Source: an uncultured bacterium (lineage in GTDB: Bacteria > Verrucomicrobiota > Kiritimatiellia > RFP12 > UBA1067). From it: DNA of 40,199 nt. Below are positions 1-40,199 of the stretch, one piece after another; the first letter of the stretch is position 1, and each line of letters begins with the position of its first letter. The stretch lies in contig CADAKF010000008.1 in the NCBI GenBank assembly GCA_902788415.1, forward strand, positions 1 through 40,199. The letters are read 5' to 3'. Both the position numbers and the translations under genes were made by a program. The notes beneath the pieces are model-generated. The model was not told where the DNA came from and ran no database searches. It saw only the letters and a list, made by a program, of their open reading frames with translations.

Positions 1-134
1 AATCTTGCATGCCGCAGGCCCGGTCCGGACGGTTCTCGATATTCTAGCCGTCTCTCAGCATCAATTCCCGAGAACACTCGTATTATATCATATTTCGCCA
101 CGTCACTTTCGCACATCGACCCGTGCAAAACAAA

Positions 135-143
135 TGTTATAAT
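135..143 (+). promoter_or_regulatory. Extended -10 promoter (TGtTATAAT), probably leaderless
   Basis: TATAAT at 138-143 lies 6 nt before ATG 150; no SD. Confidence 0.6.
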
Positions 144-149
144 ACGGAC

Positions 150-1037
150 ATGTACCACGAAGATGATTTCGCCTTTGTCGAAGGATTACTCAATGAGCAA
201 CCTTTGGACGACTTCTGCGGCTTGAGCGCAGATCAAATGTCCAAGCTGTTGCGCAATCCGTTTGAAGCGGATTGCATGACGATTTCCTATCCTGCCGACA
301 TCACGACCGACGAAGTCCCCCTGCTCAAGTTGCTCAAGCGCCTGGATGAACTGGCAACTCCTGCGCCTTTGAAGCTCTACGCATCCGGCAATCTCGCACC
401 CGAGGTTTGGTCCATGTTGCTGAAAGAGTTGCATCCCGAAGAGCACAAGCGCTGGTTTGAAATCTACAAGCGTCCGCCCTATCGTCTGTTTCTGGAACTG
501 ACCGCACTTCAGGATTTGTTGGGAATGGCCAAATTGCTCATTCCGAAACGGAAAGGATTTGCCTTAAGGACCCCTTACGACAAACGCAAGCCATGCGACT
601 GGTTCCAGCGGCTGATCGTCCCCGCCATGGATTGCTACAACTGGAACCACAGGAACCTCTACACATTCGAAGGTGACGAGGTGCAATACGAGTATGAATT
701 CTACATCATCTATCTCGTCTCGTTGACCAAGGGTGAATTCCAAGCGGGCGAGATTTCGGAGCAATGGAAGACTGCTTTTGAAACTGGTTCAAAAATATAT
801 GACCCCTACGCGATCTTACGCATGCTTGAATTCTTTGGCCTGACAAAATCGATGCACGACGGCATCATCAGAGGTCCCTATGTGAAAACACCTCTCTTTG
901 ATCGCGTGTTCAAATTCACACCCGCCGCACCTTTCGATCCGATGGTTCGCATCAAAAATCACGCGCAGAACCCCGCCCGCCAGAAGGAGCTTGCCAACTT
1001 ATACAGGCAGCTCAACGAGACTCGCGGCCTTCGCTAA
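150..1037 (+). CDS. Hypothetical protein
   Basis: Long ORF (123..1037 in track); ATG 150 preferred because of the adjacent -10 box; no family recognised. Confidence 0.75.
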   Translation: MYHEDDFAFVEGLLNEQPLDDFCGLSADQMSKLLRNPFEADCMTISYPADITTDEVPLLKLLKRLDELATPAPLKLYASGNLAPEVWSMLLKELHPEEHKRWFEIYKRPPYRLFLELTALQDLLGMAKLLIPKRKGFALRTPYDKRKPCDWFQRLIVPAMDCYNWNHRNLYTFEGDEVQYEYEFYIIYLVSLTKGEFQAGEISEQWKTAFETGSKIYDPYAILRMLEFFGLTKSMHDGIIRGPYVKTPLFDRVFKFTPAAPFDPMVRIKNHAQNPARQKELANLYRQLNETRGLR

Positions 1038-1054
1038 CATGTTCCAATAAATCT

Positions 1055-1083
1055 TGCAACGGAAGGTCTGACCTTCTGTTGCA
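1055..1083. repeat. Inverted repeat / hairpin
   Basis: tgcaacggaagg-tctga-ccttctgttgca. Confidence 0.5.
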
Positions 1084-1088
1084 TGTTC

Positions 1089-1124
1089 AAAAGAAAGCCG
1101 CGGCAAAACTGCCGCGGCTTCTTT
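1089..1124. terminator. Bidirectional intrinsic terminator between convergent ORF150 and rplO
   Basis: aagccgcggca-aaac-tgccgcggctt flanked by A-rich and T-rich runs. Confidence 0.8.
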
Positions 1125-1145
1125 ATAGGCTGTTCAGCCAAAGGG

Positions 1146-1583
1146 TTAGGCGACGGAGCCGCCGGCCTTCTCGATCTTCGCCTTGGCGGAGGCCGAACAG
1201 GGGACCTTCACGGTGAACTTCTTCGTGAGCTCGCCGTTGCCGAGGATCTTGATCTTCGGCTGCTTGTTGTCCGTGAAGCCCGCCTTCGCGAGCGTCTCGA
1301 CCGTAATCTCGGCGCCGGCTTCGAACTTCTTCTCGAGGTCCGAAACATTGACGGCGAGAGCCTTAGCATTGAACGCGGCGTTGTTGAAGCCGCGCTTGGG
1401 CAAGCGGCGGACCAAAGGCATCTGACCACCTTCGAACAGCAGCTTATGCTTATGGCCTTTACGGGACTGCTGGCCCTTCTGGCCCTTGCAGGACGTCTTG
1501 CCCATGCCCGAGCCACAGCCGCGGCCGACGCGCTTCCGGCGCTCGCGGGCGCCAGGGGTGTTAGTAAGAGAATTGAGTTCCAT
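1146..1583 (-). CDS. rplO: 50S ribosomal protein L15
   Basis: RVGRGCGSGMGKT, FEGGQMPLVRRLPKRGF motifs; operon position. Confidence 0.98.
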   Translation of the reverse strand: MELNSLTNTPGARERRKRVGRGCGSGMGKTSCKGQKGQQSRKGHKHKLLFEGGQMPLVRRLPKRGFNNAAFNAKALAVNVSDLEKKFEAGAEITVETLAKAGFTDNKQPKIKILGNGELTKKFTVKVPCSASAKAKIEKAGGSVA

Positions 1584-1637
1584 GATGGAAATTTCCTTTC
1601 TTCTTATTGAAGCGGAAAGGATTCCGCTTCTCCACTG

Positions 1638-2129
1638 TTACGCACGGACCGCGGCGATCTCTTCCGCCGAGCGGAGCTTCGAGAGCGCGTTCAGCGTGGC
1701 CTTGACCACGTTGAGGCGGTTCTTGGAGCCGAGCGACTTGCCGACCGCGTCACGGATGCCGACCGCCTCGAGGACGGGGCGCATGCCGCCGCCGACGATC
1801 AGGCCCTTACCATCCGGGGCCGGCTTCAGAATCACGCGACCACCGTCGCAGACGCCTTCGACGTCGTGCGGAATGGTCTTGCCCTTGAGAGTGACCTTGT
1901 GCATGTCCTTGCGGGCCGCCTCGCCACCCTTGCGGATCGCATCGGCGACTTCGTTGGCCTTGCCGAATCCGAGGCCGACCTTGCCCTCCTTGTCACCGAC
2001 GACGATGACGGCGGAGAAGCTCATGCGGCGGCCGCCCTTGACGGTCTTGGCGCAGCGGTTGATGAACACTGTGTGTTCGTCGAGATCGTCTCCCTGGTCC
2101 TGGGGGCGCTTGTCACGATTGAAAGCCAT
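1638..2129 (-). CDS. rpsE: 30S ribosomal protein S5
   Basis: INRCAKTVKGGRRMSFSA, GFGKANEV motifs. Confidence 0.98.
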   Translation of the reverse strand: MAFNRDKRPQDQGDDLDEHTVFINRCAKTVKGGRRMSFSAVIVVGDKEGKVGLGFGKANEVADAIRKGGEAARKDMHKVTLKGKTIPHDVEGVCDGGRVILKPAPDGKGLIVGGGMRPVLEAVGIRDAVGKSLGSKNRLNVVKATLNALSKLRSAEEIAAVRA

Positions 2130-2131
2130 GA

Positions 2132-2491
2132 TTACTTATCCTCCTTCTTCGCGCTGATGGCGAGGCCCGCTTCAACGGCTGCTTCGACGATGGCCGCGAC
2201 GCGGCCCGTGTACTTGTTGCCGCCGCGGTCGACGACCACGATCGAGATGCCCGCGGCCTTCGCGGCCTCGGCAGCCTTCGCGCCGAGAGCCTTGGCAACC
2301 GCGAGGTTGGCCTTCTCGTCCTTGAGGCTGTTCGCCTGGGCGAGGGTCTTCTGCGCGTCGTCGTCGATGAACTGGACGTACATGTTCTTGTTCGTGACGC
2401 AGATCGACATGCGCGGACGCGCCGCGGTGCCGATCACGCGCTGACGGAGGCGAAGATGCCTCTTCTGACGCTGAACTTTGCGATTGAACAT
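2132..2491 (-). CDS. rplR: 50S ribosomal protein L18
   Basis: GTAARPRMS, YVQFIDD, DRGGNKYTGRV. Confidence 0.97.
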   Translation of the reverse strand: MFNRKVQRQKRHLRLRQRVIGTAARPRMSICVTNKNMYVQFIDDDAQKTLAQANSLKDEKANLAVAKALGAKAAEAAKAAGISIVVVDRGGNKYTGRVAAIVEAAVEAGLAISAKKEDK

Positions 2492-2514
2492 AATTCGTTC
2501 TCCTTACGCCGCGA

Positions 2515-3051
2515 TTAGGCGACCTTCTTGCCCTGTTTGCGGCGGATGTGCTCGCCGACGTACTTGATGCCCTTGCCCTTGTAGGGTTCGGCCGGATAGT
2601 ACGAGCGGATGCGGGCGGCGGCTTCGCCGACCATCTGCTTGTCGATGCCCTTGACGGTCACCTGAAGTCCGTCGTTCTCGACCGTCACCGTCAGACCCTC
2701 GGGGATCGTGAAGATCTTCGGGGAGGCGAAGCCCAGCGTCAGCGCGAGCTCCTTGCCCTTGACGACGGCCTTGAAGCCGGTGCCCTCAATGGAGAGCTGC
2801 TTCTGGTAGCCAGCGGACACGCCGATCACATTGGCGTTGATCAGCGCGCGGGCGAGGCCGTGGAAGTTGCCGAGATTGTAGTCGTCGGCGCACTCGACGA
2901 TAATGTTACCGTCCTCCACCTTCGCCGTGATGCCGTCATGCATCGTATAGGAAAGCTCGCCGAGCTTCCCCTTGACCGTCACCTTCTGACCCGCGATCGT
3001 GGCCGTGACGCCATCCGCGAGCTTGACGGGTTCTTTACCGATTCGAGACAT
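2515..3051 (-). CDS. rplF: 50S ribosomal protein L6
   Basis: MSRIGKEP, PAEPYKGKGIKY. Confidence 0.98.
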   Translation of the reverse strand: MSRIGKEPVKLADGVTATIAGQKVTVKGKLGELSYTMHDGITAKVEDGNIIVECADDYNLGNFHGLARALINANVIGVSAGYQKQLSIEGTGFKAVVKGKELALTLGFASPKIFTIPEGLTVTVENDGLQVTVKGIDKQMVGEAAARIRSYYPAEPYKGKGIKYVGEHIRRKQGKKVA

Positions 3052-3066
3052 TGTCCTTGCTCCTAA

Positions 3067-3459
3067 TTAAGCGACAGTGCAAATGAGTTCTCCGCCGACC
3101 TTCGCCTTCTTCGCCTCCGCGCCGGACATAATGCCCTTGGAGGTGGAGAGGATGGCGAGGCCCATGCCGTCGAGGACGGCCGGGATCTCGGGGACCGAAA
3201 CGAATTTCCGGAGACCGGGCTTCGAGATGCGCTTCAACTCGGTGATGGCGGGAACCGCCTTCGCCGTGTACTTGAGCGTGATCACGAGCTTCTTCGGGAA
3301 TTCGGACGTCGTGACGCAGTCGGCGATGTAGCCGGCTTCCTTCATGACGCGGGCGATCTCGCCCTTGAGATTGCTGGCAGGCGTCTGCACGGAGAAAAGG
3401 CGAGCCTTCAGTCCGTTGCGGATCGTCGTGAGCATATCGGAAATGGGATCGATAGTCAT
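3067..3459 (-). CDS. rpsH: 30S ribosomal protein S8
   Basis: DPISDMLTTIRN, SKPGLR, STSKGIM, GGELIC. Confidence 0.98.
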   Translation of the reverse strand: MTIDPISDMLTTIRNGLKARLFSVQTPASNLKGEIARVMKEAGYIADCVTTSEFPKKLVITLKYTAKAVPAITELKRISKPGLRKFVSVPEIPAVLDGMGLAILSTSKGIMSGAEAKKAKVGGELICTVA

Positions 3460-3480
3460 TTCGTTGATTCCTTTCCTAGA

Positions 3481-3666
3481 TTACCACGAGGCCTTGGTGA
3501 CGCCGGGGATGAGGCCGGCGACCGCGAGTTCGCGGAAGCAGAGACGGCAGACGCCGAACTTGCGCAGATACGCGTGACGGCGGCCGCAACGCTGGCAGCG
3601 GTTGTAGGCACGCACCTTGAACTTGGGCGTCTTGTGCTGCTTTTCGATAAGACACTGCTTAGCCAT
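3481..3666 (-). CDS. rpsN: 30S ribosomal protein S14, Zn-binding short form
   Basis: 61 aa, CQRC...[15 protein letters not shown]. Confidence 0.98.
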
Positions 3667-3668
3667 GA

Positions 3669-4202
3669 TTAGTTCCTCCCTGCGAACGGCATGCCCATGG
3701 AGTTCAAGAGCTCCTTGCAGGCCTTGTTGTCAGACGAGCTGGTCACGAACGTGATGTCCATGCCGGAATGAGCGGACGACTCCACGAGTTCCGGAAAGAT
3801 CGTGTGCTCCTTGATGCCGAGCGTGTAGTTGCCGGCGCCGTCGAAGCCACGGTTCGGAACGCCGCGGAAGTCGCGGATGCGGGGGAGCGCGGCGCTGATG
3901 AGGCGCTCGGCGAATTCCCACATGCGGTCGCCGCGGAGGGTCACCTTCGCGCCGATCACCATGCCTTCGCGCAGCTTGAAGTTCGAGATGGACTTCTTCG
4001 CCTTGCAGAGCATGGGCTTCTGGCCGGTGATCGCCGCCAGGTCGTCGACGAGGGTCTTCTGCTCGTCCTTGGTGACGATGCCGAAGCCCATGTTGATGAC
4101 GATCTTCTGAAGGCGGGGAACGAGCATCTTGTTGGTGATTCCGAGCTTCTTCTCAAGCTCGGCCACCATGCGGCTCGCGTATTCGTCTTTGAGTCTTGCC
4201 AT
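3669..4202 (-). CDS. rplE: 50S ribosomal protein L5
   Basis: [22 protein letters not shown]; true start MARLK at 4202 with AAGGA SD. Confidence 0.97.
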
Positions 4203-4219
4203 GATGTTTCGTTCCTTCC

Positions 4220-4531
4220 TTAGAGGGCCTTGCCGCTCTTGACCGAGACGCGAGCTTTCTTGCCGTCCTTCTCGCCCGTCTTGACACGGGTGCCGCACTT
4301 CTTGTCGGCGTCGTAGGGCATCAGCTTGCAGAGACGAATCGGGAGCTCCTTGTCAATCAGGCCGCCGGCCGTCTTCTCGGTGCGGCGCATCGCCTTCTTG
4401 TGGACGTTCAGGCCGCCTACGATCGCGGTGCCCTTCTTCGGGTTCACGCTCATCACCGTACCCGTCTTGCCCGCGTCATTGCCGCAGGTGACGATCACGG
4501 CGTCGTTCTTCTTGATTCTTGCGATAGCCAT
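4220..4531 (-). CDS. rplX: 50S ribosomal protein L24
   Basis: KOW motif IKKNDAVIVTCGNDAGKTG; operon position. Confidence 0.96.
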   Translation of the reverse strand: MAIARIKKNDAVIVTCGNDAGKTGTVMSVNPKKGTAIVGGLNVHKKAMRRTEKTAGGLIDKELPIRLCKLMPYDADKKCGTRVKTGEKDGKKARVSVKSGKAL

Positions 4532-4546
4532 TTTCAGTACTCCTTA

Positions 4547-4912
4547 TCAGACCACTTCCGGGGCCATCGAGAGGATCTTCATGTAGTTCTTGTCGCGGAG
4601 CTCGCGGGCGACCGGTCCGAACACGCGGGTGCCGATCGGGTTGAGCTTCGAGTCGACCAGGACGCACGCGTTCTGGTCGAAGTGAACCGTGGAGCCGTCC
4701 GCACGCCGGATCGGATTGCCCGTCCGGATGATGACGGCCGTCGCGACCGAACCCTTCTTGATGTTGGAGGTCGGCGACGCTTCCTTGATGGCGACGCGGA
4801 TGACGTCACCGAGGTGAGCGTACTCCTTGCGCTGCTTCAGGATGCGGAAGCACATGGCGCGCTTGGCGCCCGTGTTATCCGCGACAACGAGATTCGAGAG
4901 TTCTTGCAACAT
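4547..4912 (-). CDS. rplN: 50S ribosomal protein L14
   Basis: VADNTGAK, GTRVFGPVARELR, APEV. Confidence 0.98.
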   Translation of the reverse strand: MLQELSNLVVADNTGAKRAMCFRILKQRKEYAHLGDVIRVAIKEASPTSNIKKGSVATAVIIRTGNPIRRADGSTVHFDQNACVLVDSKLNPIGTRVFGPVARELRDKNYMKILSMAPEVV

Positions 4913-4924
4913 GTTCGAGTCTCC

Positions 4925-5179
4925 TTACTTCGCGACGATGCGCCAGCGCTTGGTGGCGCTCATCGGACGGGTTTCCATGATGGAGACCGTGTCTCCGACC
5001 TTCGCCGTGTCGGCCTCGTCGTGCACATGATACTTCTTCGTGCGCGTGACGACCTTGCCGTACACGGGGTGGATCTCGCGGTACGAGACCACGACGACCA
5101 CGCTCTTCGCGCCCATCTTGGACGCGACGACGCCCTTGCGCACCTTGCGCGCGCCGCGATTATTGGTTTCCGTGCTCAT
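4925..5179 (-). CDS. rpsQ: 30S ribosomal protein S17
   Basis: GVVASKM, HPVYGK, GDTVSIMETRPMSATKRW. Confidence 0.98.
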   Translation of the reverse strand: MSTETNNRGARKVRKGVVASKMGAKSVVVVVSYREIHPVYGKVVTRTKKYHVHDEADTAKVGDTVSIMETRPMSATKRWRIVAK

Positions 5180-5601
5180 TAGATCTTAACTCCTGCGCGG
5201 GTGACAAACTTCGTGTGAATGCCGATCTTGGTCGCCGCGAGACGGAGGCACTCCTTCGCGACTTCCTCGCTGACACCGCCGACCTCGAAGAGCATCTTGC
5301 CGGGGAGGATGACGGCCGCCCAGAACTCCGGGTTACCCTTTCCTCCGCCCATACGCACTTCGATCGGCTTGCGCGTGACGGGGCGGTCGGGGAAGATGCG
5401 GATCCAGAGCTTTCCCTTGCGCTTCATCTCGCGGTTGATCGCCACACGGCACGCCTCAATCTGGGTGGCCGTCAGAAGACCGCGCGTCAGCGCCTTCAGG
5501 CCGAACTCGCCGTACGCGAGCTCCGCGCCCGAAGTGGCGTAACCGGAACGGTTACCCTTGGAGACCTTGCGGTGCTTGACTCTCTTAGGCATCAAAGGCA
5601 T
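5179..5601 (-). CDS. rplP: 50S ribosomal protein L16
   Basis: [26 protein letters not shown]. Confidence 0.98.
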
Positions 5602-5604
5602 ATC

Positions 5605-6303
5605 TTACCTCGCTTCCTTGCGGTCTCCGCGCTCGCGGCGCTCGCCGCGACGGCCCTCGCTCCGGGGAGCGCGCGCCTGGAAACCTTCCTTCTTGCAGAT
5701 CCACACCTTGATGCCGATCTTGCCGGCCGTGGTGTTGGCTTCTGCGAAACCGTAATCGATGTTCGCACGGAGCGTGTGCAGCGGCACCTTGCCCTCGCGA
5801 GCCCACTCGACGCGCGCGATTTCCGCGCCGTTGATGCGGCCGCCCGCCTTGACCTTGATGCCGTCGACACCCATGTCCATCGCCACCTTCATGGCGCGCT
5901 TCATCGCGCGCTTGAGCATGATGCGGCGCTCGAGTTGCTGGGCAATCGACTCGGCGACGAGCTGCGCGTCGGCATCGGCACCCTGAACCTCCTTGATCTC
6001 GAGATAGACTTCCTTCTTGGTCATCTTCTCGAGCTTGGCGCGAATCGCCTCAACGTCATCGCCCTTGCGGCCGATGATCACGCCCGGACGGGCGCTGAAC
6101 AGCGTGACGCGCACGCGGTTCGCATAGCGCTCGATCAGGATCTTCGAGATTCCCGCCTCGGCGAGCTGCTTCTTGCAGGTCTCGCGGATCTTCTGGTCCT
6201 CAACGAGGAGGGCCCCGAAGGTCTTCTTGGGCGCGAACCAACGGCTGCCCCAGGCGTGATTCACGCCGACGCGGAAGCCGATCGGATTAACTTTCTGTCC
6301 CAT
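5605..6303 (-). CDS. rpsC: 30S ribosomal protein S3
   Basis: [22 protein letters not shown]. Confidence 0.98.
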
Positions 6304-6304
6304 A

Positions 6305-6670
6305 TTACTTTGCTCCCTTCTTGGCCTTCTTCTGGACCTCGTCAGTCAGAACGACCTTGCAATGGCACATGCGACGGGCGATTGGATGGGCCGAACCGCG
6401 GGCCGTGGGCCAGTAGCGCTTCATGCGGACGGACTCGTCGAGGACGCAGAGCTTGACCGTGAGGTCGCCCGCTTCCTTGACGCCGTTGTTGTTGGCCGCG
6501 TTCGCGACCGCGCTCAGGATCGTCTTCTTGATGATCACCGCCGCTTTCTTCGGCGAGAACTCGACGACCTTCAGCGCCTCCGAGGCCTTAAGGCCCTGGC
6601 AGGAACGCGCGAGCGGACGGCCCTTGGCCGCCGACATGCGTGCGTTACGGGTGATGGCTGTAACTTCCAT
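6305..6670 (-). CDS. rplV: 50S ribosomal protein L22
   Basis: [19 protein letters not shown]; position between rpsS and rpsC. Confidence 0.96.
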
Positions 6671-6681
6671 TGTCTATCCCC

Positions 6682-6963
6682 TTACTTGGCCGCGACCTTG
6701 GCGGCGGAGTTGCCGTGCGCCTTGAACGTGCGCGTCGGGGCGAATTCGCCGAGACGGTGGCCGACCATGTTTTCCGTGATGAAGATCGGCATGTGCTGCC
6801 GTCCATTGTGAATCGCGAACGTGAGCCCGACGAAGTCCGGGAGGACCATCGAACGACGGCTCCACGTCTTGATCGGCTGCTTCTTGCCGCTCGCCTGCAT
6901 CTTCTCGACCTTGCGGAGGAGGCTCTCCTCGACATAAGGTCCCTTCTTGAGAGAACGTGCCAT
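6682..6963 (-). CDS. rpsS: 30S ribosomal protein S19
   Basis: [28 protein letters not shown]. Confidence 0.98.
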
Positions 6964-6966
6964 CTG

Positions 6967-7791
6967 TTATTTCCTCCGCTTGACAATGACCTTGTTCGAG
7001 GCCTTCCGCTTCGCGCGGGTCTTGCCGCCCTTCGCGAGCTGGCCCCACGGCGAGCACGGATTGGTGCCGCCGGACGTACGGCCTTCGCCGCCGCCCATCG
7101 GGTGGTCGACCGGGTTCATCGCCACGCCGCGCACCGTCGGGCGAATGCCCATGTAGCGCTTGCGTCCGGCCTTGCCGAGCTTGATCGAAGCCCAGTCCTT
7201 GTTGCCGACCGAGCCGACGACCGCGAGACAGCGCCCGTCAAACTGGCGGACTTCGCCCGAGGGCATCTTCAGCGTCACGACGTTGCCGTCGCGCGCCATG
7301 ACCTGGCAGGCGTTGCCGGCCGAACGGCCGATCTTCGCGCCCTGGCCCGGAACGAGCTCGATTGCGTGCACGAACAGCCCGAGCGGAATCTGGACGAGCG
7401 GAAGGCAGTTGCCCACCGTCGCCTCGGCCTTCGGCCCGTTCATCACCTTCATGCCCTGTTTGAGGCCTTCCGGCGCGAGGATGTAGCTCTTCTGCCCGTC
7501 GGCGTACTCGATGAGGGCGAGGTAGGCGCTGCGGGTCGGATCATAGGCGATGTCCTTGACGGTCGCCTCGACGCCAAACTTGTTGCGCTTGAAGTCGACG
7601 ATGCGCATGCGCTGCTTCACGCCGCCGCCGTGATGACGGCAGGTGATCTTGCCCTGGTTGTTGCGGCCCGCGGTCTTGCGGACGGCCTTCGTCAGGGACT
7701 TCACCGGCTTCTTCTCGGTGATCTCCTCGAACGTGGCGGACTCGCGGAAGCGCATGCCGCACGAACGGGCTTTGTAAGTCTTCAGTGCCAT
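6967..7791 (-). CDS. rplB: 50S ribosomal protein L2
   Basis: GRNNQGKIT, YDPTRSA, RGVAMNPVDHPMGGGEG. Confidence 0.99.
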   Translation of the reverse strand: MALKTYKARSCGMRFRESATFEEITEKKPVKSLTKAVRKTAGRNNQGKITCRHHGGGVKQRMRIVDFKRNKFGVEATVKDIAYDPTRSAYLALIEYADGQKSYILAPEGLKQGMKVMNGPKAEATVGNCLPLVQIPLGLFVHAIELVPGQGAKIGRSAGNACQVMARDGNVVTLKMPSGEVRQFDGRCLAVVGSVGNKDWASIKLGKAGRKRYMGIRPTVRGVAMNPVDHPMGGGEGRTSGGTNPCSPWGQLAKGGKTRAKRKASNKVIVKRRK

Positions 7792-7805
7792 AGTGATCAG
7801 TCTCC

Positions 7806-8108
7806 TTACGCGAGCTCGATGCGCTCGCCTTCCTTGACGGTGACGACCGCCTTCTTCCAGGTCGCCTCAGTCGTCGCACGGCGCGTACCGCGGACATACT
7901 TGAGACCACCCTTCATGTTGGCGGTGCGGACGGCGAGGACGTGGACGCCGAAGGCCTTCTCGGCCATCGCCGCGATCTGCGGCTTGCGGGCGTCGGGAGC
8001 GACCTCGAGGAGATAGCGGTTCTCCGTGGAGAGACGCGATCCCTTTTCGGTAATCAGCACGTTCAGGATGACCCCGTTCGTGTTCTTCTTCAGTTCTGCT
8101 TTCGTCAT
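7806..8108 (-). CDS. rplW: 50S ribosomal protein L23
   Basis: ITEK, AFGVHVLAVRT, WKKAVVT. Confidence 0.95.
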   Translation of the reverse strand: MTKAELKKNTNGVILNVLITEKGSRLSTENRYLLEVAPDARKPQIAAMAEKAFGVHVLAVRTANMKGGLKYVRGTRRATTEATWKKAVVTVKEGERIELA

Positions 8109-8121
8109 GGCTTACCTCTCC

Positions 8122-8715
8122 TTACTTGGCAATGCGCGCCATGAGGGCGTCAAAACCGGCCTTGTCGCAGACGAGCTTACGGTTCGCGAGAACCATATAG
8201 ACATCCATCGCCTGGGCCGTCGAATAATCGACCTTCGGAAGGTTCGAGGTGACGAGGACGACCGTGTCGTCAACGTCCTTCTGGACGATGCACGCCGTGC
8301 GGTCGACGCCGAGCTCCTTGAGGAGCTTCGCCATCAGCTTCGTCTTCGGCGCCTCGAACTCGAACTTGTCGACGACAATCACGTCACCGGCGACGAGCTT
8401 GTCGGAAAACGCACGCGCGAACGCGAGCGACCAGACCTTCTTGTTGAGCTTCGTCTCGTAGGAGCGCGGCTTCGGGCCGTGCGCCACGCCGCCGCCGCGC
8501 CACACCGGGCTCTGGCGGAAACCGGCACGGGCGTTACCCGTCCCCTTCTGCTTCCACGGCTTCTTGTTGGAGCCGGCGACCTCGCCCTTGCCCTTCGTGC
8601 ACGCCGTGCCGGCGCGCATCGCGTTGCGAATGGCGGTCACCGCATCCTTGACGGCCTGCGCGCCCTTGTCAAGCGTCAGCTGGGCCTTGTCAAAGGTAGC
8701 TTCGATCTTCTTCAT
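8122..8715 (-). CDS. rplD: 50S ribosomal protein L4
   Basis: KPWKQKGTGNARAG, WRGGGVAHGPKPR. Confidence 0.98.
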   Translation of the reverse strand: MKKIEATFDKAQLTLDKGAQAVKDAVTAIRNAMRAGTACTKGKGEVAGSNKKPWKQKGTGNARAGFRQSPVWRGGGVAHGPKPRSYETKLNKKVWSLAFARAFSDKLVAGDVIVVDKFEFEAPKTKLMAKLLKELGVDRTACIVQKDVDDTVVLVTSNLPKVDYSTAQAMDVYMVLANRKLVCDKAGFDALMARIAK

Positions 8716-8717
8716 AA

Positions 8718-9368
8718 TTACTTAGCCCCCTTCTTCACGTTGTTCTTGAGGGACTTGCGGACAATCACGATGCCGTTGCGGGCACCCGGAATCGAGCCCT
8801 TGACGAGGAGCGCATTGTCCTCCTCGCGGACCGCCACGACCTCAAGGTTCATCGCCTTGCGGTTGACGTCACCCATGTGGCCAGGCATCTTCTTGCCCTT
8901 CTCGATCCAACCCGGGAGGTCACGCGCGGCAAGACCGCCGGTGCGACGCTTCGAGTGGCCGCCGTGCGTCATGTTGCCGCCCGCGAAGAGGTAACGCTTC
9001 AGCACACCGGCGAAGCCCTTGCCCTTCGTGACGCCCGTGACGTCGACGTACTTGACGCCTTCGAAATTCTTGACCGTGACCTTGTCGCCCACCTTGAGCT
9101 CCTTGTCACCGTCCTCCAGCGCGAACTCCTTCAGGACCTTCATCGTCTCGACGCCGGCCTTCTCGAAATGCTTCTGCTGGGCCTTGGCGAGACGCTGCTT
9201 CTTCTGCGCGCCGAAACCGACCTGAGCCGCGACGTAGCCGTCGTTCTCGAGGGTCTTGAGCTGAACGACCGGGCACGGGCCGACCTCGATAACCGTCACG
9301 CAGGTGCGGTTACCCTCGGCGTCGAACACCTGGGTCATTCCGATCTTCTTACCGATCAAACCTTCCAT
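8718..9368 (-). CDS. rplC: 50S ribosomal protein L3
   Basis: GKKIGMTQVF, TKGKGFAG, KKMPGHMG. Confidence 0.98.
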   Translation of the reverse strand: MEGLIGKKIGMTQVFDAEGNRTCVTVIEVGPCPVVQLKTLENDGYVAAQVGFGAQKKQRLAKAQQKHFEKAGVETMKVLKEFALEDGDKELKVGDKVTVKNFEGVKYVDVTGVTKGKGFAGVLKRYLFAGGNMTHGGHSKRRTGGLAARDLPGWIEKGKKMPGHMGDVNRKAMNLEVVAVREEDNALLVKGSIPGARNGIVIVRKSLKNNVKKGAK

Positions 9369-9380
9369 GACACCCTCCTA

Positions 9381-9689
9381 TCAGACCTTGATGGTGATGT
9401 CGACGCCAGCCGGAAGGTTGAGCTTCTTGAGCTCATCGATCGTCTGCGCGGTCGGATTGACGATGTCGAGAAGACGCTTGTGCGTGCGCATCTCAAACTG
9501 GTCCATGGACTTCTTGTCGACGTTCGGCGAACGGTTCACCGTGAAACGCTCGACGCGGGTCGGCAGCGGGATCGGGCCCACCACCTGCGCACCCGTGCCC
9601 CGGGCCGTGTCGATGATGCCACCGACGGCCTGATCCAGCACACGATGATCGTATGCCTGGAGGCGGATGCGGACTCTCTGCTGTTGCAT
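9381..9689 (-). CDS. rpsJ: 30S ribosomal protein S10
   Basis: [25 protein letters not shown]. Confidence 0.98.
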
Positions 9690-9948
9690 TTACCTTTTTC
9701 CTTTTTGTGTTTCAGTTTGAACTGTGCCTCTACGGTCGCGATATCCGCGCGCAAGGCTCACCTTTTCGAGTCTTGTTGGCGCGGGAGGCCCGTGTTGCAG
9801 CACCTCGCTCGCGACTGGGTTTCGGCCCAGTAACCCTCGCAAAATGAAGCCGCTCGCGGTCGTCGTAACCGCGAGCGATTTTCACTCAACAGTCACGACG
9901 CGGCAAGATCTACCTGCCCGTATCGCAACCTCTTCTTGCGAAGATTGG
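9690..9948 (-). ncRNA. Long structured 5' leader of the S10 operon (candidate r-protein leader)
   Basis: Several hairpins between the promoter and rpsJ, e.g. cgctcgcggt/accgcgagcg and actggg/cccagt. Confidence 0.45.
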
Positions 9949-9953
9949 AGCAT

Positions 9954-9983
9954 AGTATATCAAAAATTGCGGTTATCGTGCAA
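9954..9983 (-). promoter_or_regulatory. sigma70 promoter of the S10 operon
   Basis: TTGCAC-N18-TATACT with TG extension, minus strand. Confidence 0.7.
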
Positions 9984-10105
9984 GGGTGTATTTTAACGTT
10001 TGAAGTTTTGGGGTTAGAAGTAAGAAGTTTTGGAGACCAAAACTCGCCGCGCGGACATTCATGAGGCCCACAATCTGTCGGCTCTCCTTCAAAAACTTCG
10101 CCACA

Positions 10106-10252
10106 TCACATCATCCCGCCATCCGCTGTTCTTGATCCGCAGCATGTCGCCGTCAAGCGAATAAGCGACGGAATCGACGTACAGCCGATCCCGCCGCAGA
10201 CGACGAGGAGCGCAAGGGATCCGAAGACAACAGACATCAGGATAGTGTTCAG
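10106..10252 (-). pseudogene. Probable remnant of a small membrane protein gene
   Basis: GAGAGG SD followed by CTG; NTILMSVVFGSLALLVVCGGIG resembles the N-terminus of the 16495..16605 peptide. Confidence 0.3.
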
Positions 10253-10275
10253 CTTGCACCTCTCTTTCCGGACTT

Positions 10276-11823
10276 TCAGCCCATGATTGACTTGATGTCT
10301 CCGTCGACGCCGCCAATTCCGCACAGGCCGAACCGCTCGAGTAGCGTCCGCGCGACACCCGGCGAGACGAACGCCGGCAACGTGGGCCCAAGACGGATGT
10401 TGCGGAAGCCGAGCGACAGCAGCGCCAGCAGGACTGCGACCGCCTTCTGCTCGTACCAGGCGATGTCGAAGGCGAGCGGCAGCTTGTTGACATCGTCAAG
10501 TCCAAACGCATCCTTAAGCGCGAGTGCGATTCGCACCAGCGAATACGAGTCGTTGCACTGGCCGGCGTCAAGAACGCGCGGAATGCCGGCGATCTCGCCC
10601 TTCACGTCCTTGATGTACCGGTATTTGGCGCATCCGGCCGTGAGGATCACCGTGTCGTGCGGCAGCTCGAGGGCGAGACGCGTGTAATACTCGCGCGTCG
10701 CGTGGCGTCCGTCACAGCCGGCCATCACAACAAACTTGCGGATCTGGCCGGACTTGACCGCGGCGACGATCTTCTCCGTAAGCGCCAGCACCTGGTCGTG
10801 CGCAAAGCCCCCGACGACCTCGCCCGACTCGAGGGACTTCGGGGGCGGACACTTCTTCGCGCACGCGACGACGGACGAGAAGTCCTTCGGCCGCCCCTCC
10901 TTGCGGTCCGCGACATGCGGCACGCCCGGATAGCCCGCGACGCCAGTCGTAAAGATACGGCCGCGGTAGGCATCCATCACCGGCACGATGCAGTTCGTCG
11001 TCATCAGGATCGCCCCGCCGAAATCGGCGAAGTCCTTCTGCTGACGATGCCATGCGCCGCCGTAGTTGCCCTTGAGGTGCGGATACTTCCGAAACGCCGG
11101 ATAGGCGTGGGCCGGCAGCATCTCCCCGTGCGTATAGACGTCGACGCCCGCATCCTTCGTCTGCTCAAGGAGCTCGGCGAGATCGCGGAGGTCGTGTCCC
11201 GACACGAGAATGCCCGGACGGTTACCGACGCCGAGGTTCACGCGCGTCATCTTCGGGTTTCCATAAGCGGCCGTATTGGCCGCGTCCAGAAGCGCCATCG
11301 CGCTGACGGCGTTCTTGCCGCAGTCGAGGACGAGCTGCGTCAGCTCCTCCGCCGTGCGTTTCTCGCCAAGTTCCCGCAAGGCCCGGAGGATGAAAGCGTA
11401 GACCGCCTCGTCCTCGCGCCCAAGCATCGCGGCATGATGGCAATAGGCGGCGACACCCTTCAGCCCGAACAGCGTCAGCTCCTTCAGGCTGCGCAAATCG
11501 GCGTTCGGTTCGTCAAACGCCCCCGGTCTCTTGCGCGCGCAGACACGCCCGAGACGATGCTCGGCTTCGGCAATCGCCGTCTTGAGGCGTTCGTCGTCGA
11601 AGTTTGCGTTCGTGAGCGTCAGGAAAAGCGACAATGTGACGAAGCGTCCGAGTTCAAGCGACGGTTCCTTCTCCGCCGCCAAGTCCTCAAGCCGCGCCAC
11701 GAGCTCGTCCATTAGCCCTGCTGTGGCGGGACGCTTTCCGCACACGCCTCCCCGCGTGCAGCCGGAGTTCCCGAAGGCCTCCTGGCACTGGCGGCAAAAC
11801 ATGGTCTTCTCGCTGTTGTTCAT
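10276..11823 (-). CDS. hcp: Hybrid cluster protein (hydroxylamine/NO reductase)
   Basis: N-terminal C-x2-C-x8-C-x5-C, SGHDL, YTHGEMLPAH, GCDG, GQCND, WYEQKA; start 11823 has an SD. Confidence 0.97.
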   Translation of the reverse strand: MNNSEKTMFCRQCQEAFGNSGCTRGGVCGKRPATAGLMDELVARLEDLAAEKEPSLELGRFVTLSLFLTLTNANFDDERLKTAIAEAEHRLGRVCARKRPGAFDEPNADLRSLKELTLFGLKGVAAYCHHAAMLGREDEAVYAFILRALRELGEKRTAEELTQLVLDCGKNAVSAMALLDAANTAAYGNPKMTRVNLGVGNRPGILVSGHDLRDLAELLEQTKDAGVDVYTHGEMLPAHAYPAFRKYPHLKGNYGGAWHRQQKDFADFGGAILMTTNCIVPVMDAYRGRIFTTGVAGYPGVPHVADRKEGRPKDFSSVVACAKKCPPPKSLESGEVVGGFAHDQVLALTEKIVAAVKSGQIRKFVVMAGCDGRHATREYYTRLALELPHDTVILTAGCAKYRYIKDVKGEIAGIPRVLDAGQCNDSYSLVRIALALKDAFGLDDVNKLPLAFDIAWYEQKAVAVLLALLSLGFRNIRLGPTLPAFVSPGVARTLLERFGLCGIGGVDGDIKSIMG

Positions 11824-11835
11824 GTCACACCATCC

Positions 11836-11973
11836 TTTCTCCTTTGTCGTTCGGAACCCCTTGGCGTCCCGGCCACTCGGCCGAACCCGCCTTTCCTCCC
11901 GACGGTGCACATTATGCACCATTCCGGCCTCCTTGTCCGTTGTAGTTACAACGGAATTGCAAATCTTCAGTTT
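11836..11973. repeat. 138-bp direct repeat, copy 1 (promoter plus 5' UTR of hcp)
   Basis: Matches 16617..16754 with 3 mismatches by eye. Confidence 0.95.
11911..11955 (-). promoter_or_regulatory. Crp/Fnr class II-type promoter of hcp
   Basis: Palindrome TCCGTTGTAgtTACAACGGA; the GTTG-N6-CAAC core lies 22 nt upstream of -10 CATAAT. Confidence 0.8.
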
Positions 11974-12983
11974 CCGCCAATCCAGATGGAGCCTAACCTT
12001 ATCAGCCCCTCGGGCCGCCAGTAGACCGCCAGCCCTTCGCCAGCCGTCGCGATTTTAACGATTTCTTCGTTATACTCAAGGCAAGCCGCCCGACCAAACT
12101 CAACCTCTTCGTTACCTTTAGCTAGCTCTAAATAGCGATTTTCGAGAAAAGCTTCAACATACACGCTTTCAGGCTTGTAGTTGAGCGGCATCATACTTGG
12201 CAATATTCGAATAAATTTCGCTTTTTTATTGCGACAACAGAGGTCTCTCACCAGCTTCTCGCCAGGGCTGATGAAGCCGCTAAGTATCGTAAATCCCCTC
12301 TCAATTGCGCTTTCCATTCGTTTTACGACTTCTTCAAGGTGTTTCCCTTTAACCTGCCGCGAAATACGAAGCGAGACAATCTTATTCTCTTCGTCTAATA
12401 GCGCGACGGTACCAACGCCTTTCCAATAATCGGCTCGGTCAAGCCGCGGCGAATCGAGTGGTTCAACAATGCGAAGCGCCTCTGGGCGATTCTTCATCAA
12501 CTCCCATTTCGCGACGTTGTAGGCGATATAACGCTCGGTTGAGGCAATTTTCTGCTCGTTTGGCAGCAAATGGTCGTGATAGCCCTGCCGCCAGCCGAAC
12601 TTGGCAGTTAGGCCAAACGCTGTTTGGCCATCGCGACTTACTTTAGAAATATGATTCTTCAGCCGCCTCACCGCGTTACCCAAAAACTTCAGTGGCTCGT
12701 TAAGCCCTGGTACGATATGGCAGTTGAAATGAAGATGATCTGGCATCACCACGCGACCGAAAAGCGACAGGCCCGGGTTGTAAAGTGGCAACGCCTCAAG
12801 CGACCTCAGCGCCTCTTCTCCAAGCGGCGTCAGTTTCAGCTTGCCGTCGACAATCGACCCAAACGCTGGTTGCCGCGGTTCAGTCACCAGCGTAATGAAA
12901 AGCGACGCCCCCCGGCTGTAATCCCAGCCCATAAATCGCCGATAGCGCTTTATCTCCTTGTGGGGCGAGGTCATCTCAATCAA
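11967..12983 (-). CDS. REP-associated tyrosine transposase-like (Y1 HUH) fused to a C-terminal DprA/SLOG-like domain
   Basis: WDYS..LFITLVT, VMPDHLH (HUH), WRQGYHDH, RYIAYN; C-terminal GFTILSGFISPGEK...NEEIVKIA. Start uncertain (TTG 12983 or ATG 12974). Confidence 0.8.
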   Translation of the reverse strand: MIEMTSPHKEIKRYRRFMGWDYSRGASLFITLVTEPRQPAFGSIVDGKLKLTPLGEEALRSLEALPLYNPGLSLFGRVVMPDHLHFNCHIVPGLNEPLKFLGNAVRRLKNHISKVSRDGQTAFGLTAKFGWRQGYHDHLLPNEQKIASTERYIAYNVAKWELMKNRPEALRIVEPLDSPRLDRADYWKGVGTVALLDEENKIVSLRISRQVKGKHLEEVVKRMESAIERGFTILSGFISPGEKLVRDLCCRNKKAKFIRILPSMMPLNYKPESVYVEAFLENRYLELAKGNEEVEFGRAACLEYNEEIVKIATAGEGLAVYWRPEGLIRLGSIWIGGN

Positions 12984-13338
12984 ACGGTCTCGCGCTTTTT
13001 TCTCCTGGGTGTCGCTTCAAATCTCGCGCCGCCAACCCGAAGCACGTTATAAGCATCAACGGACACCAGACCGCAAGAGTTCCTATCAGAAGCCCACAAA
13101 TCATTTCTCGCGCAGTTTGATCATAAGAGGCGAAGCAGTCACGGAAGATCCATTTCGCTCCCCATTGACAAACAAACAACGAGCCAATGAGCAGCGCCAA
13201 CCAAACCCGCGCAGCTGTTTTGGCGAAATTCAAAGTCACCCCAACAGCCTTGTACTTATCGTGGCGATAGACCCAAACGCGCGGGTCGTTTCGATTGTAA
13301 TAGACGCCGAACTTCAACAAACTCTCAGGCTTCATCAT
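12976..13338 (-). CDS. DUF5808-like membrane protein
   Basis: YYNRNDPRVWV...GVTLNFA motif followed by two hydrophobic helices; GGAGG SD before the ATGs at 13338/13335. Confidence 0.7.
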   Translation of the reverse strand: MMKPESLLKFGVYYNRNDPRVWVYRHDKYKAVGVTLNFAKTAARVWLALLIGSLFVCQWGAKWIFRDCFASYDQTAREMICGLLIGTLAVWCPLMLITCFGLAARDLKRHPGEKSARPFD

Positions 13339-13428
13339 CACCTCCCGAACCGTATCACACCAAACCAACCGCCTCTCTAACCGCTCCAACCCAACCAGTT
13401 CAATCCAGATGGTCGAGCTGTGCTCGAC

Positions 13429-13642
13429 CTATCCTTCGTACACCCCTTCGATCTCGACGACGTAGACATCGTGGAGCGAGCCGCCAGGCTGGTTGCCGTA
13501 CCACTTCTCGAGAATCGACTTGTCGATGAAGTTGGCAGCGGGTAAGGCGTACCTGCTCGAAGGTCATCGCACCGCTGTCAAGCGCCACGCCGAGCGCAGC
13601 AACCCCTTCTACAAACTCCTTGCGATCGATCTTTTGCATCAT
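13429..13642 (-). pseudogene. Internally deleted, frameshifted flavin reductase-like gene
   Basis: Tat-like start (KIDRKEFVEGVAALG) joined to SGAMTFEQVRL, then in another frame NFIDKSILEKWYG...HDVYVVEIEGVYEG*. Confidence 0.55.
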
Positions 13643-13649
13643 TCGAGTT

Positions 13650-13740
13650 TTAGTATATCACAAACCTCCACTTGAGGTCCTGATCAAGGCTCATGGCGCA
13701 GGCAATGCCGATGCGCGAGGTCTCCACAAAGTCCCTGAAA
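13650..13740 (-). pseudogene. Possible C-terminal remnant of a 3-methyladenine DNA glycosylase (MPG)
   Basis: ETSRIGIACAMSLDQDLKWRFVIY* resembles the RIGI...WRF C-terminus. Confidence 0.3.
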
Positions 13741-13742
13741 AG

Positions 13743-13775
13743 CGAAGGACCCGGAGAACTCACTCCGGGCCCTTG
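13743..13775 (-). terminator. Hairpin repeat copy 1 (terminator or REP-like)
   Basis: aaggacccggag-aactca-ctccgggccctt; near identical to 14829..14860. Confidence 0.65.
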
Positions 13776-13835
13776 GGGAAGATCTACGCCTGAAACTCGA
13801 ACTTGGAGCCGCTACCATCTCCTTTCTTTTTTGGC

Positions 13836-13881
13836 CCGCGGACATGATCTTCAACCGTTGCGCTGGCGTAAACTTATCCAT
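13836..13881 (-). pseudogene. Possible N-terminal remnant of a Vsr endonuclease
   Basis: MDKFTPAQRLKIMSA resembles the Vsr N-terminus, then similarity stops; start overlaps the EamA stop. Confidence 0.35.
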
Positions 13882-14764
13882 CCCGACCTCTCGTCTCGAT
13901 GGCGGCGGAACCGACGATGAACGCCGTGCCAAGCCATTGCAGCCAAGTCACCCCTTCGCCTAGAAAGGCAATGCCCATTGCCATCGCAATGACCGGCGTG
14001 AAGTAGGCCGTCATCGCCAACGTCGAGGTCCGAAGATACTTTTGCGCCGCGTTCCACGTCCAGAACGACATCAGCGTCGAGATGAGTCCGAGTCCGCCGA
14101 CCAGTGCCCACGACTTCGGCGCCGACGGCCAGGCAAAGTCGCCGAACGGAAGGACGAGCCCGATCATGCCCGCCCCAAGCAGCATCGTCCAAGTCGTGAA
14201 GACGGACGAGCCCAGCTTCCGGTTGAGCCGCTTGCCGAAGACCGTATAGACACCCCACGTGGCCGCCGACAGGAGAATGTACACGTCGCCCATTGAATAG
14301 GCATTCAGCTTGAGACCGTTCCCATCGACAATCTGAATCACCAGCACGGCACCGATGAAACCGCTCGCAAGCCCGCACAACCCCTTCACGTCGACACGGC
14401 GACGAACCAGTGCGTCGACGAGATAGATCATGAGCGGCGTCAGGGCGTCGGCCATCGACGCGTTGGCCGTGCTGACGCGGGCGCAGCCCTTGAAGACGCA
14501 CCACGCCATGATACAAGTTCCGACCGGAGCGAGCCATGCCATCTCCAGCCAATCACCACGCGTCGGGGATGCGAGCCGCGCACGCCCCTTCGCCGTCGCC
14601 GCCCCGGCCGCCAGCATCGCGCCGCCAGCAATCGCAAAACGCAGAAACGACAACACCTCCGGCGAGACGCCGCACTCCTTCGTCAGTGCCCCGCCAAACA
14701 CAAATGTCGCCGCAAAGCCCGTGATGGACAGCGCAGCAAGAAAGAATCCGAGCAGAATCCTCAT
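13874..14764 (-). CDS. EamA/DMT family transporter
   Basis: About 10 hydrophobic helices, LRFAIAG, GD..ILLSAATWGVY; start MRILLG with SD. Confidence 0.9.
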   Translation of the reverse strand: MRILLGFFLAALSITGFAATFVFGGALTKECGVSPEVLSFLRFAIAGGAMLAAGAATAKGRARLASPTRGDWLEMAWLAPVGTCIMAWCVFKGCARVSTANASMADALTPLMIYLVDALVRRRVDVKGLCGLASGFIGAVLVIQIVDGNGLKLNAYSMGDVYILLSAATWGVYTVFGKRLNRKLGSSVFTTWTMLLGAGMIGLVLPFGDFAWPSAPKSWALVGGLGLISTLMSFWTWNAAQKYLRTSTLAMTAYFTPVIAMAMGIAFLGEGVTWLQWLGTAFIVGSAAIETRGRDG

Positions 14765-14828
14765 ATCCCCTTCTCCCTTTTGCTGCATCAGTATACCACA
14801 AATCGGCATTTGCGGCCCTCAGACAACA

Positions 14829-14860
14829 CGAAGGCCCGGAGAACTCGCTCCGGGCCCTTG
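14829..14860 (-). terminator. Hairpin repeat copy 2, downstream of dfx
   Basis: aaggcccggag-aactcg-ctccgggccctt. Confidence 0.65.
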
Positions 14861-14876
14861 TCAAGAGTCGCGTCCT

Positions 14877-15254
14877 TCAGTTCGCCAGGGCCTTCCACAG
14901 GCCATGCAGGTTGCAGTATTCGTAAACGGACTTCACCTTGTCACGCGGCACGAGCGCAAAAGTCGCTTCGGGCTTGTCCCCGGCCTTGAGCTCCTTGCGC
15001 TGATTGCCGTTCTCGGTCTCGATGGCGATCCACTCGATGCGGTGGGCATCCATCATCGGATGCTCCGCCGAACCGACCTTCACCGTGACCGTGCCGCCCG
15101 CCACCGTGTAGACTGGGACGTGCTTTTCCTTCGCGCCGTCGGTCGTCCCCGGGACGAGCTCGCGCATCGGCTTGCCGCAGCAGACCGTATCAACAGCCGT
15201 TGCCTTGACCATTGCAACGATCTTGCCGCAAATGTCGCACTTGTAGAATTTCAT
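14877..15254 (-). CDS. dfx: Desulfoferrodoxin / superoxide reductase (2Fe type)
   Basis: CxxC...CC desulforedoxin domain, EKHVP, HPM, CNLHGLW. Confidence 0.95.
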   Translation of the reverse strand: MKFYKCDICGKIVAMVKATAVDTVCCGKPMRELVPGTTDGAKEKHVPVYTVAGGTVTVKVGSAEHPMMDAHRIEWIAIETENGNQRKELKAGDKPEATFALVPRDKVKSVYEYCNLHGLWKALAN

Positions 15255-15281
15255 AGCAACACCTCCGTTTCGTTTGATTGA

Positions 15282-15887
15282 TTATTCGCCTTCCGGACGA
15301 TGATAGCCGCACTTCGGACAAGCCCCGTCCTTCAGCGCGATGCCGCACCACGGACACCGGTCCATCGTCATGCGGGACGGGAACTCGGCCGTCGCCACAT
15401 TGACGCCACTCGTGAAGGTGATCTTCACGATGTTGAGCTTGTCCTTCAGGAGCTCGTACACCATCTTGATGAACCCCTCGACGGTCATGGTCTCCTTTGT
15501 GACCACGAGTCGGCACTCGGGATAAGCGGTGCAGAGGTCCGTCTTGAACGCAGGGCCCTTCATCGTGTTCGTGGGCGCGCCGTTCCGAATCCCCTGCTTC
15601 TCGTACACAGCAAGAATCGCCGGGAGGAGCGGATCGTCCTCGCGCAAGACAAGCGCGTGGTCGAAGTTCTTCAGGACGTTCCACGCCGTCTTCTGGATCT
15701 CGTTACACGGGAAAACCATGTTGACGCCGGGATTGACCGAGTCCTCGACCTCAAGCGTCAGCCCGCCGGTGTGACCGTGCAGGTACTGCGCCTCGCCCTT
15801 GAACCCGTAGAACCGGTGAGCGTACTGGATGTCGAGATGAGCGACGGACCGAATCGTCTTGCAGCAGCAGTTGGTGCTCTTGTTCAT
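15282..15887 (-). CDS. QueD/PTPS (COG0720)-family T-fold protein with C-terminal Zn ribbon
   Basis: AHRF...LHGH, FDH, TVE motifs; C-terminal CPWC-x9-CPKC. Confidence 0.85.
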   Translation of the reverse strand: MNKSTNCCCKTIRSVAHLDIQYAHRFYGFKGEAQYLHGHTGGLTLEVEDSVNPGVNMVFPCNEIQKTAWNVLKNFDHALVLREDDPLLPAILAVYEKQGIRNGAPTNTMKGPAFKTDLCTAYPECRLVVTKETMTVEGFIKMVYELLKDKLNIVKITFTSGVNVATAEFPSRMTMDRCPWCGIALKDGACPKCGYHRPEGE

Positions 15888-16000
15888 AGTCGTGATCCTT
15901 TCGTTATACGTTTGATTGGTAGGGCGCGCAACCCCTGCGCGCCGCAGTTCTTCTTCGGCGCAAGGCAAACTGTCTGACCTTGCGCCGAAGAGCGGAGGGC

Positions 16001-16300
16001 TTAGTTGACGCCTCCTCCGGCACCTGCCGTCACGCCGTCAGCGCCAGCGCCGACGTTCGCGTTCGCGGACATGCTGCGGCTCCCGACGTTCGAGTCGCTG
16101 CCGACACGAATGCCGTCCGTGCCAACCCCGACGGTCATCGAGGTGTTGACGCCGCTCGTTTTCTTCCCGCAGCACTCTTTCTTGCAGCAAGGATCCTTGC
16201 AGCAGTCCTTCGAGCCGAACATGCAGCAGCCCGTAAGAGCAACCGCCAGTGCGCCTGCCGTCACCGCAACCTTAACCGACTTCGTGATGATCTTGTTCAT
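16001..16300 (-). CDS. Cys-rich lipoprotein
   Basis: GGAGG SD, signal peptide with lipobox LTGC, four CC pairs, Gly-rich beta-type C-terminus. Confidence 0.8.
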   Translation of the reverse strand: MNKIITKSVKVAVTAGALAVALTGCCMFGSKDCCKDPCCKKECCGKKTSGVNTSMTVGVGTDGIRVGSDSNVGSRSMSANANVGAGADGVTAGAGGGVN

Positions 16301-16356
16301 AAATCGTGCACCTCCGTTTTGTTTCGCGGGAAGAACCATTCCTCCCGACGCCGCAC

Positions 16357-16398
16357 ATTATGCACCATTTCGCTTTCGTTGTATGTTGGAAAAACAAC
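16357..16398 (-). promoter_or_regulatory. Crp/Fnr class II-type promoter of the lipoprotein gene
   Basis: GTTGgaaaaaCAAC (16385-16398) 22 nt upstream of CATAAT (16357-16362). Confidence 0.7.
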
Positions 16399-16427
16399 GA
16401 AAATGAAATTTGGCCGAATCGACGAAA

Positions 16428-16456
16428 CGAAAGGCGCGGCATTTCTGCCGCGCCTG
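16428..16456 (-). terminator. Intrinsic terminator
   Basis: aggcgcggca-gaaa-tgccgcgcct followed by a T-rich tail on the minus strand. Confidence 0.7.
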
Positions 16457-16494
16457 AGTCGACTCTGCTTTTGCATTACTTCGTCGCGGATTCT

Positions 16495-16605
16495 TCAGGT
16501 CGCGCAATCGCGACGGCGGCGGCAACGGCAGCAGTAGCCGATGAATCCGCACACGATCAGGAATCCGACAATTCCGACAGCAGCCCAGATCAGGATATTC
16601 GTCAT
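16495..16605 (-). CDS. 36-aa single-TM peptide with Cys/Arg-rich tail (not in ORF track)
   Basis: MTNILIWAAVGIVGFLIVCGFIGYCCRCRRRRDCAT; GAGG SD, own promoter and terminator. Confidence 0.7.
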   Translation of the reverse strand: MTNILIWAAVGIVGFLIVCGFIGYCCRCRRRRDCAT

Positions 16606-16616
16606 AGCGCACCTCG

Positions 16617-16754
16617 TTTCTCCTTTGTCGTTCGGAACCCCTTGGCGTCCCAGCCACTCGGCCGAACCCGCCTTTCCTCCCGACGGCGCACATTATGCAC
16701 CATTCCGGTCTCCTTGTCCGTTGTAGTTACAACGGAATTGCAAATCTTCAGTTT
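16617..16754. repeat. 138-bp direct repeat, copy 2
   Basis: Matches 11836..11973; contains CATAAT 16692-16697 and GTTG-N6-CAAC 16720-16733. Confidence 0.95.
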
Positions 16755-16798
16755 TCGTATCTGCCGCCGAAAGACGCTTCATCTGCTCTTCAGCCTGA

Positions 16799-17413
16799 TC
16801 AGATGAAGTTCGTCTGCACCAGCTGTTCCTTCTCGGGCAGTCCATATTTCTCCTTGCCGAGGGCAATCGACTTCATGAGAAAAACCATGTTCTTCGCGAG
16901 GGTACGCATCGTTTGCAGGCCCTCGGCGTCTTCCTCCGCCTCGCCGGGCGTACAGCCGTGGACGCTGTTCCAGTACTGGCTCGAGGCGATCGGCATGCCG
17001 GAGATCGTGAAGTACTTGTTCAGGACATCGAACGTCGCCGAACAACCGCCGCGGCGAGCGACCGCCACCGACGCGCCCACCTTCATCCGCTTGTCGAACG
17101 GAGTGGAGAAGAACAGCCGATCGAGAAAGGAGACGAGGGTCCCGTTCGGCGAGGCGTAATAGACCGGCGAGGCAACGACCAAGCCGTCGGCCTCCTTGAA
17201 CTTGTCCGCCGCCTCGTTAACGACATCCTCGACCACGCACTTGCCGAGTTTCTTGCACGTGTAGCAGCCGAGGCAGCCGGGAACGCGCTTGATGCCGAGC
17301 TCCACGTTTTCGACTTCGACGCCTTCTGCGGCGAAGACCTTCTTCAGTTCACCAATCGCCACGGACACGTTCCCGTCACGATGCGGACTTCCATTTACAA
17401 TCAGAACCTTCAT
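16799..17413 (-). CDS. Iron-sulfur flavoprotein / flavodoxin-like FMN reductase
   Basis: NGSPHRDGN, CLGCYTC-x5-C, SPVYY, RRGG. Confidence 0.92.
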   Translation of the reverse strand: MKVLIVNGSPHRDGNVSVAIGELKKVFAAEGVEVENVELGIKRVPGCLGCYTCKKLGKCVVEDVVNEAADKFKEADGLVVASPVYYASPNGTLVSFLDRLFFSTPFDKRMKVGASVAVARRGGCSATFDVLNKYFTISGMPIASSQYWNSVHGCTPGEAEEDAEGLQTMRTLAKNMVFLMKSIALGKEKYGLPEKEQLVQTNFI

Positions 17414-17438
17414 TTTCCGTTTCCCTAAAACAGTCCGG

Positions 17439-17481
17439 AAAAAGCGACGGGACGCGACTTTTTCGCCGCACCCCGTCGCTT
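17439..17481 (-). terminator. Intrinsic terminator after rubredoxin
   Basis: agcgacggggtgcggc-gaaaaa-gtcgcgtcccgtcgct followed by a T run on the minus strand. Confidence 0.7.
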
Positions 17482-17496
17482 GAGTCTCAGACCTGC

Positions 17497-17646
17497 TCAG
17501 TTGTAGGCCGGCTCAAAGTCGTTCTTGCCGACGCCGCAGAGCGGACAATGCCAGTCCGCCGGCAGGTCTTCGAACGCCACATTGTTGTTCTCCGCCGGAT
17601 CGTAGATCCAGCCGCAGATCTTGCACACGTACTTTGTCTTGTTCAT
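17497..17646 (-). CDS. Rubredoxin (49 aa; not in ORF track)
   Basis: [17 protein letters not shown]...[20 protein letters not shown]. Confidence 0.96.
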
Positions 17647-17695
17647 ATCACACCTTCCTTTCTCTTAAAGTCGCTCGTTTCGTTTGACGCCCTAT

Positions 17696-17737
17696 ATTAT
17701 ACACTATTTCGCTTCCGCTGCATGTTGGAGATACAAC
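17696..17737 (-). promoter_or_regulatory. Crp/Fnr class II-type promoter of rubredoxin
   Basis: GTTGgagataCAAC (17724-17737) 22 nt upstream of TATAAT (17696-17701). Confidence 0.7.
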
Positions 17738-17854
17738 GAAAACGGGAAAGTTCCAACAGCCACGCCTCACCCTGTTCTTGCGACACTTTTTCGCATTATG
17801 TCACACTGACGTAGCAGAATATGCTATACTCTCTCTATCTAACAAGGAACAACA

Positions 17855-18313
17855 TTGGTGAATGATATGGACATAAAGGGCATCGACTTTTTGCCGCATC
17901 GAGAACCGTTTCTTTTTCTGGATAGGCTCATCAGCTATTCCAAGGAAGACTCGGTTGGACAGGTAACCTTTGGCGTCGAACGTGATTTCTTTCGCGGACA
18001 CTTTCCCGGCCATCCGATTGTGCCCGGCGTCATTCTTCTTGAGGCCATGTGCCAGTCGGCGGCCGCAGGCGTTCTGGCCTGGCGACGCGACCAAAATGAA
18101 AAGGCCGCTCCCGAGATTCTGCTTTTCGCCGGCGCGGACAACGTCAGATTCCGCCGACAAGTTCACCCGGGTGAAACGTTAGTGACACAGGCCACGGTCT
18201 TGCGTCTCGGACATGGCATCGGAAAGTTTCATGTCCGCGGATCGGTCGACGGCGTCTTATCCGCCGAAGCCGACCTGACTTGCATGGAGCAGAAGGAACC
18301 GACGAGATGCTGA
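17855..18313 (+). CDS. fabZ: 3-hydroxyacyl-ACP dehydratase
   Basis: LPHREPFLFLD, FFRGHFPGHPIVPGVILLEAM; TGcTATACT at 17822-17830. Confidence 0.93.
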   Translation: MVNDMDIKGIDFLPHREPFLFLDRLISYSKEDSVGQVTFGVERDFFRGHFPGHPIVPGVILLEAMCQSAAAGVLAWRRDQNEKAAPEILLFAGADNVRFRRQVHPGETLVTQATVLRLGHGIGKFHVRGSVDGVLSAEADLTCMEQKEPTRC

Positions 18314-19314
18314 CCGTCAAAATCAGCGGAACGGGGTCGTATTTGCCGACTCGCGTCGTAACGAACGAGGAAATGTCCGTGCGCATCGGTTCCACCCCCG
18401 AATGGATCTATTCGCACACAGGCATTGCCAGCCGGCATGTCGCCGACGCGACTGAAAGCGCCGCGACCATGGGAGCCGAAGCGGCGCGCCGCGCGCTTGA
18501 ATCAGCACAGGTGAAGCCAGGCGACATCTCCATCATTGCCCTGACGACAACCACCCCAGATTACTGCAACTACCCTTCAACGGCCTGTCTGGTGCAAAAG
18601 GCGCTTGGATGCAGGCCTGCGGCAGCATTTGACCTCTCGGCCGCATGTTCAGGATTCGTGTACGGACTTGAAATGGTGAAGAGCTACCTTCTCTGCCATC
18701 CGGGCCACAAGGCGCTGGTGATCGGGTCGGAGGTTCTCTCGCGGCATGTCGATTGGGCAGACCGTTCGAGCGCAATGCTATTTGGCGACGGTGCTGCCGC
18801 CGTGGTTCTGGAGACGGTCGACTGCCCTACCCCGCACCTGTCAGCTTCGCTTTTGGGCGCAGACGGCGGCGGATCGGACCTCATTGCGCGTGAAGGAGGC
18901 GCACGCAAGCCACTCAGCGCAAATCTCTTGCAGGAAACGGTGACGAGAATGGATGTCCCGTATTTGCAAATGGATGGACACGCGGTCTATGCCTTTGCAG
19001 TCCGCAAGCTGTCAGAAGTCGTGACCGCCCTCTGCAACCAAGCGCCGACTTCGTTGGAGTCACTTGACCTAATAATTCCGCATCAGGCCAACTACCGTAT
19101 CCTCGAGGCCGTCGCCCGGAGGATGTCCGTTCCTCTCGAAAAGTTCTACTTCAACCTGCAAGACGTCGGCAACACATCCTCGGCATCAATCCCACTTTGC
19201 CTGGACAAGGCAGTCCGGGAAGGATCGCTTAAGCCCGGTATGCGGCTGGCACTTGCCGGCTTTGGCTCGGGGCTGACCTGGGCAGGGATGCTTGCAGAGT
19301 GGCCGTATTTATGA
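18307..19314 (+). CDS. fabH: beta-ketoacyl-ACP synthase III
   Basis: GTGSYLP, AACSGF, PHQAN, GNTSSAS (Cys-His-Asn triad); start overlaps the fabZ end. Confidence 0.95.
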   Translation: MLTVKISGTGSYLPTRVVTNEEMSVRIGSTPEWIYSHTGIASRHVADATESAATMGAEAARRALESAQVKPGDISIIALTTTTPDYCNYPSTACLVQKALGCRPAAAFDLSAACSGFVYGLEMVKSYLLCHPGHKALVIGSEVLSRHVDWADRSSAMLFGDGAAAVVLETVDCPTPHLSASLLGADGGGSDLIAREGGARKPLSANLLQETVTRMDVPYLQMDGHAVYAFAVRKLSEVVTALCNQAPTSLESLDLIIPHQANYRILEAVARRMSVPLEKFYFNLQDVGNTSSASIPLCLDKAVREGSLKPGMRLALAGFGSGLTWAGMLAEWPYL

Positions 19315-19317
19315 GTC

Positions 19318-20007
19318 GTGGAAACGCAGAAATTTGACAATCGACTCAAGATGAAAAATAAACGTCCGCAGACAACGGGCGAAGAGATTGCCAATATGGT
19401 GACGCACGTCATTGGCTCGCACCTTGGAGCGGCAATGCTGACCTTACTCGTTTGGCAAGGATTTTCAAGCGGAAACCTAATCGCATGGAAAGTAACAAGC
19501 GCGGCGGTTTTCGGGGCAAGCGTGATTCTCCTTTACGCCGTCTCGTCGACTTATCATGCCGTTTCGCATGCGCCCGCCAAACGCATCCTGCATATTCTGG
19601 ACCACATGGCGATCTTCTTCTTGATTGCAGGTAGCTACACTCCATTCTGCCTTGTGTCGCTTCGTCCGGAGCATCCCGCATTGGCGTGGTCCATCTTCGG
19701 GATCGAATGGGGCCTCACCTTGGTCGGAGTGGCCTTCAAGATCCTGACGACGGGCCGCTACCGCTTCGTCTCGACGTTTTCATACATCATCATGGGCTGG
19801 GTGGCAATCCTTGCGATAATCCCTTTGGCCCATGCGCTTCAAGATCTAGGAACGATGTGGCTGGTGCTGGGCGGAGGACTTTACACGCTCGGCTGCGTCT
19901 TCTACCTCTGGACATCCCTGCCCTATTCGCACACGGCCTGGCACCTTTTCGTCCTGGCCGGCACGATTTGCCACTTCTTCTGCCTTCTCTGGTACGTCAT
20001 GGCATAG
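19318..20007 (+). CDS. Hemolysin III / PAQR membrane protein
   Basis: EEIAN..TH, SSTYH, LDHMAIFFLIAGSYTPF, HTAWHLFV; alternative start ATG 19351. Confidence 0.93.
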   Translation: METQKFDNRLKMKNKRPQTTGEEIANMVTHVIGSHLGAAMLTLLVWQGFSSGNLIAWKVTSAAVFGASVILLYAVSSTYHAVSHAPAKRILHILDHMAIFFLIAGSYTPFCLVSLRPEHPALAWSIFGIEWGLTLVGVAFKILTTGRYRFVSTFSYIIMGWVAILAIIPLAHALQDLGTMWLVLGGGLYTLGCVFYLWTSLPYSHTAWHLFVLAGTICHFFCLLWYVMA

Positions 20008-20039
20008 TCAATACACATCGACCTTGCCCTCGCGAACTC

Positions 20040-20315
20040 CTACGGATTGCGCTGTTTGATCTTTTGGTGTTGCCGACAAAGCTTCCCGCCCGAGATCGAA
20101 TTGCGCTTGCAACGGTTGCCAGATTTCGTGACGGCTTCGCACTGATGTCTCAACTGCTTGTCCGCCGCAGCATTGGCGAAGGTTGATTTCACTGCTGGCG
20201 CGTTTGTCGCCACAGTGACGGACACCACGTCTGGAACGGCGTTAGTGACCGCAGGCACAGCAATGCAGGAAAGCGCCACTGATAGCGCAAAAACAAGCAA
20301 GGCAAGTCCTCTCAT
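20040..20315 (-). CDS. Small exported protein with a C-x9-C-x10-C-x2-H Zn finger (DUF5763-like)
   Basis: Signal peptide MRGLALLVFALSVALSCIA; CEAVTKSGNRCKR...CRQH. Confidence 0.7.
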   Translation of the reverse strand: MRGLALLVFALSVALSCIAVPAVTNAVPDVVSVTVATNAPAVKSTFANAAADKQLRHQCEAVTKSGNRCKRNSISGGKLCRQHQKIKQRNP

Positions 20316-21268
20316 TTCTTCCTCCAATTCGCAATTGCAACCCCGATGATGATGCAAAGTCCACCGAACGTCGACATTGGCGTCGGGCGCTCGCCCAGAA
20401 AGACCGCAGCGAAAACAACGCCCACAATCGGCGTAAGGTAAAGCCCGACGGTCGCCCGAACGACCCCAAGCTCCTTGCAGGCATAATTCCACATCGCAAA
20501 GCAAGCCGCCGACGCAAGCAACCCGAGAAATCCAAGGTTCATCCAGTTCAGCCAACCGGAGAATCGCTCGACATTCGCCGTCCAATCCAGCGTCACCGAA
20601 AACGATCCGTCAAGCGCACAATATCCGGTGTCGGTCACACCCCAAACGCAAAACGGCAACATCATCACCAGCGCCCATCCAAATGCCTTGCGAATTGCCA
20701 ATCCCGGCGGATAGCCCTTCTCATTCGCCTTGCCAACCAAGATGGAGTAAACGCCCCACGACACCATCGCCCCAAGCGCCATCAAATCGCCAAGCGGACG
20801 AAGATGCAGATTGACAACACCGTTCATGCTCACCAGCGCGACACCGACCACGGCAATCAGCGAACCGACCACAAGTGCCGCGGACAGCGATCGGTCCTTC
20901 GTAAACATCCGCGCAAGTGCCGCAGTCACGATCGGCCCGAACGAAACAAAGATCGCGACATTGCTTGCATTCGTGTAATAGATCGCGCAGTTCTCCAGAA
21001 ACTGATAGCAAAATATTCCGCAGAATCCCATCGCGGCAAACAGCCACTCGTCGCGCCACGAGCGCCCATCACCGTACCGTCGGCGTCTCGCGCCGTGGCG
21101 TTGTACGGCACCCACGATCCACAGCGCCGCCCACGCCAAGCCAAACCGCACGACCAGAATCTCCAGCGCCGAAAAGTCCTCCAGCAGCGCCCGCGTATTG
21201 GCGAACGTCATTCCCCAAATGAGGATGACAACCGCCGCGACCGCCCATGCCCTAAAAACCACACTCAT
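20312..21268 (-). CDS. EamA/DMT family transporter
   Basis: IWGMTF, VRFGLA, GDLMALGAMVSWGVYS, about 10 TM segments. Confidence 0.9.
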   Translation of the reverse strand: MSVVFRAWAVAAVVILIWGMTFANTRALLEDFSALEILVVRFGLAWAALWIVGAVQRHGARRRRYGDGRSWRDEWLFAAMGFCGIFCYQFLENCAIYYTNASNVAIFVSFGPIVTAALARMFTKDRSLSAALVVGSLIAVVGVALVSMNGVVNLHLRPLGDLMALGAMVSWGVYSILVGKANEKGYPPGLAIRKAFGWALVMMLPFCVWGVTDTGYCALDGSFSVTLDWTANVERFSGWLNWMNLGFLGLLASAACFAMWNYACKELGVVRATVGLYLTPIVGVVFAAVFLGERPTPMSTFGGLCIIIGVAIANWRKK

Positions 21269-21449
21269 CGCGCACTCCATCACATTGCGCAACTGGCGCA
21301 ATCTCCGTCTCCACATAATCGGAAGCATCAAGTATTGGTTCGCCAGAGTAATACCGTCGTCGAACGATCATTTCAGCGTCTTCGGCAGAACTCGCCTCAA
21401 CCTCAATCACCCTTTGCAGGGTTTCTGTAATCTGAATTGCAAACCTCAT
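21252..21449 (-). CDS. DpnD/PcfM-family protein
   Basis: ITETLQRVIEVEASSAEDAE...YYSGEPILDASDY pattern; own -10 (TATAAT 21482-21487). Confidence 0.8.
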   Translation of the reverse strand: MRFAIQITETLQRVIEVEASSAEDAEMIVRRRYYSGEPILDASDYVETEIAPVAQCDGVRDECGF

Positions 21450-21595
21450 CTTGCAGACCATACATCACGGACATGCAAGATATTATACAAAATAAGACGG
21501 CGCCGATCCATTGCACTTCAGAAACCTCGCGCAGAACAAAGAGCGTCTATTTTTCCCCACCGCATGCCGCGCATAATGTTTGCAGCGTCCAGCAA

Positions 21596-22450
21596 TCACC
21601 GAACTATTTGCATAGTTCGATCCTTTCCTTTATCGCTGTCACGAAGCCTTGTAAGATCTGGAATCCGGCGGCACCATACATCGTAATCTTTCTCGTATTC
21701 AATCCTTCTCCTCTTGGACAACTCCAGAAACGCCTTAGTTGAATCGACACCAACAAACTTACGCCCAATCAGATTTGCCGCAATTCCTGTAGTTGAACTA
21801 CCCGCGAACGGGTCAAGCACAAGCGCATTTGCCTCCGTACTTGCAAGTAGTGCTCGAACAACCAATGATAGCGGCTTTTGAGTCGGATGCTTCCCACACG
21901 ATTTCTCCCAGCGACCGATAGCCGGCAGTCGCCAGACATCCGTCATCTGCCGATCCCCTGCCAATCGGCGCATAAGATCGTAGTTGTAGTAATGCGGAAC
22001 TCTCTTTTGCTTTCGAGCCCAAAGCAATATCTCCGTGGAATGCGTAAAGAAACGGCAACTCAAATTTGGCGGCGGATTCGTTTTCTGCCAAATGACTGAA
22101 TTGAGAATTCTAAAATCCAACTCCGATAGGACAGTTGCAATAGAAAAAATGTTATGGAACGTACCACAAACCCAAATCGTGCCGGATTCCGAAAGCCGCT
22201 CCCGGCAGGATTTTATCCATTGAAAGTTAAATTCCGTATCCGCTTTCAAGCCACGAGACTTATCCCATGCTCCTTTGTTCACAGACACCTGCTTGCCCGC
22301 TTGGACCGAAAAACCGTCATTCGACAGAAAGTATGGTGGATCGGCAAAAACCACGTCAAACAAGCAAGACGACAATCTCGGGACAACCTCCCGACAATCT
22401 CCCTTGTAAAGACTAAAGTCCCCCTTCGTCGTCCTGTAATACGGTCTCAT
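21596..22450 (-). CDS. dpnA: Beta-class N6-adenine DNA methyltransferase, DpnA/M2.MboI-like
   Basis: FADPPYFLSN.G, VSVNKGAWD, HPTQKP, LDPFAGSSTTG. Confidence 0.92.
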   Translation of the reverse strand: MRPYYRTTKGDFSLYKGDCREVVPRLSSCLFDVVFADPPYFLSNDGFSVQAGKQVSVNKGAWDKSRGLKADTEFNFQWIKSCRERLSESGTIWVCGTFHNIFSIATVLSELDFRILNSVIWQKTNPPPNLSCRFFTHSTEILLWARKQKRVPHYYNYDLMRRLAGDRQMTDVWRLPAIGRWEKSCGKHPTQKPLSLVVRALLASTEANALVLDPFAGSSTTGIAANLIGRKFVGVDSTKAFLELSKRRRIEYEKDYDVWCRRIPDLTRLRDSDKGKDRTMQIVR

Positions 22451-22456
22451 GAGAGA

Positions 22457-23302
22457 TCACACAAAAAGTGTGGCTGCAATTCCGCCTTCAAGTTCTTTAA
22501 TGTTGTAGAGGGTAGGAAGAACTTCAAATGTTTCACGTAGATTTTGCCTCGCGCTTCTCCACCCAGCACCATCCGTAAACCAAACGAACTTGAATCCCGC
22601 AATATCACGTGCCTCAATTGCCAGCATCTTATAACTACGTGCCGTCTCGTTCAACTTCGACCCGCTGCTTCCGTAGAAATTCGTTTCAATCGCATAAACG
22701 CATGTTGATGTATGCACAACAAAATCAAAGCGCTTTTCCGTTCGTCCAGTGTTTGTCAACGACGACAAGTCAATACCCCAACGGTAACGAACCTCGCTGG
22801 CATACATTTCTTTGTAGTATTCCAATCGTGCCTTCTGAAGATACGACTCGACAAGATCTTCCATCAAATGCCCGCCACGATTCTTGCGCCCGTTTGAATC
22901 CAAGCCGGTTTCAACCCCCAAAACATAATCATAGAGATTATTGACTATATGACGCGACATCAAATCAAACAACCCCGTCTTTCGCATGAAGAGACAGTAT
23001 TCATCCGCACTATGCCGTATACGATCAAAACGATAAAGCCCGCCCGTTTCATTATCGACAGCGTATATTTCATGTTCCCGAACAGCAATCAAAATCGGAA
23101 CAACGGATATTATCGACGGATAGCGTGTCAGCAATGCCTTAAATTCCAATTCAACATCTTGACGTCCAATAAGCGAATTTAACAGATGCAACTCCGCCCT
23201 GTAACGTTCTGCGTTTGCCACGACCTTGTCGAAATCAATGTAATAGTCATAACTTGAAATGCTGTCACGGAATTGCGCCAGCCAAGTGTCGAAATCTCTC
23301 AT
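22457..23302 (-). CDS. dpnB: DpnII/MboI-type GATC restriction endonuclease
   Basis: GVETGLDSNGRKNRGG, KRFDFV, IETNFY...GSKLNETARSY, WFTDG.GW. Confidence 0.93.
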   Translation of the reverse strand: MRDFDTWLAQFRDSISSYDYYIDFDKVVANAERYRAELHLLNSLIGRQDVELEFKALLTRYPSIISVVPILIAVREHEIYAVDNETGGLYRFDRIRHSADEYCLFMRKTGLFDLMSRHIVNNLYDYVLGVETGLDSNGRKNRGGHLMEDLVESYLQKARLEYYKEMYASEVRYRWGIDLSSLTNTGRTEKRFDFVVHTSTCVYAIETNFYGSSGSKLNETARSYKMLAIEARDIAGFKFVWFTDGAGWRSARQNLRETFEVLPTLYNIKELEGGIAATLFV

Positions 23303-23306
23303 ACAA

Positions 23307-24302
23307 CTACTCCTTATAATTTCGAATGGCCAGCTCTGAGATCTTACCGCGGCCGTCGGACTTTGAATTGATCATCCGACTCGCCGAGACACGATGAATG
23401 TCAAACCCTTTGAATATCTCCTCGAAAAACATATCGTTCGGGTTAGCATTATGCGGATCCGAGTTGGACAGCAACCACTGATGTCCGTCCTTATCTAACA
23501 GCCGACAAAAATCGGCCAGCCGCTTCTGCTGTTCGTCACCAAAACCTTCTTTTGAATAAGCCGTAAAACTCGCCGTCTGCGTCAAAGGTCGGTATGGTGG
23601 ATCGAAGTAATAGAAGGCACGCCCCTTTACATGCTTCCCGACTTCTTCAAAATCACCATTCAGAATCTCAACCTTTTGAAGAAGTTTACTATCTGCGCGA
23701 ATCGTCTCCTCATCACAAATCAGGGGCTTCACCGCCTTCCCGAACGGGACATTGTAAAATCCTTTTGAATTCACACGATAAAGCCCATTAAAACACGTTC
23801 GATTCAAAAAGATGAACAGTGCCGCCGTTTCAACATCCCCTGCGTTCCTTGTGTTGTAGCGTTCTCGTTTCGCCAGAAAAAACTGCTTGCGTCCATCTTC
23901 GGTCAGGCATGCGTAAAACGCTTTCTGCATTTTAGACAGTTCATGGATCAATTCATCGGGACAATCGCGAATCGCCTTATAGGTTTTGACTAGATCGCCA
24001 TTCAAGTCATTCACGACTGCATGCGTTATATTCGTGTAATTCGACAACATGTAGAAGAGCATTGCTCCACCGCCAACGAACGGCTCGACATAGACGAGGC
24101 CCTGCCGATCTTTAAGGCCATTGGGCAACAACGCCGATAGTTGCTCCAGCAACTGCCCCTTGCCACCGGCCCACTTAATAAACGGCTTCGCCTGCACCTT
24201 CTCACCTTCCGCACACAAACAGGAGGCAAGTGTTATTCCGACAAAGCAAAGGATATGTGCCAAGCTTCGCAAGAAGCGACACGAATTACCTCTGTCTTTC
24301 AT
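23307..24302 (-). CDS. dpnM: Alpha-class Dam-type (D12) adenine methyltransferase, DpnM-like
   Basis: KPFIKWAGGK, EPFVGGG, FNGLYRVN, DPPY; start ATG 24302 (GGAGG at 8 nt) or GTG 24197. Confidence 0.93.
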   Translation of the reverse strand: MKDRGNSCRFLRSLAHILCFVGITLASCLCAEGEKVQAKPFIKWAGGKGQLLEQLSALLPNGLKDRQGLVYVEPFVGGGAMLFYMLSNYTNITHAVVNDLNGDLVKTYKAIRDCPDELIHELSKMQKAFYACLTEDGRKQFFLAKRERYNTRNAGDVETAALFIFLNRTCFNGLYRVNSKGFYNVPFGKAVKPLICDEETIRADSKLLQKVEILNGDFEEVGKHVKGRAFYYFDPPYRPLTQTASFTAYSKEGFGDEQQKRLADFCRLLDKDGHQWLLSNSDPHNANPNDMFFEEIFKGFDIHRVSASRMINSKSDGRGKISELAIRNYKE

Positions 24303-24349
24303 CACCATTCCCTCCAGACGCGAATCGCCGCCGGGGAATTCCGATACAG

Positions 24350-24506
24350 AAAAAGGCGCGCCCCTTCCCCTGTACTCAGCGGTAGCCCTTGCAGAGGCCT
24401 GTCAGAATACAGGAAGAAGGAACGCGCCTTGTGCATTACTGCACATCGGCGCGTTCCCGCAACCATGCCGTTCTGACAGTGAAAAACCTGCAAGTATTTC
24501 CGCTGA
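24350..24506 (-). ncRNA. Structured cis RNA: rod hairpin with an alternative terminator upstream of the R-M operon
   Basis: Five nested stems 24376-24506 plus a mutually exclusive ~22-bp stem with U5 tail (24350-24430); G-U pairs favour the minus strand. Confidence 0.65.
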
Positions 24507-24669
24507 ACGTCGTGTTTGCGTAAACGCAAAAATCAACTGATGCGGTCGGGGGTGGAGCGGGGACGGAGTCGCTTGCGGCTTGTATGCGGCAGGCGTTCCG
24601 CCTGTCCCGTCAGTTCCCAACCTATGGTCCCTACTCACCCGCCCGAAGAATGGGTTTCAGGATGGGAAT

Positions 24670-24678
24670 AGTATACCA
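24670..24678 (-). promoter_or_regulatory. Extended -10 promoter for the R-M leader
   Basis: TGgTATACT on the minus strand. Confidence 0.55.
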
Positions 24679-24739
24679 AAAGTTGTCGCGGGGTGTCGGA
24701 CACGCTGCGCCAATTTTTTGCGCGTGTCGTTTCGCTCAG

Positions 24740-25306
24740 CTACTTCGCCCGACCGTAGGGCGTGGCCGAAGTTTCGCCGGGCATCGCGCCAAAGCCAATC
24801 TTGCGGCGAGGAGTGTCGGGTACAGAAAGCTGCTTGACCAGATAATTCATGCCGCCTTTGATCTGCTTGATGTTGCCTTCCGCGACATCCATGCGACGCT
24901 TCAGCATGGCAATCTCCCGCACATCCTCAACACGCTTCAGGAGCATTTCCCGCAACACACGCGTCGCCCATTGGCGGAAACGAGTGCCCTCAAAAGACTT
25001 CACGCGGTAGCCGACTGAAATGACGACATCAAGATTATAAAGCGCAACCGGTCTGCCACCAACTTCAGAGGTTTTATGCAAAATTTGCATAAAACCCTCT
25101 TTCGGCAATTCTCCTTCCTTGAACACATTACTGATATGTCTCGCGATGACCGACTGATCTCTTCCGAACAATCGACACATTTGGTCTTGGGTCAGCCAGA
25201 CGGTCTCACCGTCGGTCTTGACTTCCATCTTGACGTTCTCACTCTGCTTGTATACTACTATCCGCTTCTGCTCGCAGATTCGATTGACTCTCATTTCATC
25301 TTTCAT
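24740..25306 (-). CDS. RhuM-family protein
   Basis: ETVWLTQDQM..LF, HISNVFKEGEL, YNLDVVISVGYRVKS..GTRFRQWAT; C-terminal coiled coil and RKIGF. Confidence 0.9.
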   Translation of the reverse strand: MKDEMRVNRICEQKRIVVYKQSENVKMEVKTDGETVWLTQDQMCRLFGRDQSVIARHISNVFKEGELPKEGFMQILHKTSEVGGRPVALYNLDVVISVGYRVKSFEGTRFRQWATRVLREMLLKRVEDVREIAMLKRRMDVAEGNIKQIKGGMNYLVKQLSVPDTPRRKIGFGAMPGETSATPYGRAK

Positions 25307-25328
25307 AACAGCCCTTTCTTTCGTCTTA

Positions 25329-28079
25329 TCAGATCTTCGTCGTTCGCCTTGCCCTCGCGAAGAGAATCGCACGCAACCGCCTTTCGTATTCGTCCGGCAA
25401 ATCCCTTTTCTCGAGAATCGCACGGATCGTCTCCTCGTGCTCATCGTCGGCAACGAACTGCAACCGGATAAAATCGGTCGACGCACCTCGAACGACGCCG
25501 TTCCAGCGCGTAATTCCCTGCGAGTCAAGGCAGGTCGCCGCATCAAGGCGGAACGTTCCCGAGCGATGATAGACAAAATCGCCAATCGCCGCACGAAGTT
25601 CCAATTGTCTTTCAGGCGCACCCAGATGTCCTGACTTGAAGTACTCCAGGGCGGCACGATGGTCGCGCTTTTTCCGAGAGGTGTGCGCCGCCTGTCGGAC
25701 ACATTCGATTGTCTCACTGTCGTAGACGCAGGCATTTTGCAAACAGCCGATCGCCGTCTCGGCATAATCGCCTTTGGCAAAAGCGAGCCACCGTCCCCTC
25801 GCTTCGTCTCGACTCGGATGATGCCGAAGCGTCTTGAGCGCCATGCGCACGACCGGACCTACCTTTGAAGCGAGCGCCGACTCGACAACTTCCATTGGAC
25901 ATCGCCCTTCGGCCTTCGCCTCGGCCAGCACCTCCCATTGATTCAACCAATCTGACGACAGGTCTTCTCCCCGCGCACGACGAAGATAGTAACCCGAATA
26001 GCCAAAGCGAAAGCATTCGCCCAATCCCCGCCAAATGCCACCCATCCCGCATCCCAGCAGCGTCAGATGCCGTTTCGCTCGGCTCATCGCCACATATAAA
26101 AGGCGTTGCGCTTCATCCCGATCCGCACCAGGCCCCCCTTCGGACATCTCCCCCGCGCCAGGAATGACCACGGCATCAAACTGACGCCCCTTCGCCTTGT
26201 GGACGGTCGAGATGACGATCTTCTCGTCTCCGGCCAGCAAATCGGCTTCCTTCAACTTGGACAGCTTCTGTCCGTCTTCGGAAAGGACTTGTGCAAACGG
26301 CCTTTCCTCCTTCACATAGATCACGTCGACATAGCGGAAGAAAATCTCCATGCGCCGCAAGGCATACAGCCGAGCCTCATCCGCCGTCAACTCGCGATGG
26401 AGTTCCTCTTCCATCGCCCTTTTCTCCGGAACTAACTCGCGGATGGAATACCGCAGGACCTTGCCGAGCGCCGCTTCGGCAAAAACGGAAAACAACACGC
26501 GAAAATCAACCCTGCCGCCGAGGCGAGGCAAAACCGCATCAACAGCGGGCTTGAGCCGTCTGCGCAGCGAAGACAGCACAGGACGATTCCACCACGCCCA
26601 CTGACGCGCGCGATTCCACGGATGCGGAACGCTCGGTACGGGATCCTTCAACCCGAAAAGCGACATCGGATTCCATCCCGACGCAAACATGCCGCGGACA
26701 AAATACCGCGCCGCCGAACTGCGGTAGACGCCGTCCGCAAACCGCCGCACGAGCGACGCCCAGGCCGTCCGCGGCGGCTTTTCGGCAAAGATCGAGACGA
26801 AGGCCAGGAAGTCGCGCATCGGCGGATAGGAGAACAGATCAAGGCCCGAGACCTTGACCGTCCGATAGCCGAGTCTGCGCACAAGCCTTTCGCATGCATC
26901 GGCCTCACGGTTCGTGCGGACGAGAATCGCCACGTTTTCGGCGACCTCGTCCCCCAGCAGATGACGGACGCGCTCCAAGACGGCTTTCGGTCCGTCCGCA
27001 GGCGACAACGTCACTTCACCGTTCGCACGGGCGACGTCGGAAGGTGCCGGCAGGAACTCCCAGTTAGAACGCAACACGTCCAGCGAATATCGCATCAGGA
27101 TCTCCAACAGCAGCGGCGCTGCGCGGAAGTTCGTCCTGAAGTAATGACGCTCGCAATCGGCGACAGCCGTCGCAAACGAACTCGCCGAAGCTCCGAGAAA
27201 AGAGAAGATCGACTGTTCGACGTCGCCGAAGTAAACGCTGACTGCACGGGACGACGTCAACTCCTTGACGATCCGCCACTGAAGCGGATTCAAGTCCTGC
27301 ACTTCGTCGATCTGGATCCAGTCAAAGCGTCGATCGTCTTCAATCGGATTCTGCGTCAGATACAGGAACGTCTCGTTGATGAGATCGTCGAAGTCGACCG
27401 ACCGAAACTTGCGCTTAAGTCCCGAATAGGCCAGCTCAAGCGCCGCGACAATTCCACGGTCAAGAAAGACGGACATCGTCATCGGCACCTGCCGGAGATA
27501 GCACGACGGAATGCCCAGTTTCCACTGATGCGCGATCAGCACCGCGGAAAGGATGTCCGGGTACGGACTTCTGTCGTCCTTCTCGCAATCCGCAAAGTAC
27601 TCCTCGACAATCTCCGAAAGCGCAATACACATCGGTTCGCAAATACCCTTGACCGTCGCCACGACGCTGACACCATGCGTTTTCTTCAAATCGGCAGTTC
27701 TCCCCTCTCGCAACTCCTCGCGCAACACATCTGTCACCTCTCGGATGAAATCAAGCTGCTGCGACTCGTCCAGCACATACTTGCCAGGATGGATCCGCCG
27801 AACCGACAGCAAGAACCGATGGCAGATGTGATGGAGATTGCCGACATCGGGGAGCGCGCAGTCGGGTCCCGCCGCGCCGGAGACCCGATCGCGCATCTCG
27901 AACGCCGCGCGGTTCGTGAACGTCGCACACAGCATCCGCTTTGGATCGACGCCCGACGAAAGCGCACGGAGAATCCGCTGCGACAGCATCTCCGTCTTCC
28001 CCGATCCCGGCGGAGCCAGCACGAGGTGGCGCCCCGCGACGAGATCAACGACGGCGAGCTGTTCGTCCGTAAGCGTCAT
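25329..28079 (-). CDS. UvrD/Rep-family SF1 helicase with long C-terminal extension
   Basis: APPGSGKT, TFTNRAA, IDEVQD, GDVEQSIF, STVHKAKG.QF, LYVAMSRAK. Confidence 0.92.
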   Translation of the reverse strand: MTLTDEQLAVVDLVAGRHLVLAPPGSGKTEMLSQRILRALSSGVDPKRMLCATFTNRAAFEMRDRVSGAAGPDCALPDVGNLHHICHRFLLSVRRIHPGKYVLDESQQLDFIREVTDVLREELREGRTADLKKTHGVSVVATVKGICEPMCIALSEIVEEYFADCEKDDRSPYPDILSAVLIAHQWKLGIPSCYLRQVPMTMSVFLDRGIVAALELAYSGLKRKFRSVDFDDLINETFLYLTQNPIEDDRRFDWIQIDEVQDLNPLQWRIVKELTSSRAVSVYFGDVEQSIFSFLGASASSFATAVADCERHYFRTNFRAAPLLLEILMRYSLDVLRSNWEFLPAPSDVARANGEVTLSPADGPKAVLERVRHLLGDEVAENVAILVRTNREADACERLVRRLGYRTVKVSGLDLFSYPPMRDFLAFVSIFAEKPPRTAWASLVRRFADGVYRSSAARYFVRGMFASGWNPMSLFGLKDPVPSVPHPWNRARQWAWWNRPVLSSLRRRLKPAVDAVLPRLGGRVDFRVLFSVFAEAALGKVLRYSIRELVPEKRAMEEELHRELTADEARLYALRRMEIFFRYVDVIYVKEERPFAQVLSEDGQKLSKLKEADLLAGDEKIVISTVHKAKGRQFDAVVIPGAGEMSEGGPGADRDEAQRLLYVAMSRAKRHLTLLGCGMGGIWRGLGECFRFGYSGYYLRRARGEDLSSDWLNQWEVLAEAKAEGRCPMEVVESALASKVGPVVRMALKTLRHHPSRDEARGRWLAFAKGDYAETAIGCLQNACVYDSETIECVRQAAHTSRKKRDHRAALEYFKSGHLGAPERQLELRAAIGDFVYHRSGTFRLDAATCLDSQGITRWNGVVRGASTDFIRLQFVADDEHEETIRAILEKRDLPDEYERRLRAILFARARRTTKI

Positions 28080-28089
28080 GACCGGCGCG

Positions 28090-28437
28090 TCACTCCGCCT
28101 TCGCGGCGTCCTTGGCCTGTGCCTTCGCTTTGCGGAAGGTGCAGCGTTCCTTGACGGACATCTTCGCCCACCTCTCGGGATCGCACCCCGCCTTCTCGGC
28201 CGCCTTCTTGTTGTTCGCGGCCTTCATTTCGGCGACGGTCATGCCGAGCGCCTTGGCCTTCGCTTCCTGTTTCGCTTCCTTGCGCGCCTTCTTGGTCATG
28301 GTCTTCCACTGCTCGACCGCAATGCCGCAGCGCTCGGCGTCCTTCCGTTCGCGCACGGTCAGTTCCGCAGGTTCCGCTGCAAATGCCGCCGTACCGATTG
28401 TCAGGGCCGCCGCAAGAGTGATGATGAGTTTGTTCAT
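28090..28437 (-). CDS. Secreted Lys/Ala-rich protein with internal repeats
   Basis: Signal peptide MNKLIITLAAALTIGTAAFA; repeated AxxxGxxxExWxxM unit. Confidence 0.75.
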   Translation of the reverse strand: MNKLIITLAAALTIGTAAFAAEPAELTVRERKDAERCGIAVEQWKTMTKKARKEAKQEAKAKALGMTVAEMKAANNKKAAEKAGCDPERWAKMSVKERCTFRKAKAQAKDAAKAE

Positions 28438-28482
28438 AGTTTGTTTTCCTTTGTTTTTTGTTTGCATATACCGCTTATTCAC

Positions 28483-28836
28483 TCAAAACGGCATCTCTCC
28501 GTCTTCGGCTCCGTCGACGGTCCCCGCGAGTTCCTCGGCCGTCGGCGCAGCTGCGGTCACCTCGACCTTATGCGCCGTCAGATCGCAGAAACAACGAATC
28601 TTGTTTGTTTTCGGATCCTGCCAGTCGCGGCCTTCAATCGAGAAGGCAACTTTGATCTCGGCGCCGACGGCCAGCGTGTCGACAAGCGAGACGTCATCGT
28701 TCTTGAAGACGACTGGCACCGGAACCGGTCCCCGCTCGCCGCCGGGCTGTTCGACGACAACCTCACGCTTGGTGAAACCGCTCGCGAACGTCTGCTGTTC
28801 GCCAAGGCGTCTGATCCTTCCACTCAGTTCGTACAT
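28483..28836 (-). CDS. DUF3127 (SSB-like OB-fold) protein
   Basis: QTFASGFTKREVV, V.F.IEGRDW, acidic tail ending EMPF. Confidence 0.85.
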   Translation of the reverse strand: MYELSGRIRRLGEQQTFASGFTKREVVVEQPGGERGPVPVPVVFKNDDVSLVDTLAVGAEIKVAFSIEGRDWQDPKTNKIRCFCDLTAHKVEVTAAAPTAEELAGTVDGAEDGEMPF

Positions 28837-28872
28837 GATGTGATTTCCTTTCTGCCCCTTCGGACAGAAGGA

Positions 28873-28917
28873 ATAATATCACATCCGCGGAAAAGAAAAA
28901 TTACAGGAAAATTACAA
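28873..28917 (-). promoter_or_regulatory. Promoter with an 11-bp-spaced tandem repeat
   Basis: TGaTATTAT -10 and AAAATTACA x2 (TTACA at 28901 and 28912). Confidence 0.45.
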
Positions 28918-28922
28918 GCGGA

Positions 28923-29597
28923 TCAGGGGCGCCAGACGTAACCGGTACCGCGGACAGCCTTCAGGCCAGCCGCCGATTCGCCCAGCTTCTCGCGCAAACG
29001 CAGAATGGCGATGCTGAGCGTCGAGTCATTGCCGTCAAAAGAAACTCCCCAAAACTTGGCGAAGAGGAAGTCTCGTGTGAAGACCTCTCCCGGGTGCCCG
29101 GCAAACCAGCGCAAGAGCGCCACTTCGCGTTCGCGCAGCGCTACGACATCGCCCGCACCGTGCCGCATCGACTGTCTCGCCGGCTCAACGCGCCAATCGG
29201 CAAAGTCAAAGTCGCCCGTCGGTTCTTCATGCCGATGCCGCCGCACCGCCGCGGCAATGCGCGCGAGCAAGATTTCGTTCGAAGCCGTCTTGGAAATGTA
29301 ATCGTCAGCGCCGACACCAAGTCCCTTCAGTTCGTCGACGTCCGAATCGAGCGCCGTGAGGAAGAGAACCGGTGTCTCGACATCTGTCTTGCGAATTGTC
29401 CCGCAAACGTCATAGCCGTTCATCTTCGGCATCATCACGTCGAGAAGCAGGAGGTCGGGACGTCGCTCGCGGTAGAGCCGCAACGCCTCCTCACCGTTCT
29501 TGCCCGCTCGCACGTCATAGCCGTTCGTCTCCAGCAGTCCTACGAGTGACTGGCGAATCAAGCGCTCGTCATCGGCGAGAATGACGGTTGCGTTCAT
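28923..29597 (-). CDS. OmpR/PhoB-family response regulator
   Basis: DD, LDVMMP, GADDYI.K receiver domain; winged helix LREKL...VRGTGY. Confidence 0.93.
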   Translation of the reverse strand: MNATVILADDERLIRQSLVGLLETNGYDVRAGKNGEEALRLYRERRPDLLLLDVMMPKMNGYDVCGTIRKTDVETPVLFLTALDSDVDELKGLGVGADDYISKTASNEILLARIAAAVRRHRHEEPTGDFDFADWRVEPARQSMRHGAGDVVALREREVALLRWFAGHPGEVFTRDFLFAKFWGVSFDGNDSTLSIAILRLREKLGESAAGLKAVRGTGYVWRP

Positions 29598-29604
29598 AGG
29601 ACCG

Positions 29605-30273
29605 TCATCCGAGCAGCTTGAAGTGGTTCTTCACCGATTCGACCTTGCGTTCGCGACGGAGCTTCGAAAGCTCGGCCGAAAGCGCGCTCCGGTCGACACA
29701 CAGGAAATCGGCAAGCTCCTGACGGTCGAACGGAATGTCGAACTCCTTCGCCTGCTTACGCTTCGCAAGAATCCGCAGGAACAGCAACAGGCGTCCGCGG
29801 ATCGTCCGCTGCGACAGGATACGAAGCTTCCGCTTGATCTGGAAGGTCGTCTGGCTCATCACCGTCAGGAGATTGTGCAGAAAATGGAGATGCGCTGAGC
29901 AGACCTTGTGACAAGGGCGCAGGATGCGGTCCGTGCCGAAGAGAAGGACGACCGCCTCGCCGACGGCGCTCATGCTGATGCCCATCGTCTTCGCATCGCG
30001 GAAGACATAGGTCATACCGAACGCACCGTTCTCGGAAATCGTCTCGAGGACGGCGCGAGAGCCGTCAAGCTGCTGGCACGAGAGCTGCACCGCTCCCGTC
30101 GCAACGACGCCAATGCACGTGCAGGGATCCGACTCGCGCACAAACGTCTCCTTGTTCTTCAGCCGCAGTTCCCTCACGTTCATGCATTCGCAGATCTGGC
30201 GAAAGCCCGCCTCGTCGAGGTCCTTCAGGAGCCGGCAGGCACGCGGAAAGATGATCTTCGGACTTTTCTTCAC
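29605..30273 (-). CDS. Crp/Fnr-family transcription regulator
   Basis: cNMP-like barrel, C-x3-C-x2-H motif, HTH RQELADFLCVDRSALSAELSKL. Confidence 0.93.
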   Translation of the reverse strand: MKKSPKIIFPRACRLLKDLDEAGFRQICECMNVRELRLKNKETFVRESDPCTCIGVVATGAVQLSCQQLDGSRAVLETISENGAFGMTYVFRDAKTMGISMSAVGEAVVLLFGTDRILRPCHKVCSAHLHFLHNLLTVMSQTTFQIKRKLRILSQRTIRGRLLLFLRILAKRKQAKEFDIPFDRQELADFLCVDRSALSAELSKLRRERKVESVKNHFKLLG

Positions 30274-30590
30274 TTCTTCTGCGGATACTGACGATTTGAA
30301 AGACGGCGAAGCAGATGAACGGCGACGGGCGTCACGTTCGTCCCGCGCCAGTACCAGCAGCCGTCCTTCTGTGAGGAAATCAGCGAAATCGCCTGCGCCG
30401 TCGCGCTCATCCCGTTCGTCGCGTAAAGGTGCGCAAAATCGCGCGCCGCCGTCGAAAGGGGGACGGCGTTCGTCGACGCGACGTTCAGCGCATGGTCGAC
30501 TTCGTTCTGAACGCTGGGTTCAAGAACCTCCTCGTTGACGAGCGGCTGCGCCGTAATCACTGCGGATAGGAATAGTCCGGTCAGAACCAT
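30270..30590 (-). CDS. Hypothetical exported protein, probably leaderless
   Basis: TGaTATAAT 7 nt before ATG 30590; hydrophobic N-terminus; stop overlaps the Crp gene start. Confidence 0.65.
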   Translation of the reverse strand: MVLTGLFLSAVITAQPLVNEEVLEPSVQNEVDHALNVASTNAVPLSTAARDFAHLYATNGMSATAQAISLISSQKDGCWYWRGTNVTPVAVHLLRRLSNRQYPQKK

Positions 30591-30610
30591 CACGCCAATT
30601 ATATCACATC

Positions 30611-30687
30611 TGGTGGAGACTGAGGGACTCGAACCCCCGACCTTGACCGTGTAAAGGTCCTGCTCTAACCAACTGAGCTAATCGTCC
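30611..30687 (-). tRNA. tRNA-Val(TAC) with a non-canonical acceptor stem
   Basis: GGACGATTAGCTCAGTTGGTTAGAGCA...TTTACAC...GGTTCGAGTCCC...ACCA; encoded CCA. Confidence 0.85.
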
Positions 30688-30756
30688 GAAATCGGAATCA
30701 GTCGGCCAGCAGGGTGATAATCATCATGGGGTTCATGTTCGCTTCCCTTTCTGAAA

Positions 30757-32037
30757 TCAGTCGAGCTTCTTGCGGATGACGCGCTTGGCCTTGCCCTCCG
30801 TCCGCGGCAAGGCGCCGATCGGAAAGACATCGCCTTTCGGCAGAAAGCCGAGGCGCTCGCGGAGATGCTTCGCGACGGTATGGCCCGTGACGCCCGGCGC
30901 CGCCTCAACGTTGACCGTCACGTCCGTCATCCCGTTCCTCTCCTCGAGAATAATCTGGAATTCGTCAGCCACGCCGGGAATCTCCTTCAGCGCCTGCTCG
31001 ACCTGGCGCGGATAGAAGTTGACGCCCTTCACGATCAGCATGTCGTCCGTTCGCCCCGTAATGCGGTCGATTCGAAGCGAGGTCCGTCCGCACGCACATT
31101 TCTCACGCGAGAGGATGCGGGTAATGTCGTGCGTGCGGTAGCGGATGATCGGCATCGCCTCGCGCGTAAGCGACGTGAAGACGATCTCGCCGTACTCGCC
31201 GTCGGGAAGCACCTTGCCGGTTGCGGGATCGATGATCTCGGTGATGTACTGGTCCTCCCAGACGTGAAGGCCGCAATGCGCCTTGCAGTCCTGTCCCGTC
31301 GTGCCGATGCCGCCGGTCTCGGTCATACCGTAGATGTCGAAGCACTCAATGCCGAGACGGGATTCGATGCGCTTGCGGGTCTCGTCCGAGAACGTCTCGG
31401 ACCCGAAGATGCCGACCTTCAGGTACGGCAGGTCGCGCTCGCCTTCCGGACACTCGTCCAGCTTCTCAATGAGCCGCGGCACATAGGAGACGACGGAGAC
31501 GAAACCCTTCGTCTTAAAGTCCTTCATCAGCTTGATCTGACGCTCCGTATTGCCCGAGGACGCGGGGATCGTGAAGAGCTGCGCCTTGCGCGCGCCGTGG
31601 TAGCAGCCAAAGCCGCCGTTGAAAAGACCGAACGTCGGCATGATCTGCACGGCGTCGCCCTTCTCCATCCCCGCCATCGCGTAACACCGCGCCATACACT
31701 CCGCCCACTGAAGAAGGTCGTTCTTCGTGTACGCCATCACGACCGGCGTGCCCGTCGAACCGGAGGACATGTGGAACTCCATCAGGTCCTGGCGGTCGAC
31801 ACAGTTCATCTTAAGGGGATACGCCTCGCGGAAATCGTCCTTCGTGAAGAATGGAAGGTTCGCGAGATCGTCGAGCGACTTCACGTCTTCGGGCGAGCCG
31901 ACGCCGCCCTTCTGCAGACGCGTGCGGTAGAATTCGTTCCCCCACACGCGCTTCAGGGATTTCCGCAGCCCTTCGAGCTGGATCTTCGCGTACTCGTCGC
32001 GGCTGAGCGTTTCCGCCGTTCTGTTCCACATCGCCAT
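30757..32037 (-). CDS. paaK: Phenylacetate-CoA ligase family
   Basis: HMSSGSTGTP, DIYGMTE, IRYRT.DI, GRTDDMLIVKGVN, GKAKRVI. Confidence 0.92.
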   Translation of the reverse strand: MAMWNRTAETLSRDEYAKIQLEGLRKSLKRVWGNEFYRTRLQKGGVGSPEDVKSLDDLANLPFFTKDDFREAYPLKMNCVDRQDLMEFHMSSGSTGTPVVMAYTKNDLLQWAECMARCYAMAGMEKGDAVQIMPTFGLFNGGFGCYHGARKAQLFTIPASSGNTERQIKLMKDFKTKGFVSVVSYVPRLIEKLDECPEGERDLPYLKVGIFGSETFSDETRKRIESRLGIECFDIYGMTETGGIGTTGQDCKAHCGLHVWEDQYITEIIDPATGKVLPDGEYGEIVFTSLTREAMPIIRYRTHDITRILSREKCACGRTSLRIDRITGRTDDMLIVKGVNFYPRQVEQALKEIPGVADEFQIILEERNGMTDVTVNVEAAPGVTGHTVAKHLRERLGFLPKGDVFPIGALPRTEGKAKRVIRKKLD

Positions 32038-32041
32038 AACG

Positions 32042-32326
32042 TCACCTCGTCAGATTCAACGGACCGCCCCTCTGCTCCAAACACCAGTTGCGGCAGTAGA
32101 TGAGAATGTCGACCAACACCACGAAGAAAAGCACGACATACATCCAGATCACCCAATTGTAGCTGTACAGGATCTTGTGGATGATGCCGAAGACATAGCC
32201 GAACTCAATCAGGACCATGAACATCAGGCTCTTGCCCCGCGTCGAGCGGGACCGGATTGACTTCGCAATCGAAAACGGCCAGGAGAAGCCGAAGCAGAAC
32301 AGCATCAAAAACTCGAAGAGTCCCAT
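32042..32326 (-). CDS. Small 3-TM PQ-loop/SemiSWEET-like membrane protein
   Basis: CFGFSWPFSI.KS.RSRST.GKS motif; translationally coupled to iorB. Confidence 0.75.
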   Translation of the reverse strand: MGLFEFLMLFCFGFSWPFSIAKSIRSRSTRGKSLMFMVLIEFGYVFGIIHKILYSYNWVIWMYVVLFFVVLVDILIYCRNWCLEQRGGPLNLTR

Positions 32327-32919
32327 TACTTCGCCGCTGCAGCGCGCCCGAGGAGGAACGCCTTCTTGTTGACCTCGAGAAGCGTCGCCTTCGGTCCCGT
32401 CAGCATCTCGGTCATCGCCTGGATCCACTCGGCTTCCTTAAACGGACAGAACACCGACAGCGCACCGGCGATCACCATGTTCATCGTGCGCGCGTTGCCG
32501 ACTTCCTCCGTCGCGATCTTCATCGCGTCAACGAGGACGAGCTTCCTAAACGCCTTCTTGACCTTGCCGTCCAGATCGGCGACCGGGGCCTGCTGGCCGG
32601 ACGACACCGTCACCGGAACGAGATAAAGGTCATTCACGAACGCCACGCCGTCCTTCGCGAGAATGCCCTGGTTTCGGAGGGCCTCGACCTTGTCGAAGCT
32701 GACGAGGATGTCGGCCGTTCCCTCCTGGATGATCGGCGAGGAAACTTCCTTCCCGAAACGCACCTGAGAAGTCACGCTGCCGCCACGCTGGGACATGCCG
32801 TGGATTTCGGACTTCTTGACGTCGTAACCCGCAATCGCCGCGGTCTTCGCGAGAATGTCCGCCGTGAGAATGATTCCCTGCCCGCCGACACCGACGAGAG
32901 AGACGTTAACCGTCTTCAT
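32326..32919 (-). CDS. iorB: Indolepyruvate:ferredoxin oxidoreductase beta subunit
   Basis: GVGGQG, SEIHGMSQRGGSV.S.VRFG. Confidence 0.93.
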   Translation of the reverse strand: MKTVNVSLVGVGGQGIILTADILAKTAAIAGYDVKKSEIHGMSQRGGSVTSQVRFGKEVSSPIIQEGTADILVSFDKVEALRNQGILAKDGVAFVNDLYLVPVTVSSGQQAPVADLDGKVKKAFRKLVLVDAMKIATEEVGNARTMNMVIAGALSVFCPFKEAEWIQAMTEMLTGPKATLLEVNKKAFLLGRAAAAK

Positions 32920-33137
32920 GCCTCAACCCTTTCAACCGTAATCTCGGGATCAATCTCCTGCAGACCGACCTCAATGCCCTGCTTGAGGGTCATCATCGCG
33001 AACGGGCAACTGCCGCAATGGCCGACGAGCTTCAGGTACACGACCTTGCCCTCGATCTTCACCAGCTCCAGATCTCCACCATCGGCCTGAAGGCCGCTGC
33101 GAAGCTCCTCCAGTTTCGCCTTGATTTTCTCTTCCAT
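32916..33137 (-). CDS. NifU/NfuA-like Fe-S carrier
   Basis: LQADGGDLELV, GHCGSCP, TLKQGIE. Confidence 0.92.
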   Translation of the reverse strand: MEEKIKAKLEELRSGLQADGGDLELVKIEGKVVYLKLVGHCGSCPFAMMTLKQGIEVGLQEIDPEITVERVEA

Positions 33138-33184
33138 CTGCTGTCCTCCTGAAATTTGTGGTTATTATAGCATATTTTGCCGGA

Positions 33185-33326
33185 TTACCGGACGAACAGC
33201 GGCGTCGAGAAATAGCGCTCGGCCCTCGTACTTGACGAGGACCTGCGCCATGTCCGACGTGACCATCCGCTGAAGCCGCACGAGCGGCGTATGGCCGAGA
33301 GCCTCGAGAATGTTGTCGCAGATCAT
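33185..33326 (-). pseudogene. cysK: Cysteine synthase remnant with a large internal deletion
   Basis: MICDNILEALGHTPLVRL...VLVKYEG joined out of frame to the C-terminal AERYFSTPLFVR*. Confidence 0.8.
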
Positions 33327-33336
33327 AGTCTGCGTA

Positions 33337-35412
<2,076 letters not shown>

Positions 35413-35446
35413 GGTTTGTCCTCCTTTAAATCTCCACAAAACATGT

Positions 35447-35462
35447 AGCAAAAGCCATGCCA
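35447..35462 (-). promoter_or_regulatory. sigma54-type -24/-12 promoter of clpB
   Basis: TGGCAT-GGCTT-TTGCT (GG-N10-GC). Confidence 0.7.
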
Positions 35463-35543
35463 GTAATCAAAAAGGAACGACATTGGGACGTTTTGTCTCA
35501 CAATGTCGCTCTCTCGCTGCTTTGCCCAGTTGCCGCGGCGTTC

Positions 35544-35981
35544 TTATTGCACGATGACTCGTTGCTCGTAATGACCAGGCTGCCAGACACGGACTGTCGA
35601 GCCATTCGACTGTACCTGATCGACATAGCGCCCTTCGACCCAAACGTTCTGCGTCTGCTGGACCGGTTGCTGAACGACGACTGGCTGCTGAACGACGACA
35701 GGCTGCTGAACGACCGTCGGCGTCGTCACGACTGTCGCAGCGGGCTGAACAACCACGGTTTCCGTGTAGTACGGACGCGTAATCGCAGTTCCAACCACGC
35801 CACCGACGAAGCCGCCGACAAAGCCCGGCCAGAAAGAACGACCGCCATGATGATGGTGCTGCCATCCATGATGGACAGGCGGGGGACGATGGAAGCCGCC
35901 GTGATGTCCGAACGGCCGCGCGAAGCACGCCCCGGCGCACAAGGTAACTGTGCAAGCAATCGCAATTGTCTTCATTTTCAT
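35544..35981 (-). CDS. Secreted low-complexity His/Gly-rich protein with VVQQP repeats
   Basis: Signal peptide, HHGG/HHHH region, glycine zipper, WVEGRY/WQPGHY motifs. Confidence 0.8.
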   Translation of the reverse strand: MKMKTIAIACTVTLCAGACFARPFGHHGGFHRPPPVHHGWQHHHHGGRSFWPGFVGGFVGGVVGTAITRPYYTETVVVQPAATVVTTPTVVQQPVVVQQPVVVQQPVQQTQNVWVEGRYVDQVQSNGSTVRVWQPGHYEQRVIVQ

Positions 35982-36104
35982 GTCTTTTCCTTTCCGGACT
36001 GTTTGTCCTTACGAAAGGATAGGCAATCAATCGGACAAAACCTGACAAAGTTTCTTACAATAATCCACCTTGATCTCATCCCAGATGTCGCACATCGAAT
36101 CCAA

Positions 36105-36587
36105 TTATATCATAAGCCGCTCGACCGCCTTGCGGAAATCCTTGTCGTTCGTACGAACGGAAAGGTTGGCGGTGAGGCCGAGATAGGCGGCCATACGGAC
36201 AAAATCAATGATGAACTTGTCGGCGCGGTGTTCACCTTGTCCGCCGGTGTAGGAGATGCGGACATTGCCGTCGAGCGTGACGTTCTCGTCGTGCCCGTCG
36301 AAAACGATCCAAACGCGCTTGCCGGAAGCCTTCGCCTGCGCGATGAGGTCGGCACGGTCCTTCGCCTCCTTCGGCGAGCCGAGGACAAGGTTCCAGCCGT
36401 CCCAGATCTCGAGCGGCTCGCCGCCCTTCAGGTCCATCGCCGCGAGAAGCGCCAGGTCGAAGTGCGCTTTCAGGGAGTCGAGCTCATTTCGCAGCGCGGC
36501 GTTTTCCGCCGCCGCCTTCGTGAGCGCGGTCTGCAGTTCGCGCACATGCGTCAGCTGCGAACTCCTAATGATGTCCTGCGCATTCAT
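36105..36587 (-). CDS. NYN/YacP-like PIN-domain ribonuclease
   Basis: DGWNL, IVFDG, AD..I, TND motifs; N-terminal coiled coil. Confidence 0.8.
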   Translation of the reverse strand: MNAQDIIRSSQLTHVRELQTALTKAAAENAALRNELDSLKAHFDLALLAAMDLKGGEPLEIWDGWNLVLGSPKEAKDRADLIAQAKASGKRVWIVFDGHDENVTLDGNVRISYTGGQGEHRADKFIIDFVRMAAYLGLTANLSVRTNDKDFRKAVERLMI

Positions 36588-37450
36588 TTCAGAATCGCGG
36601 ACGCATACCGGTCGTGACCAGCATAGTCCTTCTCAGTCTTGATGTCATCGAAGCCGCAGTCGAACATCAGCTGCCGGACGGACTCGCCCTGGCTCTCGCC
36701 GATCTCGAAGAAGACCGCACCGCCCGGCTTCAGGAGATTGACGGCGTCCGAAAGATAGCGCTCGTAGAAGTCGAGTCCGGACGTCCCGCCGTCCAGCGCA
36801 AGACGCGGCTCGAAGTCCTTCACGCGCGAATCCAGCGTCTCGCAGACCGCGGTCTCAATGTAAGGCGGATTGGAGACAATCACGTCCACGCACTGCGGCT
36901 CGTCAAATTCGTCAAGTCCGTCCATCACCGCAAACTTCACCTTGTCCGCCAACCCACACTTCGCGGCATTCTCCTTCGCGAGCACAATCGCATCCTCGCT
37001 CACGTCCGTTCCGAGAAAGGCGGCTTCGCCCTTCCATTCGCGAGCCAAAGACAAGATGATGGCGCCGGTTCCCGTTCCGACGTCGACGACGAGAGGACGT
37101 GAGACGGGAGACGGAAGACGCGAGTGAAGATGGGACAATACCCGCGTGACGAGTTCTTCGGTCTCTGGCCGCGGAATGAGCGCCCGCCTGTCGCACTTCA
37201 GCGTCAGCGTGCGGAAGTCCCATTCGCCCAGCACATACTGGATCGGTTCGCCCTTGACAAGCCGCGCCATGCCGCGGCGCATCGCCTCGACACACTTTTC
37301 GGGAACATTTTTCTCCAATTCCCCCGCAAGCAGCCCTCGCCCCACACGAAGCAAGCGCGCGGCGAGCAGTTCGCTCGCCACGCGCGCATCGGGAACACTC
37401 TTCCCCTCAAGGTAGTCAGACGATTTGGAAATGATCTCTTTCCAGATCAT
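36584..37450 (-). CDS. prmC: Release factor glutamine methyltransferase
   Basis: GEPIQY, LIPRPETEEL, DVGTGTG, SNPPY, EP..ALDGG. Confidence 0.96.
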   Translation of the reverse strand: MIWKEIISKSSDYLEGKSVPDARVASELLAARLLRVGRGLLAGELEKNVPEKCVEAMRRGMARLVKGEPIQYVLGEWDFRTLTLKCDRRALIPRPETEELVTRVLSHLHSRLPSPVSRPLVVDVGTGTGAIILSLAREWKGEAAFLGTDVSEDAIVLAKENAAKCGLADKVKFAVMDGLDEFDEPQCVDVIVSNPPYIETAVCETLDSRVKDFEPRLALDGGTSGLDFYERYLSDAVNLLKPGGAVFFEIGESQGESVRQLMFDCGFDDIKTEKDYAGHDRYASAILK

Positions 37451-37484
37451 CTCACCCTCTCACCCTCTTACCCTCTCACCTTCT
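37451..37484. repeat. Short tandem repeat (CTCACCCT)x4, degenerate
   Basis: ctcaccct ctcaccct cttaccct ctcacctt. Confidence 0.75.
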
Positions 37485-37501
37485 GATCGCGCGCCGCGCG
37501 A

Positions 37502-37885
37502 TCAGAACGGCATGTCATCCACGTCTCCGGCGTCGACCGGCATGTCCGGCTCGGCCGGGGCGGGAACGGGCTCGGTGGACGTGCCGTCCGCATTGAGGAC
37601 CTCGATCTTGAGCGCCGTGAGGTCGACGAAGTACTGCGTGCCCTTCGGACCGTCCCAGCGACGGCCGTCGACAACAAAATGAACCTGGACGCGCTGGCCC
37701 TTCTGGATGCCGTCGAGAAGCGAGCAGTTGTCCTTCTTGAAGGTGAACTTGACTGGATTCGGATACTTCGCCGGCGAGTCAACGTCGTTGCCGACGATCA
37801 CGTCGCGCTTGGTGAATCCGCTCGCGAAGGTCTGCACGGGAAGAACGTCTTCCACAACACCGGTATAGTCAAAGAACTGGGACAT
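37502..37885 (-). CDS. DUF3127 (SSB-like OB-fold) protein, paralogue 2
   Basis: QTFASGFTKRDV, KYPNPVKF, V.F.VDGR.W, acidic tail DVDDMPF. Confidence 0.87.
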   Translation of the reverse strand: MSQFFDYTGVVEDVLPVQTFASGFTKRDVIVGNDVDSPAKYPNPVKFTFKKDNCSLLDGIQKGQRVQVHFVVDGRRWDGPKGTQYFVDLTALKIEVLNADGTSTEPVPAPAEPDMPVDAGDVDDMPF

Positions 37886-37920
37886 GGTCAGTTGTTCGTT
37901 GGTAGATGATAGTTGGGAGT

Positions 37921-38724
37921 TTACTTGTAGAAATTGCCGAGCGCGCGGAGCTTGTCGTAGCGCTTTTCGAGCAGTTCGTCGAGATCGAGCTTCTTCAGCT
38001 CCTCGAGTGCCTTAAGGACCGCCGTCTTCACGGCCGCACAAGCCGCCTTGTGATCCTTCTGCGCGCCGCCCGCGGGCTCCTTGACGATCTCGTCGATCGC
38101 ACCGAGCTTCTTGAGGTCCGGCGCGGTGATCTTGAGCGCGGCGGCCGCCTCGGGGGCCTTCGTGCCGTCCCTCCAAAGGATGCCTGCGCAGCCCTCGGGG
38201 GAGATGACGGAATAGACCGCGTTCTCCATCATGAGAACCTTGTCGCCGACCGCAATCGCAAGCGCACCGCCCGAACCGCCTTCGCCTGTGATGACCACGA
38301 CGACGGGAGTCTTCAGGAGCGCGAAGAACTCGAGCGACTTCGCAATGGCCTCGGCCTGTCCACGCTCCTCGGCCTCGCGCCCTGGATACGCGCCGGGCGT
38401 GTCGACGAACGTGACGATCGGCAGGTGGAACTTCTCCGCGAGCTTCGCGAGGCGCATCGCCTTGCGGTAACCGTCCGGATTCGCCATACCGAAGTTGGCC
38501 TCCATATTCTCCTCGACCGTCGCGCCCTTGTGGTGGCCGAGAATGAGCAGCTTCTCCTTCCCGATCGTGGCAAAGCCGCCGATCAGGCCCCGGTCGTCGT
38601 TCGCGAGCCGGTCGCCATGAAGCTCCTCGAAGTCGGAGCAGAGGTACTTGATGAAATCCTTCAGATGCGGACGCTTCGGGTCTCGCGCCAGCTTCACACA
38701 ATCCATTGCCGTCTTCTTCGCCAT
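37921..38724 (-). CDS. accA: Acetyl-CoA carboxylase carboxyltransferase alpha
   Basis: ELHGDR, GYRKA.RL, DTPGAYPG, GEGGSGGAL, YSVISPEG. Confidence 0.97.
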   Translation of the reverse strand: MAKKTAMDCVKLARDPKRPHLKDFIKYLCSDFEELHGDRLANDDRGLIGGFATIGKEKLLILGHHKGATVEENMEANFGMANPDGYRKAMRLAKLAEKFHLPIVTFVDTPGAYPGREAEERGQAEAIAKSLEFFALLKTPVVVVITGEGGSGGALAIAVGDKVLMMENAVYSVISPEGCAGILWRDGTKAPEAAAALKITAPDLKKLGAIDEIVKEPAGGAQKDHKAACAAVKTAVLKALEELKKLDLDELLEKRYDKLRALGNFYK

Positions 38725-38726
38725 GA

Positions 38727-39557
38727 TCAGAACCCCCAGTAGTTAAGCATCTTCGCGATGAACGCCTTCAAGTCCTTGCGCTCAACGATCTTGTCGATGA
38801 AGCCGTGCTTCTCCAGGTACTCGGCGGACTGGAAGTCTGCCGGCAGCTTCTGATGGATTGTGTTCTCGATCACGCGACGGCCCGCAAAGCCGATGAGCGC
38901 CTTCGGCTCGGTGATGTTGATGTCGCCGAGCATCGCGTAGCTGGCGCTCACGCCGCCCGTCGTCGGATCGGTGAGGACGGAGATGTAGGGAAGTCCCGCC
39001 TCCTTCAGGTAGCCGATCGCCGCGGACGTCTTCGCCATCTGCATGAGCGAAAGGATGCCCTCGTGCATACGCGCGCCGCCCGAGGCGGAAAAAAGGACGA
39101 GCGGACGCCGCTCGCGGATCGCCTGCTCGCAGGCCCGCGCGATGCGCTCGCCCGTGCCAGTGCCGAGGCTGCCGCCCATGAACGCAAAGTCCATCACGCC
39201 CAGCATCGCGGGGTGCCCGCCGATTTCGCAGGTACCCATCACGACGGACTCTGTCTCTCCCGACTTGGCGATCGTCGCCTCGACCTTGGCCTTGTAGGGA
39301 CCTGTCGCGTCGTGGAACGCGAGGTGGTCGGAGTAGGAGACTGCGCGAAAGACCTCCGCGAAGGTTCCCTCATCCGCGACTTGCGCGATGCGCTCGCGGG
39401 CGGAGAGCCGCCCGTGGTAGTTGCACTTCGGACAAATCGCGTTGTTCTTCTTCCAGGCCGCCTTCTCAAAATGGCTCTTGCACTTCGGGCAAATCGCCCA
39501 CAGCGCCTTCGCCGGCGGAATCTTCGGCTTCTCCGATTTTGCGACGAACCAACTCAT
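38727..39557 (-). CDS. accD: Acetyl-CoA carboxylase carboxyltransferase beta
   Basis: CPKC..CPKC Zn finger, FMGGS, SGGARM.EG..SLMQMAKT, PTTGGVSAS. Confidence 0.97.
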   Translation of the reverse strand: MSWFVAKSEKPKIPPAKALWAICPKCKSHFEKAAWKKNNAICPKCNYHGRLSARERIAQVADEGTFAEVFRAVSYSDHLAFHDATGPYKAKVEATIAKSGETESVVMGTCEIGGHPAMLGVMDFAFMGGSLGTGTGERIARACEQAIRERRPLVLFSASGGARMHEGILSLMQMAKTSAAIGYLKEAGLPYISVLTDPTTGGVSASYAMLGDINITEPKALIGFAGRRVIENTIHQKLPADFQSAEYLEKHGFIDKIVERKDLKAFIAKMLNYWGF

Positions 39558-39597
39558 CTCTTACCCCCTAAACCTAGACCTTCGACCTTGACCTATT

Positions 39598-40161
39598 TCA
39601 GAACGGCATAAACACGATTCCATAGATGGAGGCCGGCTTGCCGCCGAGCGCCCGGAGCCCGTGCTTCACGACGGAATTGTAGTAGGCCGTGTCGCCCGGG
39701 TTCAGGACAGACTTCTCGTTGCCGTAGGTCAGCTCCACCTCGCCGGCGATGCAGATGATCAGTTCCTCTCCCTCGTGGGAAGAGACTTCGTCCACGCCGT
39801 CCGCGGCGAACTCGATGCGGAACGGGTCCATATGCCGGTCGGGCTTGCCGAGCGCGAGCGAATGCGAGGCATAGCCGAGGACGTTCGTCCCCTCCTTCGC
39901 GACCTTCTTCGCCGCAAGATCCTTCGCGCGGGTGATGATCGGATCGGGCTTGAACTGGTCGTCCATGAACGTGCCGAGACGCTGCCCGAGCGCGCGGGAA
40001 AGCTTCGTGAGGACGCCGAGGGCCGGAAGGACCTGCCCTTTTTCAATCGAATTGATAACCTTCTCGTCGATCCCGCTCTTCTGGGCGAGGTCGTAGACGC
40101 TCATGTCGAGCTTTGTGCGGTAAGTCTGGATGCGCTTACCAACGCTGGATTCCTTGGACAT
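39598..40161 (-). CDS. XRE-family HTH regulator with cupin domain
   Basis: N-terminal HTH (LAQKSG...IEKG), HEGEE, YYNS..KH; promoter TGcTATAAT near 40188. Confidence 0.92.
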   Translation of the reverse strand: MSKESSVGKRIQTYRTKLDMSVYDLAQKSGIDEKVINSIEKGQVLPALGVLTKLSRALGQRLGTFMDDQFKPDPIITRAKDLAAKKVAKEGTNVLGYASHSLALGKPDRHMDPFRIEFAADGVDEVSSHEGEELIICIAGEVELTYGNEKSVLNPGDTAYYNSVVKHGLRALGGKPASIYGIVFMPF

Positions 40162-40199
40162 CTTCCGTTTCTCCTTTGAGACGGATATTATAGCACAAT

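What the first reader, a model, noticed from the sequence alone, without database searches (positions are those of the whole stretch)
24310..24678. Bistable RNA (rod hairpin vs terminator) in the ~360-nt leader of a DpnII-type R-M operon
Seen: on the minus strand a 131-nt rod can form from five nested stems (24376-82/24500-06, 24388-94/24488-94, 24399-407/24471-79, 24419-28/24448-57, 24430-35/24440-45). Its inner 3' arm (24408-24430) can instead pair with 24350-24374 to make a ~22-bp stem followed by UUUUU, about 50 nt before dpnM. The two folds are mutually exclusive, and the G-U pairs only work on the transcribed strand. Known: type II R-M systems need delayed nuclease expression, usually via C proteins, MTase autoregulation or antisense RNA; no C protein is present here. 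Inference: an attenuator or antisense-controlled switch gates the R-M cassette, possibly a mobile cis-RNA family. DpnM is a D12-class MTase, so the D12-methyl motif and C4/P4-CI-like RNAs should be tested first.
Basis: partly seen in the sequence, partly recalled or inferred. Interest (0 to 1): 0.78.

Follow-up and report, generated by a model that had tools for sequence, protein, structure and literature searches.

The report
Switchable leader RNA before defence genes
The long untranslated stretch in front of this restriction-modification operon is one copy of a previously undescribed, widespread family of folded leader RNAs that can adopt either a read-through shape or a transcription-stop shape, and that sits in front of many different anti-phage and cell-surface genes in one bacterial class.

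Summary
All five nested stems and the alternative about 20-bp stem followed by five U are in the sequence. The 181-nt core folds far better than shuffles (z = -7.8).

The element is not an oddity of one operon. A covariance model found it in 36 of 151 sampled genomes of the same class, with up to 7 copies per genome and 4 in this genome. It was not found in the rest of the phylum sample. No Rfam 15 family matches it.

Both mutually exclusive folds covary. In the rod, 93% of cells pair, against 76% in shuffles. In the terminator stem, 92% pair against 78% (0 of 500 shuffles reach this). G·U pairs greatly outnumber A·C, so the structure is RNA on the gene strand. A T-run follows the terminator stem in 91 of 100 copies.

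Downstream genes are DNA methyltransferases of every class, Mrr/ResIII and SNF2 enzymes and a restriction nuclease. In more distant subfamilies they are surface-repeat proteins and envelope-modifying enzymes.

Best reading: a modular promoter-plus-attenuator cassette. The effector is unknown.

The parts
24670..24699 (-). Promoter: -35-like CCGACA, 18-nt spacer, TG-extended -10 TATACT
   Evidence: This is the only sigma-70-like site in 24000-25000. The same TGnTAyAmT motif aligns in relatives. A strict pattern finds it in 26 of 100 copies, against 4 of 100 on the opposite strand and 1 of 93 in downstream coding sequence.
24540..24660 (-). 5' domain of the leader: first hairpin (24629-24654), conserved CATAGGTTGGGAAC (24613-24626), variable hairpin (24557-24611), conserved C-rich CCACCCCCGACCGCAT (24540-24555). 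GGTTGGG pairs at long range with CCCGACC.
   Evidence: Alignment of 15 copies: 11 predicted pairs, 6 with compensatory changes, for example GGTCG/CGACC to GATCG/CGATC or GGCCG/CGGCC. Two of the four copies in this genome lack this domain, so it is not part of the core.
24505..24529 (-). P0 hairpin (TTGCGT..ACGCAA, 24516-24529) and the conserved ACACGACGTTC run into the rod
   Evidence: Conserved in 25-26 relatives. The P0 closing pair covaries: UA in 17, AU in 6.
24376..24506 (-). Rod (antiterminator fold): P1 24500-06/24376-82, P2 24488-94/24388-94, P3 24471-79/24399-407, apical hairpin seg1 24448-58 with seg2 24419-28, and a tip hairpin 24430-45
   Evidence: Minimum-energy and centroid fold, z = -7.79. 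On a MAFFT alignment of 26 copies, 93.2% of cells pair against 75.6% in shuffles. 20 of 34 pairs change on both sides, and slid controls pair at 37-49%.
24408..24428 (-). seg2, the shared switching strand: pyrimidine-rich 3' arm of the apical hairpin. It pairs either with seg1 (rod) or with seg3 (terminator).
   Evidence: Duplex energies with the cognate partner against permuted partners: seg1:seg2 -27.6 vs -20.8, seg2:seg3 -28.6 vs -20.2 kcal/mol. 0 of 2000 permutations reach either value.
24384..24399 (-). H3: short hairpin within the 3' strand of the rod (24396-99 with 24384-87). The P2 3' strand forms its loop.
   Evidence: 91% of cells pair against 66.6% in shuffles; covariation score 0.605 against 0.231 (0 of 500 shuffles). 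The 3' strand alone folds into this hairpin in 84 of 84 distinct copies. It either caps the terminator loop or belongs to a four-way junction in which P2 is a loop-loop contact.
24350..24374 (-). seg3 (24355-24374), complementary to seg2, followed by the U-tract (24350-24354). Together with seg2 this is the intrinsic-terminator fold.
   Evidence: for this copy. For the family, 19 of 20 predicted pairs have compensatory changes. 91.9% of cells pair against 77.9% in shuffles, and slid controls pair at 41-62%. A T-run follows in 91 of 100 copies.
24344..24375 (-). seg3:seg4 hairpin of the rod state (24363-75 with 24344-56). It buries the U-tract when the rod is formed.
   Evidence: Present in the minimum-energy fold. 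RNAalifold on 25 copies predicts it, with compensatory changes in 5 of its 10 pairs. The cognate preference is weaker than for the other pairings: -12.4 vs -9.6 kcal/mol.
24309..24343 (-). Distal leader: small hairpin (24331-43), conserved CGGCGA, Shine-Dalgarno GGAGGG (24310-15)
   Evidence: The hairpin and the GGCGGCGA motif recur in relatives. The SD was read from the sequence.
21596..24308 (-). Regulated operon: D12 methyltransferase (23307-24308), DpnII nuclease (22457-23302), N6_N4 methyltransferase (21596-22450)
   Evidence: Pfam E-values 1.9e-59, 4e-104 and 5.4e-48.

Best explanation
The roughly 355-nt leader of the dpnM-dpnII-dpnA-like operon is a cis-acting transcription attenuator. 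It belongs to a new, class-wide family of modular 'promoter + structured leader' cassettes.

Proposed course of events: transcription starts at the extended -10 promoter (about 24662). The RNA folds into a rod, or four-way junction, whose tip hairpin locks the pyrimidine-rich strand seg2 against seg1. In that state the following purine-rich seg3 pairs with the U-tract, no terminator exists, and RNA polymerase reads into dpnM. If the rod is prevented from forming or is opened, seg2 pairs with seg3. This gives a stem of about 20 bp, capped by the small H3 hairpin and followed by UUUUU, and transcription stops about 45 nt before the start codon.

Shown: both folds exist, exclude each other, covary and lie on the RNA strand, and the element always lies upstream of and co-oriented with a gene.

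Inferred: termination actually occurs, and a trans-acting signal (a small ligand or an RNA-binding protein that recognises the conserved junction) chooses between the folds. By nearest-neighbour energies the rod is favoured, so read-through is the likely default and the signal most likely promotes termination. The opposite logic, a ligand-stabilised junction acting as an ON switch, is not excluded.

The regulon suggests a common control of genes that face phages: R-M and other defence enzymes in the near subfamily, surface and envelope-modification genes in distant ones.
For: - Anatomy and stability.
- Homologues with compensatory changes in P1-P3 in front of a type I hsdM in another family.
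- Spread: 26 of 319 genomes of the order by DNA search; 36 of 151 of the class sample by covariance model, with 4 copies in this genome.
- Rod covariation.
- Terminator covariation, on an alignment that omits seg1.
- Cognate-specific pairing of seg2 with both partners, 0 of 2000 permutations.
- T-run in 91 of 100 copies. Neither it nor seg3 is part of the model that found the copies, so both are independent confirmation.
- G.U against A.C: 73 vs 7 in the rod, 328 vs 42 in the terminator.
- In 65 of 91 copies, this one included (-1.5 kcal/mol), no other strong hairpin precedes the T-run.
- Conserved promoter upstream.
- Same-strand downstream genes with Pfam support.
- Similarity confined to the leader.
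- No Rfam match. No coding signal.
Against: - No direct evidence of termination or of an RNA 3' end at 24350. The only RNA data available were assembled contigs, which cannot show ends.
- The predicted rod state is more stable than the terminator state by 14.6 +/- 6.6 kcal/mol in 88 of 91 copies (window -88.2 vs -75.1), and it forms first during transcription. Without an unidentified factor the terminator should rarely form.
- No effector was found. CsrA, Hfq, extra NusG copies and c-di-GMP synthesis are absent or not supported. No conserved upstream partner for seg1 was found.
- In 26 of 91 copies, mostly distant subfamilies, seg3 forms its own GC-rich hairpin before the T-run. Those copies may terminate in either state.
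- 3 other methyltransferase loci of this genome have no leader.
Confidence: 0.68

Rival explanations
1. Processive antitermination element, working like the put RNA of phage HK022 or the EAR element (both recalled, not tested). The folded rod would bind RNA polymerase or a factor and make it resistant to the terminator that follows and to later ones. The terminator would be constitutive, and the seg2:seg3 complementarity secondary.
For: 26 of 91 copies carry a self-contained GC-rich hairpin plus T-run after the rod, which should terminate whichever fold the rod takes. The rod is the thermodynamically dominant fold. The regulon of accessory, probably horizontally acquired operons resembles those under RfaH, LoaP or UpxY control (recalled).
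Against: This reading does not explain why seg3 tracks seg2 by compensatory change in 19 of 20 pairs. It also does not explain why, in this copy and 64 others, no hairpin other than seg2:seg3 precedes the T-run. No NusG paralogue: one copy in G000 and in 4 of 5 motif-rich genomes.
Confidence: 0.12
2. Independent small RNA gene. Promoter, rod and terminator would make a free RNA of about 300 nt with a function in trans, and it would merely tend to lie beside defence and surface genes.
For: It has its own conserved promoter and a terminator-like 3' end. There are several copies per genome. Two leaders lie in tandem before one gene in L050.
Against: Every one of the 93 copies with downstream sequence has a co-oriented ORF starting within 450 nt, and 70 of these have a Pfam match. 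Conservation continues past the T-tract to the ribosome site. In this copy the U-run is buried in the predicted dominant fold. The switching segments differ between copies within one genome, which argues against a shared trans target.
Confidence: 0.1
3. DNA-level element: a hairpin-forming recombination site (integron attC-like), an invertible-promoter repeat or a miniature mobile element that moves gene cassettes. The RNA fold would be incidental.
For: The leader is modular. The same leader sits before unrelated genes, with homology ending at its borders. Many copies lie near contig ends, as repeats do. Genes of this kind are often phase-variable in other bacteria (recalled).
Against: G.U outnumbers A.C by about 10 to 1 and 8 to 1 in the two folds, as expected for RNA on one strand. 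A T-run and promoter lie in fixed orientation to the downstream gene. No strand-switch joints were seen in the laid contigs. The sequence at the rod base (GTTCAGC) does not fit the attC core GTTRRRY (core consensus recalled, compared by eye). No copies were found in the phage or plasmid collections, and 0 of 44 viral pattern matches were real.
Confidence: 0.04
4. Passive 5' stabiliser or insulator. The rod would protect the mRNA 5' region from nucleases or insulate translation, with no switching.
For: The rod is very stable and dominant in the predicted ensemble.
Against: A passive hairpin needs no conserved second partner for seg2, no U-tract placed exactly after it, and no conserved H3 hairpin that is incompatible with a continuous rod.
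Confidence: 0.06

Closest known systems
Terminator/antiterminator expression platforms of riboswitches and protein- or tRNA-dependent attenuators (T-box, PyrR, TRAP/trp leader; recalled textbook systems)
   Same: It lies in the 5' UTR. One strand is shared between two exclusive helices. The terminator stem is followed by a U-run. Both helices are kept by covariation.
   Different: No match to any of the 4227 Rfam 15 families. The sensor is unknown. The antiterminator is the tip of a long rod or junction rather than a short helix next to an aptamer. The regulon is defence and surface genes, not metabolism.
   Same: RNA motifs linked to D12 methyltransferases or to phage/plasmid immunity.
   Different: Searches of the window (E up to 10) and of 20 relatives' loci (E up to 1) listed no such family. 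The present family precedes methyltransferases of at least six Pfam families and non-methyltransferase genes.
Known controls of type II R-M operons: C (controller) proteins, methyltransferase autorepression, antisense RNAs (recalled)
   Same: A regulatory device placed upstream of an R-M operon.
   Different: No C-like ORF lies in the gap and no antisense promoter-like site was found. The device is an RNA switch shared with type I, IIG and III-like systems and with non-R-M genes.
WYL-domain regulators of the BrxR/CapW type, found upstream of many different defence systems
   Same: One regulatory module reused in front of diverse, unrelated defence systems.
   Different: Those are DNA-binding proteins. 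This is a cis-acting RNA with its own promoter.
Mobile or reused promoters (Nijveen et al. 2012, PMC3575422; abstract seen in the listing)
   Same: Highly similar upstream regions in front of non-homologous genes, within and between genomes.
   Different: Here the reused unit is mainly a 200-350-nt structured leader with covarying helices, not just a promoter.
c-di-GMP-I (GEMM) riboswitches, many copies per genome before adhesin and surface genes (recalled)
   Same: A multi-copy leader before large surface proteins in the distant subfamilies, with a terminator platform.
   Different: No GGDEF domain in 0 of 5 motif-bearing genomes, so c-di-GMP is very unlikely to be the ligand. No sequence or structure match in the Rfam scans.

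Membership tests
Intrinsic-terminator attenuator / riboswitch-type expression platform | Two mutually exclusive helices share one strand | tested here: met
   seg2 (24408-28) pairs with seg1 or with seg3. Both pairings are cognate-specific and covary.
Intrinsic-terminator attenuator / riboswitch-type expression platform | The terminator helix is GC-rich and followed directly by a U-run | tested here: met
   GGCGCG/CGCGCC lies at the stem base, followed by TTTTT at 24350-54. A T-run is present in 91 of 100 copies.
Intrinsic-terminator attenuator / riboswitch-type expression platform | Lies between a promoter and a co-oriented gene | tested here: met
   Promoter at 24699-24670. A co-oriented ORF lies within 450 nt in 93 of 93 copies with downstream sequence.
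Intrinsic-terminator attenuator / riboswitch-type expression platform | A defined effector (ligand, protein, tRNA, ribosome) selects the fold | tested here: inconclusive
   Leader peptide, CsrA, Hfq, NusG paralogue, c-di-GMP and an upstream competing strand were all not supported. Nothing positive was found.
Intrinsic-terminator attenuator / riboswitch-type expression platform | Conditional termination observed in vivo or in vitro | not testable with these tools
   Only assembled contigs of RNA libraries were available, and they cannot show ends.
Any Rfam 15 family (including D12-methyl, C4, P4-CI) | cmscan score at or above the family's gathering score | tested here: not met
   The best match overlapping the element is mir-202 at 14.4 bits, against a gathering score of 51. 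Nothing overlaps the element in the 20 relatives' loci.
C-protein-controlled R-M system | A small helix-turn-helix controller gene upstream of or within the operon | tested here: not met
   The 6 ORFs in or across the gap have no Pfam match at E up to 0.1. The operon genes are only methyltransferase, nuclease and methyltransferase.
Integron attC-type DNA hairpin | Core sites RYYYAAC / GTTRRRY flank the hairpin, with a linked integrase | tested here: not met
   The core consensus is recalled. By eye the rod flanks (GTTCAGC...) do not fit it. The G.U/A.C asymmetry and the promoter and T-run point to RNA. Integrase linkage was not searched.
Leader-peptide (ribosome-mediated) attenuator | A conserved short ORF with a start codon and ribosome site overlaps the first segment | tested here: not met
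   An AUG before seg1 is present in 29 of the 33 best copies. Its frame is open for 30 or more codons in 10 of 29, against 8 and 11 for the other frames, and 4 copies have a stop as the next codon. The AUG is missing in many distant copies. No SD was seen.

The most novel reading that the evidence does not exclude
The rod is really a compact four-way-junction aptamer: P1, P3 and two short hairpins whose loops kiss to form 'P2'. It would belong to a new riboswitch class that senses an as yet unknown small molecule. Through it a whole bacterial class would switch on or off, together, its restriction-modification and other anti-phage enzymes, its phage-exposed surface proteins and its envelope-modifying enzymes. 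That would be the first riboswitch-type signal known to govern defence islands.
Probability: 0.25. Interest if true: 0.92.

Novelty: new variant of a known kind. Interest (0 to 1): 0.8.

Why it matters
R-M and other defence systems are known to be regulated by proteins (C proteins, WYL regulators) or by antisense RNAs specific to one system. My four literature searches for this kind of element and one paper's main text found no structured leader RNA shared by type I, II, IIG and III-like R-M systems, Mrr/ResIII and SNF2 enzymes and surface-variation genes.

If it is a true switch, three things follow:
- It points to one signal that coordinates the phage-facing part of the genome in a poorly studied gut and rumen lineage.
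- It gives a ready marker for finding defence and variable-surface loci in those genomes.
- It adds a large, well-covarying orphan RNA (more than 100 copies in hand) whose ligand or protein partner can be sought directly.

It is also a clean natural example of a reusable promoter-plus-attenuator module that recombines with different cargo genes.

Tried and rejected
- **Rfam.** E-value mode on the window (23800-25200) and on 20 relatives' loci gave nothing relevant.
- **Coding.** 6 ORFs across the gap have no Pfam match.
- **Leader peptide from the conserved AUG.** The frame is not preserved.
- **CsrA** (suggested by GGA motifs in the 5' strand): 0 of 6 genomes.
- **Hfq:** 0 of 1 genome, which is 83% complete.
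- **NusG paralogue:** single copy in G000 and in 4 of 5 motif-rich genomes.
- **c-di-GMP as ligand:** GGDEF in 0 of 5 genomes. The GEMM-I search found nothing, but its control genomes were also silent, so it is uninformative.
- **Upstream strand competing for seg1 (anti-antiterminator).** Cognate -24.8 against permuted -24.1 kcal/mol, with 102 of 2000 permutations as good. This used 48 sequences, every second one of the unique set (a first run on all sequences timed out). By eye the 5'-domain C-rich strand stays constant while seg1 changes.
- **H5 hairpin on the 5' strand (GAAAUA/UAUUUC).** Its pairs hardly vary, so it can be neither supported nor rejected.
- **Repeat in own genome by BLAST.** Only this copy was found. 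The three other copies needed the covariance model.
- **Phage and plasmid collections:** no match.
- **IMG/VR pattern scan:** 44 matches, about the number I estimate by chance, and 0 of 44 confirmed by the model.
- **RNA evidence.** Four runs on record as RNA were laid, all as assembled contigs. Contigs of X1, X5 and X6 (one study) cover dpnM and parts of the leader but break inside the repeated leader, and no contig bridges 24350 by 31 letters on both sides. This says nothing about termination or expression level.
- **The search for related loci with DpnM:** only 2 distant loci, neither useful for the leader.
- **Rows dropped:**
  - Five DNA-search loci (L029, L038, L010, L035, L034) were dropped by eye as lacking the architecture. 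L034 may be a divergent member.
  - For the terminator alignment I gave 75 of the 90 distinct sequences. I left out two near-duplicates and 13 with long insertions or atypical lengths, chosen before the count.
Full report
**1. What is in the window**

On the minus strand the gene order is:
- a UvrD-like helicase ORF (25329-28079);
- an ORF whose only Pfam match is a 41-residue piece of RhuM (24740-25780);
- a 430-nt gap;
- a D12 methyltransferase (23307-24308), a DpnII nuclease (22457-23302) and an N6_N4 methyltransferase (21596-22450).

RNAfold returns this rod as both the minimum-energy and the centroid fold. For 24340-24520 the energy is -91.2 kcal/mol, against -58.3 +/- 4.2 for 200 dinucleotide shuffles (z = -7.79). 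The whole gap has z = -5.56.

The alternative pairing of 24408-24428 with 24355-24374 has about 20 pairs, four of them G.U. TTTTT follows it directly at 24350-24354.

The only sigma-70-like site in 24000-25000 is a TG-extended -10 promoter at 24699-24670 on the same strand. No plus-strand site was found.

**2. It is not a known RNA and it does not code**

cmscan against Rfam 15 in E-value mode gave only chance-level matches over the element. The best was mir-202 at 14.4 bits against a gathering score of 51. It gave nothing over the element in 20 relatives' loci. Six ORFs that cross the gap have no Pfam match.

**3. It is a family**

- *First relative.* A DNA search of 41 related genomes found an 84%-identical copy in a genome of another family. 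That copy lies about 40 nt before a type I hsdM and after a Fic gene. The pairwise alignment already shows double compensatory changes in P1, P2 and P3, while the inner core is nearly invariant.
- *Order.* A DNA search of all 319 genomes held for the order found matches in 26. By eye I kept 26 copies with the full architecture and dropped five chance or doubtful matches.
- *Class.* A covariance model of the rod alone (137 positions, 34 pairs) found matches at E <= 0.001 in 36 of 151 genomes drawn from the class, with up to 7 per genome. Four are in this genome: C8 (this one), C13, C121 and C10.
- *Phylum.* In a draw of 151 genomes from the phylum, all 20 genomes with a match are labelled same class or closer. 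The families that appear only in that draw (101 genomes) had none.
- *Organism.* Earlier notes of this scan call it a gut or rumen Kiritimatiellae bacterium. I did not verify that name.
- *Working set.* After fetching flanks, cmsearch over 100 loci gave 102 aligned copies.

**4. Both folds are under selection, on the RNA strand**

*Rod.* The alignment is MAFFT with 26 copies, not fitted to the structure.
- 93.2% of cells form standard pairs, against 75.6 +/- 1.0% when partners are shuffled.
- 20 of 34 pairs change on both sides.
- 154 cells carry double changes, against 53.6 in shuffles (0 of 500 shuffles reach any of the five measures).
- Sliding the partners by 1-3 columns drops pairing to 37-49%.

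*Terminator.* I aligned only the part from seg2 to the T-tract, so that seg1 could not compete.
- RNAalifold on 75 of the 90 distinct sequences predicts the long-range seg2:seg3 stem, and 19 of its 20 pairs have compensatory changes.
- 91.9% of cells pair, against 77.9 +/- 0.7% in shuffles.
- 267 cells carry double changes, against 108 in shuffles (0 of 500).
- Slid controls pair at 41-62%.

*Alignment-free test on 97 distinct copies.*

| Pairing | Own partner (kcal/mol) | Permuted partners (kcal/mol) | Permutations as good |
|---|---|---|---|
| seg2:seg3 | -28.6 | -20.2 +/- 0.4 | 0 of 2000 |
| seg1:seg2 | -27.6 | -20.8 +/- 0.3 | 0 of 2000 |

Against shuffled seg3 the mean z is -5.2 (a first version on 25 copies is).

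*Independent checks.* A T-run follows seg3 in 91 of 100 copies with enough downstream sequence. Seg3 and the T-run lie outside the model that found the copies, so they confirm the distant, low-scoring hits independently.

*Strand.* G.U cells outnumber A.C cells 73 to 7 in the rod and 328 to 42 in the terminator. The structure is therefore read on the strand of the downstream gene.

**5. Further anatomy**

- *Upstream of the rod.* The near subfamily shares four things: the extended -10 promoter, a first hairpin, a conserved CATAGGTYGGGAAC motif, and a C-rich strand that pairs with that motif across a variable hairpin.
  - The strict promoter pattern is found in 26 of 100 copies, against 4 of 100 and 1 of 93 in controls (alignment).
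  - In the 5' domain, 6 of 11 predicted pairs have compensatory changes in 15 copies.
  - Two copies in this genome lack the 5' domain, so the core is the rod plus the terminator.
- *Inside the rod's 3' strand.* A short hairpin, H3 (window 24396-99 with 24384-87), covaries. 91% of cells pair against 66.6% in shuffles, and the covariation score is 0.605 against 0.231 (0 of 500). The measure 'pairs with a change on both sides' is not distinctive there (357 of 500 shuffles reach it). H3 has the P2 3' strand in its loop. So either it caps the terminator loop in the stop fold, or the read-through fold is a four-way junction in which P2 is a loop-loop contact.
- *The mirror hairpin on the 5' strand* is almost invariant and cannot be judged.
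- *After the T-tract.* A small hairpin and a GGCGGCGA motif are conserved up to the ribosome site.

**6. Which state is the default**

I folded each copy under the constraint that seg2 pairs only upstream (rod state) or only downstream (terminator state).
- The rod state is more stable by 14.6 +/- 6.6 kcal/mol.
- The terminator state wins in only 3 of 91 copies.
- For the window the values are -88.2 and -75.1 kcal/mol.

The tip hairpin also forms first during synthesis. By these energies the leader reads through unless something blocks or opens the rod. If the true fold is a junction held by tertiary contacts, nearest-neighbour energies overrate it, and a ligand-stabilised ON switch remains possible.

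In 26 of 91 copies, mainly distant subfamilies, seg3 also forms its own hairpin of -8 kcal/mol or better just before the T-run. Those copies may terminate in either state. In this copy that local fold is only -1.5 kcal/mol.

**7. What the family regulates**

For each copy I took the longest co-oriented ORF of 80 codons or more that starts within 450 nt. I then scanned these ORFs with Pfam. Nine of the 102 copies abut a contig end. The tally for the other 93 is my own count from those tables:

| Downstream gene | Copies |
|---|---|
| DNA methyltransferases (D12, C5, N6_Mtase/HsdM, N6_N4, EcoRI-type, Eco57I), a SacI nuclease, or Mrr_cat_2/ResIII enzymes | 26 |
| SNF2 helicases | 3 |
| MmeI-type methyltransferase matches below cut-off | 4 |
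| Dynamin/septin-like GTPases | 2 |
| Secreted or surface repeat proteins (TSP3_bac, Flg_new, BspA-type LRR, Laminin_G_3, RCC1, PEGA and others) | 22 |
| Envelope-modifying membrane enzymes (GtrA, Acyl_transf_3, MBOAT) | 3 |
| Other families | 10 |
| No Pfam match | 23 |

Some copies are near-duplicates within one genome, so these are not independent counts.

Among the 30 best-scoring copies with an ORF (92 bits or more, the window's own subfamily), 23 precede R-M or helicase-nuclease genes.

All four copies in this genome do so: the dpn operon, an N6_N4 methyltransferase, an EcoRI-type methyltransferase, and a ResIII gene followed by an N6_N4 methyltransferase. Three other methyltransferase loci of this genome have no copy within about 1.5 kb, even with filters off (best 10 bits).

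**8. Modularity**

Against the whole window, the closest relatives match only across the leader. One relative (L015) has an 86%-identical leader but a C5 methyltransferase as cargo. Another (L025) has the homologous dpnM/dpnII genes at 68% identity but a leader of a different subtype. Leader and cargo therefore recombine.

No copy was found in the phage or plasmid collections. None of 44 pattern matches in viral contigs was confirmed by the model.

**9. Search for the effector (all negative)**

- *Leader peptide.* The AUG before seg1 is conserved in the near subfamily. Its frame is no more open than the other two, four copies have an immediate stop, and the AUG is missing in many distant copies.
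- *CsrA:* 0 of 6 genomes. *Hfq:* 0 of 1.
- *NusG:* a single copy in 5 of 6 genomes.
- *GGDEF domains:* 0 of 5 genomes, which rules out c-di-GMP for practical purposes.
- *A conserved upstream competitor for seg1:* none.

**10. Expression**

Four runs on record as RNA could be laid only as assembled contigs. Contigs from one pig-gut study cover dpnM and parts of the leader, but they break inside the leader, as expected for a repeat. They cannot show RNA ends. This neither supports nor weakens the model.

**11. Literature**

Full-text searches gave no paper on such an element:
- the class name with 'riboswitch' or 'noncoding RNA' (0 papers each);
- RNA motifs with restriction-modification;
- large-scale structured-RNA surveys.

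The main text of Fremin & Bhatt 2021 (PMC8040213) holds none of six relevant terms. Its supplements were not examined and could list the motif without a name. Promoter reuse in prokaryotes (PMC3575422; abstract seen in the listing) is the nearest general concept. Comparisons with put, EAR, RfaH/ops, LoaP, UpxY, BrxR/CapW and GEMM rest on my own knowledge.

**12. Verdict**

It is a new, strongly covarying, two-state leader RNA family. It is confined, as far as sampled, to one bacterial class. It works most likely as a transcription attenuator on defence genes and, in distant subfamilies, surface genes.

The switch architecture is shown. Termination itself, the direction of control and the effector are inferred or unknown.

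Noticed in passing
window 24678-24728 (minus strand): A hairpin-forming stretch just upstream of, and overlapping, the -35 region has 80-89% similar copies on three other contigs of this genome (C37, C58, C15) and in one genome of the same genus. It may be a shared promoter context or one of the REP-like repeats that earlier notes report for this genome.
   Followed up: no
window 24197-24308: The D12 methyltransferase ORF has an N-terminal extension of about 40 codons before the Pfam match, which starts at residue 46. The homologue in L025 has a similar hydrophobic extension. An ORF in the leader's frame ends in TGA and overlaps the second ATG (24302) as TGATG. This may be chance in GC-rich DNA.
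   Followed up: partly
window 24740-25780 and 25329-28079: The upstream ORF matches only positions 18-58 of the 252-position RhuM profile and overlaps the end of the UvrD-like helicase ORF by about 450 nt in another frame. It looks like a gene remnant or a miscalled start.
   Followed up: no
run X4 contig laid on window 24341-24531: One low-depth (3.1) contig from another study matches both flanks of the rod but has 3 letters in place of 24390-24487. It is a relative that keeps P1 and P2 but lacks P3, seg1 and seg2, so it could not form the terminator.
   Followed up: no
L050 (1190-1312 and 1501-1629, minus) and L086 (401-551 and 2428-2579): Two family copies lie in tandem about 190 nt apart before one Peptidase_M48 gene. 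In another genome two copies lie 2 kb apart.
   Followed up: no
class-level copies, for example G364:C12, C21, C23, C27; G367:C28; G158:C34: Many copies lie 30-400 nt from a contig end with the downstream side cut off. This suggests that the leader, or the gene family behind it (often TSP3-repeat proteins), is repeated enough to break assemblies.
   Followed up: no
L061 1902-1974 and 2978-3086: In one relative a tRNA gene lies directly upstream of the leader, and a SAM-I/IV riboswitch lies 1.4 kb away. The tRNA hints at an island integrated at a tRNA gene.
   Followed up: no
26 of 91 copies, for example L090, L070, L104: Seg3 is internally self-complementary and forms an 8-10-bp GC-rich hairpin before the T-run. 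These copies may be constitutive terminators or work by a different logic.
   Followed up: partly
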